A stretch of DNA of 62,516 nt, filler included, from Basidioascus undulatus (lineage: Eukaryota), in assembly GCA_000826855.1 (NCBI GenBank). It is 6 parts of 6 records of this genome, joined end to end, with 100 filler letters (N's around TTAATTAATTAA, not from the genome) between each part and the next. Parts side by side here need not be neighbours in the genome. Positions count along the whole stretch, not along the records: positions 20,897 to 31,240 come from JTLS01001142.1; 5 more parts are not named here. One strand, given 5' to 3'. Under the pieces are notes generated by a model that did no database searches, was not told where the DNA came from, and worked only from the letters and a program-made list of their open reading frames with translations. The position numbers and the translations under genes were made by a program. Positions 1 to 62,516 of the stretch are shown here, one piece after another (position 1 is the stretch's first letter; each line of letters starts with the position of its first letter).

Positions 1-2681
1 GAGCGAGGGGGGTTTGGGAGACGGCGTGAAGGTGGGGAGGATGTGAGTGGGAGGTGCTAGACTGCTTGGCTGTTGACGAGCTCAAGGCGGTCGCGAAGGA
101 GTGCAAGGTTCTGCCGAAGGGGTCGGTGAGTCGGGCGTGTTCCCTTTCTTGTGGTGCCCCTGCGAGATGGAAGCTGAACTGGGTGGATGACAGCCTACCC
201 GCGCACAACTCATCCAAGCGCTGACTACAAACGCCTCGAAGCAAACAACGCTCGGCTTCCTCCCCGTCTCGGCCTCCTCCGCACCCTCATCTTCCAAGTC
301 CAGGCTCGGCGCGCCCAAGCAAATGACTCTGTGCTTCGGCAAAGGCGGCGCCAAGTTGAACCAGACCTCGCGCATCAAGAACGTGGCGCTGAAGAAGACC
401 GGTCCGCCATCCCCTCCCTTACCCCTATTCCTCTCAACCCGCTGCAGCTGACCGCGCCTCCCCCTCCCCTCCTCCGACCAGGCAAGCTCATCCGCCTTCA
501 CCCGGCCGTGCACGCGCTCTTCCAGCGCCTCGCGCTCGTGTACAACCGATTAGACCCCCACCTCGCGCCGCCGCACTCGCTTCTCGCGCGCTTCAAGAAG
601 CGCGCGTACCCGATCACAGACATTGCGCGCTCGGAGGTTTGGGCGAGCCGGACCGCGCTCGTCGAGTACCAGGAGGCGCTCAAGGTCGAGGCGCGCATGG
701 ACGCGGCGGTCGAGGCGCACCGGTGGGACGAGGCGCGCGAGATCGGCGAGAGCGTATTGGAGCGGTGGAGAGTGCTGGTGAAGGAGGGCGAGGCGCTCGA
801 GGGGTGGAGAAGACGGTTCACGCCTGGTGAGCGCTTGAGCATCCCATCTCGAGTCCGCAAGCACATAGCCGGGCTAAATAACCCTCGTTCGAATCTGCAG
901 GACACATTTTCACGCGCTGCATATACCACCTCCCTCCGATCTATTCGCGCGCGAAACAGTACGACGCGGAGATCGCCCTCCTGCGCGAGCTGCTCTCCCA
1001 GCGCGTATTCCGCCGAGGCCGGCGAGGGTTAGTCGGGTTCTCTATCTCTCATTGCGAGTCGAACGCTGACACAGGCACATTGCAGCGCCTGGTACTGCCG
1101 CATCGCGCTCGTTCTGATGACGCACTACAAGACGAACGATCACGAGAAACGCGAGAAGATGGAGGATGCGCTCGAGGTATGCAAGGAGGGTTTGCTAGAC
1201 GACGACACGCATTTCAGTGCGCTCCCTGCTCCTCAAACTTTTCCGTAGTCCATATAGCTGACAGCCCATCTCGCTCCCGCAGTCTACCGCCCCGATCTCG
1301 TCAACCGCATCGCCAAGCTGGAGAAAAACAAGCTCCTCTCCATCCCCACGGACGAGAAGACCAAGTGCGAGGGCTTCCTCCGCAAGCCGGGGGCGAAGGA
1401 GGTTCCGGCCGAGCGCGTCTGGGACGTCGCGGAGGCGAAAGACAAGGGCAAGGGCAAGGCGGCGGACGACGGCGCGGGCGCGGGCGAGCGACGCAGCTGG
1501 GGCGTGCACAGCGTGTGGAAGGGCCGCGACGAGCCGGAGGTGCGCGTTGAGCAGGTCGCGCTCGAGGCGTATGAGGATGAGGGTTGGAAGGGGTCCGTTT
1601 GCCTCTTTAGGTTGGATGCCGCTGCCCCGCGAAGGTGCGCTGCTGACCAGACGTCCGTGTGCGGGTAACAGCCTGCACTGCGAAGGCCGCATCGTCCGCA
1701 CCATCTTCACGCTCATCATGTGGGACGTGCTCTTCGCAGCCGTATCCGGCGCGTTCGAGACGCCGTTCCAGATCGCGCCGCTCGACCTGCGGGAAGACTC
1801 GTTCTACTTCGGTACGTTCACGGTCGGTACTGTCTAATCCCCGGCCCGCAATCTCAATCACTGACCGGCCTTGTCGTGCGGTCTGGTAGCGCGCAAAGAG
1901 GCGATCGACGGGCGCTTGGAGGAAATTAAGGAGGGTGGCGCGCTGAAGCTCCTGGACGAGGCGGACGACCGCGAGCGGCTGCGGAGCACGTGGGCTGTGG
2001 GCGTCAATTGGGACTACGAGAAGAAAATGCTGCTCGAGGTTACGGAGGTGCGTTCTTGCCGCGCTATTGCCGTTTGTCATACCACTCGTAGCTGACGACC
2101 GTCTTTCATGCCTGCAGTGCCTGGGCGGACCGACCCTCGCGCATTTGTGCAAGGTCTTGTGCGAGGACTGGGACCACCGTGCGGGCGGAATGCCCGACTT
2201 GATGTACGTCGATCCCACGCTTCTCAGTTGAGGGCGTTCAGGCTGATGCGGGGTATGGGCAGACTCTGGAATCCCGCTGAGAAGACGGCGATGTTCTCGG
2301 AGGTCAAGGGCCCGGGCGACACGCTTTCGGAGACTCAAAAGGTCGGTTCAGCTTATTTGCGTTCGTGATTCATCTTGGCAAGCCTGACTCCTTTTCTTGG
2401 GTGCGCCGGAGCAGGTCTGGATCGACGTCCTCCTCGCTGGCAAGATCGACGTCGACCTCTGCAGCGTGGTGGTCAAAAACCCGCAGAAGAGCTCGAAGTT
2501 GCCTGTGAAGGCGAAGGGCAAGAAGCGCGCGTCGCCGGGCCCGAAGGAGGAAAGCGAGGAACCGGAGAGCGAGGGCGAGGAGGAGAAGGGCCGGGCGCAA
2601 AAGAGGGTGAAGAGGGAGGTGAAGGAGGAAGAGGTGGAGGAGGGGGGCGAGGACGAGGAGCTGGAGTCCGAGGATGAGTAG
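1..2681 (+). CDS. FAN1: FAN1-type structure-specific nuclease (SAP, TPR-like and VRR-NUC domains), multi-exon, 5' truncated
   Basis: Spliced translation gives SAP-like VLDCLAVDELKAVAKECK, HCEGRIVRTIFTLIMWDVLF..GAFETPFQIAPLDL and the PD-(D/E)xK core GGMPDL..WNP..FSEVKGPGDTLSETQKVWIDVLL. Stop TAG at 2679-2681. Confidence 0.92.
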
Positions 2682-3332
2682 AACGAGCGCCCGGGGGAGG
2701 GTGTGTGGGGAGGAAATATGGGGATGAGCAGCGCCGCTGCTGTTGCTGGACTGCATTTCTTCTTCCTTATTGTTGTTGCTACATGTATCAGTATTCACTT
2801 GACGCATCATTCGGCCTGCTTTTGGTACGCGCATTGGTTTCGAAAGGCACCTTCACTTGGGAACGGTGGAACACGCATAGACTGTCGTGATCGCAAGCAT
2901 GTTGAACGGCCTCGCAGCGGTGTGAAATGTCTTAGTTGCATAAAGTAGGGTTGATTACCTCAGCCATAGAGTCGCAATGTCCGGCTTATTGACGAGGGCC
3001 GAGCAAGCAAGAAGGAAATCAGCACCGCAGTCGAGAAACATTTGGCCTCGAAGAACTCTGGATCGGCGGTGCGGGAAAGACAAGAAGCGTCCCCTCGATG
3101 TAGCATTTTTAAAGTTTCGGTTTCTACTGGCTAACGGCAGCCAGTCAAGTGTGACCCTGTATGAATAGTATCGCGGTAGGCCGTTAACGGCCTGTGAACG
3201 CACAGGGAGAATGGATAACTTTCAGTTTGGACACGATCTCCACACACATGCTCGCCCTGAAGGCCTAACAAATGCGCATGCTCGTCGTAATCCCCATGCT
3301 CCTGCTTCTACACAATCGCACAGCGCACCGCG

Positions 3333-4465
3333 TCAAAGCCCGTCTTCCTTGCGCGCACCCTTGCGCAGTAAGTTCGGAAAACAGACAGCTATCGCATGTT
3401 CAACTGCAGATTAAAATTCTTTCCAGCCAATTTACTATTGGGTGTCAGCAGAGTTGGGGAACGTAACTGGTTTTGATATAGCGGATGATCATGCCATTGC
3501 GGACCTCCTCGGGCACGGTTGCCTCAACCGCCCGACGGTTCCCGTCCAGCAAGATGACGATTTGAGTGCCGGCACGGTGAGCTCCCACAAGCTGTGCAAC
3601 GTATATATTTTCTGTCAGCACGAGTGACCTTAAAGATGAAGAACGTGGATTGATACCCTCTCCCGTATGGCACTCGCGGGTGTGACCAGACCATGCAGGT
3701 GAAAATAAACTAGACTTGAGATACAGAGTATGGACGGCGTACCTTCATCTCGCCGAGCATCGCCAGAGTGTGCGGCAGCGGCCGGTTGGTAAGTAGAGAG
3801 ATGAAGGCACAGACGATTGCGGTGCCGGCGGTCGTCCCGGTGAATACCATGTCTCGGTGCCAGAAGAACGGTCAGATATTTTTGAGATATATCCTGTCGA
3901 CTGCACGGCTAGGCATGTGAAGCTAAGTTCAAGTGCTTCAGGCAGTCGCCGTTCGAGTCCTCCTGCAGGCCCAGCATAGACGAGTTGCGCTCAACCTATG
4001 AGGAAACGTTAGTGCGAAGATGCACAGAACTGAAGAACGAAGAACGTTTACTCACCCAGGTCAAAGCCAACTCTGCGTCGTCATTGATCGCACCGCCAGA
4101 GGTGCCAGTGACCTTGAGCTTCTGCGTCCCGCCGACATAGCTCGTCGCTTCGACGCTCATGATGCCTGACCAGAGTTGACCTTCGATCAGCCAATAAATT
4201 CTTAGAATCTCATCATCACATCCTATCGCCGTTTCCTTCGACGAGGTAGCTCAGGCAAGTCACGACGCCCGGTTGCGACACGTCGTGCTTCGCCACGTCG
4301 GCTTGGAAATGCGGGATCCCAAGCACGCGCTCGACCTCCTCGGTGGCCACTTCAGGGTTGTATGCCGTCCGTCTCCCTTGACTGAGCAAACTGGACTGCT
4401 TACGCTCGACAAACCGCGCCGATGATGCGCTCGAGGGTCCGGGCGGCAGCCTCGCGAGTATCTGG
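3333..4465 (-). pseudogene. Decayed Lon protease fragment (end of AAA+ domain plus protease domain), most like the peroxisomal type
   Basis: Exons read TREAAARTLERIIGAVCRA*AVQF, QPGVVTCLSY, KLKVTGTSGGAINDDAELALTWV, LHMPS, GTTAG..AMLGEM, LHGLVTPASAIRER and LVGAHRAGTQIVIL, collinear with Lon motifs. Has an in-frame stop, frameshifts and a CAC in place of a CAG acceptor at 3699-3701. Confidence 0.85.
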
Positions 4466-4741
4466 TTTGGAAGCCTGAGCAAAATTTCAGCGGGTGAATA
4501 GCAGAAAAAGTCCGTACAATCAGTGGAACCTTTCTGTCACAGCGGGGAACATAATGTGTGAGTGACACAGTGCCGCGATACGGGTGGAACATGGACAGAG
4601 GTGTGCACAGGATGACATTGTCATGCAACTTGTACATACATGAGCTGCGATGGCAAATGATGTTCAACTCAAGGTGTTGACAGGTCAGTCCCAGATGGCG
4701 CGTGCAGACTGGGACAGAAATAGTACGCCGCAAAAGCTCAC

Positions 4742-5190
4742 CTCATTGCCGCTGGTCTGGGCGGCGTTGGCTACACCGTAGATTAAGTCACCGCAAGCGA
4801 AGGCGATCGCGTAGTAGGTGAACAAGAGAAGAAGCGTCCTCCGCCGACAGCAAGTGTTGCAGGTGAAAAGGATGCCTGGCAGTTGAGAGAAGCGGTCGAG
4901 GTCGGTGTACGCAGCGCCGACGGTGTCGTCCCAAAAGTTGCGCATGTCGTCCAGGATCTTCAAGAGTTGCTGTTGGAAGCATCGTCAGCTGGCCTGTAAT
5001 ATGGAAAGCGTGAGCTACAGGCAGCTTTCAAACGTACACTGGGAGTGATACAGTCTGGGCTCGACGCCTGATCCGGCGTGAACGTCAGCCGCGGCGCTCC
5101 GTCGACGAGCTTGAATCCGGAGACGACAGCGCTTGTGCAGCTCGAGGAATCTCGCTTGACCTGGAGCCTTATGGACTTCGCGCGAGGGCA
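4742..5190 (-). pseudogene. Coding-like relic of unidentified family
   Basis: Exon-like stretch LLKILDDMRNFWDDTVGAAYTDLDRF...FTYYAIAFACGDLIYGVANAAQTSGNE with GC-ending codons, closed by a GTGAGC donor. In-frame stop near its start. Family not recognised. Confidence 0.35.
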
Positions 5191-5738
5191 ATAACTTAAA
5201 CGACGGGGAATTGCGATGAAGGGGAGAAGGAAGAATGAAGAAGAGATGCAAGTCGACGAGTGTGGCCTCAGGGCGGCATGGTCAAGGAATGAAAGGCGTG
5301 AGTGTCGGCAAGGTACGATCCCCGACACCGGCAGCCGTATCAGGCCAGGTTGTGCAGGCCAGGCTATGTAGTCTGAAACGATAGCCAAGAATGTCTTCCG
5401 TGTCCGTCGTGAGCCCTTTAACGTTGATAAATTTGTGAAGAAAAATCACCTCAAACGATGGCGGCTTCATAGGGCGGCAGAGCTCGGTCGGGCCGCCTTT
5501 GACACTTTTTAAGTTCCCACTGGCAGCTGATACCTACCGCTGGGTATCGGCTGGACATTTGCATATACTCGCCTGGGAAATTGTGCGTTTTACTTGAATG
5601 CACTTTGAAACGAAGATCACATTACCTAAGCCGAAGTCGAGCAAGACCCCTAGCAGTTTTTCACCACAAAACTTGCAATCACAAACGTTACCGCGCAAGC
5701 AAAATCTATGCCGAGTCCTCATCGCTCAGCGCATCTCC

Positions 5739-8700
5739 TCACCGCCTGCCCTTCTTGCCCCCGCCCCCACCGCCCTTCCCCTTCCCGCCGCCCGCAGAAG
5801 CCCTTGCCTTCTTCCCCGCCCTCCCGACGCCCGCGCCCTTCACCGCGCGCTCGCCCTCGCCCTTCTTTCGCGCCCCGCCACGCTCCGTCAGGTCCACACT
5901 GAACCCGCCCGACTGGCGCTTCTTCTTCTTCTTCGGCGGCCCGGCGGCGCGGGGGGCGTTGGGGTCGGGGAGGTGGGTGATCTTGGACGGGCCTGTGGAC
6001 CATGAGAGGGGAGATGAACAGGACTGTCAGTTATGCACGGAGGATGGGGGAGGGAGGGGGAGGGAAGAGACGCACGGCTAGCTTTCTTCGCGCTCCGGAT
6101 GGAAGCGCTCACGGCGCGGGCAGACGCGCCCTTGTCCTCCTCGTCCTCCTCGCGAGCAAGCTTGCGGCGCTTATCCTTGCGCGAGAGACCAGAGAAGGGC
6201 GTGATCTTGCGGCCCTGTTGCGCGCCAAGCCACAAATAGGTTCAGCCAACGCTCTCATACGAAATAGACGAGCGAAGCAACGGACCAACGTGTCCGTCTT
6301 CTTCTTCTCCCCCGCGCCCTCGGCGTCCTTGCCCTTCGCGAACGACGCAACGTACTGCTCCTTGCCAGTCTCTGTGCACATGCACGACATCCACACACGC
6401 CCAGTCAGCGCCGTGCATCCTTCAACAGCCCACGAAAGCGAAAGCCGGAGCGACAAAACGCACCCTTGGCCTTGGCCTTGTCCTTCTCCGACTGGAACCA
6501 CGTCCGCGCCGGGCGGCTCTTGATCTCGTCCTCGTACTCCAAGAGGTTCTGGCTCTTGCGGAGCTGCATCTCCGCTTGCCTCAGCTGTATCGCACCCCAA
6601 CCCCACGAGTCAGTCTTCCTCTCCCTCTCCCTCAAAGCTGAAGAGTTCCGGAGAGGGGACGAGACGCACCGCCTTCTCCTCCTTCTCCTCCTTCATGACC
6701 TCCTCGATCTCCTCGTCGAGCCCCTCGAGCTCCTCCGCAACCTCCTCAATCACCTCGGGCGGCACGATGCGGTGCCGGATCGAGTCGGCGTCCTGCGCCG
6801 CGGAGCGCTTAATCACGCTCTTGAGCATCTTGCGGTCCGGCTCGCCGACAAGGGAAACGGAACTGCGGGACGTATTATCATGAGGATGACTCGGCCGGGC
6901 GGAACGGAGAGAAGAACAGGGAAGAAGGAAAGGGGAGAAGGGAAGAGGTGGAGAAGCGACGCACCGACCGTCCCGCCCTGCACGGGCCGTCCGACCAACG
7001 CGGTGGAGGTACTGCTCGATCTGCCCCGGCAGGTCAAAGTTGATGACGGTCTCGACGCCCTTGATGTCCAGACCGCGGGAGGCGAGGTCCGTCGCGAGGA
7101 GGTAGTCGGCCTCGCCGGCGCGGAACGTTTCGAGCGCTTGGATACGCTGCGTGCACCCGCCCACAAACGCATCAGCACTGTTCGACCGACAATGAGGGGG
7201 AGGGAGAAACGGGGAGGGAAGGCACGCACCTGCTCCTGCGTCAAATCACCATGCAGCTCCGCCGCCTTCAACCCGCACAGCCCAAACAGAATGCGCATGC
7301 GGTGCGCGAGTGCCTTGCTCCTGAAGAAGACGATGGTGCGGAGTCGGAACGTGCGGCGGCAGAGGGCGAGGAGGACTGCGCTGCGCTCGCGGAGCTCGGC
7401 CTTGCCGCCCGCCTTGGCCTTGGCCTTGATGCGCACGAACTCCTGCACGAGCCCGCGCGCGGTCGCCTTTTTGGGGTCGACGAAGAGACGCGCGGGCCGG
7501 TTGAGCGAGAGGCGGACCAACTCGTCGACTTTGTCCGTCATTGTGGCGGAGAAGAGCATGGTTTGGCGGTTGACGGCTGCGTGGGCGGGGGAGTCGGTTC
7601 AGCGCGACCAAACGAAGAGCGAAGTTCGGAAGGAATATAGAAAGGGTCGAAGGCGGGAGGAGGAAGAAGAAAAGAAAGGGGACCTACGGCACGACTTGAC
7701 GATCTCGTCGAGCTCGTCCTTGAAGCCCTCCTCGAGCATGCGGTCCGCCTCGTCCATGATGAGCACGTCGAGCGCGTCGAGCGAGAAGCTCGGCGAGTTG
7801 CGCACGTGGTCGATCAGCCGGCCCGGCGTCGCGATCACGATATCCGGCCGCTGCCGGAGCGCGAGCTCCTGCGCTTTGAGGGAGAGACCACCTGCGGGGA
7901 AAGGGGCAGGTCATCAGCAACAGGCGAAGGGAATCTATACAAGACAGAAAGAGAGGGAGGAAAGAGGGAGAGGGAAAAAAATAGGGGAGCGGAGGGCAGG
8001 AAGGAGGAGAGGAAGAGGGTAGGGAAAGGGAGAGGGAGAGGGGAACGCACCCACGCAAAGACACAAACTAACATCCATGAACCTCCCTAAACTTTTCCCA
8101 ACCTCATAGCACTGCTGCGCCAGCTCTCGCGTGGGGGCGAGCACAAGCACGCGCGTCTCGTTCGCGCCCTTGCCGCCCTTCTGGCGGTACATCATGCGCT
8201 CCAACACGGGGAGCATGAACGCGGCGGTCTTGCCCGAGCCGGTGACGGCCTGGCCGACGACGTCCTTGCCTGCGAGCGCAACGGGCAGGACGGCGCGCTG
8301 AATCGGCGTCGGGGTGGCGAAGGAGAGCGCGGAGAGCGCGCGCAGGAGCGGGCGAGAGAGGCCGAGGGAGGTGAAGGTCTTGAGGGATTTGGTGCCCTTG
8401 GAAGAGGTGGACGGGTCGGCAAAGTAGGCCGCTTTGCGGGCGGTCTCGGATTCGGATTCGGCGTCCGAGTCGGAGGAACCGGATTCGGCGTCGGAGGCGG
8501 ACTCCTCCTCGTCGCCTTCCTCCATCTCCTCATCTACGTCCTCGTCCACGTTCTCCTCGTCCTCCACGCCGTCAACCGCCGCGTCCCCATCCTCAGAAGC
8601 CAGCGGGTCCTCTTCCTCGTCTTCCTCCTCATCCTCCGCGCCCATGCCGAACCCATCTGTTCGATCCCCAACGCTTAGCCACTCCACTCCACCCTTACGA

Positions 8701-9304
8701 CCAAAACGGATACGACGCACCCTCCTCGTCCTCGCTGTCGCCCAGGCCACCCACACCCTCCATCTCCTCCAGCTCGTCCGATCCCTCCGACCCGGCGTCC
8801 TCCTCCTCCTCGGCGTCGTCCGCCACAGGGCGCTTGCGCTTCTTGGACGCCGCGCCAGACGCAGCGAGCTTCGAGCGGCGGCGAGCGATGATGTCGTCGA
8901 CAGAGACGCGTGGCTGTCGGGCCCACCCACCAAGCGCATCAATACCGCTTCTCTGCTTCTGTCCTCCAACCTCAAAGAAAAGCGTCCAAACTCACCAGAT
9001 CCTTCTCCCCCCCGCGCACCTCGTCCTGCTCCTCCGGGCCCACATGCCGTCCGCCCCAGCCCTCCGCATCAAACATAAACCCGCCATCGATCTCATCCCC
9101 GTCCGCCGACCTCTTCTTCGCGTCCTTCACGCCCTCGTCCTGCACGAACGTCTTGGCCTTGCGGCGCGCGACCTGCGCTTTCTTGCTCAGCGGCTGGGCG
9201 TCCGTGGCAGGAGCGGGGGCGTCGGACTCGGCGTCGGAGGGCGCGGGACCCTCGGAGTCGGAGTCAAGAGTGAGGATGAAGTCGTCTGTCTTTTTGGGGG
9301 GCAT
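5739..9304 (-). CDS. DRS1: ATP-dependent DEAD-box RNA helicase Drs1/DDX27 (60S biogenesis), multi-exon
   Basis: N-terminus [16 protein letters not shown]. Motifs [53 protein letters not shown]. Drs1-specific [20 protein letters not shown] at 5739-5741. Confidence 0.95.
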
Positions 9305-9582
9305 GGCGAAGGCGGGTGTGCGGAGGGGTGAAGGTGAGAGAGGTGAGAGCAGGGAAGGGGCAACCAGGAAGGCAAACTTCTGAACGGATGCAATTTGCCC
9401 CCGCGGGGGTCCCGCGGATGAAACGCTTAGCCTAGCGCGTCTCCTTTGCAGCTCTCAACTCTCTCGCCAGGTTCCTGGCCTTCCTGGAGGACACGACTCG
9501 CACACTTTTTATACCACTCAGTCTTTGACATGCTCAATAGTTCCATTGGAACCTGGATAATGCTCACTGCCTGTACATGCAT

Positions 9583-9674
9583 GACCAGATGGCCGAGCGG
9601 TTAAGGCGTGAGACTCGAATGTCCTCGACATCTCATGGGCTATGCCCGCGTAGGTTCAAATCCTGCTCTGGTCG
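9583..9674 (+). tRNA. tRNA-Ser(CGA) with 10-nt intron (9620-9629)
   Basis: Acceptor GACCAGA/TCTGGTC, G73, D-arm GCCGAGCGGTTAAGGC, anticodon stem TGAGA/TCTCA with CT-CGA-A[intron]A, long variable arm GGGC-TAT-GCCC, T-arm GTAGG-TTCAAAT-CCTGC, TTTT just downstream. Confidence 0.95.
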
Positions 9675-9923
9675 CATCTTTTGGTCCTCAATATCCTCAG
9701 GCTCCTTTTTGTCGCGAGCCAGGAGCGAGCGAGAACAGCGATGCCAAGCTCAGGCCGGAGCACTCGCCGAAATCAAAGTCTTTGGTCCGGTTGGTGCCTG
9801 GATCGATCGGGTTTACTTCACTCTCGCGTCTTCCTGCCTCTGCCTCGGCTTTCTCTTGCTCCTTTCTCCCAATCCTCATTGGGCCTCCACATTGTCCTTC
9901 TCAGACCGCTCCCATTGCGCGCC

Positions 9924-10351
9924 ATGGCTCCCGAGCGGAAGCACAAGGTCGCCGTGATCGGCAGTGGGCTTGCGGGGCTGACGACTGCGTACCTGCTGAC
10001 GCAGGAAGGGGCAGACGCGTTCGAGGTGCACTTGTTTGACAAGGTGCGTTGGAGGGGTGAGAGAGAAGAAGGGGGGATGGAGGGGGCTGATGAGACTACT
10101 AGGCGGACAGGATTGGCATGGATAGCGCTAGTATCGAGGTTGAGCTACCGGGGGAGGGAGAGGGCGGGGGGAAGACGAGGAGGGCGGAGGTGCCCATGCG
10201 GGCTTTCACTGCCGGTGAGTTCGAATATTCCTCTTTCTCACCCTCCCAGTAGGCGCTGACCATCTACCTTCCAGGATATTGCCCGCGAAAACCGCCGGCC
10301 TCGCCATAATCCTCCCCACCCGTTCCCTTGCGCTCTGCGCCGCCTCACGAC
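9924..10351 (+). CDS. FAD/NAD(P)-binding oxidoreductase, 5' portion only
   Basis: MAPERKHKVAVIGSGLAGLTTAYLL..EVHLFDK Rossmann motif, then exon 2 ADRIGMDSASI..EVPMRAFTAG. Runs into the contig end, where the frame is unreliable. Confidence 0.8.
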
Positions 10352-10451
10352 NNNNNNNNNNNNNNNNNNNNNNNNNNNNNNNNNNNNNNNNNNNNTTAAT
10401 TAATTAANNNNNNNNNNNNNNNNNNNNNNNNNNNNNNNNNNNNNNNNNNNN
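10352..10451. other. Artificial contig spacer
   Basis: 44 N + TTAATTAATTAA (stops in all six frames) + 44 N. Confidence 0.99.
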
Positions 10452-11258
10452 TAGGACAAAGGAAGGCAAGGAGGTGGACATGAGGACGATAGGACAAAGG
10501 AAGGTGACAATAGGGAGAGGGTGTCAGGAAAGGGTGAGAGCGGAAAATGAGGTGGCGAGGTTTGACAGTTGTCGAGGATTGAATATTTGTTAAGACGTTC
10601 ATGACAGCTAGGGACAGTTCTTGAGCACAGCTGAGTAGGCCTGACATAAAGATTTTAGCTTGGCTTAAGCTTGTGAAGCTGGAACGTCGCACTGTAAATA
10701 ATGAAAAGTTTGTGGGTTGAAAGTCATGAATATTCCCGCCACACAGAATTGTACATTTGTCCCAGGCCGTTGTGCATTGTTCCGTGATGGGACAAAGAAC
10801 GGTTATTGGCGGACAATGGGAGCGTGCTTGCTGCTGCTCTGCTGTCACTGGTGTCCGGGCACGGAAGTGTGGTATCGCGTTAACAGCTGCTTTGTACGGC
10901 CTGAGAGTGAATCAGTACTGGCCGGCAGAAAATACTCTTCCAAATGAATTGACCCCCAAAGCGCATGCTCAAGACCATTTGTAGCTATAAAAGCATAGAG
11001 AAACAGGGATGCAGGAAATATCCAGATGCGAGAAAGTGGAGAAAAAGTTGATGAAACGCAATGAAGCGTGAAAAGAGCTACCGAAAATGAATGGCAGTCT
11101 AGCTCATTCTCCGTCCTCGGCCCGTTCTCCGTGCGCCTTTGTTGTGCCTGCATGCTTACACTCTCGCCCTACCCTCTTCTTCCTCCTCGCAATCTCCTTT
11201 CACGTACTCACGTTTTTCATCAAACCTGTGCAACGCCTTGGAGCACACCCGTGTCGCA

Positions 11259-12470
11259 ATGACCCTTCCCAACACCTTTGTCACATTCTTCACTACCATT
11301 TCTAGCTCCGCCGAGCTTCTCTCAAGCCCGCTCGTGCTCTCGCATACACCGCTGGCACGAGGCGGATACAACAATGTCTCTCTCCTCACCCTCGCCTCCC
11401 CGGCTACCCCCTCTTCGCATGAAACACCTGCCCCCCTCTTGACCCTCCGTTGCGTGCTCCGCCTCCCTCTTGACCACGTCGAGATTTTGCCCCGGTACAG
11501 TGTCTTAAACGAGGTCGGCTGCCTTCGATTTGTCCGCGCCCACGCGGACCGGCTGCAGATTCCCGTGCCCGAGGTGTACGCCTGGAGCGCCGACCGCGGG
11601 AAAGAGTTTGTGTTACTGGAGTACATAGACGGGGAGAGTCTGGATGGCGCGTGGCGCGCCATGGACGAGGCGGAGAAGCAGGCGGTGGCGCAGGAGCTGG
11701 GGGGGATGCTGAGGAGGTTGAGGTCGTTCAGCGAGTTCGAAGAGATTGGCGGGATTATGCCGGATGGGACGCTGGGGCCGACTGTAGAGGGTTGCAAGAT
11801 ATTCTGTGGGAGGGTGAGCCCTTCGGTGCCCTAGGAAAGCTTGTGGTTGGCTCATCCACTGATTTCTTTGCAGAGCCTTTTACACGATCCGTCATTTTAC
11901 GACATCGGCCCGTACCCCAATCTGCACACCTACGCCCTCACATACCTCGACAAAGAGATCGCCTACTTTACCCACCGCGCCTCTCCCCTCCTCGCGCAGC
12001 ACGCAGACAAGGAAGAGTTTGACGATCTCGATCACCTGACCCCCCACCGCTTCCTCGCCCTCCTACACGCTAAGCGCGCCAACCTTGCTGCCAGATCCCC
12101 CGACATCTTCCCGTCCGCACCCATCGTTCTCCGACATGGCGACCTCAAGCCCGGCAACATCCTTCTCTCTCGCACCATCCCTCGCCGCGTCCTGGGCGTG
12201 ATCGATTGGGAATTTGGCGGGGCCTACCCACTGTGCAAAGCAGACGATCATGTGGACGTGCTGGAGATGGAGACTGAGGAGGACGTAAACGAGAACGCCC
12301 GTTGGACGAAACGGATAGCAGACATTGCGGAGGTGCCGGTGGAGCATGCGGAGTACTGGCAGACGGCTGAGGGGAGAGGGTCTCAACTTCTCTGGTGGTG
12401 CACGGACCAGATTGTTCCGGCGCTAGAGGAGGAGTACAAGGGGAACATGGTCGGTCCTCCGATTGATTAG
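11259..12470 (+). CDS. APH/choline-kinase-like phosphotransferase family protein, 2 exons
   Basis: RGGYNNV, NEVGCLRFVR..IPVPEVYAW, LLEYIDG, HGDLKPGNILL, GVIDWEFGG. One GT-AG intron at about 11814-11873. Confidence 0.9.
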
Positions 12471-12496
12471 CGCCGCTATGCATATATGACATTTGC

Positions 12497-12843
12497 TGTT
12501 CTCGGTCCCCACCTTGTCCACATGGCTTCCCGAACTAGGGCGATCTACTCAGCTAACCGTATCATGCCGCACGTTCCCTCAGTTTACTTTGATATAGTCT
12601 CCCTTTCTCTTGCCTTTCCTTTGAAGTAGCTCCCCTTTGTCTTGTCTATTTTTGTTCTTGCCTGTCATTGTTCCAAAGTTCTATAGAATTCCCCCTTTAG
12701 CTCTAGCTTGAATAAAAAGGCCTCAGCAGCCTTAACCAAGGTTCTAACCCAGTTCTCGTTCCCTAATCAAGAGACAGGAGACGGGGCTCGAAGGAGAGGC
12801 GGAACCACCTTTGAGGGAGCTCAGCCTGGGTGTCTCCTAGACA
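12497..12843 (+). mobile_element. Candidate solo LTR
   Basis: TGT...ACA ends. Flanks TTTGC/ATTGC match 4 of 5 as a target-site duplication. Internal TATA-like box, pyrimidine tract and AATAAA (12711-12716). AT-rich and CpG-poor. Confidence 0.55.
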
Positions 12844-13222
12844 ATTGCTTCCCGCAGAACACGGCCAATACCTGAAATCCCTCTCTGCGCCTCAACGGTT
12901 GCATAGATGTCGCCATCCTGAGGCGTCCATATCCCTATTGTCTGTATCAGACGACTCACTGGACTGCGGCTCCTCCATCGATGTGCGGCCTGTCCACCGC
13001 CGCTCCTCTTCAATCGCCAGCACACAAGGCACCGCAAAGCCGGATGAGCAGCGGTTGCCGCAGCGCGACTTCTTCGGCTGCTGGCGGCCTACGCATTGGA
13101 AGCGAGGTGTGCTGTTAGCTGAAGATTGCATCGTCAGTTTGCCCATACAGCCGCAGGATCCGCAAGCGAGTTCGTAACGATGGTCCTAACAACAGCTTTT
13201 TAGCTGTCGACCGATCCTGTTC

Positions 13223-13700
13223 TGTAACACCTTGGGTGCGAAGGCCCTGGGGTACCCCTCGATTTTGGGGCCCGCAGGGCCGAAGAGAAGAAATGAGGGA
13301 AGGGGCGGCAGGGCTGAGGGTGAGGGTTAAATTAAAGGGAGCGGGAAAGGATAAAAAGCGTCAGGGAGGGAGAAAAAGCGAAAAGGAGAAGGGGAAAAGC
13401 GGTGGGAGGGGAGGGACGGAAGTGGGAGGGTGGTAAGGGAGGAGGAAAGCGAAGCCGACGTAAAGTTAGGAGAGGAAGGGAGGATATTGGATATGGTAAA
13501 AATTCAATATCGTGGTGTAAAAACGATATTGGATGGGCTGGTTTAGGGTAGTAAGCGAGACAGAAGGAGGGAGGGGTAGAGAGGCGGGGTAGGACAGACA
13601 AGAGAAGGCCTCGTGGGGAAGGCTCTCTGCCTCTCTGCTCCTCTGTAATCGCTGTAGATAATTTTCGCCCCCCGGGCCGTCAGAGCGCGCTCGCATCACA
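13223..13700 (-). mobile_element. Possible second LTR-like relic
   Basis: TGTAAC...TCACA ends and strong purine/pyrimidine strand asymmetry. No target-site duplication found. Confidence 0.3.
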
Positions 13701-14120
13701 TGCATATGCCCTGCAGCCCACACTCTGCCTCTTTCCCCCACTCGTCTGTCCTCCTCGTCTGGCGCGGAAAGATGGCTGCCTATTGTACTCACCAGACGCT
13801 CTAGTGTCGACGGATTTTCAGACTTTTCTGCTAGGAGCGCGATTGCGGGCCATGTGCTCGAATGAGCGCAGACGAACGTCACATACTGCAGAAACAAACA
13901 CGCACGTTGGCTGCGGGCCGCTCTGACTTGCAGGTTTGCAGGTGGCATCATCAGAAGGCCTAGTTTTCCTAGCATTCTCAAAGGCAGAATCAGAGTACCA
14001 TGATGAAGCGAAAGGGAAACAGTTTTTCCCATGTTGATGGCGTGGGGGACGCAAAGCAATGTCATGATGAAGTGGACGGTTTGGGTGCGAGGAGAGAAAG
14101 TTTGGAGGAAAAGGAAGACA

Positions 14121-14176
14121 AAAACACAGTTGAGAGACGGGGTGTGGAAGAAAACACAGTTGAGAGACAGGGTGTG
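14121..14176. repeat. Tandem repeat with 30-nt period, two copies
   Basis: AAAACACAGTTGAGAGAC(G/A)GGGTGTG at 14121 and 14151. Confidence 0.9.
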
Positions 14177-16473
14177 ACGGTCTCTAGCGGCAACGTATCA
14201 GCGTGCGCGGGGAAAGTGGGGTGGTGGATTTGGGCGCCTAGCCTCAGTGGATGTCGGCGCTCTGCAGCAGCGGCGGTCTGTTGTTCGGAGGGTGAGACGC
14301 TGCGGGAAAGTGTGGCACTAGGGTGATGGATGGCACAAGAGGGTGGGTATTGGTGTACTGAGCAGTGATTGTCCGGCAGACACGAGGTCAGGCGAGATGA
14401 ATTACTCCTGTTATGAGGTTGTGGGTCAGCGGTGCCAGGCACGGGTGAACGGTGGGGAAATCATCACATTTCCGTTCGAGAGCAGGATTACATGTCCATG
14501 CGATCCGCCTTGTTATCCCAGTTTCAACCGTAAGTATAGCTCTGCTTGCTGAGATCGCCGTATGCCGACCCAAGCGGGCAGATGAATTCGGGGTCGGGCA
14601 TCCAGTCCCTGCAAAAAGAAAAGTAGCGTGAAACTCAGCAAACTGAGGATATCTGCCACCCGACAATTTGCAGTGCTTCCTCCTCCGTCGCCTCGATCGG
14701 GTGAGAGGCACCTGTGCCAGTCAACATTGTCTGGATACAGTTGTGGTCTTGTTCAAGGAAAGAAATTAACCGAAGTAGAGAAGGTGTTAGTCTTTGCTGG
14801 ATGAGTGGACAAAAAGGACAGGAACGCGAACTTGCAGGTCAGGTAGATGAGCATCAGCCGCACGTAGTCGTCCACTGAGTTATCCTCGGGTTCCTCCAAG
14901 CCCAAAGCAACCCTTCATCCACCAAATCTTCAGGTCAGAACATACGAGGCAAATGTCCGAAGTCGAGTCATGGACGTACTGGGACCCCAAAAGCATGCCA
15001 TCCCTACCCATTGCAGAACACGGATCAAAGCGGTGAATTGTGGATCCGAGATGTATGATATTTGAACCCGAGAATGAACCTACACTTAAGAGTGATCTGA
15101 GCTCGGCCAGTTTGGACAGGCCCAGCAACGACGGCGTGGACGAGCAGCGCGGTGACGGCGAGGATCTGAGCAGCGAGTATGGCTGGAGTTGGTGTCGGAG
15201 GAAGAGGGGTTCTGCACTCGCCACCACACAGTCAACCCTCCTTGGACTAAATTGGCGGCATTGTGCCGGCGTTGAGAATCTCTGTCCGCTCATACAGACC
15301 TGCATGTTTCTGGAGAAGCAAAATGCGAAACATCGATCAAGAGAAGGCGGCAATCAGATAAGATCAATCTATAAGATACAGTACCTTGAAGATCAGCCAT
15401 GCGGCTTTGCGAGTGCCGTCAGCGTATTTATTCCTCCATCGTGAAGATGACAGCTTGCCTAGATTTGGAGCGGTCGTGCCGCGAAGTACAAAGCAGCAGG
15501 AAAAAGCAGCCCAACAGCTCCAACGAATCTTTCTTGGTTCAACTGATTGGTTTGATGGAGAACAGAGGGCAGGGACGGAGGCGCGGACGAATGGGAAAGT
15601 TCGATGGATAGCCTTCATGTGCAATCCCCCCCTTTTTTTGAAAACGACGGGGTGGGCGCGGGACAATCCGGGGGCTTCGGGAGAGAGTCCATGGATGGGC
15701 GGCGCGGTGCGGAAAGTGCTGACAGGATGGACAGACGGAAGAGGGTTTGAAAGTTGAAGGACGGTCAACAAACTGCAATAATATTACACTTTTTGACATT
15801 CTCGTTGTTCTGAAATACCGCGGGGGTAATCCCGTGGTCCTGGAGACATGAAAAGCCTCAGCAGCGCACCGGCTGCCGCCTTCCCGCCTTTCTGCACCTC
15901 CCCGCGTCTGTCTGTCCTTCTCCTGGTAATAAACGGACTATCCCTTAGGACAAACAATTACACAAATATCAAGTCGGTAATAGGAATTCCGCTGCACTAA
16001 CTCTCTGCTGCTGATGCCTTATCGTCATGTACTGCTTGGCAAGAGGTGCTGAAGCGCCACGGACTTTTAAGCACGCTTGCTTCAAGGGAAGGCGAATTTG
16101 TTTTGAATAGGGTTATTTATGATCAGAGATCACTTTCGCTATCCCGGGTAGCCACAGGGAGGCAAGGGGGGGTGGTGGTGTTGGAAGATATCAGCCTCCG
16201 CAGCGCCACCTGCTGCCGCCCTTTCTATAAAGATTCAGCTTATTCCTCCATGCTGGTGATTACCCTATCAGAACTCCGAACTATTCATCCTTTCAATACA
16301 ACCCTTCTTGCCGCCACGCCCTCAGTTCCTCCAACAAAGTCGGTAACTCTTCGTCGCCCGGGGTCTACACTCCTTGTGTTTCACAGGCTGATAAGGACTT
16401 TGTCCGGAATTCCACCGTCCACAGAACATTTTGCCCGCGCCCCCCACCGTTCTCCCGCCCTCTGTATCACAAC

Positions 16474-17400
16474 ATGCCTACGCCCTCGAACGCTTCCAAC
16501 AAGCGCCTCGCCAAGTTTCTGGACAAGAATGTTACCTTGCGGGAAAGCAAGATACGTTGCTTGCCCCCGGGTCCAAGCGAGCAGAAGCTAGTAGGCTAAA
16601 CACCGTGGCTTCATTGGGTTATAGGATTCGATTGCCGTCGAGCGCAAGGCTGCCCTATGCGCGCAGCGGAAGAGCGCCAGGTGCGCGCAGACCGTCGCGC
16701 TGCGCTCAAGAAGGAGGACTGGCACAAGCGGCAGGCCGAGCTTGCGAATGGCAAGCGCCAAAGAAATAAGCCATTGGATGAGAGCAAGGACATCAGGGTA
16801 TATTTTGTGGGTATGTTCTGTTCTTTGCGAAGCGGAAGGCTGACGCAAGTGTGTTGGTGTGGGACACACGGCCAGTACGGCGACGAGACGATCAAGAAGC
16901 ACCCGGATAAGAAGGCCAAGGTCAACAAGGAGACGAAGCTGAAGATCGTCGCCTCCTTTCGAAATGTCTGCCTCCAGCAACAATTCGGTCCCCGCTGCGC
17001 CAACCAGTCTTACGACGTCGACGTCCCGCGCCGAGGCCAGGACCGAAGCAACCTCGCGACCTAAGCAAATTTCCTGGGAGTGTCTTCAAAGCTTCAAACT
17101 GAGAAATGTGTTAATCAACACGCTCAGAAACTCCAACTCGGATTTCGACGATGACGACACACCCACGCGCCGCACGCCCCCGCGCTGGGTAAAGTCGCCG
17201 CAAGTGCAGGACAGCTCGAGAAGCAGAAGCGCATCAACCCGGACGAGGTCTTAGGCGAACCGCCTAAGATGAACCTTAACGGAATGCTCAACGTGCGCAG
17301 AGCGGGTCGCTTCAGGAAGCGCACGAGCTCCAGCAACTGGGGCACAGACGGCGTCACGCCTGCGGAGGAGCTCGCCTACGCAGAGCGCATGGGTACGTCT
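16474..17400 (+). pseudogene. Probable decayed gene for a highly charged protein of unknown family
   Basis: MPTPSNASNKRLAKFLDKNVTLRESK, then K/R/E-rich exon-like blocks ending SSNWGTDGVTPAEELAYAERMG. The first donor reads ATACGT rather than GTACGT, and frameshifts are needed to link the blocks. Confidence 0.4.
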
Positions 17401-18123
17401 GCGTTTGCAGGAATTTGGGATAGCGCCTGGCATTTGGAGGGAATTCATTTTAAGGCTTCAACTCGTGATCATTCAGCCGACGCCTAGGCGCGTGCTGCTG
17501 GACAGCAAGAGGTTGACGGTTGACGAGGAACGCAGTTCGAAGTCCTGGCCTTTCCTTTCCTATTCTTATGGTGTCCACCACATGTCAGCAAGCATAATGT
17601 GTACAATACAATATTATCTCGATGTCTGTCCGCTTCTTTCGTTGCAGTGTTCCCTTCGCCACAGAAAAGATTCCGACAGCGTTGTCTTGTCACATCATAT
17701 CGTTTGTTTCCAAAAGGCGGCAGTGCATCTGTCAGTCTCCACCGATCGTCAGGCCAGTAAAACCATGCACCATCACGCGTTGACACGAGGCAGAGTCCCG
17801 AGGCGGCGCCCATCCTCCCACAAGTGTGCCGAGGCGAGATCGATACGAGACCGGCGAACGTGCGCAAGACACGGTCGCAAGACATTGTTCATTTCATATT
17901 CCTCAAAGAATCAGTCCACAACTCATCGCGTATCAGCCGCAAGCCCAATAACCTCACCCTTCCTAGGCAAGTATTGTTCGCCAACCAATGCACGAGTATC
18001 AGAAAGAAAAAAAGAGAAGCAAAACGATACACAGCCATATAACTCTCCTCCCATCCCATCCCGCATGCCCAATAGCGCACCCGTGCATCTCTCTCTTCGC
18101 AGCACCACGTCTCGTCCCATCCT

Positions 18124-20550
18124 TCAGGAGTACGACCCGCTATTGACCTGCTCGCCCATCCCCACCATGTTCCATGTCAGTTCACCAGCCGCCCCATGCG
18201 AGAGCAGCAAGGAAGCGATGGGAAGAAGAGGTTGGAGCGCACCTTGTCCCTGAGCATCTGCACAAACTGCACGTAGCTCATCCCGACCTCGAACCGGTCC
18301 TCGATGAGCATCGAGAGCGCCCAGCTACGGAGGCTCGCGTCCGCGCCGATGCCGTCCTCCTTGACAACGTACACGTGCGCGCGGTAGGGGCCGCGGCGCG
18401 ACTCGCGGATCTTGTTGATCACTGCGTTCACGCGCTGCGAGAACGAATTCTCGAGGAGGGGGAGGGATGTCTGCGACCACCACCCACCACGAACGACCTC
18501 CCATCAGTCCATGGCAACCTGCGAGTAAGGAAGGGAAGGGGCAACGCACCTTGCCGGACTTGAGCTCCGCCGAGCTGGGCAAGTTGAACACGTCGAGGAC
18601 GAGCTGGGGCACGGCGTCGCGGCCAAGCCAGAGGAAGATGTTCTGCCCGTCCTCGATGATGTACAGCCCGTGGCGCTCGAGGCGCTCGCTCGTCAGGTTC
18701 AGCGCGGGCGGGAGGATGATGCCGCGCTCGCCGACGGTGCCAGCCTGCAATACGGGCCGACGATGAGGTAAGTCAGTCTGGTGTTCGAAGCGCTTTACAC
18801 AGCTGGTTAAGGAGGAAGCATGTCGTACCTCCGAAGGCATGTTGTGCAAGCCGTAGAAGTTGGGATGGATGTAGGGGATGAGCGCTTGGGACGGGAGCGT
18901 AGTGAGGAGGCAGTGCGCATAAGCGCGAAGGTCAGGCGGGATCTGTGCGCTCTGGCGGATTCCGACCTGCGATCCCAATCCCCACCCCAATCACAATCAG
19001 CATCAACGCACCATCCTCCGACCCTCTTCCCCTCCTGCTCGACATCGGCCGCTCACGTGCTTCAGCAGCCCCAGCACAAGCAATGGTAGATGTTTGAGGT
19101 TGTCCGCGACGTTGAGCTGCGGACTCGCGCCGCCGCCGCTCGTCATCGTAGCCTTGTACGTGCCCAGGATGTCGACCGTCTTGTTGACGAGCGCGTCGCG
19201 CGCGTCCTCGAGCTTGGCGGACTGCGAGCGCTCGACCGCCTTGTTCGCCAGCAGCGTCGCGATCGCAACCTCGTCCGCCGAACCGTAGATCTCGGACGGG
19301 CTGCTCGTCGTTGGCAGCGCGAGCGTGATGACGCGGATGCGGCGCTCGCCTGGTCCCAAACCACCAAGTCAGCTACACTCTGCTTCCTGTCTTCCGATAC
19401 GTCGCCCGCTCGACGCACCGTAGCACGTCGTGTGCAGCACGGCCGTCTGGAAGACGACGAAGGGCTGGGTGAGGGGGTCCTCGATCTGGATCTCGACCGC
19501 GTACGACTGGTCGATGGGCACGGCGGGCATGGCGAGGAGGTCCGTGGAGCGGACAAAGAAGTTGCCGTGGTACTCGGACATGCGGATGCCTGTCAGCCCA
19601 ATCCTCCGTAAGCCCCGTGCCTTTTATCTTCGACGCCGAGGGAGACAAAACACGAAGAACGCACCCCGCGAAGCGCGCACGCGCATGACAGCCTCGAGCG
19701 CGATCGGGCTCGCGAGCACCTCGCTGAATTCGTGCGCGAACTTGAGCGCGTCCTCCGTCCGCGCCGCCGTGAAGCTCGGGTAGAAGTACGTCTGGCCCGA
19801 TGTGTACTTGGGGAGGACCACTACGAGCGAAGCGAGCCATGAAGGGAAGGGTCAGCCAACCGACATATACGGTAGGATCGGGAAAAGACGGACTCAGCGT
19901 AGCCACATCCTGGTACCCCTGCCCAAACAAGAACATGTCCACGGAGATCTGCGCGCGGGAGCAGTCGATCGCGTAGTTCTTGTAGAAGCCGCTGCCGCCA
20001 GCTTGGAGGAGGCTCGATTCCTGTGTTCCCACCCCAGAAAACCCACATCAGGGGGAAAATGGAGGATGGGGAGGAGGGGGAGGACGACGGACCTTGGGCG
20101 TGCCGAGGATCTTGGGGTCCTCCCTGTTCTTGAGCGCGCCCTGGCCGACGTTCGGCAGCGACGCCGTGAGGACCATGATCTTGCCTCCGAACGGCGACTG
20201 TTGCACGACCACCCGTCCACACACGTCAGCCTTCGTTCTCTTCTCATCTACCATCTCATCCCACCCCCTCCTCTCTTTTCCCCGACGTCCTCCCGAACGA
20301 CTAGGCCGAACCAAGGCGGCGGCGGAGGAACGAAAACCGCACGCACGATCAACTGCAGCGCCGCCTTCAGTGCGCTCCCCATCGCGCTCTCCGGCCCGGT
20401 GCTGCTCTGGAACATGTCGCTCAGACCACTGAGGAGGTTCTCGATCGCGCCGCGCGCCTCAGACAGGTTGACCAGCAGGTCCGAGGGCGTGGGGAGGAAC
20501 GGGTCGTCCAGGTCCGAGACGACGAGCATCGTCGGGTCCGTCGCGCCGGG
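18124..20550 (-). CDS. SEC24: COPII coat subunit Sec24, 3' part (5' lost at contig end), multi-exon
   Basis: [99 protein letters not shown], gelsolin-like [16 protein letters not shown] at 18124-18126. Confidence 0.95.
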
Positions 20551-20796
20551 CTGCGGGTCGGCCGTTCCATAGGAGTCAGCATTGTGTCACATGTGTTTCC
20601 CTGTGACCCGAGTGGGGTGGGGTAGAATGGGGGAGAAGGAGGGCCGAGGGCGAAGGCGAAATGCGAGGGCGGGGGGGAGCGCAAGTGTGGGGGGTCGGAG
20701 GCGGAGGGCGAGGATGGGGTCGACTAGGGAGGGTGTGTGGCGGATGTAGCGGCCAAGTGTGCCGACATTGGCCTCGGCAGAGAGCCAGTGCCGGCG

Positions 20797-20896
20797 NNNN
20801 NNNNNNNNNNNNNNNNNNNNNNNNNNNNNNNNNNNNNNNNTTAATTAATTAANNNNNNNNNNNNNNNNNNNNNNNNNNNNNNNNNNNNNNNNNNNN
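20797..20896. other. Artificial contig spacer
   Basis: N44-TTAATTAATTAA-N44. Confidence 0.99.
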
Positions 20897-22668
20897 CCCC
20901 TCGAGCGGCCTACCGGAGGGGCCAGCGAGTGCTTGCCCAGGAGGTCGTGGGTGGGGAGGGGGGAGTGAGCGCGGGTAGGTGCAGGGGGCGCTTGGAGGAG
21001 GCGACAGGTGTGGACGCCCCGAGGATGTCGGAGAAGGTCAGGTCGTGCAGCTGCCCACAGGATGCAAAGTAAGTTTCAACGAATTTGAAAAGTCAGAGCG
21101 AGACCAAAACACACCTCCCCCATGTGCATCGAGCGCTGCGACTGCGACGAGGGGAAGTTGGGCAAATGCTCAGGCTGCGAGAGCGACGAAGCGCCGCCTG
21201 CGGTCCCATGCTGAGACTCGTCCGCGCCGGACGCTTCGACCGCATGCGTCTGGTTCTCGACGACCAGCTCCGAGGCGTTCCGCCCCGCTGATGCCGACGC
21301 TGGCGCAAGCGAGCCCTGGTCCGGCAACGAGGGCTCGGCAGGCTTGTCGGCGGCCCACATCTCCACATCCTCCTCCTTCTCCTCGACGGGCACCAGCGCA
21401 GGCGCCTCAGCTGTCTTCGCAGCGTGAGACCCGCCCGCTCCGTTGAAGAAGCGGCTCGTCGTCGCGCGCTTCGCGGGGGGCTCGGCAGTGTCCTCCTCGT
21501 CGGACGATGTAATGTCGATGACCTGGGAAGCCGAGGCGGGGCGTTTAGAAGGGGAAGCTTGGGATTGGGTCCTGCGCCGGGGAGGCGCGCCGGGTAGGGG
21601 CGGTGGATTGGGGAGGGTGGCTGTGCGACGAAGAGCCTTGCCGCCCGCTGCGGCCAGCTCGTCGGAGCGCGAGCGCTTTTTGGTGGCTGTGAAGCCCGAG
21701 AAGGAGCCGGTGGAAGACGCAGAGGAGGAAGGGATGAGGAGCGTCGGGGCGGCGGGTGCCGGGGGAGCCTTCTTCTTCCTGGCAGCGCGGACCTGGCGCT
21801 GCCGCTCCTCCGCGCGCTGCGCGATCGCGCGCTGCTCCTTCTCCCTCTTCATCGCCTCCCACTCCACCTTCCACTCTTCCAGCTCCTCCAACGACGCCGG
21901 AATCCCGCGCCCAAGCCCAAGCACCACCTCGTCCCACATCTTCTCATCGGCGGTCTGCGCGCGCCGCCCGCCCGCCTCGGGCTGGCCCCATCCGCCGCGT
22001 ACGCCATGCCGCGCACACGCGATGACGAGCACATTGCCGTGGATGCGGTTGTGGTTCGTCTTCAGGCGCTTCGTGAGCGCGTTGACGCGCGTCTGGGAGA
22101 CCTGGGCCTCGCGCGCGGGGTTGGAGTGCAGGACGAGCGGGAGGGACGCTGCGTACGCTTCGAGCGCGTAGAGCTGCGCGAGGCGGCAGGGGGGCGGCTT
22201 GGGCGCGCGCGGGGTCGCGGAGGTGGGCGAGGGCGTGGAGGCGTAGGTGGATGCGGAGGGAGTGTCCGCGGCAGCGCTCGTTGAGGGCTGCAGAGGCGTC
22301 ATGGGCGGGCGCGACGAGGACGAGGCCTGCGGGTCGGCGTCGTACAACATGTCGAGAATGATGCTACACTTCCGAACAACAATGTGAGCTCAAAAGGCGT
22401 GAATCACGTTGTTATCCAACGCATACAGTCAGAGCGGACGGCAGTCCAGATTGGAGGCTGCTCCCGCGTAGATCACTGACCACAAACATCATCAGCCACA
22501 CCGTTCGAGCCGTACAGTCGAGCCTCTGGCCTACATGGGCGTATTCTCTGAGGTATATACGACGCCTGCGCAAGCGGTGGCTCGCCGGAAATGGTCGATA
22601 ACGAAGTCGGGACGACGGTGGTAGCGTTCAAGCCGGCGCGAACCCAGAGTGGTTGGGCGAGCTTCCAT
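20897..22668 (-). CDS. Hypothetical protein, largely low-complexity, 3' truncated
   Basis: 424-aa ORF with GC-ending codon bias. Two short upstream exons from ATG 22668 splice in frame via GT-AG introns (MEARPTTLGSRRLERYHRRPDFVIDHF...LPIILDMLYD). Confidence 0.65.
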
Positions 22669-23199
22669 CCGCGCGGACTGTCCGCGGCTTGCTGAGGGCA
22701 GTCTGTTTCCAATCACCTGTTCCTTGTTTTTGCTTTTTTCAGTGTTCGGCCAGCAAGCCTGTCGCTCGCATTTCCTTTTTCCTCGTTATTACATTGAGTA
22801 TGACAGTAACAGTAGGAACTCACATGCGTGCGTGCGATTGTTAGATGTAGGGCCAAGATACATGTACACTCGAAAAGATTTTTCCGATGAAAGATGACTT
22901 AATGCCCGCAGACTCGCGGGCATTTCAGCTAACTCGTTATAAAATCAACGTAAAATGCCTGTGCCCGTCTGTTGGCCCCGGAGCAATCTGCTTTGGCACA
23001 CGCGTGCTGTAGGCTTTGTTGCTGTCTCCTTGCAGGGACTGCACTGTCCGTCAACACTGATGCTCTTGGAAGCGAACGCGCAAACAGAGCTCTGGAACAC
23101 TCGGACTTGCGCGCAACAATGGCACATTCATAATCGACCCCGTCTTCATCCCACCCGGCTCTCATCGCTGTCCTGCAGCGGTTGGACATCTGGAGCGGC

Positions 23200-23950
23200 T
23201 CAGAACCTGGCCGAGTCCTGGAGGCCAACCTCGACCTGCTGCTGGGGTGCACAATCCCCGCCACCAAGCCTAAAATCAGTCCTCTCTTCTTCACGGACAG
23301 TCTGAGGGTTCGCTCACCGTGCCTCTTGGCCTTCTCGCGGTCGATGAAGTCAAGTCCGTGAGTCTGGATGAGGAGGTCAACGATGCCGCCGGTGAGACCC
23401 GCGAGGATCACTTTGGCCTTCTGTTGGTGTGTATAAACCGCTGTTGGTGTGTATAAACCGAGTTCCTGTGTCAGACATAAGGGTGGACTAGGGGAGGGGG
23501 GAGAGCAAGGTGACCTCGTAGGACTCGGGCTTGCCCTCGCGCTGTCCACCCATACAATTCGAATTTCAGAGGAGGCGGAGAGTCAATTGCAGAAAATGCA
23601 AGACTACCTCCTCGTACTGTGAGCAAACAACGTGTAAGTGGCTGTTCCTTCCCATCGCAAGCGGGTCAAGAGCAACGTACGGCCTTGGCAGCCTCGTAGG
23701 CGGCGGCGGAGGCGAGCAGCTCGTGGGACCACGACGCCTACCGACAGACAGGGTCAAGGAGTAAGTTAATACGAGTCGATACCCATCGAGGAGTACCTGG
23801 GTCGTAGCTCTGACCTCGTGCGGCTGGTTCTTGACCTGCTTGTAAGCGTTGCTCTGGTCCTGTTCACCTGCCCACCCCGTCAGAACCAACGTGTCTGATC
23901 AGCGCATCCAATCCACACTATTCTACCGAGTTGTGGCTGAAGAAGCCCAT
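23200..23950 (-). pseudogene. CipC-family (DUF3759) gene, probably damaged
   Basis: Seven small exons: MGFFSHNS/DQSNAYKQVKNQPHE/ASWSHELLASAAAYEAAKA/YEE/REGKPESYE/KAKVILAGLTGGIVDLLIQTHGLDFIDREKAKRH/AQQQVE. The last acceptor is CAC (23247-23249) and another acceptor is duplicated. Confidence 0.8.
23421..23460. repeat. Perfect 20-nt tandem duplication covering a 3' splice site
   Basis: CTGTTGGTGTGTATAAACCG twice in succession. Confidence 0.95.
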
Positions 23951-24780
23951 TGTGTAGAGTGCTTGTTTTTGTGGAAGTCTTTGGAAGTCGTTGTAGGAGG
24001 TGGATGCTGGAGGAGCACAAGCCGTTCGACGCGGCTGCGGCCTTCTTGAACCATTGGTTACGGGGGGTTCAGCCGAAGTCGTCATACCGTTGCGTTCTTC
24101 TCTCTCTCAACGGAACCGTTTCTTATAACAGAGCGGAAGCACGCTGTACAAGCTCGCACTGGCTGTGTACTCGCGGACGCGGTGTGTATTTTAGGCTGCT
24201 GTCTGCCTCGTGGGGTGCCCTTTCGGAAAGGCGCTGTAGGCGGGTCAACGGAAGAGCGTTTCTGTGGAGGAGATAGTGGGCGCCTCTGTTTCAGGACCCC
24301 TGGCAACGCAAGAAGCTGAACCCTGTACATGTGAAACTCGGCGTGTGCGGATTCCGCACTCTTGCGGGCGTGGTACGGCAGCTGCACAAGTGCAGCAGCA
24401 GCACAGCTTTCCAATTGTACAGCAGAGCATCTCCTCATCACTTATGTCTAGCTCTCCTCTTGGAATCATTACACTGACATAGGATCCTGGGCAAACGGCC
24501 TCCTCGGTACCAGATCTTTCGCCTTCCGCACCCGTGGCTCGCTAAAAAATACTATCAGGTGGACGTACTTGCCTACTCATAACAGAGCGTTGGTTACCAC
24601 AGCTTTCGGTTTCAGATCCAAGCAAGAGGCCGTGTGAGAGATGCATCTCTCTTTCCGCAGTGAAGGCAGCAGGCCGTAGTTTCTCACTGAGAATTGCAGG
24701 CGGAGCTGCCGGGGGATCCATCCCACTTGAGATGGGCTTATTCAATGGAACAGACTGAGAAAGCCATTTCCTAGAAGCAA

Positions 24781-24813
24781 GAACGACAACCACGAACGAC
24801 AACCACGAACGAC
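24781..24813. repeat. 13-nt tandem repeat, about 2.5 copies
   Basis: GAACGACAACCAC GAACGACAACCAC GAACGAC. Confidence 0.85.
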
Positions 24814-24857
24814 GGATCACGACCCGGCTCAAAACCCAACGGATATTCCCGGGTGTC

Positions 24858-26990
24858 TCAACCGAAAAGCTCCAGCCAGACCTTGTAGATCATACGCGGG
24901 TGCAGTGCTAACGCTGGAGTAGGCCCAAAAAACAGGCTCCGCACCACGTAAGCGAGAAAAGGATCATATGCGACAGCTGGGTGTCACTCAATGAGATGGT
25001 CGTGGTGGACGACTGGGACACTAGCGACGCACCTTAGTCGCAGCGCTTATGAGCGCCTTGTACCCACGCCTGTTGTAGAACGGAAGAACAAATAGGGGGT
25101 TTAATCAGCTAGGCATGCAGGAAGGAGACGCAGCACAGTGCGCATTGACGCACCGGAAAGCCGCACCATCCTCAAGCGTCGTGCCTTCTTGGGGTTCTGT
25201 ACCTTCCTCGCCGTAGTCGAGCAGACGACGGTGCTTTGTTTGCGAGGAAAGGATTTAAGTAGTCAAATTGAGGGACATCAGTTACACGCACAAGAACGAG
25301 TCACCTCGAATAGTATGAGCGAGAAAAGCCAGCGGGGATGGTATCCTGGACGCTTCACCACACGCTCATTACCCAACCGTTTCCGCAACCTCTTTTCCGA
25401 CCTTCCCCAGCTTGTCGACAACTTCGTCGTCCTCGGCGATTCATTCCAGCGTCTCAATCGTTCGTTCAGACACCGGAACTTTTCCGACCTCCAACGAACT
25501 CTGACTTATTCGCCCACTTGCACTCCCACAGCCAACTTTGGACAGGTAATCCATGTTTGCTCCATCCCACTCAGCGCGGGCCATGCTCTCACGGCATGTT
25601 GCTGACTCGATCGTCTTCCTTCTTCATTCCCACAATCCGCAGTGGTCTCCGCAATTGCTCTTGATGCGCTTCTTATTCTATTCCGGGGCTGATCAGATTG
25701 GGAGGTCCGGAGAATGCTGCAGACACGAGGATTGATCCCGACTTGCCTTAACGTCCGGCTGGTCTTCCAGCAGTCCTTGAACAAGCGCGACAACCTTGGG
25801 ATCGACGGACGTCAAGTCCCGAACGGCGGGCAGGATCCCGCTCGCGATGCAAAGCAACTGTTCGCCTCGGTTGCTGATGTGGAGAGAAACTGCCGACCCA
25901 TGGCCGGTGAGCAAGTGAGCTAGATTGTGACGGTGCAATTGACGTTGACGTACCGCGGTTCCCTTCCTTCTGATAAATTCACAGCGCAGTCAAGTTGGAG
26001 TCCGGGGGTCCCGAAGAAAACAGGCAAGCCTCGCGAAACTGATCGAGCGGCACAGGAAGTGCCCCTTGAACCGCAGCGGAGTCAAGGGAGTAATCCGCCC
26101 GATACTAGTGCAAGCGCATCGTGTACTGCTCCCGACGAGGAGGAGGAAGAACTTGGCGAACAAGGTATTTGACACCTGCCCGAAGGGGGATCCGTTGTCA
26201 GAAATGAGTACAAGAAAGTCGGATGTAGCAGGAACTAACCGGTGCAGGCTGCGCCGGTGCAGTCAACGACGAGAGACGGGGTTGATATCGTTTGCGTAAC
26301 GTTCTCCGTTCGGTACACAACAGCGGAGATGCGTTCCCGCATTCGATCGACTTCGAGCCTGCAGCGTTCCCATAACGAAGCACACGCTCGGGCACTGTCC
26401 TTCGTCAGCCGCCACAAAAGGGTGTCCAAGCTGCTCAGCCAAAGGAAAGTCAGAAGCGAGGCAGATTCTGAAGACGAGTGCAACGAGAAGAGTAGACCAA
26501 CCCAGGTCGGGAGATCTGCAAACGCTCGATAATGACCTTGGGCAAAGGCTGAGGAAGTTGGCGGCCGAGGGCGAAGAAGTTGTCGACGCCGTTCAAGATC
26601 CTGAGCGGTCGGTTCGTCAGCTTTCACCCAGGCACCTGCTGTCCCAGCATATGCAATGCTCAGACGTATGATCTTCCCGCCTTGGCGATCTCCCGGTCGA
26701 AATCGGTGTACATTCTCCTCAGTGCTTCCGGAAGTACACCGGAAAAGACAGATGTTTGCTCGTTAAGTGTGAATAGGGCTGTTGGGCTTATGGGATTGTC
26801 TCGCTTACGGTGACCATAGTCATGACTGAAGTTGGACAGGTTCATGAGCATTTTCCAGTTCAATAGAGTGCAGTATTAGCCAGATGACAACTCACTGGAA
26901 GACCCGAGTCCGGCTTGAACTTCTTCAATTGCACATAGCTTGCGAAGTTGAACATGCATGGGCAAGGACTTTGAGCACCGCAATGGGTAA
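24858..26990 (-). pseudogene. Decayed FAD-dependent oxidoreductase/monooxygenase
   Basis: Ordered fragments RTRVF, LRRMYTDFDREIAKAG, SSLDTLLWRL, SLVVDCTGAA (DG-type motif), DYGEEGTEPQEG, LHPRMIYKVW..stop. Several stops and frameshifts. Family assigned from recalled motif order only. Confidence 0.6.
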
Positions 26991-27006
26991 CAGAACGGTG
27001 GTTGAG

Positions 27007-27079
27007 ATCAGGGGGTTGCAGGTTCGATCCCTGTGTCGGTCAGACCCGGCTGGCTCAATGTTAGAGTATCTGACTACGA
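27007..27079 (+). tRNA. Circularly permuted tRNA-like gene: 3' half (27007-27042) precedes 5' half (27043-27079); anticodon ACG (Arg), Trp-like body; function unknown
   Basis: A-TCAGG-GGGTT-GCAGG-TTCGATC-CCTGT-GTCGGTC-A directly followed by GACCCGGC-TG-GCTC-AATGTTA-GAGT-A-TCTGA-CT-ACG-A. Acceptor and anticodon stems pair across the two halves. Confidence 0.75.
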
Positions 27080-27087
27080 TTTTTTTT
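27080..27087 (+). terminator. T8 tract, candidate Pol III terminator of the permuted tRNA
   Basis: Eight T immediately after position 37 of the 5' half. Confidence 0.5.
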
Positions 27088-28879
27088 GTGTCAGGCAAAT
27101 CTTTTGCTCACCAGCCTGCCAGACGGCAGCCTGAGGCTGGTAGTGGACACTTCCGGGCTGCATGAGCTTTGTGATAACCAACCTCTTTCAACTGTGACAG
27201 TCAGCAAAACGGGATAATACTTGTGAGAATGCAGTCTATTTCCGCTAGCTCAACTCCAGTCAGTGCAATCCCGACGGCGGAGGAAAATCCGCTGTAGCAC
27301 CAAGTAGCACATTGCTGGATGCGCGACGGGGACCGGCAGTCGCTCGCACCACGACGCACTTGCGTCGACCCCACTTTTTCCTTTACTTTTATATTGTCGG
27401 GGGCACTACTCCTAGGTTCTCACCACAAGACTGGCCGACGAAGCAAAGACCGTCGGTCTGACCTATGTGAGTGTGGGCGGGACATGAGCATGAGTGGGCC
27501 GCGGGCCGCATGGCCAGCAGCGACAACATGGCCGGGTTCGGCAGGACGGCTTAATTTACTTTGTACAGAAGGGCGTCCGCTTCAAGGAAATATCAAGGGA
27601 AGCATAATTACCTACAAATCGTGCAGAGCCTGCCAATCTTGACTCTGAGTGAGCCAGGTCAAGGGACGGCCTTCCTCACGCTGCTCCTGGCTGCAATCCT
27701 GTGCAAATAGAATTTTCAAAGGTAACATCGATAGACACACATTAGAGAAGTATGGAGCAAGCCGCAGCTAGGTAAGCATAATGTCGGAAACAGAGGGAAA
27801 AGAGGTTGCGTGACATCTTCTGAAGGCAGCTTCAGGCCGTAGACATCGTAAATATGTCGGTCCAGTTGCGGCTTGCGCATAGCAGTGCAGCAAATTCCTT
27901 CGGTGTGCCTGCTGTGCCTGAGTCCAGGCATCGACGCACACACACCACAACCTCCTTGGCTTTGGTGGTATACGTTTCACATATAGCTGTTTTCGAATCT
28001 TAGATGAAGCGGGGCGAGACACCCATACTTTTGACGGGTGTCGATATACGTAGCATTGGGACGGTGAATTGCCAAGGCTGGTGCCTCAAGACACACTGAG
28101 CAGAGGAAGCAGTGCATGGATCGATATATAAGCACTCCTCAGCGTGTGGCTACATGACGATGATCTACCCAGAGCGACAACTATCCAAGGGGATAAGAGG
28201 GGAATCCATATTGTATTTGATAAGAATGGAGATACTCCGAACTTCAGCAAGAGAGAATGATCTAGTGCCTTTGGTGTAGCGATTCAAGGAATACAAGCTG
28301 CCCATTCTCCCTGTTGTCGAAGTGTCGACTTTTCGGGGTGTTGACTTTTAGGGGTCGAACAGCTCGAGCCGAATCCTTACAAATAGTTTGTCCATTGGCA
28401 GCCGGAATGAGGACGGTCCGTTGGAAAGCATGGGGGGACGTCGGCTTCCGTGGCAAGCCGTTGACTCGGGGTCGAGGCGCTGGTGAAGCCGCCCTCTTCC
28501 ACCACCGCATAGAGATCTTTCTCGTGTGAGAAGCATATCGGAATCTTTGCTTATTTGGAGCGTGCGTTTGCATGTGCTCCATAAAAAATGCGCAAGAAAG
28601 GACGCGCAGATGGGGCAAAGCGAGGCAAGAGGCCACGAGCATGTGAAGCAGCAACCCTTCACTTCGACTTCCCCGCACAAAGCCTCCGGCAAACGGCCTT
28701 CTGCCTGGAACTTCGATCCGTCTCATTGCTCTTCGCCCCTTCGCCTGTCAGACTCAAGCCATCACCTAGACGAATAGACAGCTTTTTCAGACCACTGCTC
28801 TGCCACTCTCCGCGCCTAGCACAGCGGCTCTTGCACCGGGGGATCCGACTGGGATCTGCACGGGCCACGGCGTATCGCG

Positions 28880-31240
28880 ATGAACCGACTACCGTTCAGG
28901 ACTCGGTACGCTTTGCCCCTCCGCTCCGTGCGGGGATCGCTGCACCGCTCACAGCTCATCACCCCCTCGCTCTCTCCCAAATCACAAACACCCCTCTGTC
29001 CCTTGATCTCGCCTCGTCCGCCGGATATCTAGCAAGAAATCTACGCGCGAGACAGGCGAAGCGCCGGCGCCGTCGACACATCCTCCTCCGGGGACGATCC
29101 TCAAGGAAACGACGACGGAGACCGTCCCTGAGCCGCCGCCCACGCTCGACGACGTACTCCCGAGCAATAACGACTTTAGAACGAGCTTGTGAGTGTTGTT
29201 TTCCTTGCGTGGAACGAGGGGGCCGGGGTGTGGGTGGGAGACTGTTGGACCTCTGGGCAGACGGACGCTGACCCTGCTCTGGGTTCCTTGTAGGATCTTC
29301 CCCCAGTTCGTTCATTCCTTCAGTTTAAGCTTCTTGTTCCGAATTCTTACCTCTGCTCTCCCTCCAGCCTGGCTCGCCGCTTCACCCTTCTCCGCTCAGC
29401 CAGCGGCGAGCTCCTGTCCCTGGACACCATGCGTGCGCATCTGCGCCTGCACCAAGACGCCTCGCCGCACGGGAGCGATGCTGCCCTCACCGAGCAGGAG
29501 GAGGAGGACATCATCGAAGCCCTGCGTGAGGCGCGGGCTTTGGAACAGCAAGAGTGTGGCTTCGCTGCGGACGACGAGCAGTCGCCTTCCGCGCACGCGC
29601 GTCCAGCCCGCTTCGGTGTGTCCGGCCGGGATGCGGGCTACATCCGCAGCGTACGCAAAAGCAACGCGAACCGCCCGAGCATCGTGAGCGGCGGCACGAC
29701 GCGAGCGGAGTACGGGCATGGCGAGTTAGAGGAGGTCCTGGTCGAGGGAAGGCGGGAGACGGTTTACGGCGACTCGAGATCTACCACACCTTCCTCTACC
29801 CTATCCCGCTCTTTCACCGCCTCTCAAGACCCCGATCAAGAGCGCCGCCTCTCTCTCGCGCTCTCCCACATCTCATCTCGCATCGCCGCCTCTTCCCCCA
29901 CCCCTTCTTCGCCCGACGCCGACTCGACTGCGACCCCGCGCGCCGGCCACTCTCGGAATGTCTCTACTCTTTCGCGCGACCCGCAGACCAGTCACCTTCG
30001 GAGCGCGTCCGCCGTCTCGGAGGCGGGATCTTTCCGGACTGCGCGAGGCGGGGCCGAGTCGCGCACGGAGTGGCGTCCCGACTCCCGCGCGAGCGTGTCG
30101 TCCGCGGGTCACACGTTCGAGTCGGCCTTGGAGGAGCCGGTGCTGTCGGTAGACGAGGATGAGGAAGATCCTGAGCACCTCGCGTGGCTGCACGAGGACG
30201 TGCCAATCGAGCCTCCCAGCCGCGCGGTGACCGCCTCGCCGACCTCGTCCATCCGCTTACCCGGCTACATACCAGGCCAGATCCGCCCCATCTCCCCCGC
30301 CGTCTCCCGCTCTGACTCGCCCGCGCTGGCGCCGCCGCCGCCGAACGGCAGGGCGCGAGCAGGCAGCAACGCGAGCAGCACCTTCTCCGCGCGGTACCCG
30401 GTCAGGTCCGTCACGCCGAGGGAGCCGGCACCGTTCGCGCCCATCACCGACGACGACGAGACGCCGCCGCCGTCCGCGCTTTGCTACCCTCCTGCACCTC
30501 GCTCGCCGGTGCTCTCCACCCACTCGCACGCCTCATCGGCCTCGTCATACGCTGCGACGACCTTTACGTGCGCACAGCCCGGCGCACCCTACACCCGCTC
30601 CCCGACTTCATACTCCTTCGCCAACCACCTCGCTCCTTCCCCCACTTTGCTCTCCTATACTTCTACCGGCATGCGCCAATCCTCGATCATTTCCCACCAC
30701 TCATCTCAACGCGACCCTGCCTGGCCCGACTCACCCCTCCTCGAAACCTCCGATCCACCGACTCCCACATCGCCTGTCGCCTCCTCCCGCTCACTACGCG
30801 CCTCAACGATCGACCACCCCGCCGAACTCCTCGGTCCTCCCAGCCCAGTTCTCGCGCCGTTCGAGCACGACCCCTCGCCCCTGCTGCCAGCCTTCGAGGA
30901 GCGGCCGCGCCGGCTGTCGGAGGCGGGGTCGTCGTACAAGGACGAGTGGGAGTCGGACGCGTCCCCCTCGGAGTGGGACGAGGGCGACGCGTTCTCGCCT
31001 GAGACGCCCGAGGACGTGCTGGCGCATTACGGGGGACTGGGCAAGGAGGAGGTCCGCGTCGTCATGGACGCGCTGGTGAGAAGGAGGTACGAGGTGGAGC
31101 ACAACCGTTCCGAGCACGAGCACCCGGAGTGGGCGTCGACTTCGGAGCACGAGCATTCAGTTCCGGATGTCGCTTCCTTGAGGGTGAGTGCTGTCGTCCA
31201 TGCGGTGACCATCGTTCCGCCCCTCCCCCCCCCCCCCCCC
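28880..31240 (+). CDS. Hypothetical Ser/Pro-rich protein with an ordered N-terminal block, 3' truncated
   Basis: In-frame splice model MNRLPFRTR/KKSTRE..VLPSNNDFRTSL/IFPH/LARRFTLLRSASGELLSLDTMR..LTEQEEEDIIEAL leading into a 619-aa ORF. The DFRTSL..RRF.LLR block resembles an uncharacterised basidiomycete family as I recall it. Confidence 0.75.
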
Positions 31241-31340
31241 NNNNNNNNNNNNNNNNNNNNNNNNNNNNNNNNNNNNNNNNNNNNTTAATTAATTAANNNN
31301 NNNNNNNNNNNNNNNNNNNNNNNNNNNNNNNNNNNNNNNN
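31241..31340. other. Artificial contig spacer
   Basis: N44-TTAATTAATTAA-N44. Confidence 0.99.
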
Positions 31341-33605
31341 GTCCTCCGTCGCCGTCGCAGCCGGGATGGGCTCCGGAGCGGTCTCGGCGGGTGCGGGCGC
31401 GGCGGCAGCGGCAGAGCCAGGCCAGATCCACTCCTGCACAGCCTTGATCGCGGCGTCCCTGTCGGTCAGCCGCCTACAAGGACGAATGCACGAAGTTTCA
31501 GCAAATGCTTCTCACGAGTCAAAAATTATCTGGAATGGGGTGAACTAAGGACGTACTCGAACCGGGGCTCGTAGTGCTCGCCTGAGCCGTCCTTAACGAG
31601 ACGGAAGTACCGCCCCTCGGGAATCTTGCTGCCGGTTTCTTCTCGACGCTTGCGCTGCGCATCCTCGATCTCCGCCTTCGCCTCCGCCGCCCGCGTCATG
31701 TCCTTCGACTTGATCGCCTTCGTCACCTCCAACCAGAGTCTGCTCCCATTTGGAAAATCAGATGACGCGCGCAACAGGCAGACACGGCTCCGCAGACTGA
31801 AGAACGTACCGCCTAGACTCGAGCGGCTCTTGCTCATCCTCCGGCGCCACAACCTTCGCGATAGGCTTGGACTTGTGCGCGTCGAACAGGACCTCGCTCT
31901 GGCTCGTCTGCGCTCCCGCTCATTGGATCAGCCAATGACTGCCTGTGCGCCCGTTCGCAAAGCCAAGAGCCAACGGACCCTTGCACCCTTGTACTCAATC
32001 TGGTCGCTCCACTTGCCGCCAAACTCGCCGAAGGTGTTGCCGGACTTGTCCTTCGCCTTCCCAGCGATGGCGTTGTAGGTACCAGAGAAGAAACCCTGCA
32101 TGCGGTGTGCTGTAATGAGCCTCTCGGACTGATTGTGTCCACGTAAAGGACGTTCACGCACCTTGACTTTGAAGTCCACATCGCACTCGAACCCGTGCTT
32201 CGCATTCCGCGCCCGGCTCACGTCGCCCAGTTCCAACACCATCTTCCCGAACAGGATCCCCTGACATCCAGCCGAACACGCAAGCAAATTAATTAAAAAT
32301 CACTGGCGCCATACGAAGACGGTCTTACCCGCGCATACATATTCGGCATAGAGATCACGTAGTCTGCCCTCGTTGCGTCCCGGTCAGCGTAAGGCCATGT
32401 CGAGGTTCACGAAGCACACACCTCCGTCCTCCGTGTCCAAAAGGTTAATACGAGACTCTCCGCCCATGTCCGTCATGACGCTGTTGCCCAGGAACTTGGA
32501 CTGGGGCCTGATGGACAGCTCGCACTCAGTCCACGTGCCCTTCTGATCGCGCCCAGTTTCGGATTCGCACGCACCGCAGCTCGCCGATGATGGCAACATT
32601 ATTGGCGGGGGAAAGGTAGTAGTAGGCGGAGATAGGCGGGTGGTGAGAGACTGCGCGCAGTACACGGGTGACACCATCAGCACCTGGACCCGCTCACGTC
32701 CACCACACCACGGCACGCACCCTGCTCAGCGACATAGAAGCCCTCCGAGCCATCCGAGTACTTGTACTTGCACCGGAAGATCTCGCCAAGCACCGGGTTG
32801 TACCTGTCTTGCCAACCGATGACCGATCGCCTCAGTTTCCACAGCCTCCCCCTGCACCTCTCCACAAGCAGAAGAGCACGCACGGCTTCTTCACACCCTT
32901 CGGACGCTCAGCCCAACCACTGAGGAAGTAGTTGATGACGCGGATGAAGCGCTCTTGAGGGTCATTCAATTGGCTCACACTGCTCCTTGTGCGGGAAGGA
33001 TCAGTGACTGCAGTTGATGCAGCGGAAGATGAGACGGCGCACCCGAACAGAAGGTCGGGGTGGGCCATGAAGTCGGTGACGCGCTCGAGCATGCTCCTAG
33101 GCTGTTGAGGTGAACAGTGATATGTGAGCATCTTGAGTCTCATGGCACTTCATGGGCGACGAAGACGGCATACCTCGAGCACGAAGGCAGGGAAGGCGAT
33201 CTGGATGCCTCGCGCGCTCTCAGCATCGCTCGCCTCAGGAAACTCTTCAACCACCCAAAACCACCCACCTTCGAGAGTTCCATGCCAGGCCGGAGTTGTG
33301 ATATGAGCGAGAGGATGAGCTGTCGATACCGGCCCCCGTTGGATCCTCCAGGTCGGCAGCGGTTCCACATCGCCCAGCAGGCCAGCGAGCGACAAGGAGA
33401 AAGCGTACGTTGCCCTCCTTCTCATCCAGCACCTCAGTGTCCTCCTCCGCGGCGCCCTCGGGCACGCGGTCCTCCGCCTTTGCGCTCCTGCCGGTGAGCG
33501 CTGCCGATGCGTTGGCGAGATGACTGCCAAGGCCCCTGTGATTGCGCCCCGTGTCAGCGCGATTGGCGTGAGTGTGTGTTGTTCCGATTACCAAATACCG
33601 GACAT
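31341..33605 (-). CDS. Oxysterol-binding protein family, Osh6/Osh7-like, 3' truncated, multi-exon
   Basis: LISQLRPGMELSK, FVLEPRSMLER, KGVKKPYNPVLGEIFRC, signature AEQVSHHPPISAY, SKFLGNS, MPNMYARGILFGKMVLELGD. First coding exon is 7 nt (ATG 33605). Confidence 0.92.
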
Positions 33606-34267
33606 TGTTGAGTGTGGAAGTGGAAAGATGTATGGGCGAGGAGGGTTGATGGGAGTGAGCGGCGGGAGCTATGGAGGTGAGCAGGTAAGGTGCGAGAGGC
33701 CCCCGAGCGAACGAAATGTCAGTCGGAACTCGACACGGTGACGGAGCGGCGCAGCGTCTCTTCCCTTCGCTTTCAGTTCGATTTGTCAGTCTTGATCTGG
33801 ATCACAGACATGCAACAGTATTTCCAGAATAAATGCAATTTTAGTGAATGTCTGGAGCACGGACTGTACAAGGCACTTGCCATGGTCCAGTTGAAGTGGC
33901 AGTCCCGGCGCCCGGCGTTCGCTCGCTTCGGTCATGGCGATCGATTCGCACGCTGACCCTGGACTACCATAAAGACACGTTCTGTTTGATCCAACGGCAG
34001 TTGCGGTTCGAATTTTCGGTCGTGGCCAAGTGTGGCGTTTAGTCCTCAGGTCTTCCAGGACCAAGCTGCAGTGCACCACAAGGCATTACCGATAAAGCTC
34101 TATGCGGAGACAAGCTACAGTACAAGGCGCAATCCGGAAAGCAAAGAAAACTCGACAAGCACGTGGAAGAAAGGTGAAGGAAAGAGTAAGTGGAGGGACC
34201 AGGGTGGAATGCAGACAAAGAGTAGCAAAGAAGAAGGGTGAAAGTCAAGAGCCAAGAGTGTCTCGGT

Positions 34268-36537
<2,270 letters not shown>

Positions 36538-38731
36538 TATGGAAGTGTTGAGAGAAGAGTGGTAGCGTGCAGTGGGCGAGGAGTTAGGAAAGGACGTCGC
36601 AGACCTCTCGAGCAGGAAATCTCTCAAACTTCTTCACGTGACTGTGAGCGACGGTTGCCGATACCTCGACCTTGCACAGGATCCTGTCGGATGCCGTTGA
36701 CCCACCACTTCTCCCAGACAATATGCTGCATTCAAGTCTATCCGAATGTATCCAGAATCCTGGCCAGCTCAGTTATGGTCAAAGCTCATGTACAGACCGA
36801 GTTCAATAGGGGTTTGACAGGTATGACGGGTTTGATTTCGGCTTCGAGTGAGTTCACAGGATTGTTTCCGCCGACAAGGGTCAAAAGTGCGAACGCCCCT
36901 GCTCCCTCCTCTCTTCCGTACAGTGAACCGCCTCTGTAAGCCTTCATTTGCAAGTCTCTCTGTCTATACACCTGTACTGACCACTACCATTCCGCAGTTA
37001 ATCCCCTGACCCGTGCACTTTTCCACCGGCGAAGGATTCATCAGAGGCGCAGATCAAGTATAACTCGGCGCTTTTCGCTGGCTTTCCGAGCTCTCGGGCT
37101 ATGACGGATTATCAGATAGTAGGTGATCGGACATACCATTTTGTGCAAGCGGGGATTTCCTTTTCAAGGAGGGAGACGTGTTGATGTAGCACTGGGGAGC
37201 ACTGGGGTTGGAGGCGGAGTCTAGGAGAGCGCCGCATCAGTTCGCATGACTCGCTTGCGCACACATTTCGTCTTTTCTTTCAGTCTGCTCCATGGTCTGT
37301 CCTTCTCGAAAGATTTTGCAACACTTGAGGGTGCTGAGCATATAGCTAGCGCTGAATTGCCCTCACCTACTCACGTGGCCTCGGTCGAGCTTAGCTCTCA
37401 AAGTCCTTCGGGGCTGGTCTGGCTAACTTTGCGCTGTCCGACAATGATTCCGATCGACATCGCGGTGTCCAATGAGCGCGCCATGGCTCCGGACGAGCGT
37501 CTGTACCTTTTGAGTGGTTGCCCGTTCTGCCAGCGGTTCACGTCGAGGAATAAGGCGGCTCTGTTTTCGCTTGTCATGAGATGCCGGTTTGTAGCGTCTA
37601 GAGTTTACGGGTGCTTTGGCTGCCTGGCTGCACACCAATGGCGACGACATCTTACGATGTACAATGAATCTAACGCGGCTTCAACTGGCCGGCAATAGAA
37701 GCAATGCGAGGCAAAATGGCGACGAAGACGTTCTAGGCGAACTCACGTCCAGGCAAGACTTCGGCAAGCTTTGCGTCCACAGCGTTGCTAACGAATTCGT
37801 CAAGACGGGGTGCGGGCTTATTATTTCTGGCTGTCGCCAAGTGACAGCCCCTGGCAGCGAGTGGGAAAGTGGATTCCCGTGGAAGTCTCACAGTTCGAAG
37901 CACGCCATTCACCTTGAAATTGCGGTGTCAATTGCCTTGCTGTTTCGCAACTGCGAGCCAAATGCACGCCTCGTCAGCCGTCGACACCACACGCGTCAAA
38001 CGGCCTTTCACTCCTCTCCGACTCGGAGACTGCCATGATAGCCGATGCCGCCTTTGGCTTTGTCTCTCGCGCTTCTGAATCCGAACGACATCGCCCACAA
38101 CTTCTCATCCTGCGCGATCGTCAGACGCCGCGGCGCCCGAATACACGTCCGCGCTGCGCTTGCTCACTGAGTTTGCCTTCAACACATTAATTCATCTTCA
38201 GCATCCGCATAGCCCGCTGCACACGAAGCTTTGTCCCTCCCTCCTCATATTAGCCTCCAGCTTGAGTTCTCGTGCACTCCAGCAGGAGACATCCCCGTCG
38301 GCTATTTGCTTCTCGCCGAAAGTCTACCTACTTTATACTCCGCCTCAGGAGGTGCCGCTGATTGCCAGGCTTTCCGTTCAGTGATCTCCTGTTTCCACTT
38401 CCTCATTTGCGAACGACTGTTTGGTCGGTGTCAGACGCTCCCTGAGACCTGTCCCACCGCTTACCGAGACTCATGCACCATGTGCCCTTCATAACTTGCA
38501 CCAGCCCCCTCAACTCCCTCCTCTTAACTTCCCTTTCTTCCCCTTCACTCTTCTGACCAGCCGCCTTACTCACTCCATCACTGCCTCGCTCTGCATTGCT
38601 CACAAAGACAATCCCACCAGCCCCAGCACGCGTACTCTTGCTCTCACGCCTTCGCTCGCTCGCACGCAGACTGCAGCCCTTTGACTCAGGCTCCAACCGG
38701 TACTTTAGCTTCCTCGCTCTCTTCGCGGCCA

Positions 38732-40146
38732 ATGCCAGTGCCCACCGAATTTGCTAGCCAGGCCGGCTCAGACCAGCACAGGTCTTTAAATTCACACCAT
38801 CCGTCCTTCTCGGTCGCGCCCCCATCTCATCCCCATCGCCCCCGTTACCCGCATCCGACCTCGGAGCCACCCACCCCCATGCCTGGCCATTACGACTACC
38901 CCTTAAACTATGTCGAATCGATGTCTCAAGCGCCGTACTTGAGCGCGGACGACTCCCAGACGCTGGCGGGCGAGTACGCATACTTGGGCTCCGCGCACTA
39001 CCCGACACTTCCCCCACTTTACGCGTATGCATCGCAGCAATCTTCGAGCGTCCCAGATCATTACATCACCAGTCCCCGCGAGGATGAGGATTACCTGTAC
39101 CGCTCAATTCAGCCTGCACCGCGCTCACCCCCACCCCCGGCTCCGCCCCTGCCGTTCGACTCCCATCCGATGCGGGTGTACCTGCTGCACTGCGCTCGCT
39201 GCGATACGTTTCTTGTAAGTGTTGAAAATTCTTGCAATCGAAATTTCAGGCATGAGCTGAGCCTATTTTCACCTGAACAGTCTGATCGCGGGATGAAGGT
39301 GAGCCCCCTTCAGCGTGGCTTTTTCGCCGAAGTCCTTGCTTCTTACCCTATTATGTCAGGCCGTTCTGCTCCTCAAACCCGGAATAAACCTCTTCTCGGC
39401 TGATACTCCTCCTATCAATGCCGCCCCGTTGCCACCGCCGGACGCAAACGAAGCCAACAGCTCCATGCGGACGTGCGACTGCCTGACACAGTCGCTCGGC
39501 TGCACCGGGTGCGGTTCGCTAATTGTACGCTGATCCTGCCTGGGACCTCATACGCTGAATGAGTTTCAATGCTAACTGTGCTCCCGGCGTACAGGGTTAC
39601 TCGATCCTCTCCCCCTGCGAGCGGTGCACGGCGTCCGTGACGCGGCACCAGCGGACAGCCAACGGGCACCGACACGTCTTCCATTCTTCTGAGGGTGCGT
39701 CTGACTCATAATGCTCCACTTCAACCAAAATCAAAATTCAGCGGTCTTGTTAATGCTCATAATCCTCTTCGATTATCATCACCACAGTCCGCGCCACGCA
39801 GCGCCGCTACGCGCCCGGCGACCAGGGTGTCATTTCACCCCGGGCCGTCCACCCATCCCAAACACAATCTTCTACTCGCCCACGTTCCGCCCACTCTCCC
39901 TCTTCCTCACTCACCCACGCACTGGGTCCGATCCAACCGCCGACGCCCACAGCCGATTCGAAGGATGCTCCCTCTCTCGCACGATGCCCGCCGGGGCACC
40001 GGGCGACGCACGCCGCGACGGCTTCACAGCGACAGTGGCGCGACGGGCAGACTGTTTACTGGTCGAGCCTTGTCAAGGGCGGCGAGCGCACGACGGCGAT
40101 CGACTCGCACGCCGTGCTCCGCATGCGGTACCGCTCTGGACGCTGA
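38732..40146 (+). CDS. FAM72-family Cys-rich protein, multi-exon
   Basis: VYLLHCARCDTFLSDRGMKAVLLLKPGINLFSADTPP, RTCDCLTQSLGCTGCGSLIGYSILSPCERC, NGHRHVFHSSEV, VYWSSL. TGA at 40144-40146. Start codon uncertain. Confidence 0.85.
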
Positions 40147-40158
40147 ACTTGTTCCCTA

Positions 40159-40220
40159 GCTTCGCTTACTCTCAGTCCCCTTCCGCATGCTCCCACACGG
40201 CTTCGCTTACTCTCAGTCCC
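40159..40220. repeat. 21-nt direct repeat in the FAM72-like 3' region
   Basis: GCTTCGCTTACTCTCAGTCCC at 40159 and 40200. Confidence 0.9.
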
Positions 40221-40689
40221 GCAATACCCGAAAATCGTTCTCGTTGAGTAATACCCATCTTCTAGTACCCATCGTTCTGTCACGCTCAGCATCATCGCAT
40301 ACCCTAAACGTCTCCTCTGACTATTCGTTTCCTCGCAATGTTACTTCCTCGACGCATCTACGCATTTATGCATCGCTCTTCTAGTCTTTTGTTTTCCTAG
40401 CTTCCGTCATAAGATATCATGCACACGTGCTATTCAGAGACCCGATAATTATGCGTACAACGCATCAGCGTGTGTGCATCGCAATTCGGTCCAAGGTATA
40501 CATGCGTATGCATGAATAAGGGTGTATAACAGTGTGTTTTAAAAATCGTTATAGTAGGGCGAAAAGGCGGTGCCCGAAAAAAGAGAGGGGAGATCGTAAT
40601 GTCCGGTGGTGCGCGAGCGCAAATAAAGAGATGGCGCCGGTCGACGCCAAACCCCTCCTTCCACTCCAGCTCCAGCTTCAGCTTCGCAT

Positions 40690-41611
40690 TTAGCCCCTCC
40701 GCCTGCTCTCGCGCACGGGGCCTCCGCCGCCGTTAGGGTGCCGCTCGAGGTAGGCGCGGAGCTTGGTCCTGCGGTCCATACGATCTGGGTCAGCATGTTC
40801 TGGATGGGTTAGGAACGGGAGGCAGGTGGGACGCACCGGTCCACTTTTTGGATATAATAGTCGCCCCCGCCGTCGCCCCAGCTCACGGAGCCGGGGTAGT
40901 ACCGCCCCTTGACGGGCTGGAGGATGGCGGTGGGAGAGTGGACCTGCGGGGGAGGGAAGGGACGCGCGAGTGAGCCGGGAAGGAAAAAAGGAGGAGGGGA
41001 AAAAGGACGCACAGTGGCATCGGTGATGCGGAAGTGGGGCGGGACGAAGGGACGGAGGGAGACGACTTGAGCGCCGTCGGGGAGGTCGAGGAAGAGAAGG
41101 GAGAGCCGCTCGTTCAGGGTCGAGGTGAACGCTGGATCGGGAAGGGCATGGCGTGAGCGAAGGGGGCATGGCGGAGAGATTAGTGGGGGCGATGTCGAAC
41201 GAACCGTCTGGTCGAGCGGAGGATGATCAGTTAACAAAAGAGGAGTAGGACAAGAAGGGAGCTAAGGATGTAGACACACAGTTATTGACAAGCACGACGT
41301 CCGCCCTCTTCAGTACGTCCGCGACCCACTGTTCCTCGCACATATCCCCAAGCCTGCAGCGCATGTCCCCGCCGCCAACGCCCCACATGCACCAGCGGAC
41401 CTTGGCCTCGCGGAGCTGGCGCGTCGCCATGCTGGCCGGCGCGTCCATCTGCTCGACGCCCCATGCCTCGGCGCCCGCCTCGAGCGCGACCTGGTGCACG
41501 ACGTTGCCGACGCCGGAGCCAAGGTCGATGAACGTCTTGCCTGGCCCGAGGGCCGTCGTGTGGATGATGTGCGAGACGAAGGGGGGGAGGATCTCGCCGT
41601 AGACGTTGGAG
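40690..41611 (-). CDS. DOT1: Histone H3K79 methyltransferase Dot1, 3' part
   Basis: NVYGEILP, FIDLGSGVGNVVHQVALE, WGVE, ADVVLVNNYAF, LDLPDGAQVVSL, GSVSW. TAA at 40690-40692. Confidence 0.93.
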
Positions 41612-41672
41612 CTGGGCGGGGGGTCAGTTAGGGGGACGAAGGGATGGATCGGTAGAAGGGGCACACGCACTC

Positions 41673-41772
41673 NNNNNNNNNNNNNNNNNNNNNNNNNNNN
41701 NNNNNNNNNNNNNNNNTTAATTAATTAANNNNNNNNNNNNNNNNNNNNNNNNNNNNNNNNNNNNNNNNNNNN
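41673..41772. other. Artificial contig spacer
   Basis: N44-TTAATTAATTAA-N44. Confidence 0.99.
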
Positions 41773-41850
41773 GATTCAGGTTGTATGATGGCATGGACAA
41801 GAGGGTGCAGGGAGCGGGTCGGGGCAGTGTTGACCTCCCTGGCCTTCCAG

Positions 41851-44239
<2,389 letters not shown>

Positions 44240-44808
44240 TCGGTTCCCGTGCGTTGCGTCGGTTTTGTATTCCACTCGGAGGTACGGGAGGCCTCGCAGC
44301 TGACTCGGGAGCGTCGGACACAGATTCCTTTGTTCGCTCGCTTCTGTATCGCGGACCTCTTGATGACTGCCCTGGGGCACGCTACTACGCTTCGACATGA
44401 CTGTATGAATTTTGTGATGTAACTTTAGTGTCATTGCGGTTTGATGTAACCGCAAGTTTGAGCATGCTGAGAGCGCAATGCATTGAAAGGAGCAGAAACG
44501 CCGGACATGTTGCACCAGCGCGTACAAGGATGAGGCGCCTTCGGTTTATAATCGGCAGGGTATTGCATCAAGTACCGCACAATGCTCTCTGCGCAGAGAA
44601 GTAGAGAAGGTGGTTGGAGTTGGTTGAGCGCAGAAGGGCTCGATAGACTCCGAAGGTTGTGCAGGTGTGCCGTAATTGCTTGCGTGCCACAGACGAGCTC
44701 TCTGTCGCCGCTCAAAGATTCGAGGCTTGTCCTTCGCGGATATCTTCTCAGCTGGTCCTCCAACAGCACCGTTCTCGTCTCTCTTCAGCCACCTGCAGCA
44801 TACCAAGA

Positions 44809-45974
44809 ATGCCCGTCACCCCCACTCCCTCTCTCGCCGACCCTGCGTCTGTAGCCCCGCCGCCACACGACCTCCGTCGCGGCAACGAGGACCAGGCGCG
44901 CCGTGCGCTCAACGATCCTCACGCGGAACCATCCCAACAGAGGGGCTCCACCTTCGGATCGATTCACGAGGATCTTCTTCCGCCTTTGAATAATGAGCAG
45001 GCCGATCGGGCGACCAATGGTGCGTCTGACTTTCACATGACGTACAGGTTGTCGGGGCTCTTACAAGGGGAGATTTGAGTATCGAAGTACGACGGTTGGC
45101 CATGGAGTACGACTTCCAGTTCAAACAGCCTGGTGCAGGGCAGCAGAAGTGAGCGGTCATGTATGGGTGGGAGGAGAGGTGGACGCAGTGGCCATGTCAG
45201 CAGGAAGCTTCGGTCGTCAGTGATGAATCTCAAAACAAACGAAATGATTTTGGATCTTGGGTAATGGTGTACGCAGTGGGTAGTTGCCAATTCTACGGGA
45301 AAAGGTGCTTGTGAGTGAACAGACGCGTATGCCCTGCCCGACGACAGTTCCGTGGAGCGACGCAACCCTGAGGGAGAGCCAGATGTGAACCTTGCGTCTT
45401 GAATCCTGAATTTTGATTCTGAGAAGGGATACAACTCTGTTGGACCGAACTACCTGCGGAAAGTACGTGAATTGATGGCCGCTGTTCGACAGCTTGTGGA
45501 GCAGCGCAACCCTGAGGAGGCGCGAGAAGGGAGTGAAGTGTTGGCTCTTAGGTCTAAGTGTTTCACCTTCGAGAGAAGCGGTGTTATCGAGGTGGACTAT
45601 CGAGACAGGCCACGTTCGACACCCTCATGGAGCGGCGGCGCAACCCGGGGGAAGCCCAGACGAGAGGAAGAGGAAGTTCTTGAGTCAGAAACGGGTATCT
45701 TGGGGATGAGGGGTTGTCGAGGGGGCTTAACGAGTGATCTACTGGCTGGCGCCGGCGGTGGACGGCGAGCACTAGGAGTACCGAGAGGATGAGAAGAGCC
45801 AAGCCGCCCAGGGAAATACCTACTGCGTCTCCGACTGGACCTCCCAGAGGAAAGAGAGAAGTCTCCAGCTGCGACTGCTGCTGCTCGTCCATGAGCTTGC
45901 CAGAGTGTCGCCATCACACATCTCAGACCGGTACGAGAGGTAGAACAGGGCTGATGAAGGTATTGAAGAGGTAA
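44809..45974 (+). pseudogene. Possible decayed gene of unknown family
   Basis: Protein-like blocks (MPVTPTPSLADP.., IEVRRLAMEYDFQF, NYLRKVRELMAAVRQLVE) separated by stops and frameshifts. No recognised motif. Confidence 0.25.
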
Positions 45975-48699
45975 GAGTCGTTTCCAGAAAACCTCATGGA
46001 TTCTTGCTTGTTACTCTGTCAATATGAGCGCACCGGCTCAGTGTTCGTTACTTGCTAGCATGGAAAGCGGAGCTCGGGAATTGGATGAGGCTGTGCCATC
46101 CAGCTCTGGAATATTAAAGTGTGACTGTGCGTCTGCCTTACTTTCACGAGGATACCGCGCGCACGCAAATAGGGAGCCTAATGAGGGATGCCGACTGCGG
46201 AAGAGGTGAAACGGCGGCGTTGCCGTTTTCATTCATTCGTGCCTGCTTCAGCAATCAACTCCTTCCTCTTTCTCCTCTACAGAAAGTGGAAAAGCCTCCA
46301 GGGGTGCGTTTTGGTAGCTTTTTGTGTCTGCGTGGCAATGTTGATTATGTGAGGGCGGAAGCACGTACTGTGTTCAGACGGTCCCGGACTACGCTGAAGG
46401 GGAAAACGGACCCGATTGACTGGTGCCAGCACATTGCGCAAGTCGTGAGCTGGATCGAGAAGCCACACCAACAAAGATCCCAGCTACGCCTATACAGCGC
46501 ACCGACAAATCATGGGAGTCGGTGGTGTGGGTGAGGTGTTGAAGGGAGAAAGGAATCAACCATAGCTCGAGAGCAAATGAAGATGTGCGAGTGGGAGGAG
46601 AAGCCACTGAGTGCAGGCCGCGGCATACAGCTCTTGCTTTCAACAGCTAACAGTGAACATGAAATGGAAGAGGCCTTGTCCTACAGAGGGAAAAAAATGG
46701 GTGTTAATGCGGCAGTCGAAAGATGCAAGCTTCGGCACAATCGGTCAATGTAAGCTGTAAAAACAGACGGCACTCGCAACTTCAGACTATCAGCACCACT
46801 CTCTCTTGTTGTCGATCGACGTGGCGACAAACATCATCAGTGCGTGTTCTGAATCTCATCCCTTGGCAAGCACTGCCGCCTTTCAAACCTTCCACCCTCT
46901 TCAGCCGGAGTCGTCCAGACGCCCGTCGCGAAAGTCTGATGTCCTTGGGCGTGCGGAGTGCTACGCTATCATGGGTAAGCCACTTGAACTTGCACTGCTT
47001 AGCGTGATCAGCAACAGCTGATGAGAGGCGTTTATTATCACATCAAAGCTCTGTTCCACACCATTGGCCACATGGTCATTGCATCGTCAAGCAACATCGA
47101 TGTATACGCTTTCCAGAAGATATAACAAACTTTCCCGGATGAGTGCGCAAAAGCCAGGCAGTTCCGTTCTGTACTGGCGAAAATGAGCCACGAGGCTGTT
47201 AGAGAACGTCGGCGCGCCTCTCCCGCTCTTCGTTGATGAGCATGGCTTGCTCGCTACTGCACACGTTCTGCTGATGAGACGCCTCGGTAAATCTGTACGC
47301 GCCAAGGGCTTGGCGCTCGAGTAGGTGCACGAAAACAATGATGCCTTCGAATGGAGCGGCAGCGCCCGGGGAGGAAGGAGGGGAGTTATTGCTGCTGCGG
47401 ACGTGTACGCGATTCGCGGTGGTTCGCAAGCGGGGACTGCAGGGTATTCAAGTGCCAAGTGGGGATGTCGACTGAGGGAGGGTCATGGAAGGTCTTCACG
47501 GCGGTCGTTTCTTCGGGATGCGACTCAAGTGTCAGCGTTTGGACTTGACGGAGACGAGAAGACCAGCGAGACGAGTAGTATTTACAAATGAAATGCAAGC
47601 TGAAACGATCGGCGCCGTTTGTCCGGTGTCGCGACGATGATGACGAGCGGGCGAGTGCAGGCGCCCGTCCGACCGAGGCAGCGCCGCTGAGGCTGAGTTT
47701 GGCCCCTCTGCCATCTCGTCCTCTCGCGCACTTTGCAACGCGACACTGCCCTCGCCCTCCAAACACCCTTTTGCCTCCGGCCTTCCCCCCTTTCTCCCCG
47801 CCGACACCCTTGTCCTCCCCATCGCCAACGATCCCGACGCTCTCTTTGACGACGCCGTAGAGGGACCGACCAGCGCCCCCAACCTCCCCCGCCCGCTCGC
47901 GCTCCGCTTCCCCCTGCTTGGCGACCGCCTCCACCCGGAGTCGACCTTCACGCTCTGCGCAGCCTGCTTTGCGCTCTGCTGTGACAGGCTTCAGGTGAGC
48001 TGGCATATCCTCGTTCTGGAGGCATGGGGCGAGCTCGAGGACGCCCCGGTGGACACGATGATCCATGTTCTGCGGCCGATTTCCGCTGGCGGAGGAGGGC
48101 TGAGCGCTGGATGTTCCCCTCGTGGCCATGGGGGGAACGTGCGCTGCCTCACGATTTGGGCAGTGCACGCGGTGCAATGTTGGGATGAATATCTTGGCGA
48201 TGGCAGCCCGCCGTCAACCGGCGTCCTGACCGAGTGGCATGCGGGTACGCGCGCCCTACTTCTTTCTCCCATTGTCACCGCTACAAACAAAGCGCCATAA
48301 TGGCGTAGCAGCGACTGTTGTCTCTGTTCACTTTACGATCGAGCTAGTCAAGACGCCCGGCTACAGTCTCCCCGCACCGACACTCATCTTCCGCGCTGAC
48401 GCTTGCTACCTTTGCCCGTCTCGCTCTTAGCCTCTCGCCCCAATTCGCACTCCTCGAAGTCCGACTCGGTATCTAGAGTCCTCCTCACTCTCGTAAGTCT
48501 CCTCGCCATCCCCGCCGAGCAAGTCGACAGCGCTCCAGACGAGGGTCTCGTCACTTTGAGCGCCTGGCTGTCTCACCCGAGCTCACGCCAAGGGCTCGTC
48601 GATCTCGTTCGCTTACCGGCGCACCGTCACACCCCTCAGGACTTGCTTTTGCGGTCGGTGATCCCGCTCTCCTTCCCCTCCCCTTCTCATTCATCCGCC

Positions 48700-51156
48700 A
48701 TGTCGGCTCTGCCGCCGCCATCAGCCCTCGGCGACTCGCCGTACCCCGCCATGCCCCTTCCGCGCGATCCGTACGCTCGCCCCGCAGCTGCGTCAACCCC
48801 CTCTCACGACCCCACCAACGGCTGGGGCGCGTACGAGCGGCAGCGCCCAGTCGGTGGAGGCGGCGCTGCAGGTCCTGGCCCAGAGGCGGCGCAGCAGCGG
48901 CACCCGTACCAGCCTCAGCCGCAGCCGGCCCGGACAGATGGCTACACCGCCCGAGGGTCGTCCGCAGCGACATCCTCGCTCGACTCGCATGCACCACCGC
49001 CGTCCTCTTACGAAACGGCCGCTCCGCCGTCTAGCAATGGCCACTCGGTTGATCACTACGAGCGCCAGCGTCCACAACCTCCTCCTTACTTAAGCGTCGA
49101 CTCGCATCAATCTCCCCTCCGACAAGGACCGCCAAGCGACGACAGCCACTACCCACCTCCTTCCCCCGCGTCCCCTTCTGCTCCCTCGTTCTCGCAATCC
49201 GCGTCTGCGGACGATTACCCGCCTCAGCCCCGCCCGGACAAGGGCAAGGGGCGAGAAGATCCGTACCCGCCGCCGCCTCCGCAGCCGATCGCGGAGGAGC
49301 AGTACCAACCTCCAGCGCGGCGCGAGTCGCGGCGCCTCCCTCGCGTGCCCCATCAGCAACAAGAACCGTTCCCCTCGAACGGCTACCCGCCTAACGGCGT
49401 CCCTTCCCCCTCGCCCCGCCCCTCCGAGCGCTCGCAGTCCAACTCGAACCAGTCGCACAGCTCGCCGGCCGACCAGAGCGGGCGCCACTCGTCCTTCTAC
49501 CTCGACCAGACGCACGCGGGCTCGCGCTACAGCCAGGCGTCGACGCCGCCGTCCGGCAGCGGCGAGTATGAGGGCGGCGGTGGAGGCGGTAGAGCGGTGT
49601 CGGGGCAGTGGGACCAGAGCTGGATGGCGGGGACGGGGATCCAGATGAGCGGTGGGTCGAGCCAGGAGCACGTCACGCCCGCTGCGCTCATGGACCAACG
49701 GCATCTGAAACCGTGCGTATTCTGCTCTCTCGGTAGGTAGCGGTGGATCGTCAGAGGAGTGTTAACGTTGAGTGGGTGATGGGCATCTGCAGGGGCAAGC
49801 AAGCCGCGTTGCTCTCGCACCAGAAGACCCTCGAGCTGTACCGGATGAACGCGCGCAAGACGAACGACCCGGACTTGAACTTCGAGCTCGCCGTGTTCCA
49901 GATCGAGGCGTCCAAGTCGCTCGCGCCGACGCCGGAGAACGTCGCGGACCCGAACAACGACAAAGAGCGGGACAACCTCGTGCGCGAGGCGATGAGCATC
50001 CTCAAGCGCCTCGCCGACCGCGGGCACATGGAGAGCCAGTACTTTCTCGCCGACTGCTACGCCAACGGCTTCGGCACCGTCCGCAACCGCCAGGACTTCG
50101 AGAAGGCCTTCCCCCTATTCGTCCTCGCTGCCAAGCATGGCCACCCGGACGCCGCGTACCGCGCAGGCACGTGCTGTGAGAACGGGTGGGGTTGCAGAAG
50201 GGACAGCGCGAAGGCGATCGTGTTCTACAAGTTCGTCTCTCCTTCCATCATCAACATCTTCTGTCCACTCAAACTGACTCCTTCCACCGTTTCAATCACA
50301 CAGGAAAGCCGCCGCCGCGCTTCATCCCGGTGCGCTGTACCGGCTCGGCACGTCTGAACTGCGGGGCGAGCTGGGCCTGCCGAAGCGGCCGAAGGACGGC
50401 GTGAAGCACCTTAAGCGCTCGGCCGAGCTCGCGACGGAGGAGTTCCCGCACGCGCTGCACGAACTCGCGCTCCTGCACGAGACGGGCGTAGAGAACGTCC
50501 TCTTCATCGACCTCGAGTACGCCGCGGAGCTCCTCGCGCAGGCGGCTGAGCTCGGCTACGCCCCGAGCGCGTTCAAGCTCGGCGAGTGCTACGAGTATGG
50601 CAAGATGGGGTGCCCGCAGGACGCGGCGCTCAGTATCCACTACTACGTACGTTGAGCTGTGTTGGGTTTTTGTCATGATGGGGTCGGGTCGCTGATGGTG
50701 GTGGGGTTTGATGGACAGAACATCGCCGCGCAGCAGAACCACCGCGAGGCGTGCTTCGCGCTCACCGCATGGTACCTCGTCGGCTCACCTGGCGTCCTCC
50801 CTCAGTCGGACACGGAGGCGTATCTTTGGGCGAAGAAGGCCGCGCAGCAAGGTCTGGCCAAGGCCGAGTACGCAGTTGGTTACTTCACCGAGGTCAGTCT
50901 CTCCCTGCGTTCTCCTCACGCGTCATCGCTCGCTTCGTATACTTATCGGGGCGCTGGTGTTGGGCAGGTTGGCATCGGCACGACGCAGGACCAGCGCATG
51001 GCCCAGGAGTGGTTCCGCAGTGCCGCGGCGCACGGCGACAAGCGCGCAATCGCGCGCTTGAAGGGCGGGCCGGTTCAGGCGCTCACGAACGACGATGCGG
51101 GCGGCGGTGGCGGCGGTGGTGGTGGGGCGAAGGACAAGGACTGCGTGATCATGTGA
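48700..51156 (+). CDS. Chitin synthase activator, Chs4/Skt5 family (Sel1-like repeats, CaaX)
   Basis: Pro-rich N-terminus, TLELYRMNARKTND, SQYFLADCY, AAKHGHPDAAYRAG, LGECYEYGKMGCP, LTAWYLVG, AEYAVGYFTEVGIG, and C-terminal CVIM prenylation motif. Confidence 0.93.
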
Positions 51157-51734
51157 GAGGACAGGGGAATCCGGGATGTGTGGGACTGGCAGGCCGGGCC
51201 TTTCAATCAGCATCGCTTTCTTTCATTTGTTACCATCCTTGTTTTACTGTTCTTTTCCAATCATCATCGCTTTGGGACGCTTCGCGAGGATTATCTCACC
51301 CGCAAATCCTACCACACTCCCCTCCTTTACGACTCCTTTCCCTTCCTCCTCTTGTCTCCACTCTCTTGCTCTCTCATCGCACGGGTCACTCTTTCCATCT
51401 AACACTCCAGCAGGTTTTCGCATACACATCTACATGTCTTCTCACTCCTCGCACATCGCCTCGCCTGACTACTGAACCTCCCTCCCTCACTTCTTCACCC
51501 TCGCCTGCATCGCTCGTTGGTGCTTCTGATAGACTAGCTAGTTCCAGATAGTCTGATATCATTCATTTGATTTCAGCGTGGAGAGGTGTACTTAAACGCG
51601 GTCTGCTCTGCCGACTTTTCACGTTGATCTGGCTCGAGGGTGTGGTCATCCATACAGCAAGCTTCGTCCTGTTCCCAACACTTCAGTCGGCCCTGTACCA
51701 TCTCAATCCATACCCCCCGCATCCAAGCAAAATC

Positions 51735-52095
51735 ATGACACAGCCCGCCGCAGACATCCAAGCGTACCTCGACGCGCACTCGGAGGCGCAAGACAACCTG
51801 CGGGAGGAATACCGCGCGAGCGTGCGCGGCGCGGGGGCGGGGCACATCCCGCGCTTCACTCGCGACCCGGGGATCGTCCCCGACGGCGGTGTCGCGGACA
51901 ACATCACTATCACGGCCGACGCCGTCGGGTCCGCGTACTACCTCGCCCCCGTCGGTGACGCGCAGACGCCGCACGCCCCACTGCGCGCGCTGGACCTCAC
52001 GCCCGTGGAGCAGGAGGCGTACGAGAGCTACTTTGGGAGAGGGCGGAGCGGGGGCGAAGGAGTAGGGGGGAGGAGGGGGAGAAGGAAGAGCGGGG
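51735..52095 (+). CDS. Hypothetical protein, 5' fragment
   Basis: ATG in AAATCATGA context followed by an open GC3-rich frame (MTQPAADIQAYLDAHSEAQDNLREEYR..) to the contig end. Confidence 0.55.
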
Positions 52096-52195
52096 NNNNN
52101 NNNNNNNNNNNNNNNNNNNNNNNNNNNNNNNNNNNNNNNTTAATTAATTAANNNNNNNNNNNNNNNNNNNNNNNNNNNNNNNNNNNNNNNNNNNN
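52096..52195. other. Artificial contig spacer
   Basis: N44-TTAATTAATTAA-N44. Confidence 0.99.
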
Positions 52196-53008
52196 CTAGA
52201 CCGGGCAAACGAGAGTGCGATCCACACTCTCATCCGTGCGTCCCTCTTCCCTCTTTCCTCCACACCACTGTTCCTGTTCCCTCTCCTCATGCAAAAACCG
52301 CCCGACCCAGCACGGGATCTCCCTCCCGCTCGCCGTGCGCCCCACCTCCCCCCACAAAGGCTTCGGCCTCTTCGCACGCGCGCCGATAAGGCAGGGCACG
52401 TTCGTGTGCGAGTACGCGGGCGAGGTCGTTTCCACGTCTGAGTTCCGGAGGCGTGCGGAAGGCAGGAAGGAGAGGGGGGAGGGGAACTATGTGCTTTGTC
52501 TGAGGGAACGGATGGGGGGCAGGGTGTGGAGGACCAATATCGATCCTACTCACATCGGGAACATCGGGTGCGTCTTTTCTTTCTCCGAACGCTTCTCCCT
52601 TTCCTGAGAGAGTTGGTGGGGCAGCCGCTTTATCAACCACCACCACCCGCCCTCGACACCCCTCGTCCTCATCCCGCTCCGCACTCCAGGCGCGCTCGTT
52701 CCCCGCGCCGCGCTGTTTGCCGCAAGAAATATTGAAGAGGGAGAGGAGTTGGGATACGATTATGGCGATGCCGGAGGTGAGAGGTGGTTCTTCGGTGCCG
52801 GCGCTGGGAAGAGAGAGGAAGAGGAGAAGGTGGAGGGGGAGAAGGATGAAGGAGGGGAGGGGAGGACGCCGTGTGCCTGCGGGTCGAGCGGGTGAGTTCG
52901 AGGCCACTTCTTTGTTGGAGAAAGGGGACGCGCGGTGGAATAGGGCTGATCTCGGAGTGCGGGTCGAACAGTTGTACGGGCTGGCTGCCTTATGACCCGG
53001 ACTTGTGA
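52196..53008 (+). CDS. Pre-SET/SET/post-SET lysine methyltransferase, SETMAR-like without transposase, 5' truncated
   Basis: CSC..CKNRPTQ, KGFGLFA..I..GTFVCEYAGEVV, IDPTHIGNIGRFINH, LFAARNIEEGEELGYDYG, post-SET CACGSSGCTGWLPYDPDL-stop. Confidence 0.88.
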
Positions 53009-54079
53009 CCCGATTTCAGCCCTTGACTACCTCTGCCGTGTCTGCGCGCATATTCAAAGTTCCAGTTGATCATCGCGCTGCACAGACCAGAAGCGGCAGC
53101 ACAACGGGACTCTGGGGCGGCACACACCTTCCTTCTCACCTCTCCCTTGACATCGACTCAAACCCATCTCGAACCCTCGAAAGCCGGCTCACTCACGTGC
53201 TTCCCCATCGCTCGCCCACACATGGTGCAGTCCATCCTGCCCCTTTCGTCTTCTCCTGTAGCTATCGCCCCGCGCTTTTGAGAAAAGTCTCGCCACAAGT
53301 CCCCTCGCATCGATAAACTCTTTACACTTCTCGATTTCATTTCGGAGCCACGCTCATCTTCACATAAGCTTCCCCTCCCGCTGCTAATCCCGACAACCCC
53401 TCGAAGCCTTGCAATACTTTTCGTTTATCTGGGACTCCTCGACCTCGTGAACAGTCAACCGCCTCGCTGCCTGTACATGTCTTTACGCCCCGCGTCTCGC
53501 CAACCACATGCTTGCACCCAAACTTCACTCCCGCGAATTGCGGACGCTTTCGCACCTTTTCTGAGATACCTTACATTTATTAACTCAAGAACGCCAGCCT
53601 CAATTTGACCGCCTCCAAGAGGGTGCGGGACGGTGGACGAATTGGGTAGGCGCCTTAGGCGCCGGTTTGCAATGTTTTGTATACTGCCATCGTGGCTTTC
53701 GAGGATACGAGCCAATTCATTCAGTCAGATATTCCTGCTTGAGAGCTGAAGATCAATTCAGTGGGGATTCGCGCGGCGATCTGCCGGTCAAACTCAGGCT
53801 GCAGTGGCCACGAGTCTCGCGGATTTGTCCAGTTTAGCGCGCAGTTGGTCTCTGACGCAGTTATGAGCTTGTAGCTCTAAAGATTTCATAGTTTGTGAAG
53901 TTGCAGCGCAGGGTTCCTTCCCCAGGTCCCACAAGCTACGTTGGATACGGTGTGGGCCTGCGATCGTGAGACGAGTTTTGCTGCTCTGGAGTTCCAGGGT
54001 CTTTCCGTCATAGAAAATCAGCCCCAGCTTGAATCTGTAGATGACTTACCATCATGTTCAATCCCTCTAGTTAAAAATA

Positions 54080-54138
54080 GGGGAAATGGGGAAACGGAGC
54101 AACGGGGCAACGGGGAAACGGGGAAACGGGAAACGGGG
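54080..54138. repeat. G-rich octamer array (GGGGAAAC-like, about 7 units)
   Basis: GGGGAAAT GGGGAAAC GGAGCAAC GGGGCAAC GGGGAAAC GGGGAAAC GGGAAAC GGGG. Confidence 0.9.
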
Positions 54139-56094
54139 CGCCCAACCTGCAGCCTTTCGTGTCCTCATCAGAAGACGGCCACTACCCATTGGACCCTGCT
54201 TATCACTTATCGGGGTTTAGATTACCTGACTTCTCGTCCGAGGGGCATGAAACGGAGCGTTCCATCCCAGTTGAGAGGATCCTCCGAAACTGACAACGCA
54301 GCGAAGTTTCGTACAGCATGCTTCGTCTGAGGCCCGGCTGTCCGGGCGCAGGCGAGGAAGCAAGTTGCACACAAATTTAACACTCCTCAACTACTTCTTA
54401 GTTTTCGGGATCGCAAGTGAGGCCAACAGAAGGAGAATGCGGCTGCCAGCGCTTGGCCGGTCAGCCCTGTGGGAAGACAACCCAAAGAGGTCCCGCTTTA
54501 CAACTAACTGCTTCGAAAGGTCCGGAACCTTTGACTTTGGGGGAGCGTGCCCGGTCTGGGAAATCGACGACCGGTGCGAGCGGCAGGACGCAGTCCAGGC
54601 GGTCGCGTACCCGAGCGCATATGGCTCAATAAAAGTGCCATATACCGTAAGCAGTAGCCTTAAAACATTCACATATCGGCCACTGAGATTCGGTCGCAAC
54701 ATCAGGTAGGTACCAACGGCGCCTGCCTTGTTTGCGCGCCCAATTCCAGAACAACGGTGCGACCTGGACATTCGGTGCAGCGAGGTAACTGTGATCGGGC
54801 GGTACACGGCCACTTCTTTCAAGACTTCTTCCACATTCTCGGATTAGGGGAGTCTATCATCCGAGAGACATGAGTGGCCTCCCGCAGCGAGCTGTTCACC
54901 GCTCACGCTCACCGCGGACGACACCCCAGGCGGCGTCTCCCTTCCCCTCCCCCGGGCATCCTCCCCATTCACCCTTCCTCGATGCATCCCAGCCCCTCAA
55001 TAGCTAATGATTATACAGGGTGTCTCATACCAGTTCCCCGTCAAGCGGGTACACAGGTTTTAGGCAGAACAGTCAACATGTCACGCAGCGGGCCAGCGCC
55101 TCGTGTGGAGGAGATGCACTGGGGGAACAACCATCACGGGGGGCATTCCAAACCCGACACCCTTATACGGTGGGGTCCGGGCCAGGATCACACCTCCGCC
55201 CCAGGCTCCTGCGCCCGCGCTGACCAGCTTTGTCGCCCACCGGCCACCGGAGCCCGCAAGAAGAAAGGAGGAGGGGATGCATCCGCAGCCGGAATGGCTG
55301 GCGGATGGGGCTTACTATGAGATAATGTCAAAAGAGGGCAGACGAAGGAAAGGGAGGCTAGGCAGAACAGCAAGGCCGGGATGGTAATGGCCAATGGGAG
55401 AGCGGGGCGGCGGCGACTGAAGGTGATGAAAAGCGACGACGCCGGTGCGCCGGACCGGAAATCGTTGCTCGCTCCATCGTAGACTGTCATACTTGGGCAT
55501 CCAGGCATTCATAATACTGGAGAAATTAAATTTGGTTAGTGAATACGTCTGAGCGCAGGCTCCGGGTTTTGGAGTCGCGTCGTCCCCACGAGGTATGGCC
55601 GGCAAGAACATGTCCTCGGTATCACCGAAAGGAAAGCAAGTGGTGTAGCATCAACGGTAACGCTAAAATAGGCCCTGTTTCCCAATGAGAGTACCGCACG
55701 GACGTACAAGCTTGAATCTGTCTCAGCGAACTCGACCAGGAGGACGTGTGTCCGCAGGACGATGCAAGCCTCTTTCGAGGGCATCGAAAGCGACATGTTG
55801 CTCTGACCGTGTTCCTCAGTAATCTATGTTCGACTCGGGCACACACTTGCGGGTTTGAATGCCAAACGCATGCATACATGTCAAGAACCATGCGCAGTAC
55901 CGGCATATCAGCGTTGTCTTCCCGCCCTTACACGCAGCTGAAAGACCCCAACATTCCAGTAATCCATGATCCTCATTAGCTACTGATGATATCTCAAATT
56001 CAGCCACCCGCAACGAACACCTTCGGATCTTTGAGAACCAGCTCACTGGCTCAACCATCCTTCCTTCCATGTCGCGCGCTTTCGCTTGTACCCC

Positions 56095-57237
56095 CTAGGC
56101 GAGAGCACGTAGCGGTAATTGGTGAGCTTGCGTGTATATGAGTATACGGCGTACTGCGCAGCGTGTACGACAGCGGCGGAGCGCATGGAAACGCTCGGCG
56201 AGCCGCTTGGCCATGCGAGGGTCGGTCGTGACCCGAAGGCGCAAACGTAAGGCGGAAGTAGATTCGTGCAATAGCAAGCATATGATCATGTCTACAAATC
56301 CCAGGGAATAGCTCCAAGATGCCATGCTCAACCACGCGCATTCCTCAATCCTCTTGCTCCCATGAGTCGCTCCCAAACTGCCAGATCGACCCGTCCTTGA
56401 TGCGGCCAGCAAAACATTCCTCAACGTCAGCATATCGATCAGAGCCGTTCGAACTTTTCCAAGTTGCGCAGGAGTGAGGTGGTGGCGACAATGGCGTGTA
56501 AAGCCATCGAAGTATCGTCGTGCATATGCTCTGTCCTCCTCGTTCGTCTCAACGTCCGCACCGAAGACAGTGGCGCGGGAGCGACGCAATTATTTCGATG
56601 AAGCATTGGAGACCTTCGAAGAAGAGATGATACTCGACTTACATATCCCACCAGGGGTATGCACAAATGAAAACGAACAGATTCGAGCACTGTGACAGGT
56701 GGTTCACGTTTTCAGTGAAGACCAATGGCATATCTCTGAAAGCCAGGTTGGTAAGCGCCGTCGGAGTCTGATGAGACAAGAAGCTATTCAATTCCTTCGA
56801 GCCACATAACCCGAAGATGCTGGCTTCCACGACGCCGGACATGTGAACGGTCGCGGGAACGTGCTGGTCGCAAGACGCTCAAGGTTCGGAGTGTCAGTCT
56901 AGAGCATATTCAAGAACGTGTGACTCATGGTGTCGAAGTCCCTGAGGAAGACCGAGCGGACGAGCGAGCCAAGGTGAGGCCGGGCTTGGAGAGCAAAATG
57001 GAAGCGAAGGAAGTGCCGCCGGTCCGCTGACGGTGTCAAGGACGAGAAGTCTATACGCGCGTAAAGAAGCCGAGTTGCGCGACGACAAATCTCCCTTGAA
57101 ACATGGCACAGCGAAACCAGTGTGTACAAGTCAGATGTGTAAGCGCGAGAGTGAGGCCGCGTGGCCAACTCGTCGATGATGTGCTTCAGAACGTCGAGCG
57201 GGAGCTTAGGAGCGTGAACCGCGAGAAAGTGCAACAT
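56095..57237 (-). pseudogene. F-box-like protein gene, interrupted; 3' limit uncertain
   Basis: PKLPLDVLKHIIDEL..LVSLCHVSREICRRATRLLY..RPHLGSLVRSV followed by an in-frame TAG at 56899-56901. Protein-like blocks continue in shifted frames. Confidence 0.65.
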
Positions 57238-58202
57238 TGATTCTGGAGGGTTTTGAAAGCTTCGAAGGAGGATTTGGAGAGGCTGTGGCGGTAAGAATAC
57301 GTGGTGGGTAGGATGATATCGCAGGTCGACGGACGGACCCGGGGGGTGTGCTTTGGTGCGGTGGCACGAGGCAGGAAACATCAAGCGGCGAAGAAACGAG
57401 AAGCGGACTTATACCTGTACAGGCCCAAATGGGCGGACTCTAATGTAAAGGGGCAATGACGAGTACTCAACTTTCTTCAGGTGTGCGGGGCACAAGTATA
57501 CCAGGGCCTGCGTAGTCGCAGACGTGCCGCCTTCGCGCCTTCCTGCGAGCTCAGCAAGTTGTGCTCGCAGTCGCCCTCCATCGCTAGCGATATTGCGACT
57601 GTCTGGAGCCTACCCGCCCTGTTCTGCCCGTCTAGTTGGTGTCAGTTCCTGTCCAGTCGCACGCCCTGCCAGTATCGGAGCCCACACCATGCATTTGGCT
57701 GTTCCCGTCAGCCATTGGGAAGCTGGGCCTTCAGCTGCGTGACGCAAGTATCCGAAACACACTCGCGGTCGCCGCTGCATCCGTTTGAGACTTGGAGGCA
57801 ATAATAGGGAGTATATCTCGGTATGCGAATAAGATGGAGAGGTCTCCTGTTCCGTCTAAGTTCCGCACCCGTCCCCTTGCATGGGCTACAGGGGAACAGC
57901 TCGAACCCATCCTCTTCGTGGAACTCAATTGAGGGCTGAGGGATCAGAACGCTATATATTTATCTTGCTTGAGCAAGTAATACTCAATGGATAATGTCGA
58001 AAATTGAGTTGAAAGGCACTCAGCGTGAGCTGCACCGTCCATGCAGCTGACGTAAGCAAACCCGGAAGCAAACGAATTTTGCAACGCCGATCGATAGTGA
58101 GCGCGTTGCTCGCCTTGTCTTCGCCGTTCGTCTTCTCTTGCTCGCCGTCGTCGTCGTCCTCGCGCCCACCCCACCTGCCCTGCCGAAAGGAAAGCCGGCA
58201 CG

Positions 58203-59455
58203 ATGGGGCTCTCACAGCGCAAAGAGAAGCAGGTGCGCCCTAGTTCCCCTTTGAGGGAAATTTTCAGGGCGATGGAAGCACGGAAACCAACCACCAACCC
58301 TTCCCCTTCCCCGCAGGTGATCCGCGCGGACCCGCGCAACACCGCCTGGGCGTCCGACACGCAGAAGTTCGGGTTCCGCATGCTCTCGCAGCTGGGGTGG
58401 GATCCGTCCTCCGGTCTGGGCACGGCGGGGCAGGGCAGCGCGAGCGCGCTCAAGGCGAGCTTGAAGCGCGATACGCTCGGCTTGGGCGCAGGGCGCGCGG
58501 CGCAGGACGAGTACTGGAAGGGCGGCGCGGAGCTGGGGAGCGTGCTCGCGCGCTTGAACCAGAGTAGCAAGACGGAGGAGGAGGTCAGGAGGGAGGAGGA
58601 CGAGGTGGGGAGGAAGATGGGGCATGCGAATGCGTACGTCTCCCTTGCGCTGGAGCAGAGAGTGGGATGCGGGGATGGCTGATTCGGAGTGAGGGGTACA
58701 GGGCGCGGGCGAAGTACCGTCGTGCGAAGGCACAAGTCTCCGCAGCGTCGATGAACGAGATCCTGGGCATCTCGCCCTCGGCTACACCCGCGACGTCCAC
58801 GCCCGCCGCCTCGACCTCCGGCTCCCCTGAGCCCGACTCGGAGGAGTCGCACCCCGCGCAGAAGAACAAGGCGAACCTCTCCGTGGCCGAATACTTCCGC
58901 ATGAAGATGCTCCAGAAGATCGGGCAGCTCTCGATGCCCTCCGCGGGGAGCACGTTCTCGGGCAGCCCGAGCCCGACGCCGACGGAGGAGCGCGCCCCCG
59001 CGGCGGGCGGGATCGGGTTCGCGGGGCGCGCTCAGAGGGCGGAGGAAGAGAAGGTAGTGGAGAAGGGGGAGAAGGTAGTGGAGAAGGAGAAGGAGGAGAC
59101 GGAGGAGGAGAGGAGGAAGAGACGGAAGAAGGAGAAGAAGGAGAAGAAGCGCGCTGCGTCTGCGGCTTCACCACCACCCTCTCCCACCCCGCCCGTCGCC
59201 CTCCCCGACCCCCTCGCTTCCTCTTCCGCGTCCGCGTCCGCCCCCGCCTCAACAGACGACAAGGCCGCCCGGAAAGCAGCGCGCAAGGCCGCTAAGGCCG
59301 CTGCCGCTGCGAGTGACGGAGAGGAGCCGAAGAAGGAGAAGAAGAAGCGCCGGCGGGAGGAGGCTGACGGGGAGGACGTGTCTGGGGAGACGGAGGAGGA
59401 GCGTAAGAGGCGGAAGAGGGAGAGGAAGGAGTGGAAGAAGCTGATGGGGGCGTAG
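58203..59455 (+). CDS. PXR1: G-patch protein Pxr1/PinX1 (Prp43 cofactor), 3 exons
   Basis: MGLSQRKEKQVIRADPRNTAWASDTQKFGFRMLSQLGWDPSSGLG..DTLGLGA, RAKYRRAK..MNEILG, KKE-rich tail. Confidence 0.88.
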
Positions 59456-60006
59456 AGCGGAGGGGGAGGCTTGTTGTATCGCATTCGCATTTTTCGCATT
59501 TTTCGCACATCTTTTTAATTTGCAGATCAGAACAGTCCGTATAGAGAGAATCAATTCGTAGAATATGCATTGAAGGTGTCAGTGCCAGACGGTCGCCAGG
59601 ACCTCGACGCCCGTCTGCAAGATTCTGCTCGAACCGAACGGTGCAGCATCTGTCCCTCTGAGAACACTGCGTCCTCACCGTACAAGTCCCTCTGTTTATG
59701 AAAAAGAGGTGTGTCTGCTGGTGCCATCTTGCTTGTGCTGCGAGTGCAGGTGCCCCAAGAAACAAAAGTCAGGCGCCCTACCCATGTTTTGCCTCCGTCG
59801 GCTCCCGAGGCGAAGCCAGCACTTGACCTGTCCTCGGCGAGTATTTCGCAACTTGGCCTCAAACAAACAGGCGACTCTCGCCTGCCTGCTCCTCCACCTG
59901 TCTCTCTCTCGCTGCTCACATTATTCACCTCCTCGGAACCTACACGCACAGATATCCTCACGACCACCACGATACCCGCAACGGCGACGACGAGGCACGC
60001 GCCGTG

Positions 60007-62516
60007 ATGTCGGCCGCGGAGGAGATGCCCGCTGAGGTGCCCGAGGTGCCCTCGCCCAGCACGCTCGCTGGGTCGGAGGTGCTCGAGCTCGAGCGGTTCC
60101 TTGAGAAGCGGGCGTGGATTGAGGAGAAAATACAGGTGCGTTTCCCATCCCCACTTTGGCTGATATTGGTCGCGGTGTTGCTGAAGGACGTTCCACGTTG
60201 TGTTGTGCGCTCCAGTTCCTCGAGGCGCTTCCTCCCCTCGATGCGTACCACGGCTTCGCGGACCCTGTCGAGGATGGAGAAGGAGAGAGCGCGAAGAAGG
60301 AGGACAAGGGCGCGATATTCCCGAGCAGGGAGGAGCTCGACCGGCTCGTGGAGGAGCACGATCGCATCGAGGACGAGGCGGAGCAGTTTGATAGTGGAGA
60401 TATGAAGAGGTTGAAGGCGTTCGCGAAAGGTGCGTTGGCTGTAGCTGCGGACTTGGGTGTTGAGGATGGGGCGGTTGCTGAGAGGTGGGGAGGTGGGCGT
60501 GGGCAGCTGCGTCTCAGAAGAACTTGTCCCCGTCTGATACCGACTTGATTGAGGTCACGCTCACGGTGCGCCTTCGTGCTGTTCCCTACTCAGCGGCTTT
60601 TACAGCTCAACCTCGTACACTTCCACAGACCCTCTTCGCCCTCGACAAGCTCCTGCACCTCCTCCAGACCCGCTCCGCCTCGCTACACCTCACCTCTCTC
60701 CGCCTGACCTGGGACGCGCAGCGCGCGGACGCGTGGTCCGAGTACGCCTCGCTGCAGTCGGGGATCGACAACCTCGTCAATGTCCGCGCGCGCTGGCAGC
60801 CTCCCTCATCCTCCTCCACCACCACCCCCTCCGCCTCCGTCGCTGCTGCACCCTCCTCGCCCACCTCCGTCCTCTCCCCCTCGCGCACGCGCAGCGCCAG
60901 CCTCTCCCTCGACGCGACGCAGTATGTCGCGCGCACGTCTACGCTGCGGCACGGCGCGGTCACGACCGCGGGGAACACGCTCGAGAAGATGATCGATGCG
61001 CGCGTGGGGAAGTTGCCGGACGAGATGCTCGATGAGCAGGACCGGCTGGAGAATCAGGCGGACGCGCTCGTGGAGAGGGGGATGTGGGCGGGAAGGGTGG
61101 TGCAGCAGTGGAAGAAGTGGGTGGATGCTTTATTCGGTTGATTAAGACTTTTTGCTGATGTGGGTGGAGCAGGGCCGACGAGCTATACGGCTCGCTGCAG
61201 ACGGCGCAGGCCTCCGCCTCAGCGCTCATCTCCCAGATAGCGCAAGCAAAGTCCTCGCACCCAGACGCAGCGCAGCACACCTTGCACACCTCCACCCTCT
61301 CGTTCCTGCACTCCTCCATCGCCTCCACCCCCGACCCCGCCTCCGCGCTCTCCGGCTTCCCGCGCCCCACGCACGCCTCCTACCCGGACCAGCCGCGCGC
61401 GAACGAGCTCATCGCGCGCGCGCTCAGTGCTGAACTCGGGAAGGCCCGAGAGGACGTCGAGAAGGCGGGAAGGGAGGTGCGCTGGTACGGCGAGGCGGTG
61501 GACAAGGTCCGGCGGGCGGAGCGGCTGCGCGGGGCACTGGAGCGGCAGGCGGACGAGTTGGAGGGCTTGGAGAGGCAGCTCAGGGAGGGCGTCGCGACTG
61601 TGTCGACTAATGGGTCCCGTCCGGACCTCACGCGCGAGGACGTCGCACCCCTCCTCGAGCATGACTCTTTCTCGACCTACCTCAGCACGCTCCCGCACCT
61701 CTCCTCGCGCGTCGGCTCGCTCGTCACCTCCGCGTCCTCCACGCTCCGCGAAGCCGAGCTCGCCCTCGTCGGGCTCCGCTCGACCGGCGCCTCCCCAGCC
61801 TTCACCATCTCCGTCTCCGCCGCCGCCGCGCGCGTCCGCGCCGCCCTGCACGGCGCGCAGGCCGCGCAAACCTCTGCTCAAGCGGACGCGGACGCCCTGC
61901 GCGAGAGCAAGGACGTTGCCAGGGGCATGGAGGAGCTCCTCGAGCAGGCAGGGCAGACGCGCCGGGGCGTGGAGCGCGAGATCCAGCGTGCTAAGTGGCG
62001 TGGGAGGGCGGACGAGGACGTCGTGCCCCTCCCCGTCTCATCGCCCGGTCGGAGCTCGGCGGACCTCGTACTGCAGCTGTCGAACCTCCGCACATTCCTC
62101 GTCGCTGTCCCGCTCGACACCCTCGTCGCCCGCTTGGAGCCATATCCGCGTCTCGCCGAACACCTCCGCACGAAGCGCGACGCCGCGGACGGAGCACTGC
62201 GCGAGCTTGGTGGGAGAGTCCGCCTCCTCGAGGGCGTGCGCGACCAGCGGAGGGAGATGCAGCTCGTCCTGGAGGAGGGGCGCGCACTGGAACGCTCGCT
62301 GCAATCCCTTCACGAGCGGGCCGACTCAGCGTGCTCGGCAGTCCGCTCGGGGCACGAAGCGGACGATGCCTCCCTGCAGTCCGAGCTGGACACCTTCTCC
62401 GGCCGCGTCGAGGCGTTCTCCACCTCCCTCGCAACCCGCATCCCTTTCCTCTCCTCCCCTCCACCTCGTTGCTCGGCTCAACCACCATCGCGTCCGCGGC
62501 GTGAACGAAGCTCGCG
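60007..62516 (+). CDS. Large helical/coiled-coil protein, 3' truncated; possibly the basidiomycete GAR(GAS2)-domain family
   Basis: In-frame exons EVLELERFLEKRAWIEEKIQFLEALPP, EHDRIEDEAEQFDSGDMKRLKAFAKAASQKNLSPSDTDLIEVTLTTLFALDKLLHLL. Family link is from recall; any GAR domain would lie beyond the window. Confidence 0.75.

What the first reader, a model, noticed from the sequence alone, without database searches (positions are those of the whole stretch)
27007..27087. Circularly permuted tRNA gene in a fungal genome
Seen: a complete tRNA 3' half (positions 38-73) is followed with no spacer by its matching 5' half (1-37) and then T8. Swapping the halves gives GACCCGGC TG GCTC AATGTTA GAGT A TCTGA CTACGA|A TCAGG GGGTT GCAGG TTCGATC CCTGT GTCGGTC A. 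The anticodon stem (TCTGA/TCAGG) and acceptor stem (GACC[C]GGC/GTCGGTC) pair across the halves. U8, A14, A15:U48, G18, A21, C32, U33, R37 and G53-TTCGA-C61 are all in place. The break can be placed at the canonical 37/38 splice site, and G27004, three nt before the 3' half, could form the anticodon-intron pair with C32. Known: permuted tRNA genes matured through a circular intermediate occur in Cyanidioschyzon merolae, prasinophytes, a chlorarachniophyte nucleomorph and Thermofilum. I know of none in fungi, and the known ones carry a linker between the halves. Inference: this is either a functional permuted gene needing a single cut between A73 and G1, or a cDNA copy of a CCA-less circularised or mis-ligated tRNA. 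Against function: G19 is T, the acceptor has an extra C, there is no clear upstream TATA, and the site abuts a pseudogene. The body looks Trp-like (GAC..GUCA), so ACG may be coincidental flank of a Trp-derived copy.
Basis: partly seen in the sequence, partly recalled or inferred. Interest (0 to 1): 0.9.

Follow-up and report, generated by a model that had tools for sequence, protein, structure and literature searches.

The report
Permuted tRNA-like repeat in a fungus
The back half of a tRNA really does sit directly in front of its front half here, but this is one worn copy of a short repeat found many times in this fungal genome, so it is probably a dead tRNA-derived mobile element rather than a working gene.

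Summary
Window 27007-27042 is tRNA positions 38-73, 27043-27079 is positions 1-37, and T8 follows. Swapping the halves gives an ARAGORN tRNA-Arg(ACG). The same swap at every other window position gives nothing.

It is not a single gene. Read-derived contigs of three runs pile up only on about 26988-27092. Their summed depth is 65-260 times that of the single-copy flanks. Other copies have different flanks on both sides, share a 19-nt leader and end in the T-run. Several cross the 73/1 junction.

This copy is degenerate:
- Only 5 of 7 acceptor pairs form.
- G19 is T.
- The T stem has a G-U where the four other covering contigs per genome run read C.
- There is no TATA and no A box upstream of the B box.

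My best reading (0.55) is a tRNA-derived, Pol III-type interspersed repeat built from head-to-tail partial tRNA units. This copy is inert. A functional permuted tRNA (0.08), a tRNA-like small-RNA gene family (0.10) and a DNA-level array relic (0.17) remain open.

No genome, relatives or RNA data were available. I saw no abutting pseudogene.

The parts
26988..27006 (+). Leader (TAACAGAACGGTGGTTGAG). Other copies share it from 26988, 26994 or 26997 onward. In one X3 copy the part from CGGTGG follows ...TGGCTCAAT directly, so it looks like the 3' part of a D arm from an upstream tRNA-like unit.
   Evidence: pieces start at 26988, 26994 and 26997, and the X3 record 17 loose end shows the upstream unit; the 5' flanks of three other copies are not like the window's upstream DNA (p 0.07-0.51).
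27007..27042 (+). tRNA positions 38-73: 3' strand of the anticodon stem (TCAGG), variable loop GGGTT, T arm (GCAGG TTCGATC CCTGT), acceptor 3' strand GTCGGTC and A73.
   Evidence: At 27034 this copy has T, while the 4 other covering contigs in X1, 6 in X2 and 1 in X3 read C, which makes G49-C65 (table 3).
27021..27031 (+). B-box-like GGTTCGATCCC. It lies upstream of the A-box-like site, which is the wrong order for a type 2 Pol III promoter.
   Evidence: Sequence. The box consensus is recalled. Soma 2014 passages say this order is unsuitable for TFIIIC.
27043..27079 (+). tRNA positions 1-37. G27043 is either G1 or a 1-nt linker. Then come the acceptor 5' strand ACCCGGC, TG, the D arm GCTC AATGTTA GAGT, A26, the 5' strand of the anticodon stem TCTGA, and the loop CTACGA with the anticodon ACG at 27076-27078.
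   Evidence: pair list.
27051..27061 (+). A-box-like TGGCTCAATGT, with T where G19 should be.
   Evidence: Sequence. The consensus is recalled.
27080..27087 (+). T8, a Pol III-type terminator and the 3' end of the repeat. Other copies leave the alignment at 27084-27092 into unrelated flanks.
   Evidence: the only T run of 8 or more in the window. table 7: loose ends behind 27084, 27085, 27086, 27088, 27089 and 27092.
27088..27097 (+). GTGTCAGGCA. Together with T27087 it is an imperfect direct repeat (9 of 11) of TGTGTCGGTCA at 27032-27042, and TTTT follows 4 nt later. At least one other copy shares GTGTC after its T-run. It may be a vestige of a tRNA 3' end with its trailer and terminator.
   Evidence: repeat D1; a loose end starts only behind 27092.

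Best explanation
Window 26988-27092 is one diverged copy of a short (about 100 nt) interspersed repeat of this basidiomycete-like genome.

The repeat is built from head-to-tail pieces of a tRNA, in this order:
- a vestigial D-arm piece, which is the leader;
- positions 38-73 of one unit;
- 0-1 linker base;
- positions 1-37 of the next unit;
- an oligo-T Pol III terminator that cuts the second unit off just after the anticodon.

Read across the unit boundary, this is a circularly permuted tRNA(ACG).

I think the family spread as a Pol III-type, SINE-like element. The repeated unit matches a plausible transcription unit, running from the leader to the U-run. More copies hold the 3' part than the 5' part. 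Longer copies seem to keep an upstream D arm that would put an A box in front of the T-arm B box.

This copy lacks that upstream A box, has a damaged acceptor stem and D loop, and has no TATA. It is most likely neither transcribed nor able to give a working tRNA.

Shown: the anatomy, the cloverleaf after the swap, its uniqueness in the window, the multicopy status, the shared borders, and the defects of this copy.

Inferred: Pol III transcription, spread through RNA, and origin by tandem duplication with loss of the outer parts.
For: Multicopy. Contigs of runs X1 and X2 cover the flanks at depth 16-19 and 32-36. The three bins 26981-27091 have summed depths of 1211/2201/2916 (X1) and 2492/6030/9320 (X2). 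The tool warns that summed depth is not a copy number, so this is a rough index only.
- 45 (X1), 43 (X2) and 4 (X3) records were laid, and 14, 14 and 3 of them lie only partly on the stretch.
- Short records of 42-56 nt have depths of 175, 298, 472 and 650.

Borders. Loose ends behind 27084-27092 carry at least seven different 3' flanks. Loose ends before 26988, 26994 and 27012 carry different 5' flanks, which do not resemble the window's upstream DNA (p 0.07, 0.51, 0.42).

Junction in other copies.
- Records at 27012-27068, 27013-27068 and 27013-27065 (5-9 differences) and X3 record 26997-27064 (6 differences) run across 27042/27043.
- The 25 letters ahead of the X3 record are themselves a second 73/1 junction (score 38, exceeded by 0 of 2000 shuffles).

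Depth rises from 5' to 3' across the three bins in both genome runs, as 5'-truncated retro-copies would give.

This copy is worn.
- T at 27034 where the 4 (X1), 6 (X2) and 1 (X3) other contigs covering that base read C.
- 5 of 7 acceptor pairs.
- G19 is T.
- No TATA-like hexamer in the 100 nt upstream; the most AT-rich 8-mer there has 6 of 8.

Context. The element sits in a 5.7-kb stretch with no Pfam domain. tRNA-derived interspersed elements are known in Basidiomycota (Kojima 2024, PMC10886601, abstract and two sections read).
Against: - No whole genome was held. I never saw full copies, a consensus, target-site duplications or a partner retrotransposon.
The other records have 22-26 letters on the right side.
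- The tail is oligo-T, not the A-rich tail usual for SINEs. I found no direct repeat of 6 nt or more flanking this copy.
- In this copy the B box precedes the A box. The upstream A box rests on one 93-nt X3 record.
- The depth gradient could have other causes. The first bin is only partly covered by the element, and contigs give one depth figure each.
- Identical 42-56-nt cores at high depth could also reflect selection on a gene family.
- No contig showed the normal 5'-half-then-3'-half order (tables 5 and 5c: no joints). So no canonical parent gene was seen, though such short joints may be missed.
Confidence: 0.55

Rival explanations
1. Working permuted tRNA gene(s). Pol III transcribes leader, 3' half, 5' half and U-run. 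The tRNA splicing endonuclease cuts after A37 and before A38. The tRNA ligase closes a circle. A single RNase P cut between A73 (or the linker base) and G1 then frees both ends, and CCA is added. This would give a tRNA that reads CGN codons.
For: - The break is exactly at 37/38, and the rejoined loop reads CTACGAA.
- The terminator sits right after position 37.
- G27004 could pair with C32, and 3 of the 4 pairs of a central helix can form by hand pairing (C32-G27004, A34-U27002, C35-G27001).
- Copies share the leader, and many copies hold identical cores.
- No normal-order parent was seen.
- The tandem-duplication route to such genes is the published model, and a 1-nt intervening sequence is known in Thermofilum (Soma 2014 passages).
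- A closed 7-pair acceptor hairpin can be cut by RNase P and receive CCA in M. smegmatis YrlA (PMC4201824 passages).
Against: - The copy index of 65-260 is far above what I recall for a fungal isoacceptor family (recalled, not tested).
- This copy has 2 acceptor mismatches, T19 and no TATA.
- The A and B boxes are in the wrong order for TFIIIC (passage).
- The tRNA-like fold is -17.5 kcal/mol (-21.1 when extended) against an MFE of -27.6, and the z-score is -0.22.
- Permuted tRNA genes are reported only from algae and archaea in the passages read, and 3 of 4 central pairs is close to chance.
- No RNA data were available.
Confidence: 0.08
2. A family of small Pol III RNA genes with a tRNA-like module (T arm, closed acceptor hairpin, D arm) on a stem made by the 5' and 3' ends. 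This is built like bacterial YrlA / Y RNAs. It would not decode, and would act through proteins that bind tRNA or La/Ro.
For: - On the native order the only Rfam match at E up to 10 is YrlA (RF02553): 26989-27093, 25.5 bits, E 0.0018, full model length.
- A terminal stem between leader and tail is predicted.
- The U-run end and the conserved leader fit.
Against: - 25.5 bits is far below the gathering score of 69.
- The match rests on generic T- and D-arm letters that any permuted tRNA would give.
- The fold is no better than shuffles (z -0.22).
- I had no evidence for a Ro60 partner, and no covariation data.
- The copy index is high and this copy is degraded.
Confidence: 0.1
3. A DNA-level relic: the remains of head-to-tail tRNA gene arrays, copied around by segmental duplication or recombination and then eroded, with no RNA intermediate.
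For: - The X3 record shows a unit boundary, a 64-nt unit and a second boundary in a row.
- After T8 comes GTGTCAGGCA, then AATC, then TTTT. This looks like a second, eroded tRNA 3' end with its trailer and terminator.
- No target-site duplication was found.
Against: - Tandem Repeats Finder finds no array at this locus.
- Flanks differ on both sides within a few bases of the unit's ends in several copies. That fits insertion of a defined unit better than segmental copying.
- The 5'-to-3' depth gradient also argues against it.
Confidence: 0.17
4. A one-off cDNA copy of a circularised or mis-ligated tRNA, or an assembly chimera.
For: The halves abut with 0-1 base between A73 and G1, and there is no CCA.
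Against: - It is multicopy, with a shared leader and a shared T-run end.
- Its own junction lies inside a contig built from reads, with 0 differences, in two runs. Both runs may be the assembly's source.
Confidence: 0.04

Closest known systems
Circularly permuted tRNA genes, type II (junction 37/38), of Cyanidioschyzon merolae, prasinophytes, the Bigelowiella nucleomorph and Thermofilum pendens (Soma 2014 review, PMC3978253, passages read)
   Same: The 3' half lies upstream of the 5' half on one strand. The break is at 37/38, a T-stretch follows the 5' half, and a cloverleaf forms after the swap.
   Different: - The known genes are 34 genes in seven species, and the C. merolae ones are shown to be expressed and aminoacylated.
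- Most have a TATA-like sequence upstream, a BHB or BHB-like motif, and 1-74 nt between the halves.
- Here there are 0-1 nt between the halves, no TATA and a damaged acceptor stem.
- The copy index is in the tens to hundreds, the host is a fungus, and there are no expression data.
tRNA-derived SINEs (SINE2) and the tRNA-bearing TRIM 'Helenus' of Pucciniales and some Agaricomycetes (Kojima 2024, PMC10886601)
   Same: A short, dispersed, tRNA-like repeat in a basidiomycete-type genome. It is unlikely to encode a working tRNA and inflates tRNA-like counts.
   Different: - Those elements carry the tRNA-like part in normal order, with the A box before the B box.
- Helenus has LTRs, a PBS, a PPT and 5-bp target-site duplications.
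- SINEs usually end in A-rich or simple-repeat tails.
- Here the order is permuted, the tail is oligo-T, the unit does not begin with TG or end with CA, and I saw no target-site duplication.
Bacterial YrlA / Y RNA tRNA mimics (Rfam RF02553; Chen et al. 2014, PMC4201824)
   Same: The same connectivity: closing stem, variable region, T arm, closed acceptor hairpin, D arm, closing stem. It is the only Rfam model that matches the native order.
   Different: It scores 25.5 bits against a threshold of 69. YrlA is bacterial, is linked to a Ro60 gene and has a Ro-binding helix. None of these could be shown here.

Membership tests
Circularly permuted tRNA gene (type II) | 3' half upstream of the 5' half on the same strand, giving a cloverleaf when swapped | tested here: met
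   Control: hits only at starts 27004-27010.
Circularly permuted tRNA gene (type II) | Intervening sequence between position 73 and position 1 (1-74 nt in known genes) | tested here: inconclusive
   0 nt if G27043 is G1. 1 nt in ARAGORN's reading and in the X3 copy.
Circularly permuted tRNA gene (type II) | BHB or BHB-like motif formed by leader and trailer at the 37/38 junction | tested here: inconclusive
   Hand pairing on the sequence gives 3 of 4 central pairs, two 3-nt bulges, and an outer helix made only of G-U and A-U pairs with the U-run. This is near chance, and I had no covariation data.
Circularly permuted tRNA gene (type II) | TATA-like sequence within about 50 bp upstream | tested here: not met
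   no TATA-like hexamer in the 100 nt upstream.
Circularly permuted tRNA gene (type II) | T-stretch downstream of the 5' half | tested here: met
   T8 at 27080-27087.
Circularly permuted tRNA gene (type II) | Intact acceptor stem and core tertiary positions | tested here: not met
   5 of 7 acceptor pairs and T at position 19 in this copy.
Circularly permuted tRNA gene (type II) | Expression, circular intermediate, CCA addition and aminoacylation | not testable with these tools
   No RNA holder was listed.
tRNA-derived SINE | Many dispersed copies with unrelated flanks | tested here: met
   (depth, 14 partly laid records in each genome run, differing loose ends). (flanks unlike).
tRNA-derived SINE | Internal Pol III promoter with the A box upstream of the B box | tested here: inconclusive
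   Not present in this copy: the B box is at 27021-27031 and the A box at 27051-27061. One X3 record has TGGCTCAATCGG upstream of the T arm.
tRNA-derived SINE | A-rich or simple-repeat tail and target-site duplications | tested here: not met
   The tail is oligo-T. No flanking direct repeat of 6 nt or more was found.
tRNA-derived SINE | 5'-truncated copies and a partner LINE | tested here: inconclusive
   Depth rises 5' to 3'. A partner could not be sought without the genome.
Helenus / TRIMp3 solo LTR | LTR with the tRNA-like part in normal order, 5-bp target-site duplication, PBS and PPT in full copies. TG...CA ends are a recalled LTR feature, not from the paper. | tested here: not met
   The unit starts with TAACAG and ends in a T-run. 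No target-site duplication. The order is permuted.
YrlA / Y RNA (RF02553) | Covariance-model score at or above the gathering score of 69 bits | tested here: not met
   25.5 bits, E 0.0018.
YrlA / Y RNA (RF02553) | Ro60 partner gene and Ro-binding helix | not testable with these tools
   No genome was held.

The most novel reading that the evidence does not exclude
Some members of this family are live genes. An A box kept from a vestigial upstream D arm, together with the T-arm B box, would let TFIIIC-dependent Pol III transcribe leader, 3' half, 5' half and U-run. The fungal splicing endonuclease and ligase would circularise the transcript at 37/38. One RNase P cut at the 73/1 junction would release a tRNA. 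That would be the first permuted tRNA genes in opisthokonts. They would be caught at the tandem-duplication stage proposed for their origin, and would be spreading like a SINE.
Probability: 0.08. Interest if true: 0.9.

Novelty: new variant of a known kind. Interest (0 to 1): 0.45.

Why it matters
tRNA-derived repeats are common. I found no report of one whose unit is a circularly permuted tRNA ending in its own Pol III terminator. The paper searches listed none, and searches place permuted tRNA genes only in algae and archaea.

Such a family would be a natural pool of the intermediates that the 'tandem duplication and loss of outer parts' and 'reverse transcription of permuted RNA' models need. 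It would also be a place to test whether fungal splicing and RNase P enzymes can mature permuted precursors.

In practice, standard tRNA finders miss these elements entirely. They may therefore go unmasked in fungal annotations.

Tried and rejected
- No whole genome was held, so I could not do a census, find a parent tRNA or search for Ro60.
- Sequencing runs: only three DNA-type holders, two of which may be the assembly's own source. No RNA holder was listed.
- Earlier findings of this scan: nothing by place or by sequence.
- Metagenome scan with a junction pattern: 1 hit (L001). It is a chance match inside GC-rich, bacterial-looking DNA, with no T arm and no tRNA.
- The same pattern in prokaryote genomes gave 0 hits. 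A 32-nt stretch of the 5' half plus T-run gave 0 hits in viral contigs.
- Protein-level trick, using the ORF that runs through the element:
  - The word-index search found no candidate.
  - The full HMMER search found 4 repetitive proteins at E up to 0.001. Their scores are inflated by internal repeats, and single-unit BLASTP scores are only 24-28 bits, so I do not claim homology.
  - P0242 could not be traced: cluster look-up was off and there was no locus in prokaryote genomes.
- The first helicase search was uninformative because of its length limits.
- Tandem Repeats Finder found no array at the locus.
- The bacterial promoter/terminator scan does not apply to a eukaryote.
- A paper search for two sequence strings found nothing relevant.
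- A solo LTR of a Helenus-type TRIM, and read-through of an LTR-element tRNA primer, were considered and rejected. The flanks beyond the T-run differ between copies, and the unit does not start with TG or end with CA.
- No supplementary files of any paper were opened.

Full report
**1. What is in the sequence**

- 27007-27042 is ATCAGG GGGTT GCAGG TTCGATC CCTGT GTCGGTC A, which is tRNA positions 38-73.
- 27043-27079 follows with no spacer. It is GACCCGGC TG GCTC AATGTTA GAGT A TCTGA CTACGA, which is positions 1-37.
- 27080-27087 is T8.

ARAGORN and Rfam at gathering thresholds see nothing here in the native order. They find only a tRNA-Ser(CGA) with an intron at 9583-9674.

When a script swaps the two stretches, ARAGORN calls a 72-nt tRNA-Arg(ACG). 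The rejoined anticodon loop reads CTACGAA.

Two controls show this is more than chance:
- The same 36|37 swap at every N-free position of the window gives 7 hits, all at starts 27004-27010.
- T8 at 27080 is the only T run of 8 or more in the window.

A looser scan for any circular permutation does give a few weak false positives elsewhere. The exact geometry matters.

I could not run Infernal's tRNA model on the swapped order. On the native order it gives no match at E up to 10. The only match is YrlA, a bacterial RNA with exactly this permuted tRNA-like connectivity, at 25.5 bits against a threshold of 69.

**2. It is a repeat, not a lone gene**

No whole genome was held. Three public runs hold the region, and I laid their read-derived contigs on 26500-27600 at 80% likeness.

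Depth:
- The flanks are covered once, at depth 16-19 in X1 and 32-36 in X2.
- The three bins spanning 26981-27091 have summed depths of 1211, 2201 and 2916 in X1, and 2492, 6030 and 9320 in X2.
- The tool warns that summed depth is not a copy number. I use it only as a rough index of 65-260 flank equivalents.
- X3 is a smaller run from the same sample as X2. It holds nothing of the flanks but does hold the element.

Shape of the records:
- 45 (X1), 43 (X2) and 4 (X3) records were laid. Only 20 pieces are printed, and 72 more were not shown.
- The window's own contigs break inside the element (26500-27030 and 27004-27600), as repeats do in such assemblies.
- Short records of 42-56 nt at depths of 175-650 cover 27013-27068 with 4-5 differences.

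Borders:
- Loose ends leave the element behind 27084, 27085, 27086, 27088, 27089 and 27092 into different sequences.
- Loose ends enter it before 26988, 26994, 26997 and 27012.
- The 5' flanks of three copies do not resemble the window's upstream DNA (p 0.07, 0.51, 0.42).
- So the unit is about 26988-27092: a 19-nt leader, the 3' half, the 5' half, the T-run and perhaps GTGTC.

**3. Is the permuted junction shared?**

- The window's own junction lies inside a contig with 0 differences in X1 and in X2, so it is not an assembly chimera. Both runs may be the assembly's source.
- Other records run across 27042/27043 (27012-27068, 27013-27068, 27013-27065, and 26997-27064 in X3). They have only 22-26 letters on the right side, below the 31 that the tool asks for. 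I call this probable, not proven.
- Independent support comes from the 25 letters ahead of the X3 record. They read GTCGGTCA-C-GGCCGGC-TGGCTCAAT, which is a second 73/1 junction (0 of 2000 shuffles score as high). There is one base between A73 and a fully pairing acceptor 5' strand.
- In that record TGGCTCAAT runs straight into CGGTGGTTGAG-A-TCAGG. So the window's 'leader' looks like the 3' part of a D arm from an upstream unit that lacks positions 27-38.
- The family therefore looks like head-to-tail partial tRNA units. The permuted tRNA is what one reads across a unit boundary.
- No contig showed the normal order of the halves (no joints). Such short joints may be missed.

**4. State of this copy**

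- At 27034 it has T, where the 4 (X1), 6 (X2) and 1 (X3) other contigs that cover that base read C. The C makes G49-C65.
- Its acceptor stem has 5 of 7 pairs.
- G19 is T.
- There is no TATA-like hexamer in the 100 nt upstream.
- The B-box-like site (27021-27031) precedes the A-box-like site (27051-27061). The Soma review calls this order unsuitable for TFIIIC.
- The tRNA-like fold is -17.5 kcal/mol (-21.1 with an extended closing stem) against an MFE of -27.6. The region folds no better than shuffles (z -0.22).
- Hand pairing of leader and tail gives a BHB-like shape with 3 of 4 central pairs, including C32-G27004. That is close to chance.
- After T8 comes GTGTCAGGCA, then AATC, then TTTT. With T27087 it is an imperfect repeat of the end of the 3' half. 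It may be a vestige of a further tRNA 3' end.

**5. Surroundings and host**

- The element lies in a 5.7-kb stretch (23.6-29.3 kb) of lower GC.
- None of the 88 ORFs of 45 aa or more in that stretch reaches its Pfam cut-off (for the longer ORFs). I saw no pseudogene or transposon gene next to it.
- Genes further out are ordinary eukaryotic ones: Sec23/24, DUF3759, an oxysterol-binding protein and helicases.
- A DDX27/DRS1-type helicase ORF has only Basidiomycota among its best named relatives, at 50-56% identity. The host is a fungus with no close relative in that list.

**6. Reading**

My best explanation (0.55) is a tRNA-derived, Pol III-type interspersed repeat with a permuted or tandem build, and this copy is dead. 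The rivals are:
- a DNA-level relic of tRNA arrays (0.17);
- a small-RNA gene family with a tRNA-like module (0.10);
- a truly functional permuted tRNA (0.08);
- a one-off cDNA or an assembly chimera (0.04).

For: multicopy status, a defined unit with unrelated flanks, a depth gradient rising towards the 3' end, and wear in this copy.

Against: the oligo-T rather than A-rich tail, no target-site duplication, no full copies seen, and an upstream A box that rests on one record.

**7. Comparison with what is known**

- Permuted tRNA genes are reported from six algae and one archaeon. They have 1-74 nt between the halves, TATA-like promoters, BHB motifs and, in C. merolae, proven expression (PMC3978253, passages). 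A 2026 review still places them in algae and archaea (PMC13578239, passages).
- A search for 'permuted tRNA' plus 'fungi' listed 12 of 16 papers. None was about fungal permuted genes by title. Searches for permuted tRNA-like SINEs or pseudogenes found none either.
- Basidiomycetes do carry tRNA-like mobile elements. These are the Helenus TRIMs (PMC10886601; abstract, part 1 of section 3 and all of section 4). They have LTRs and target-site duplications, and their tRNA-like part has A and B boxes as in a tRNA, which this unit lacks.
- The Trp-like look of the body is a recalled resemblance. I did not test it.

**8. What stays open**

Everything that needs the genome, related genomes or RNA stays open. 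The decisive steps are a census of the copies, a search for canonical parent genes, a comparison of orthologous sites, and tRNA or small-RNA sequencing for the 37/38 joint with CCA.

Noticed in passing
window 9583-9674 (+): An ordinary tRNA-Ser(CGA) gene with an intron after position 37 and a T4 terminator a few bases downstream (Rfam tRNA 49.5 bits; ARAGORN could not name it). It shows that this genome has canonical intron-bearing tRNA genes. Its upstream 100 nt holds TTTTTATA at -77.
   Followed up: partly
window 10352-10451, 20797-20896, 31241-31340, 41673-41772, 52096-52195: Five pairs of 44-base N blocks, with 12 bases between the two blocks of each pair, recur about every 10.4 kb. The regular spacing looks like masking or scaffolding rather than biology.
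   Followed up: no
window 23600-29300: A 5.7-kb stretch with lower GC (about 48-58% against 59% for the whole window). No ORF in it reaches a Pfam cut-off. It lies between a DUF3759-type gene and a long Ser/Pro-rich ORF (29294-31240).
   Followed up: partly
window 27032-27042 and 27087-27097: An imperfect direct repeat, TGTGTCGGTCA / TGTGTCAGGCA, brackets the 5' half plus the T-run. The second copy is followed by AATC and then TTTT, like a tRNA 3' end with its trailer and terminator. Two other copies also show GT(G/A)TC, then a few bases, then TTT(T)G after their T-run (loose ends).
   Followed up: partly
protein P0242, from the public protein library; source unknown: A 595-aa ORF made of roughly 50-66-aa repeats. 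Each repeat resembles the translation of the element, and the likeness continues past the T-run (AGSILEYLS..WFV..K.FS against AGSMLEYLTTIFFVSGKSFA). Each unit scores only 24-28 bits, so it may be chance or a tandem array of a related repeat in another assembly. I could not trace it.
   Followed up: partly
L001 2001-2025 (-): The single metagenome match to the junction pattern sits in GC-rich, bacterial-looking DNA with no tRNA features. Its three free positions read the same (CGG) as the X3 loose end. I take this as coincidence.
   Followed up: yes
window 8395-8470 (+): The general circular-permutation scan with ARAGORN calls a 'tRNA-Ala(TGC)' here. The drawn structure is poor and lies in GC-rich, probably coding DNA. 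It is a false positive, and it shows the error rate of that looser scan.
   Followed up: yes
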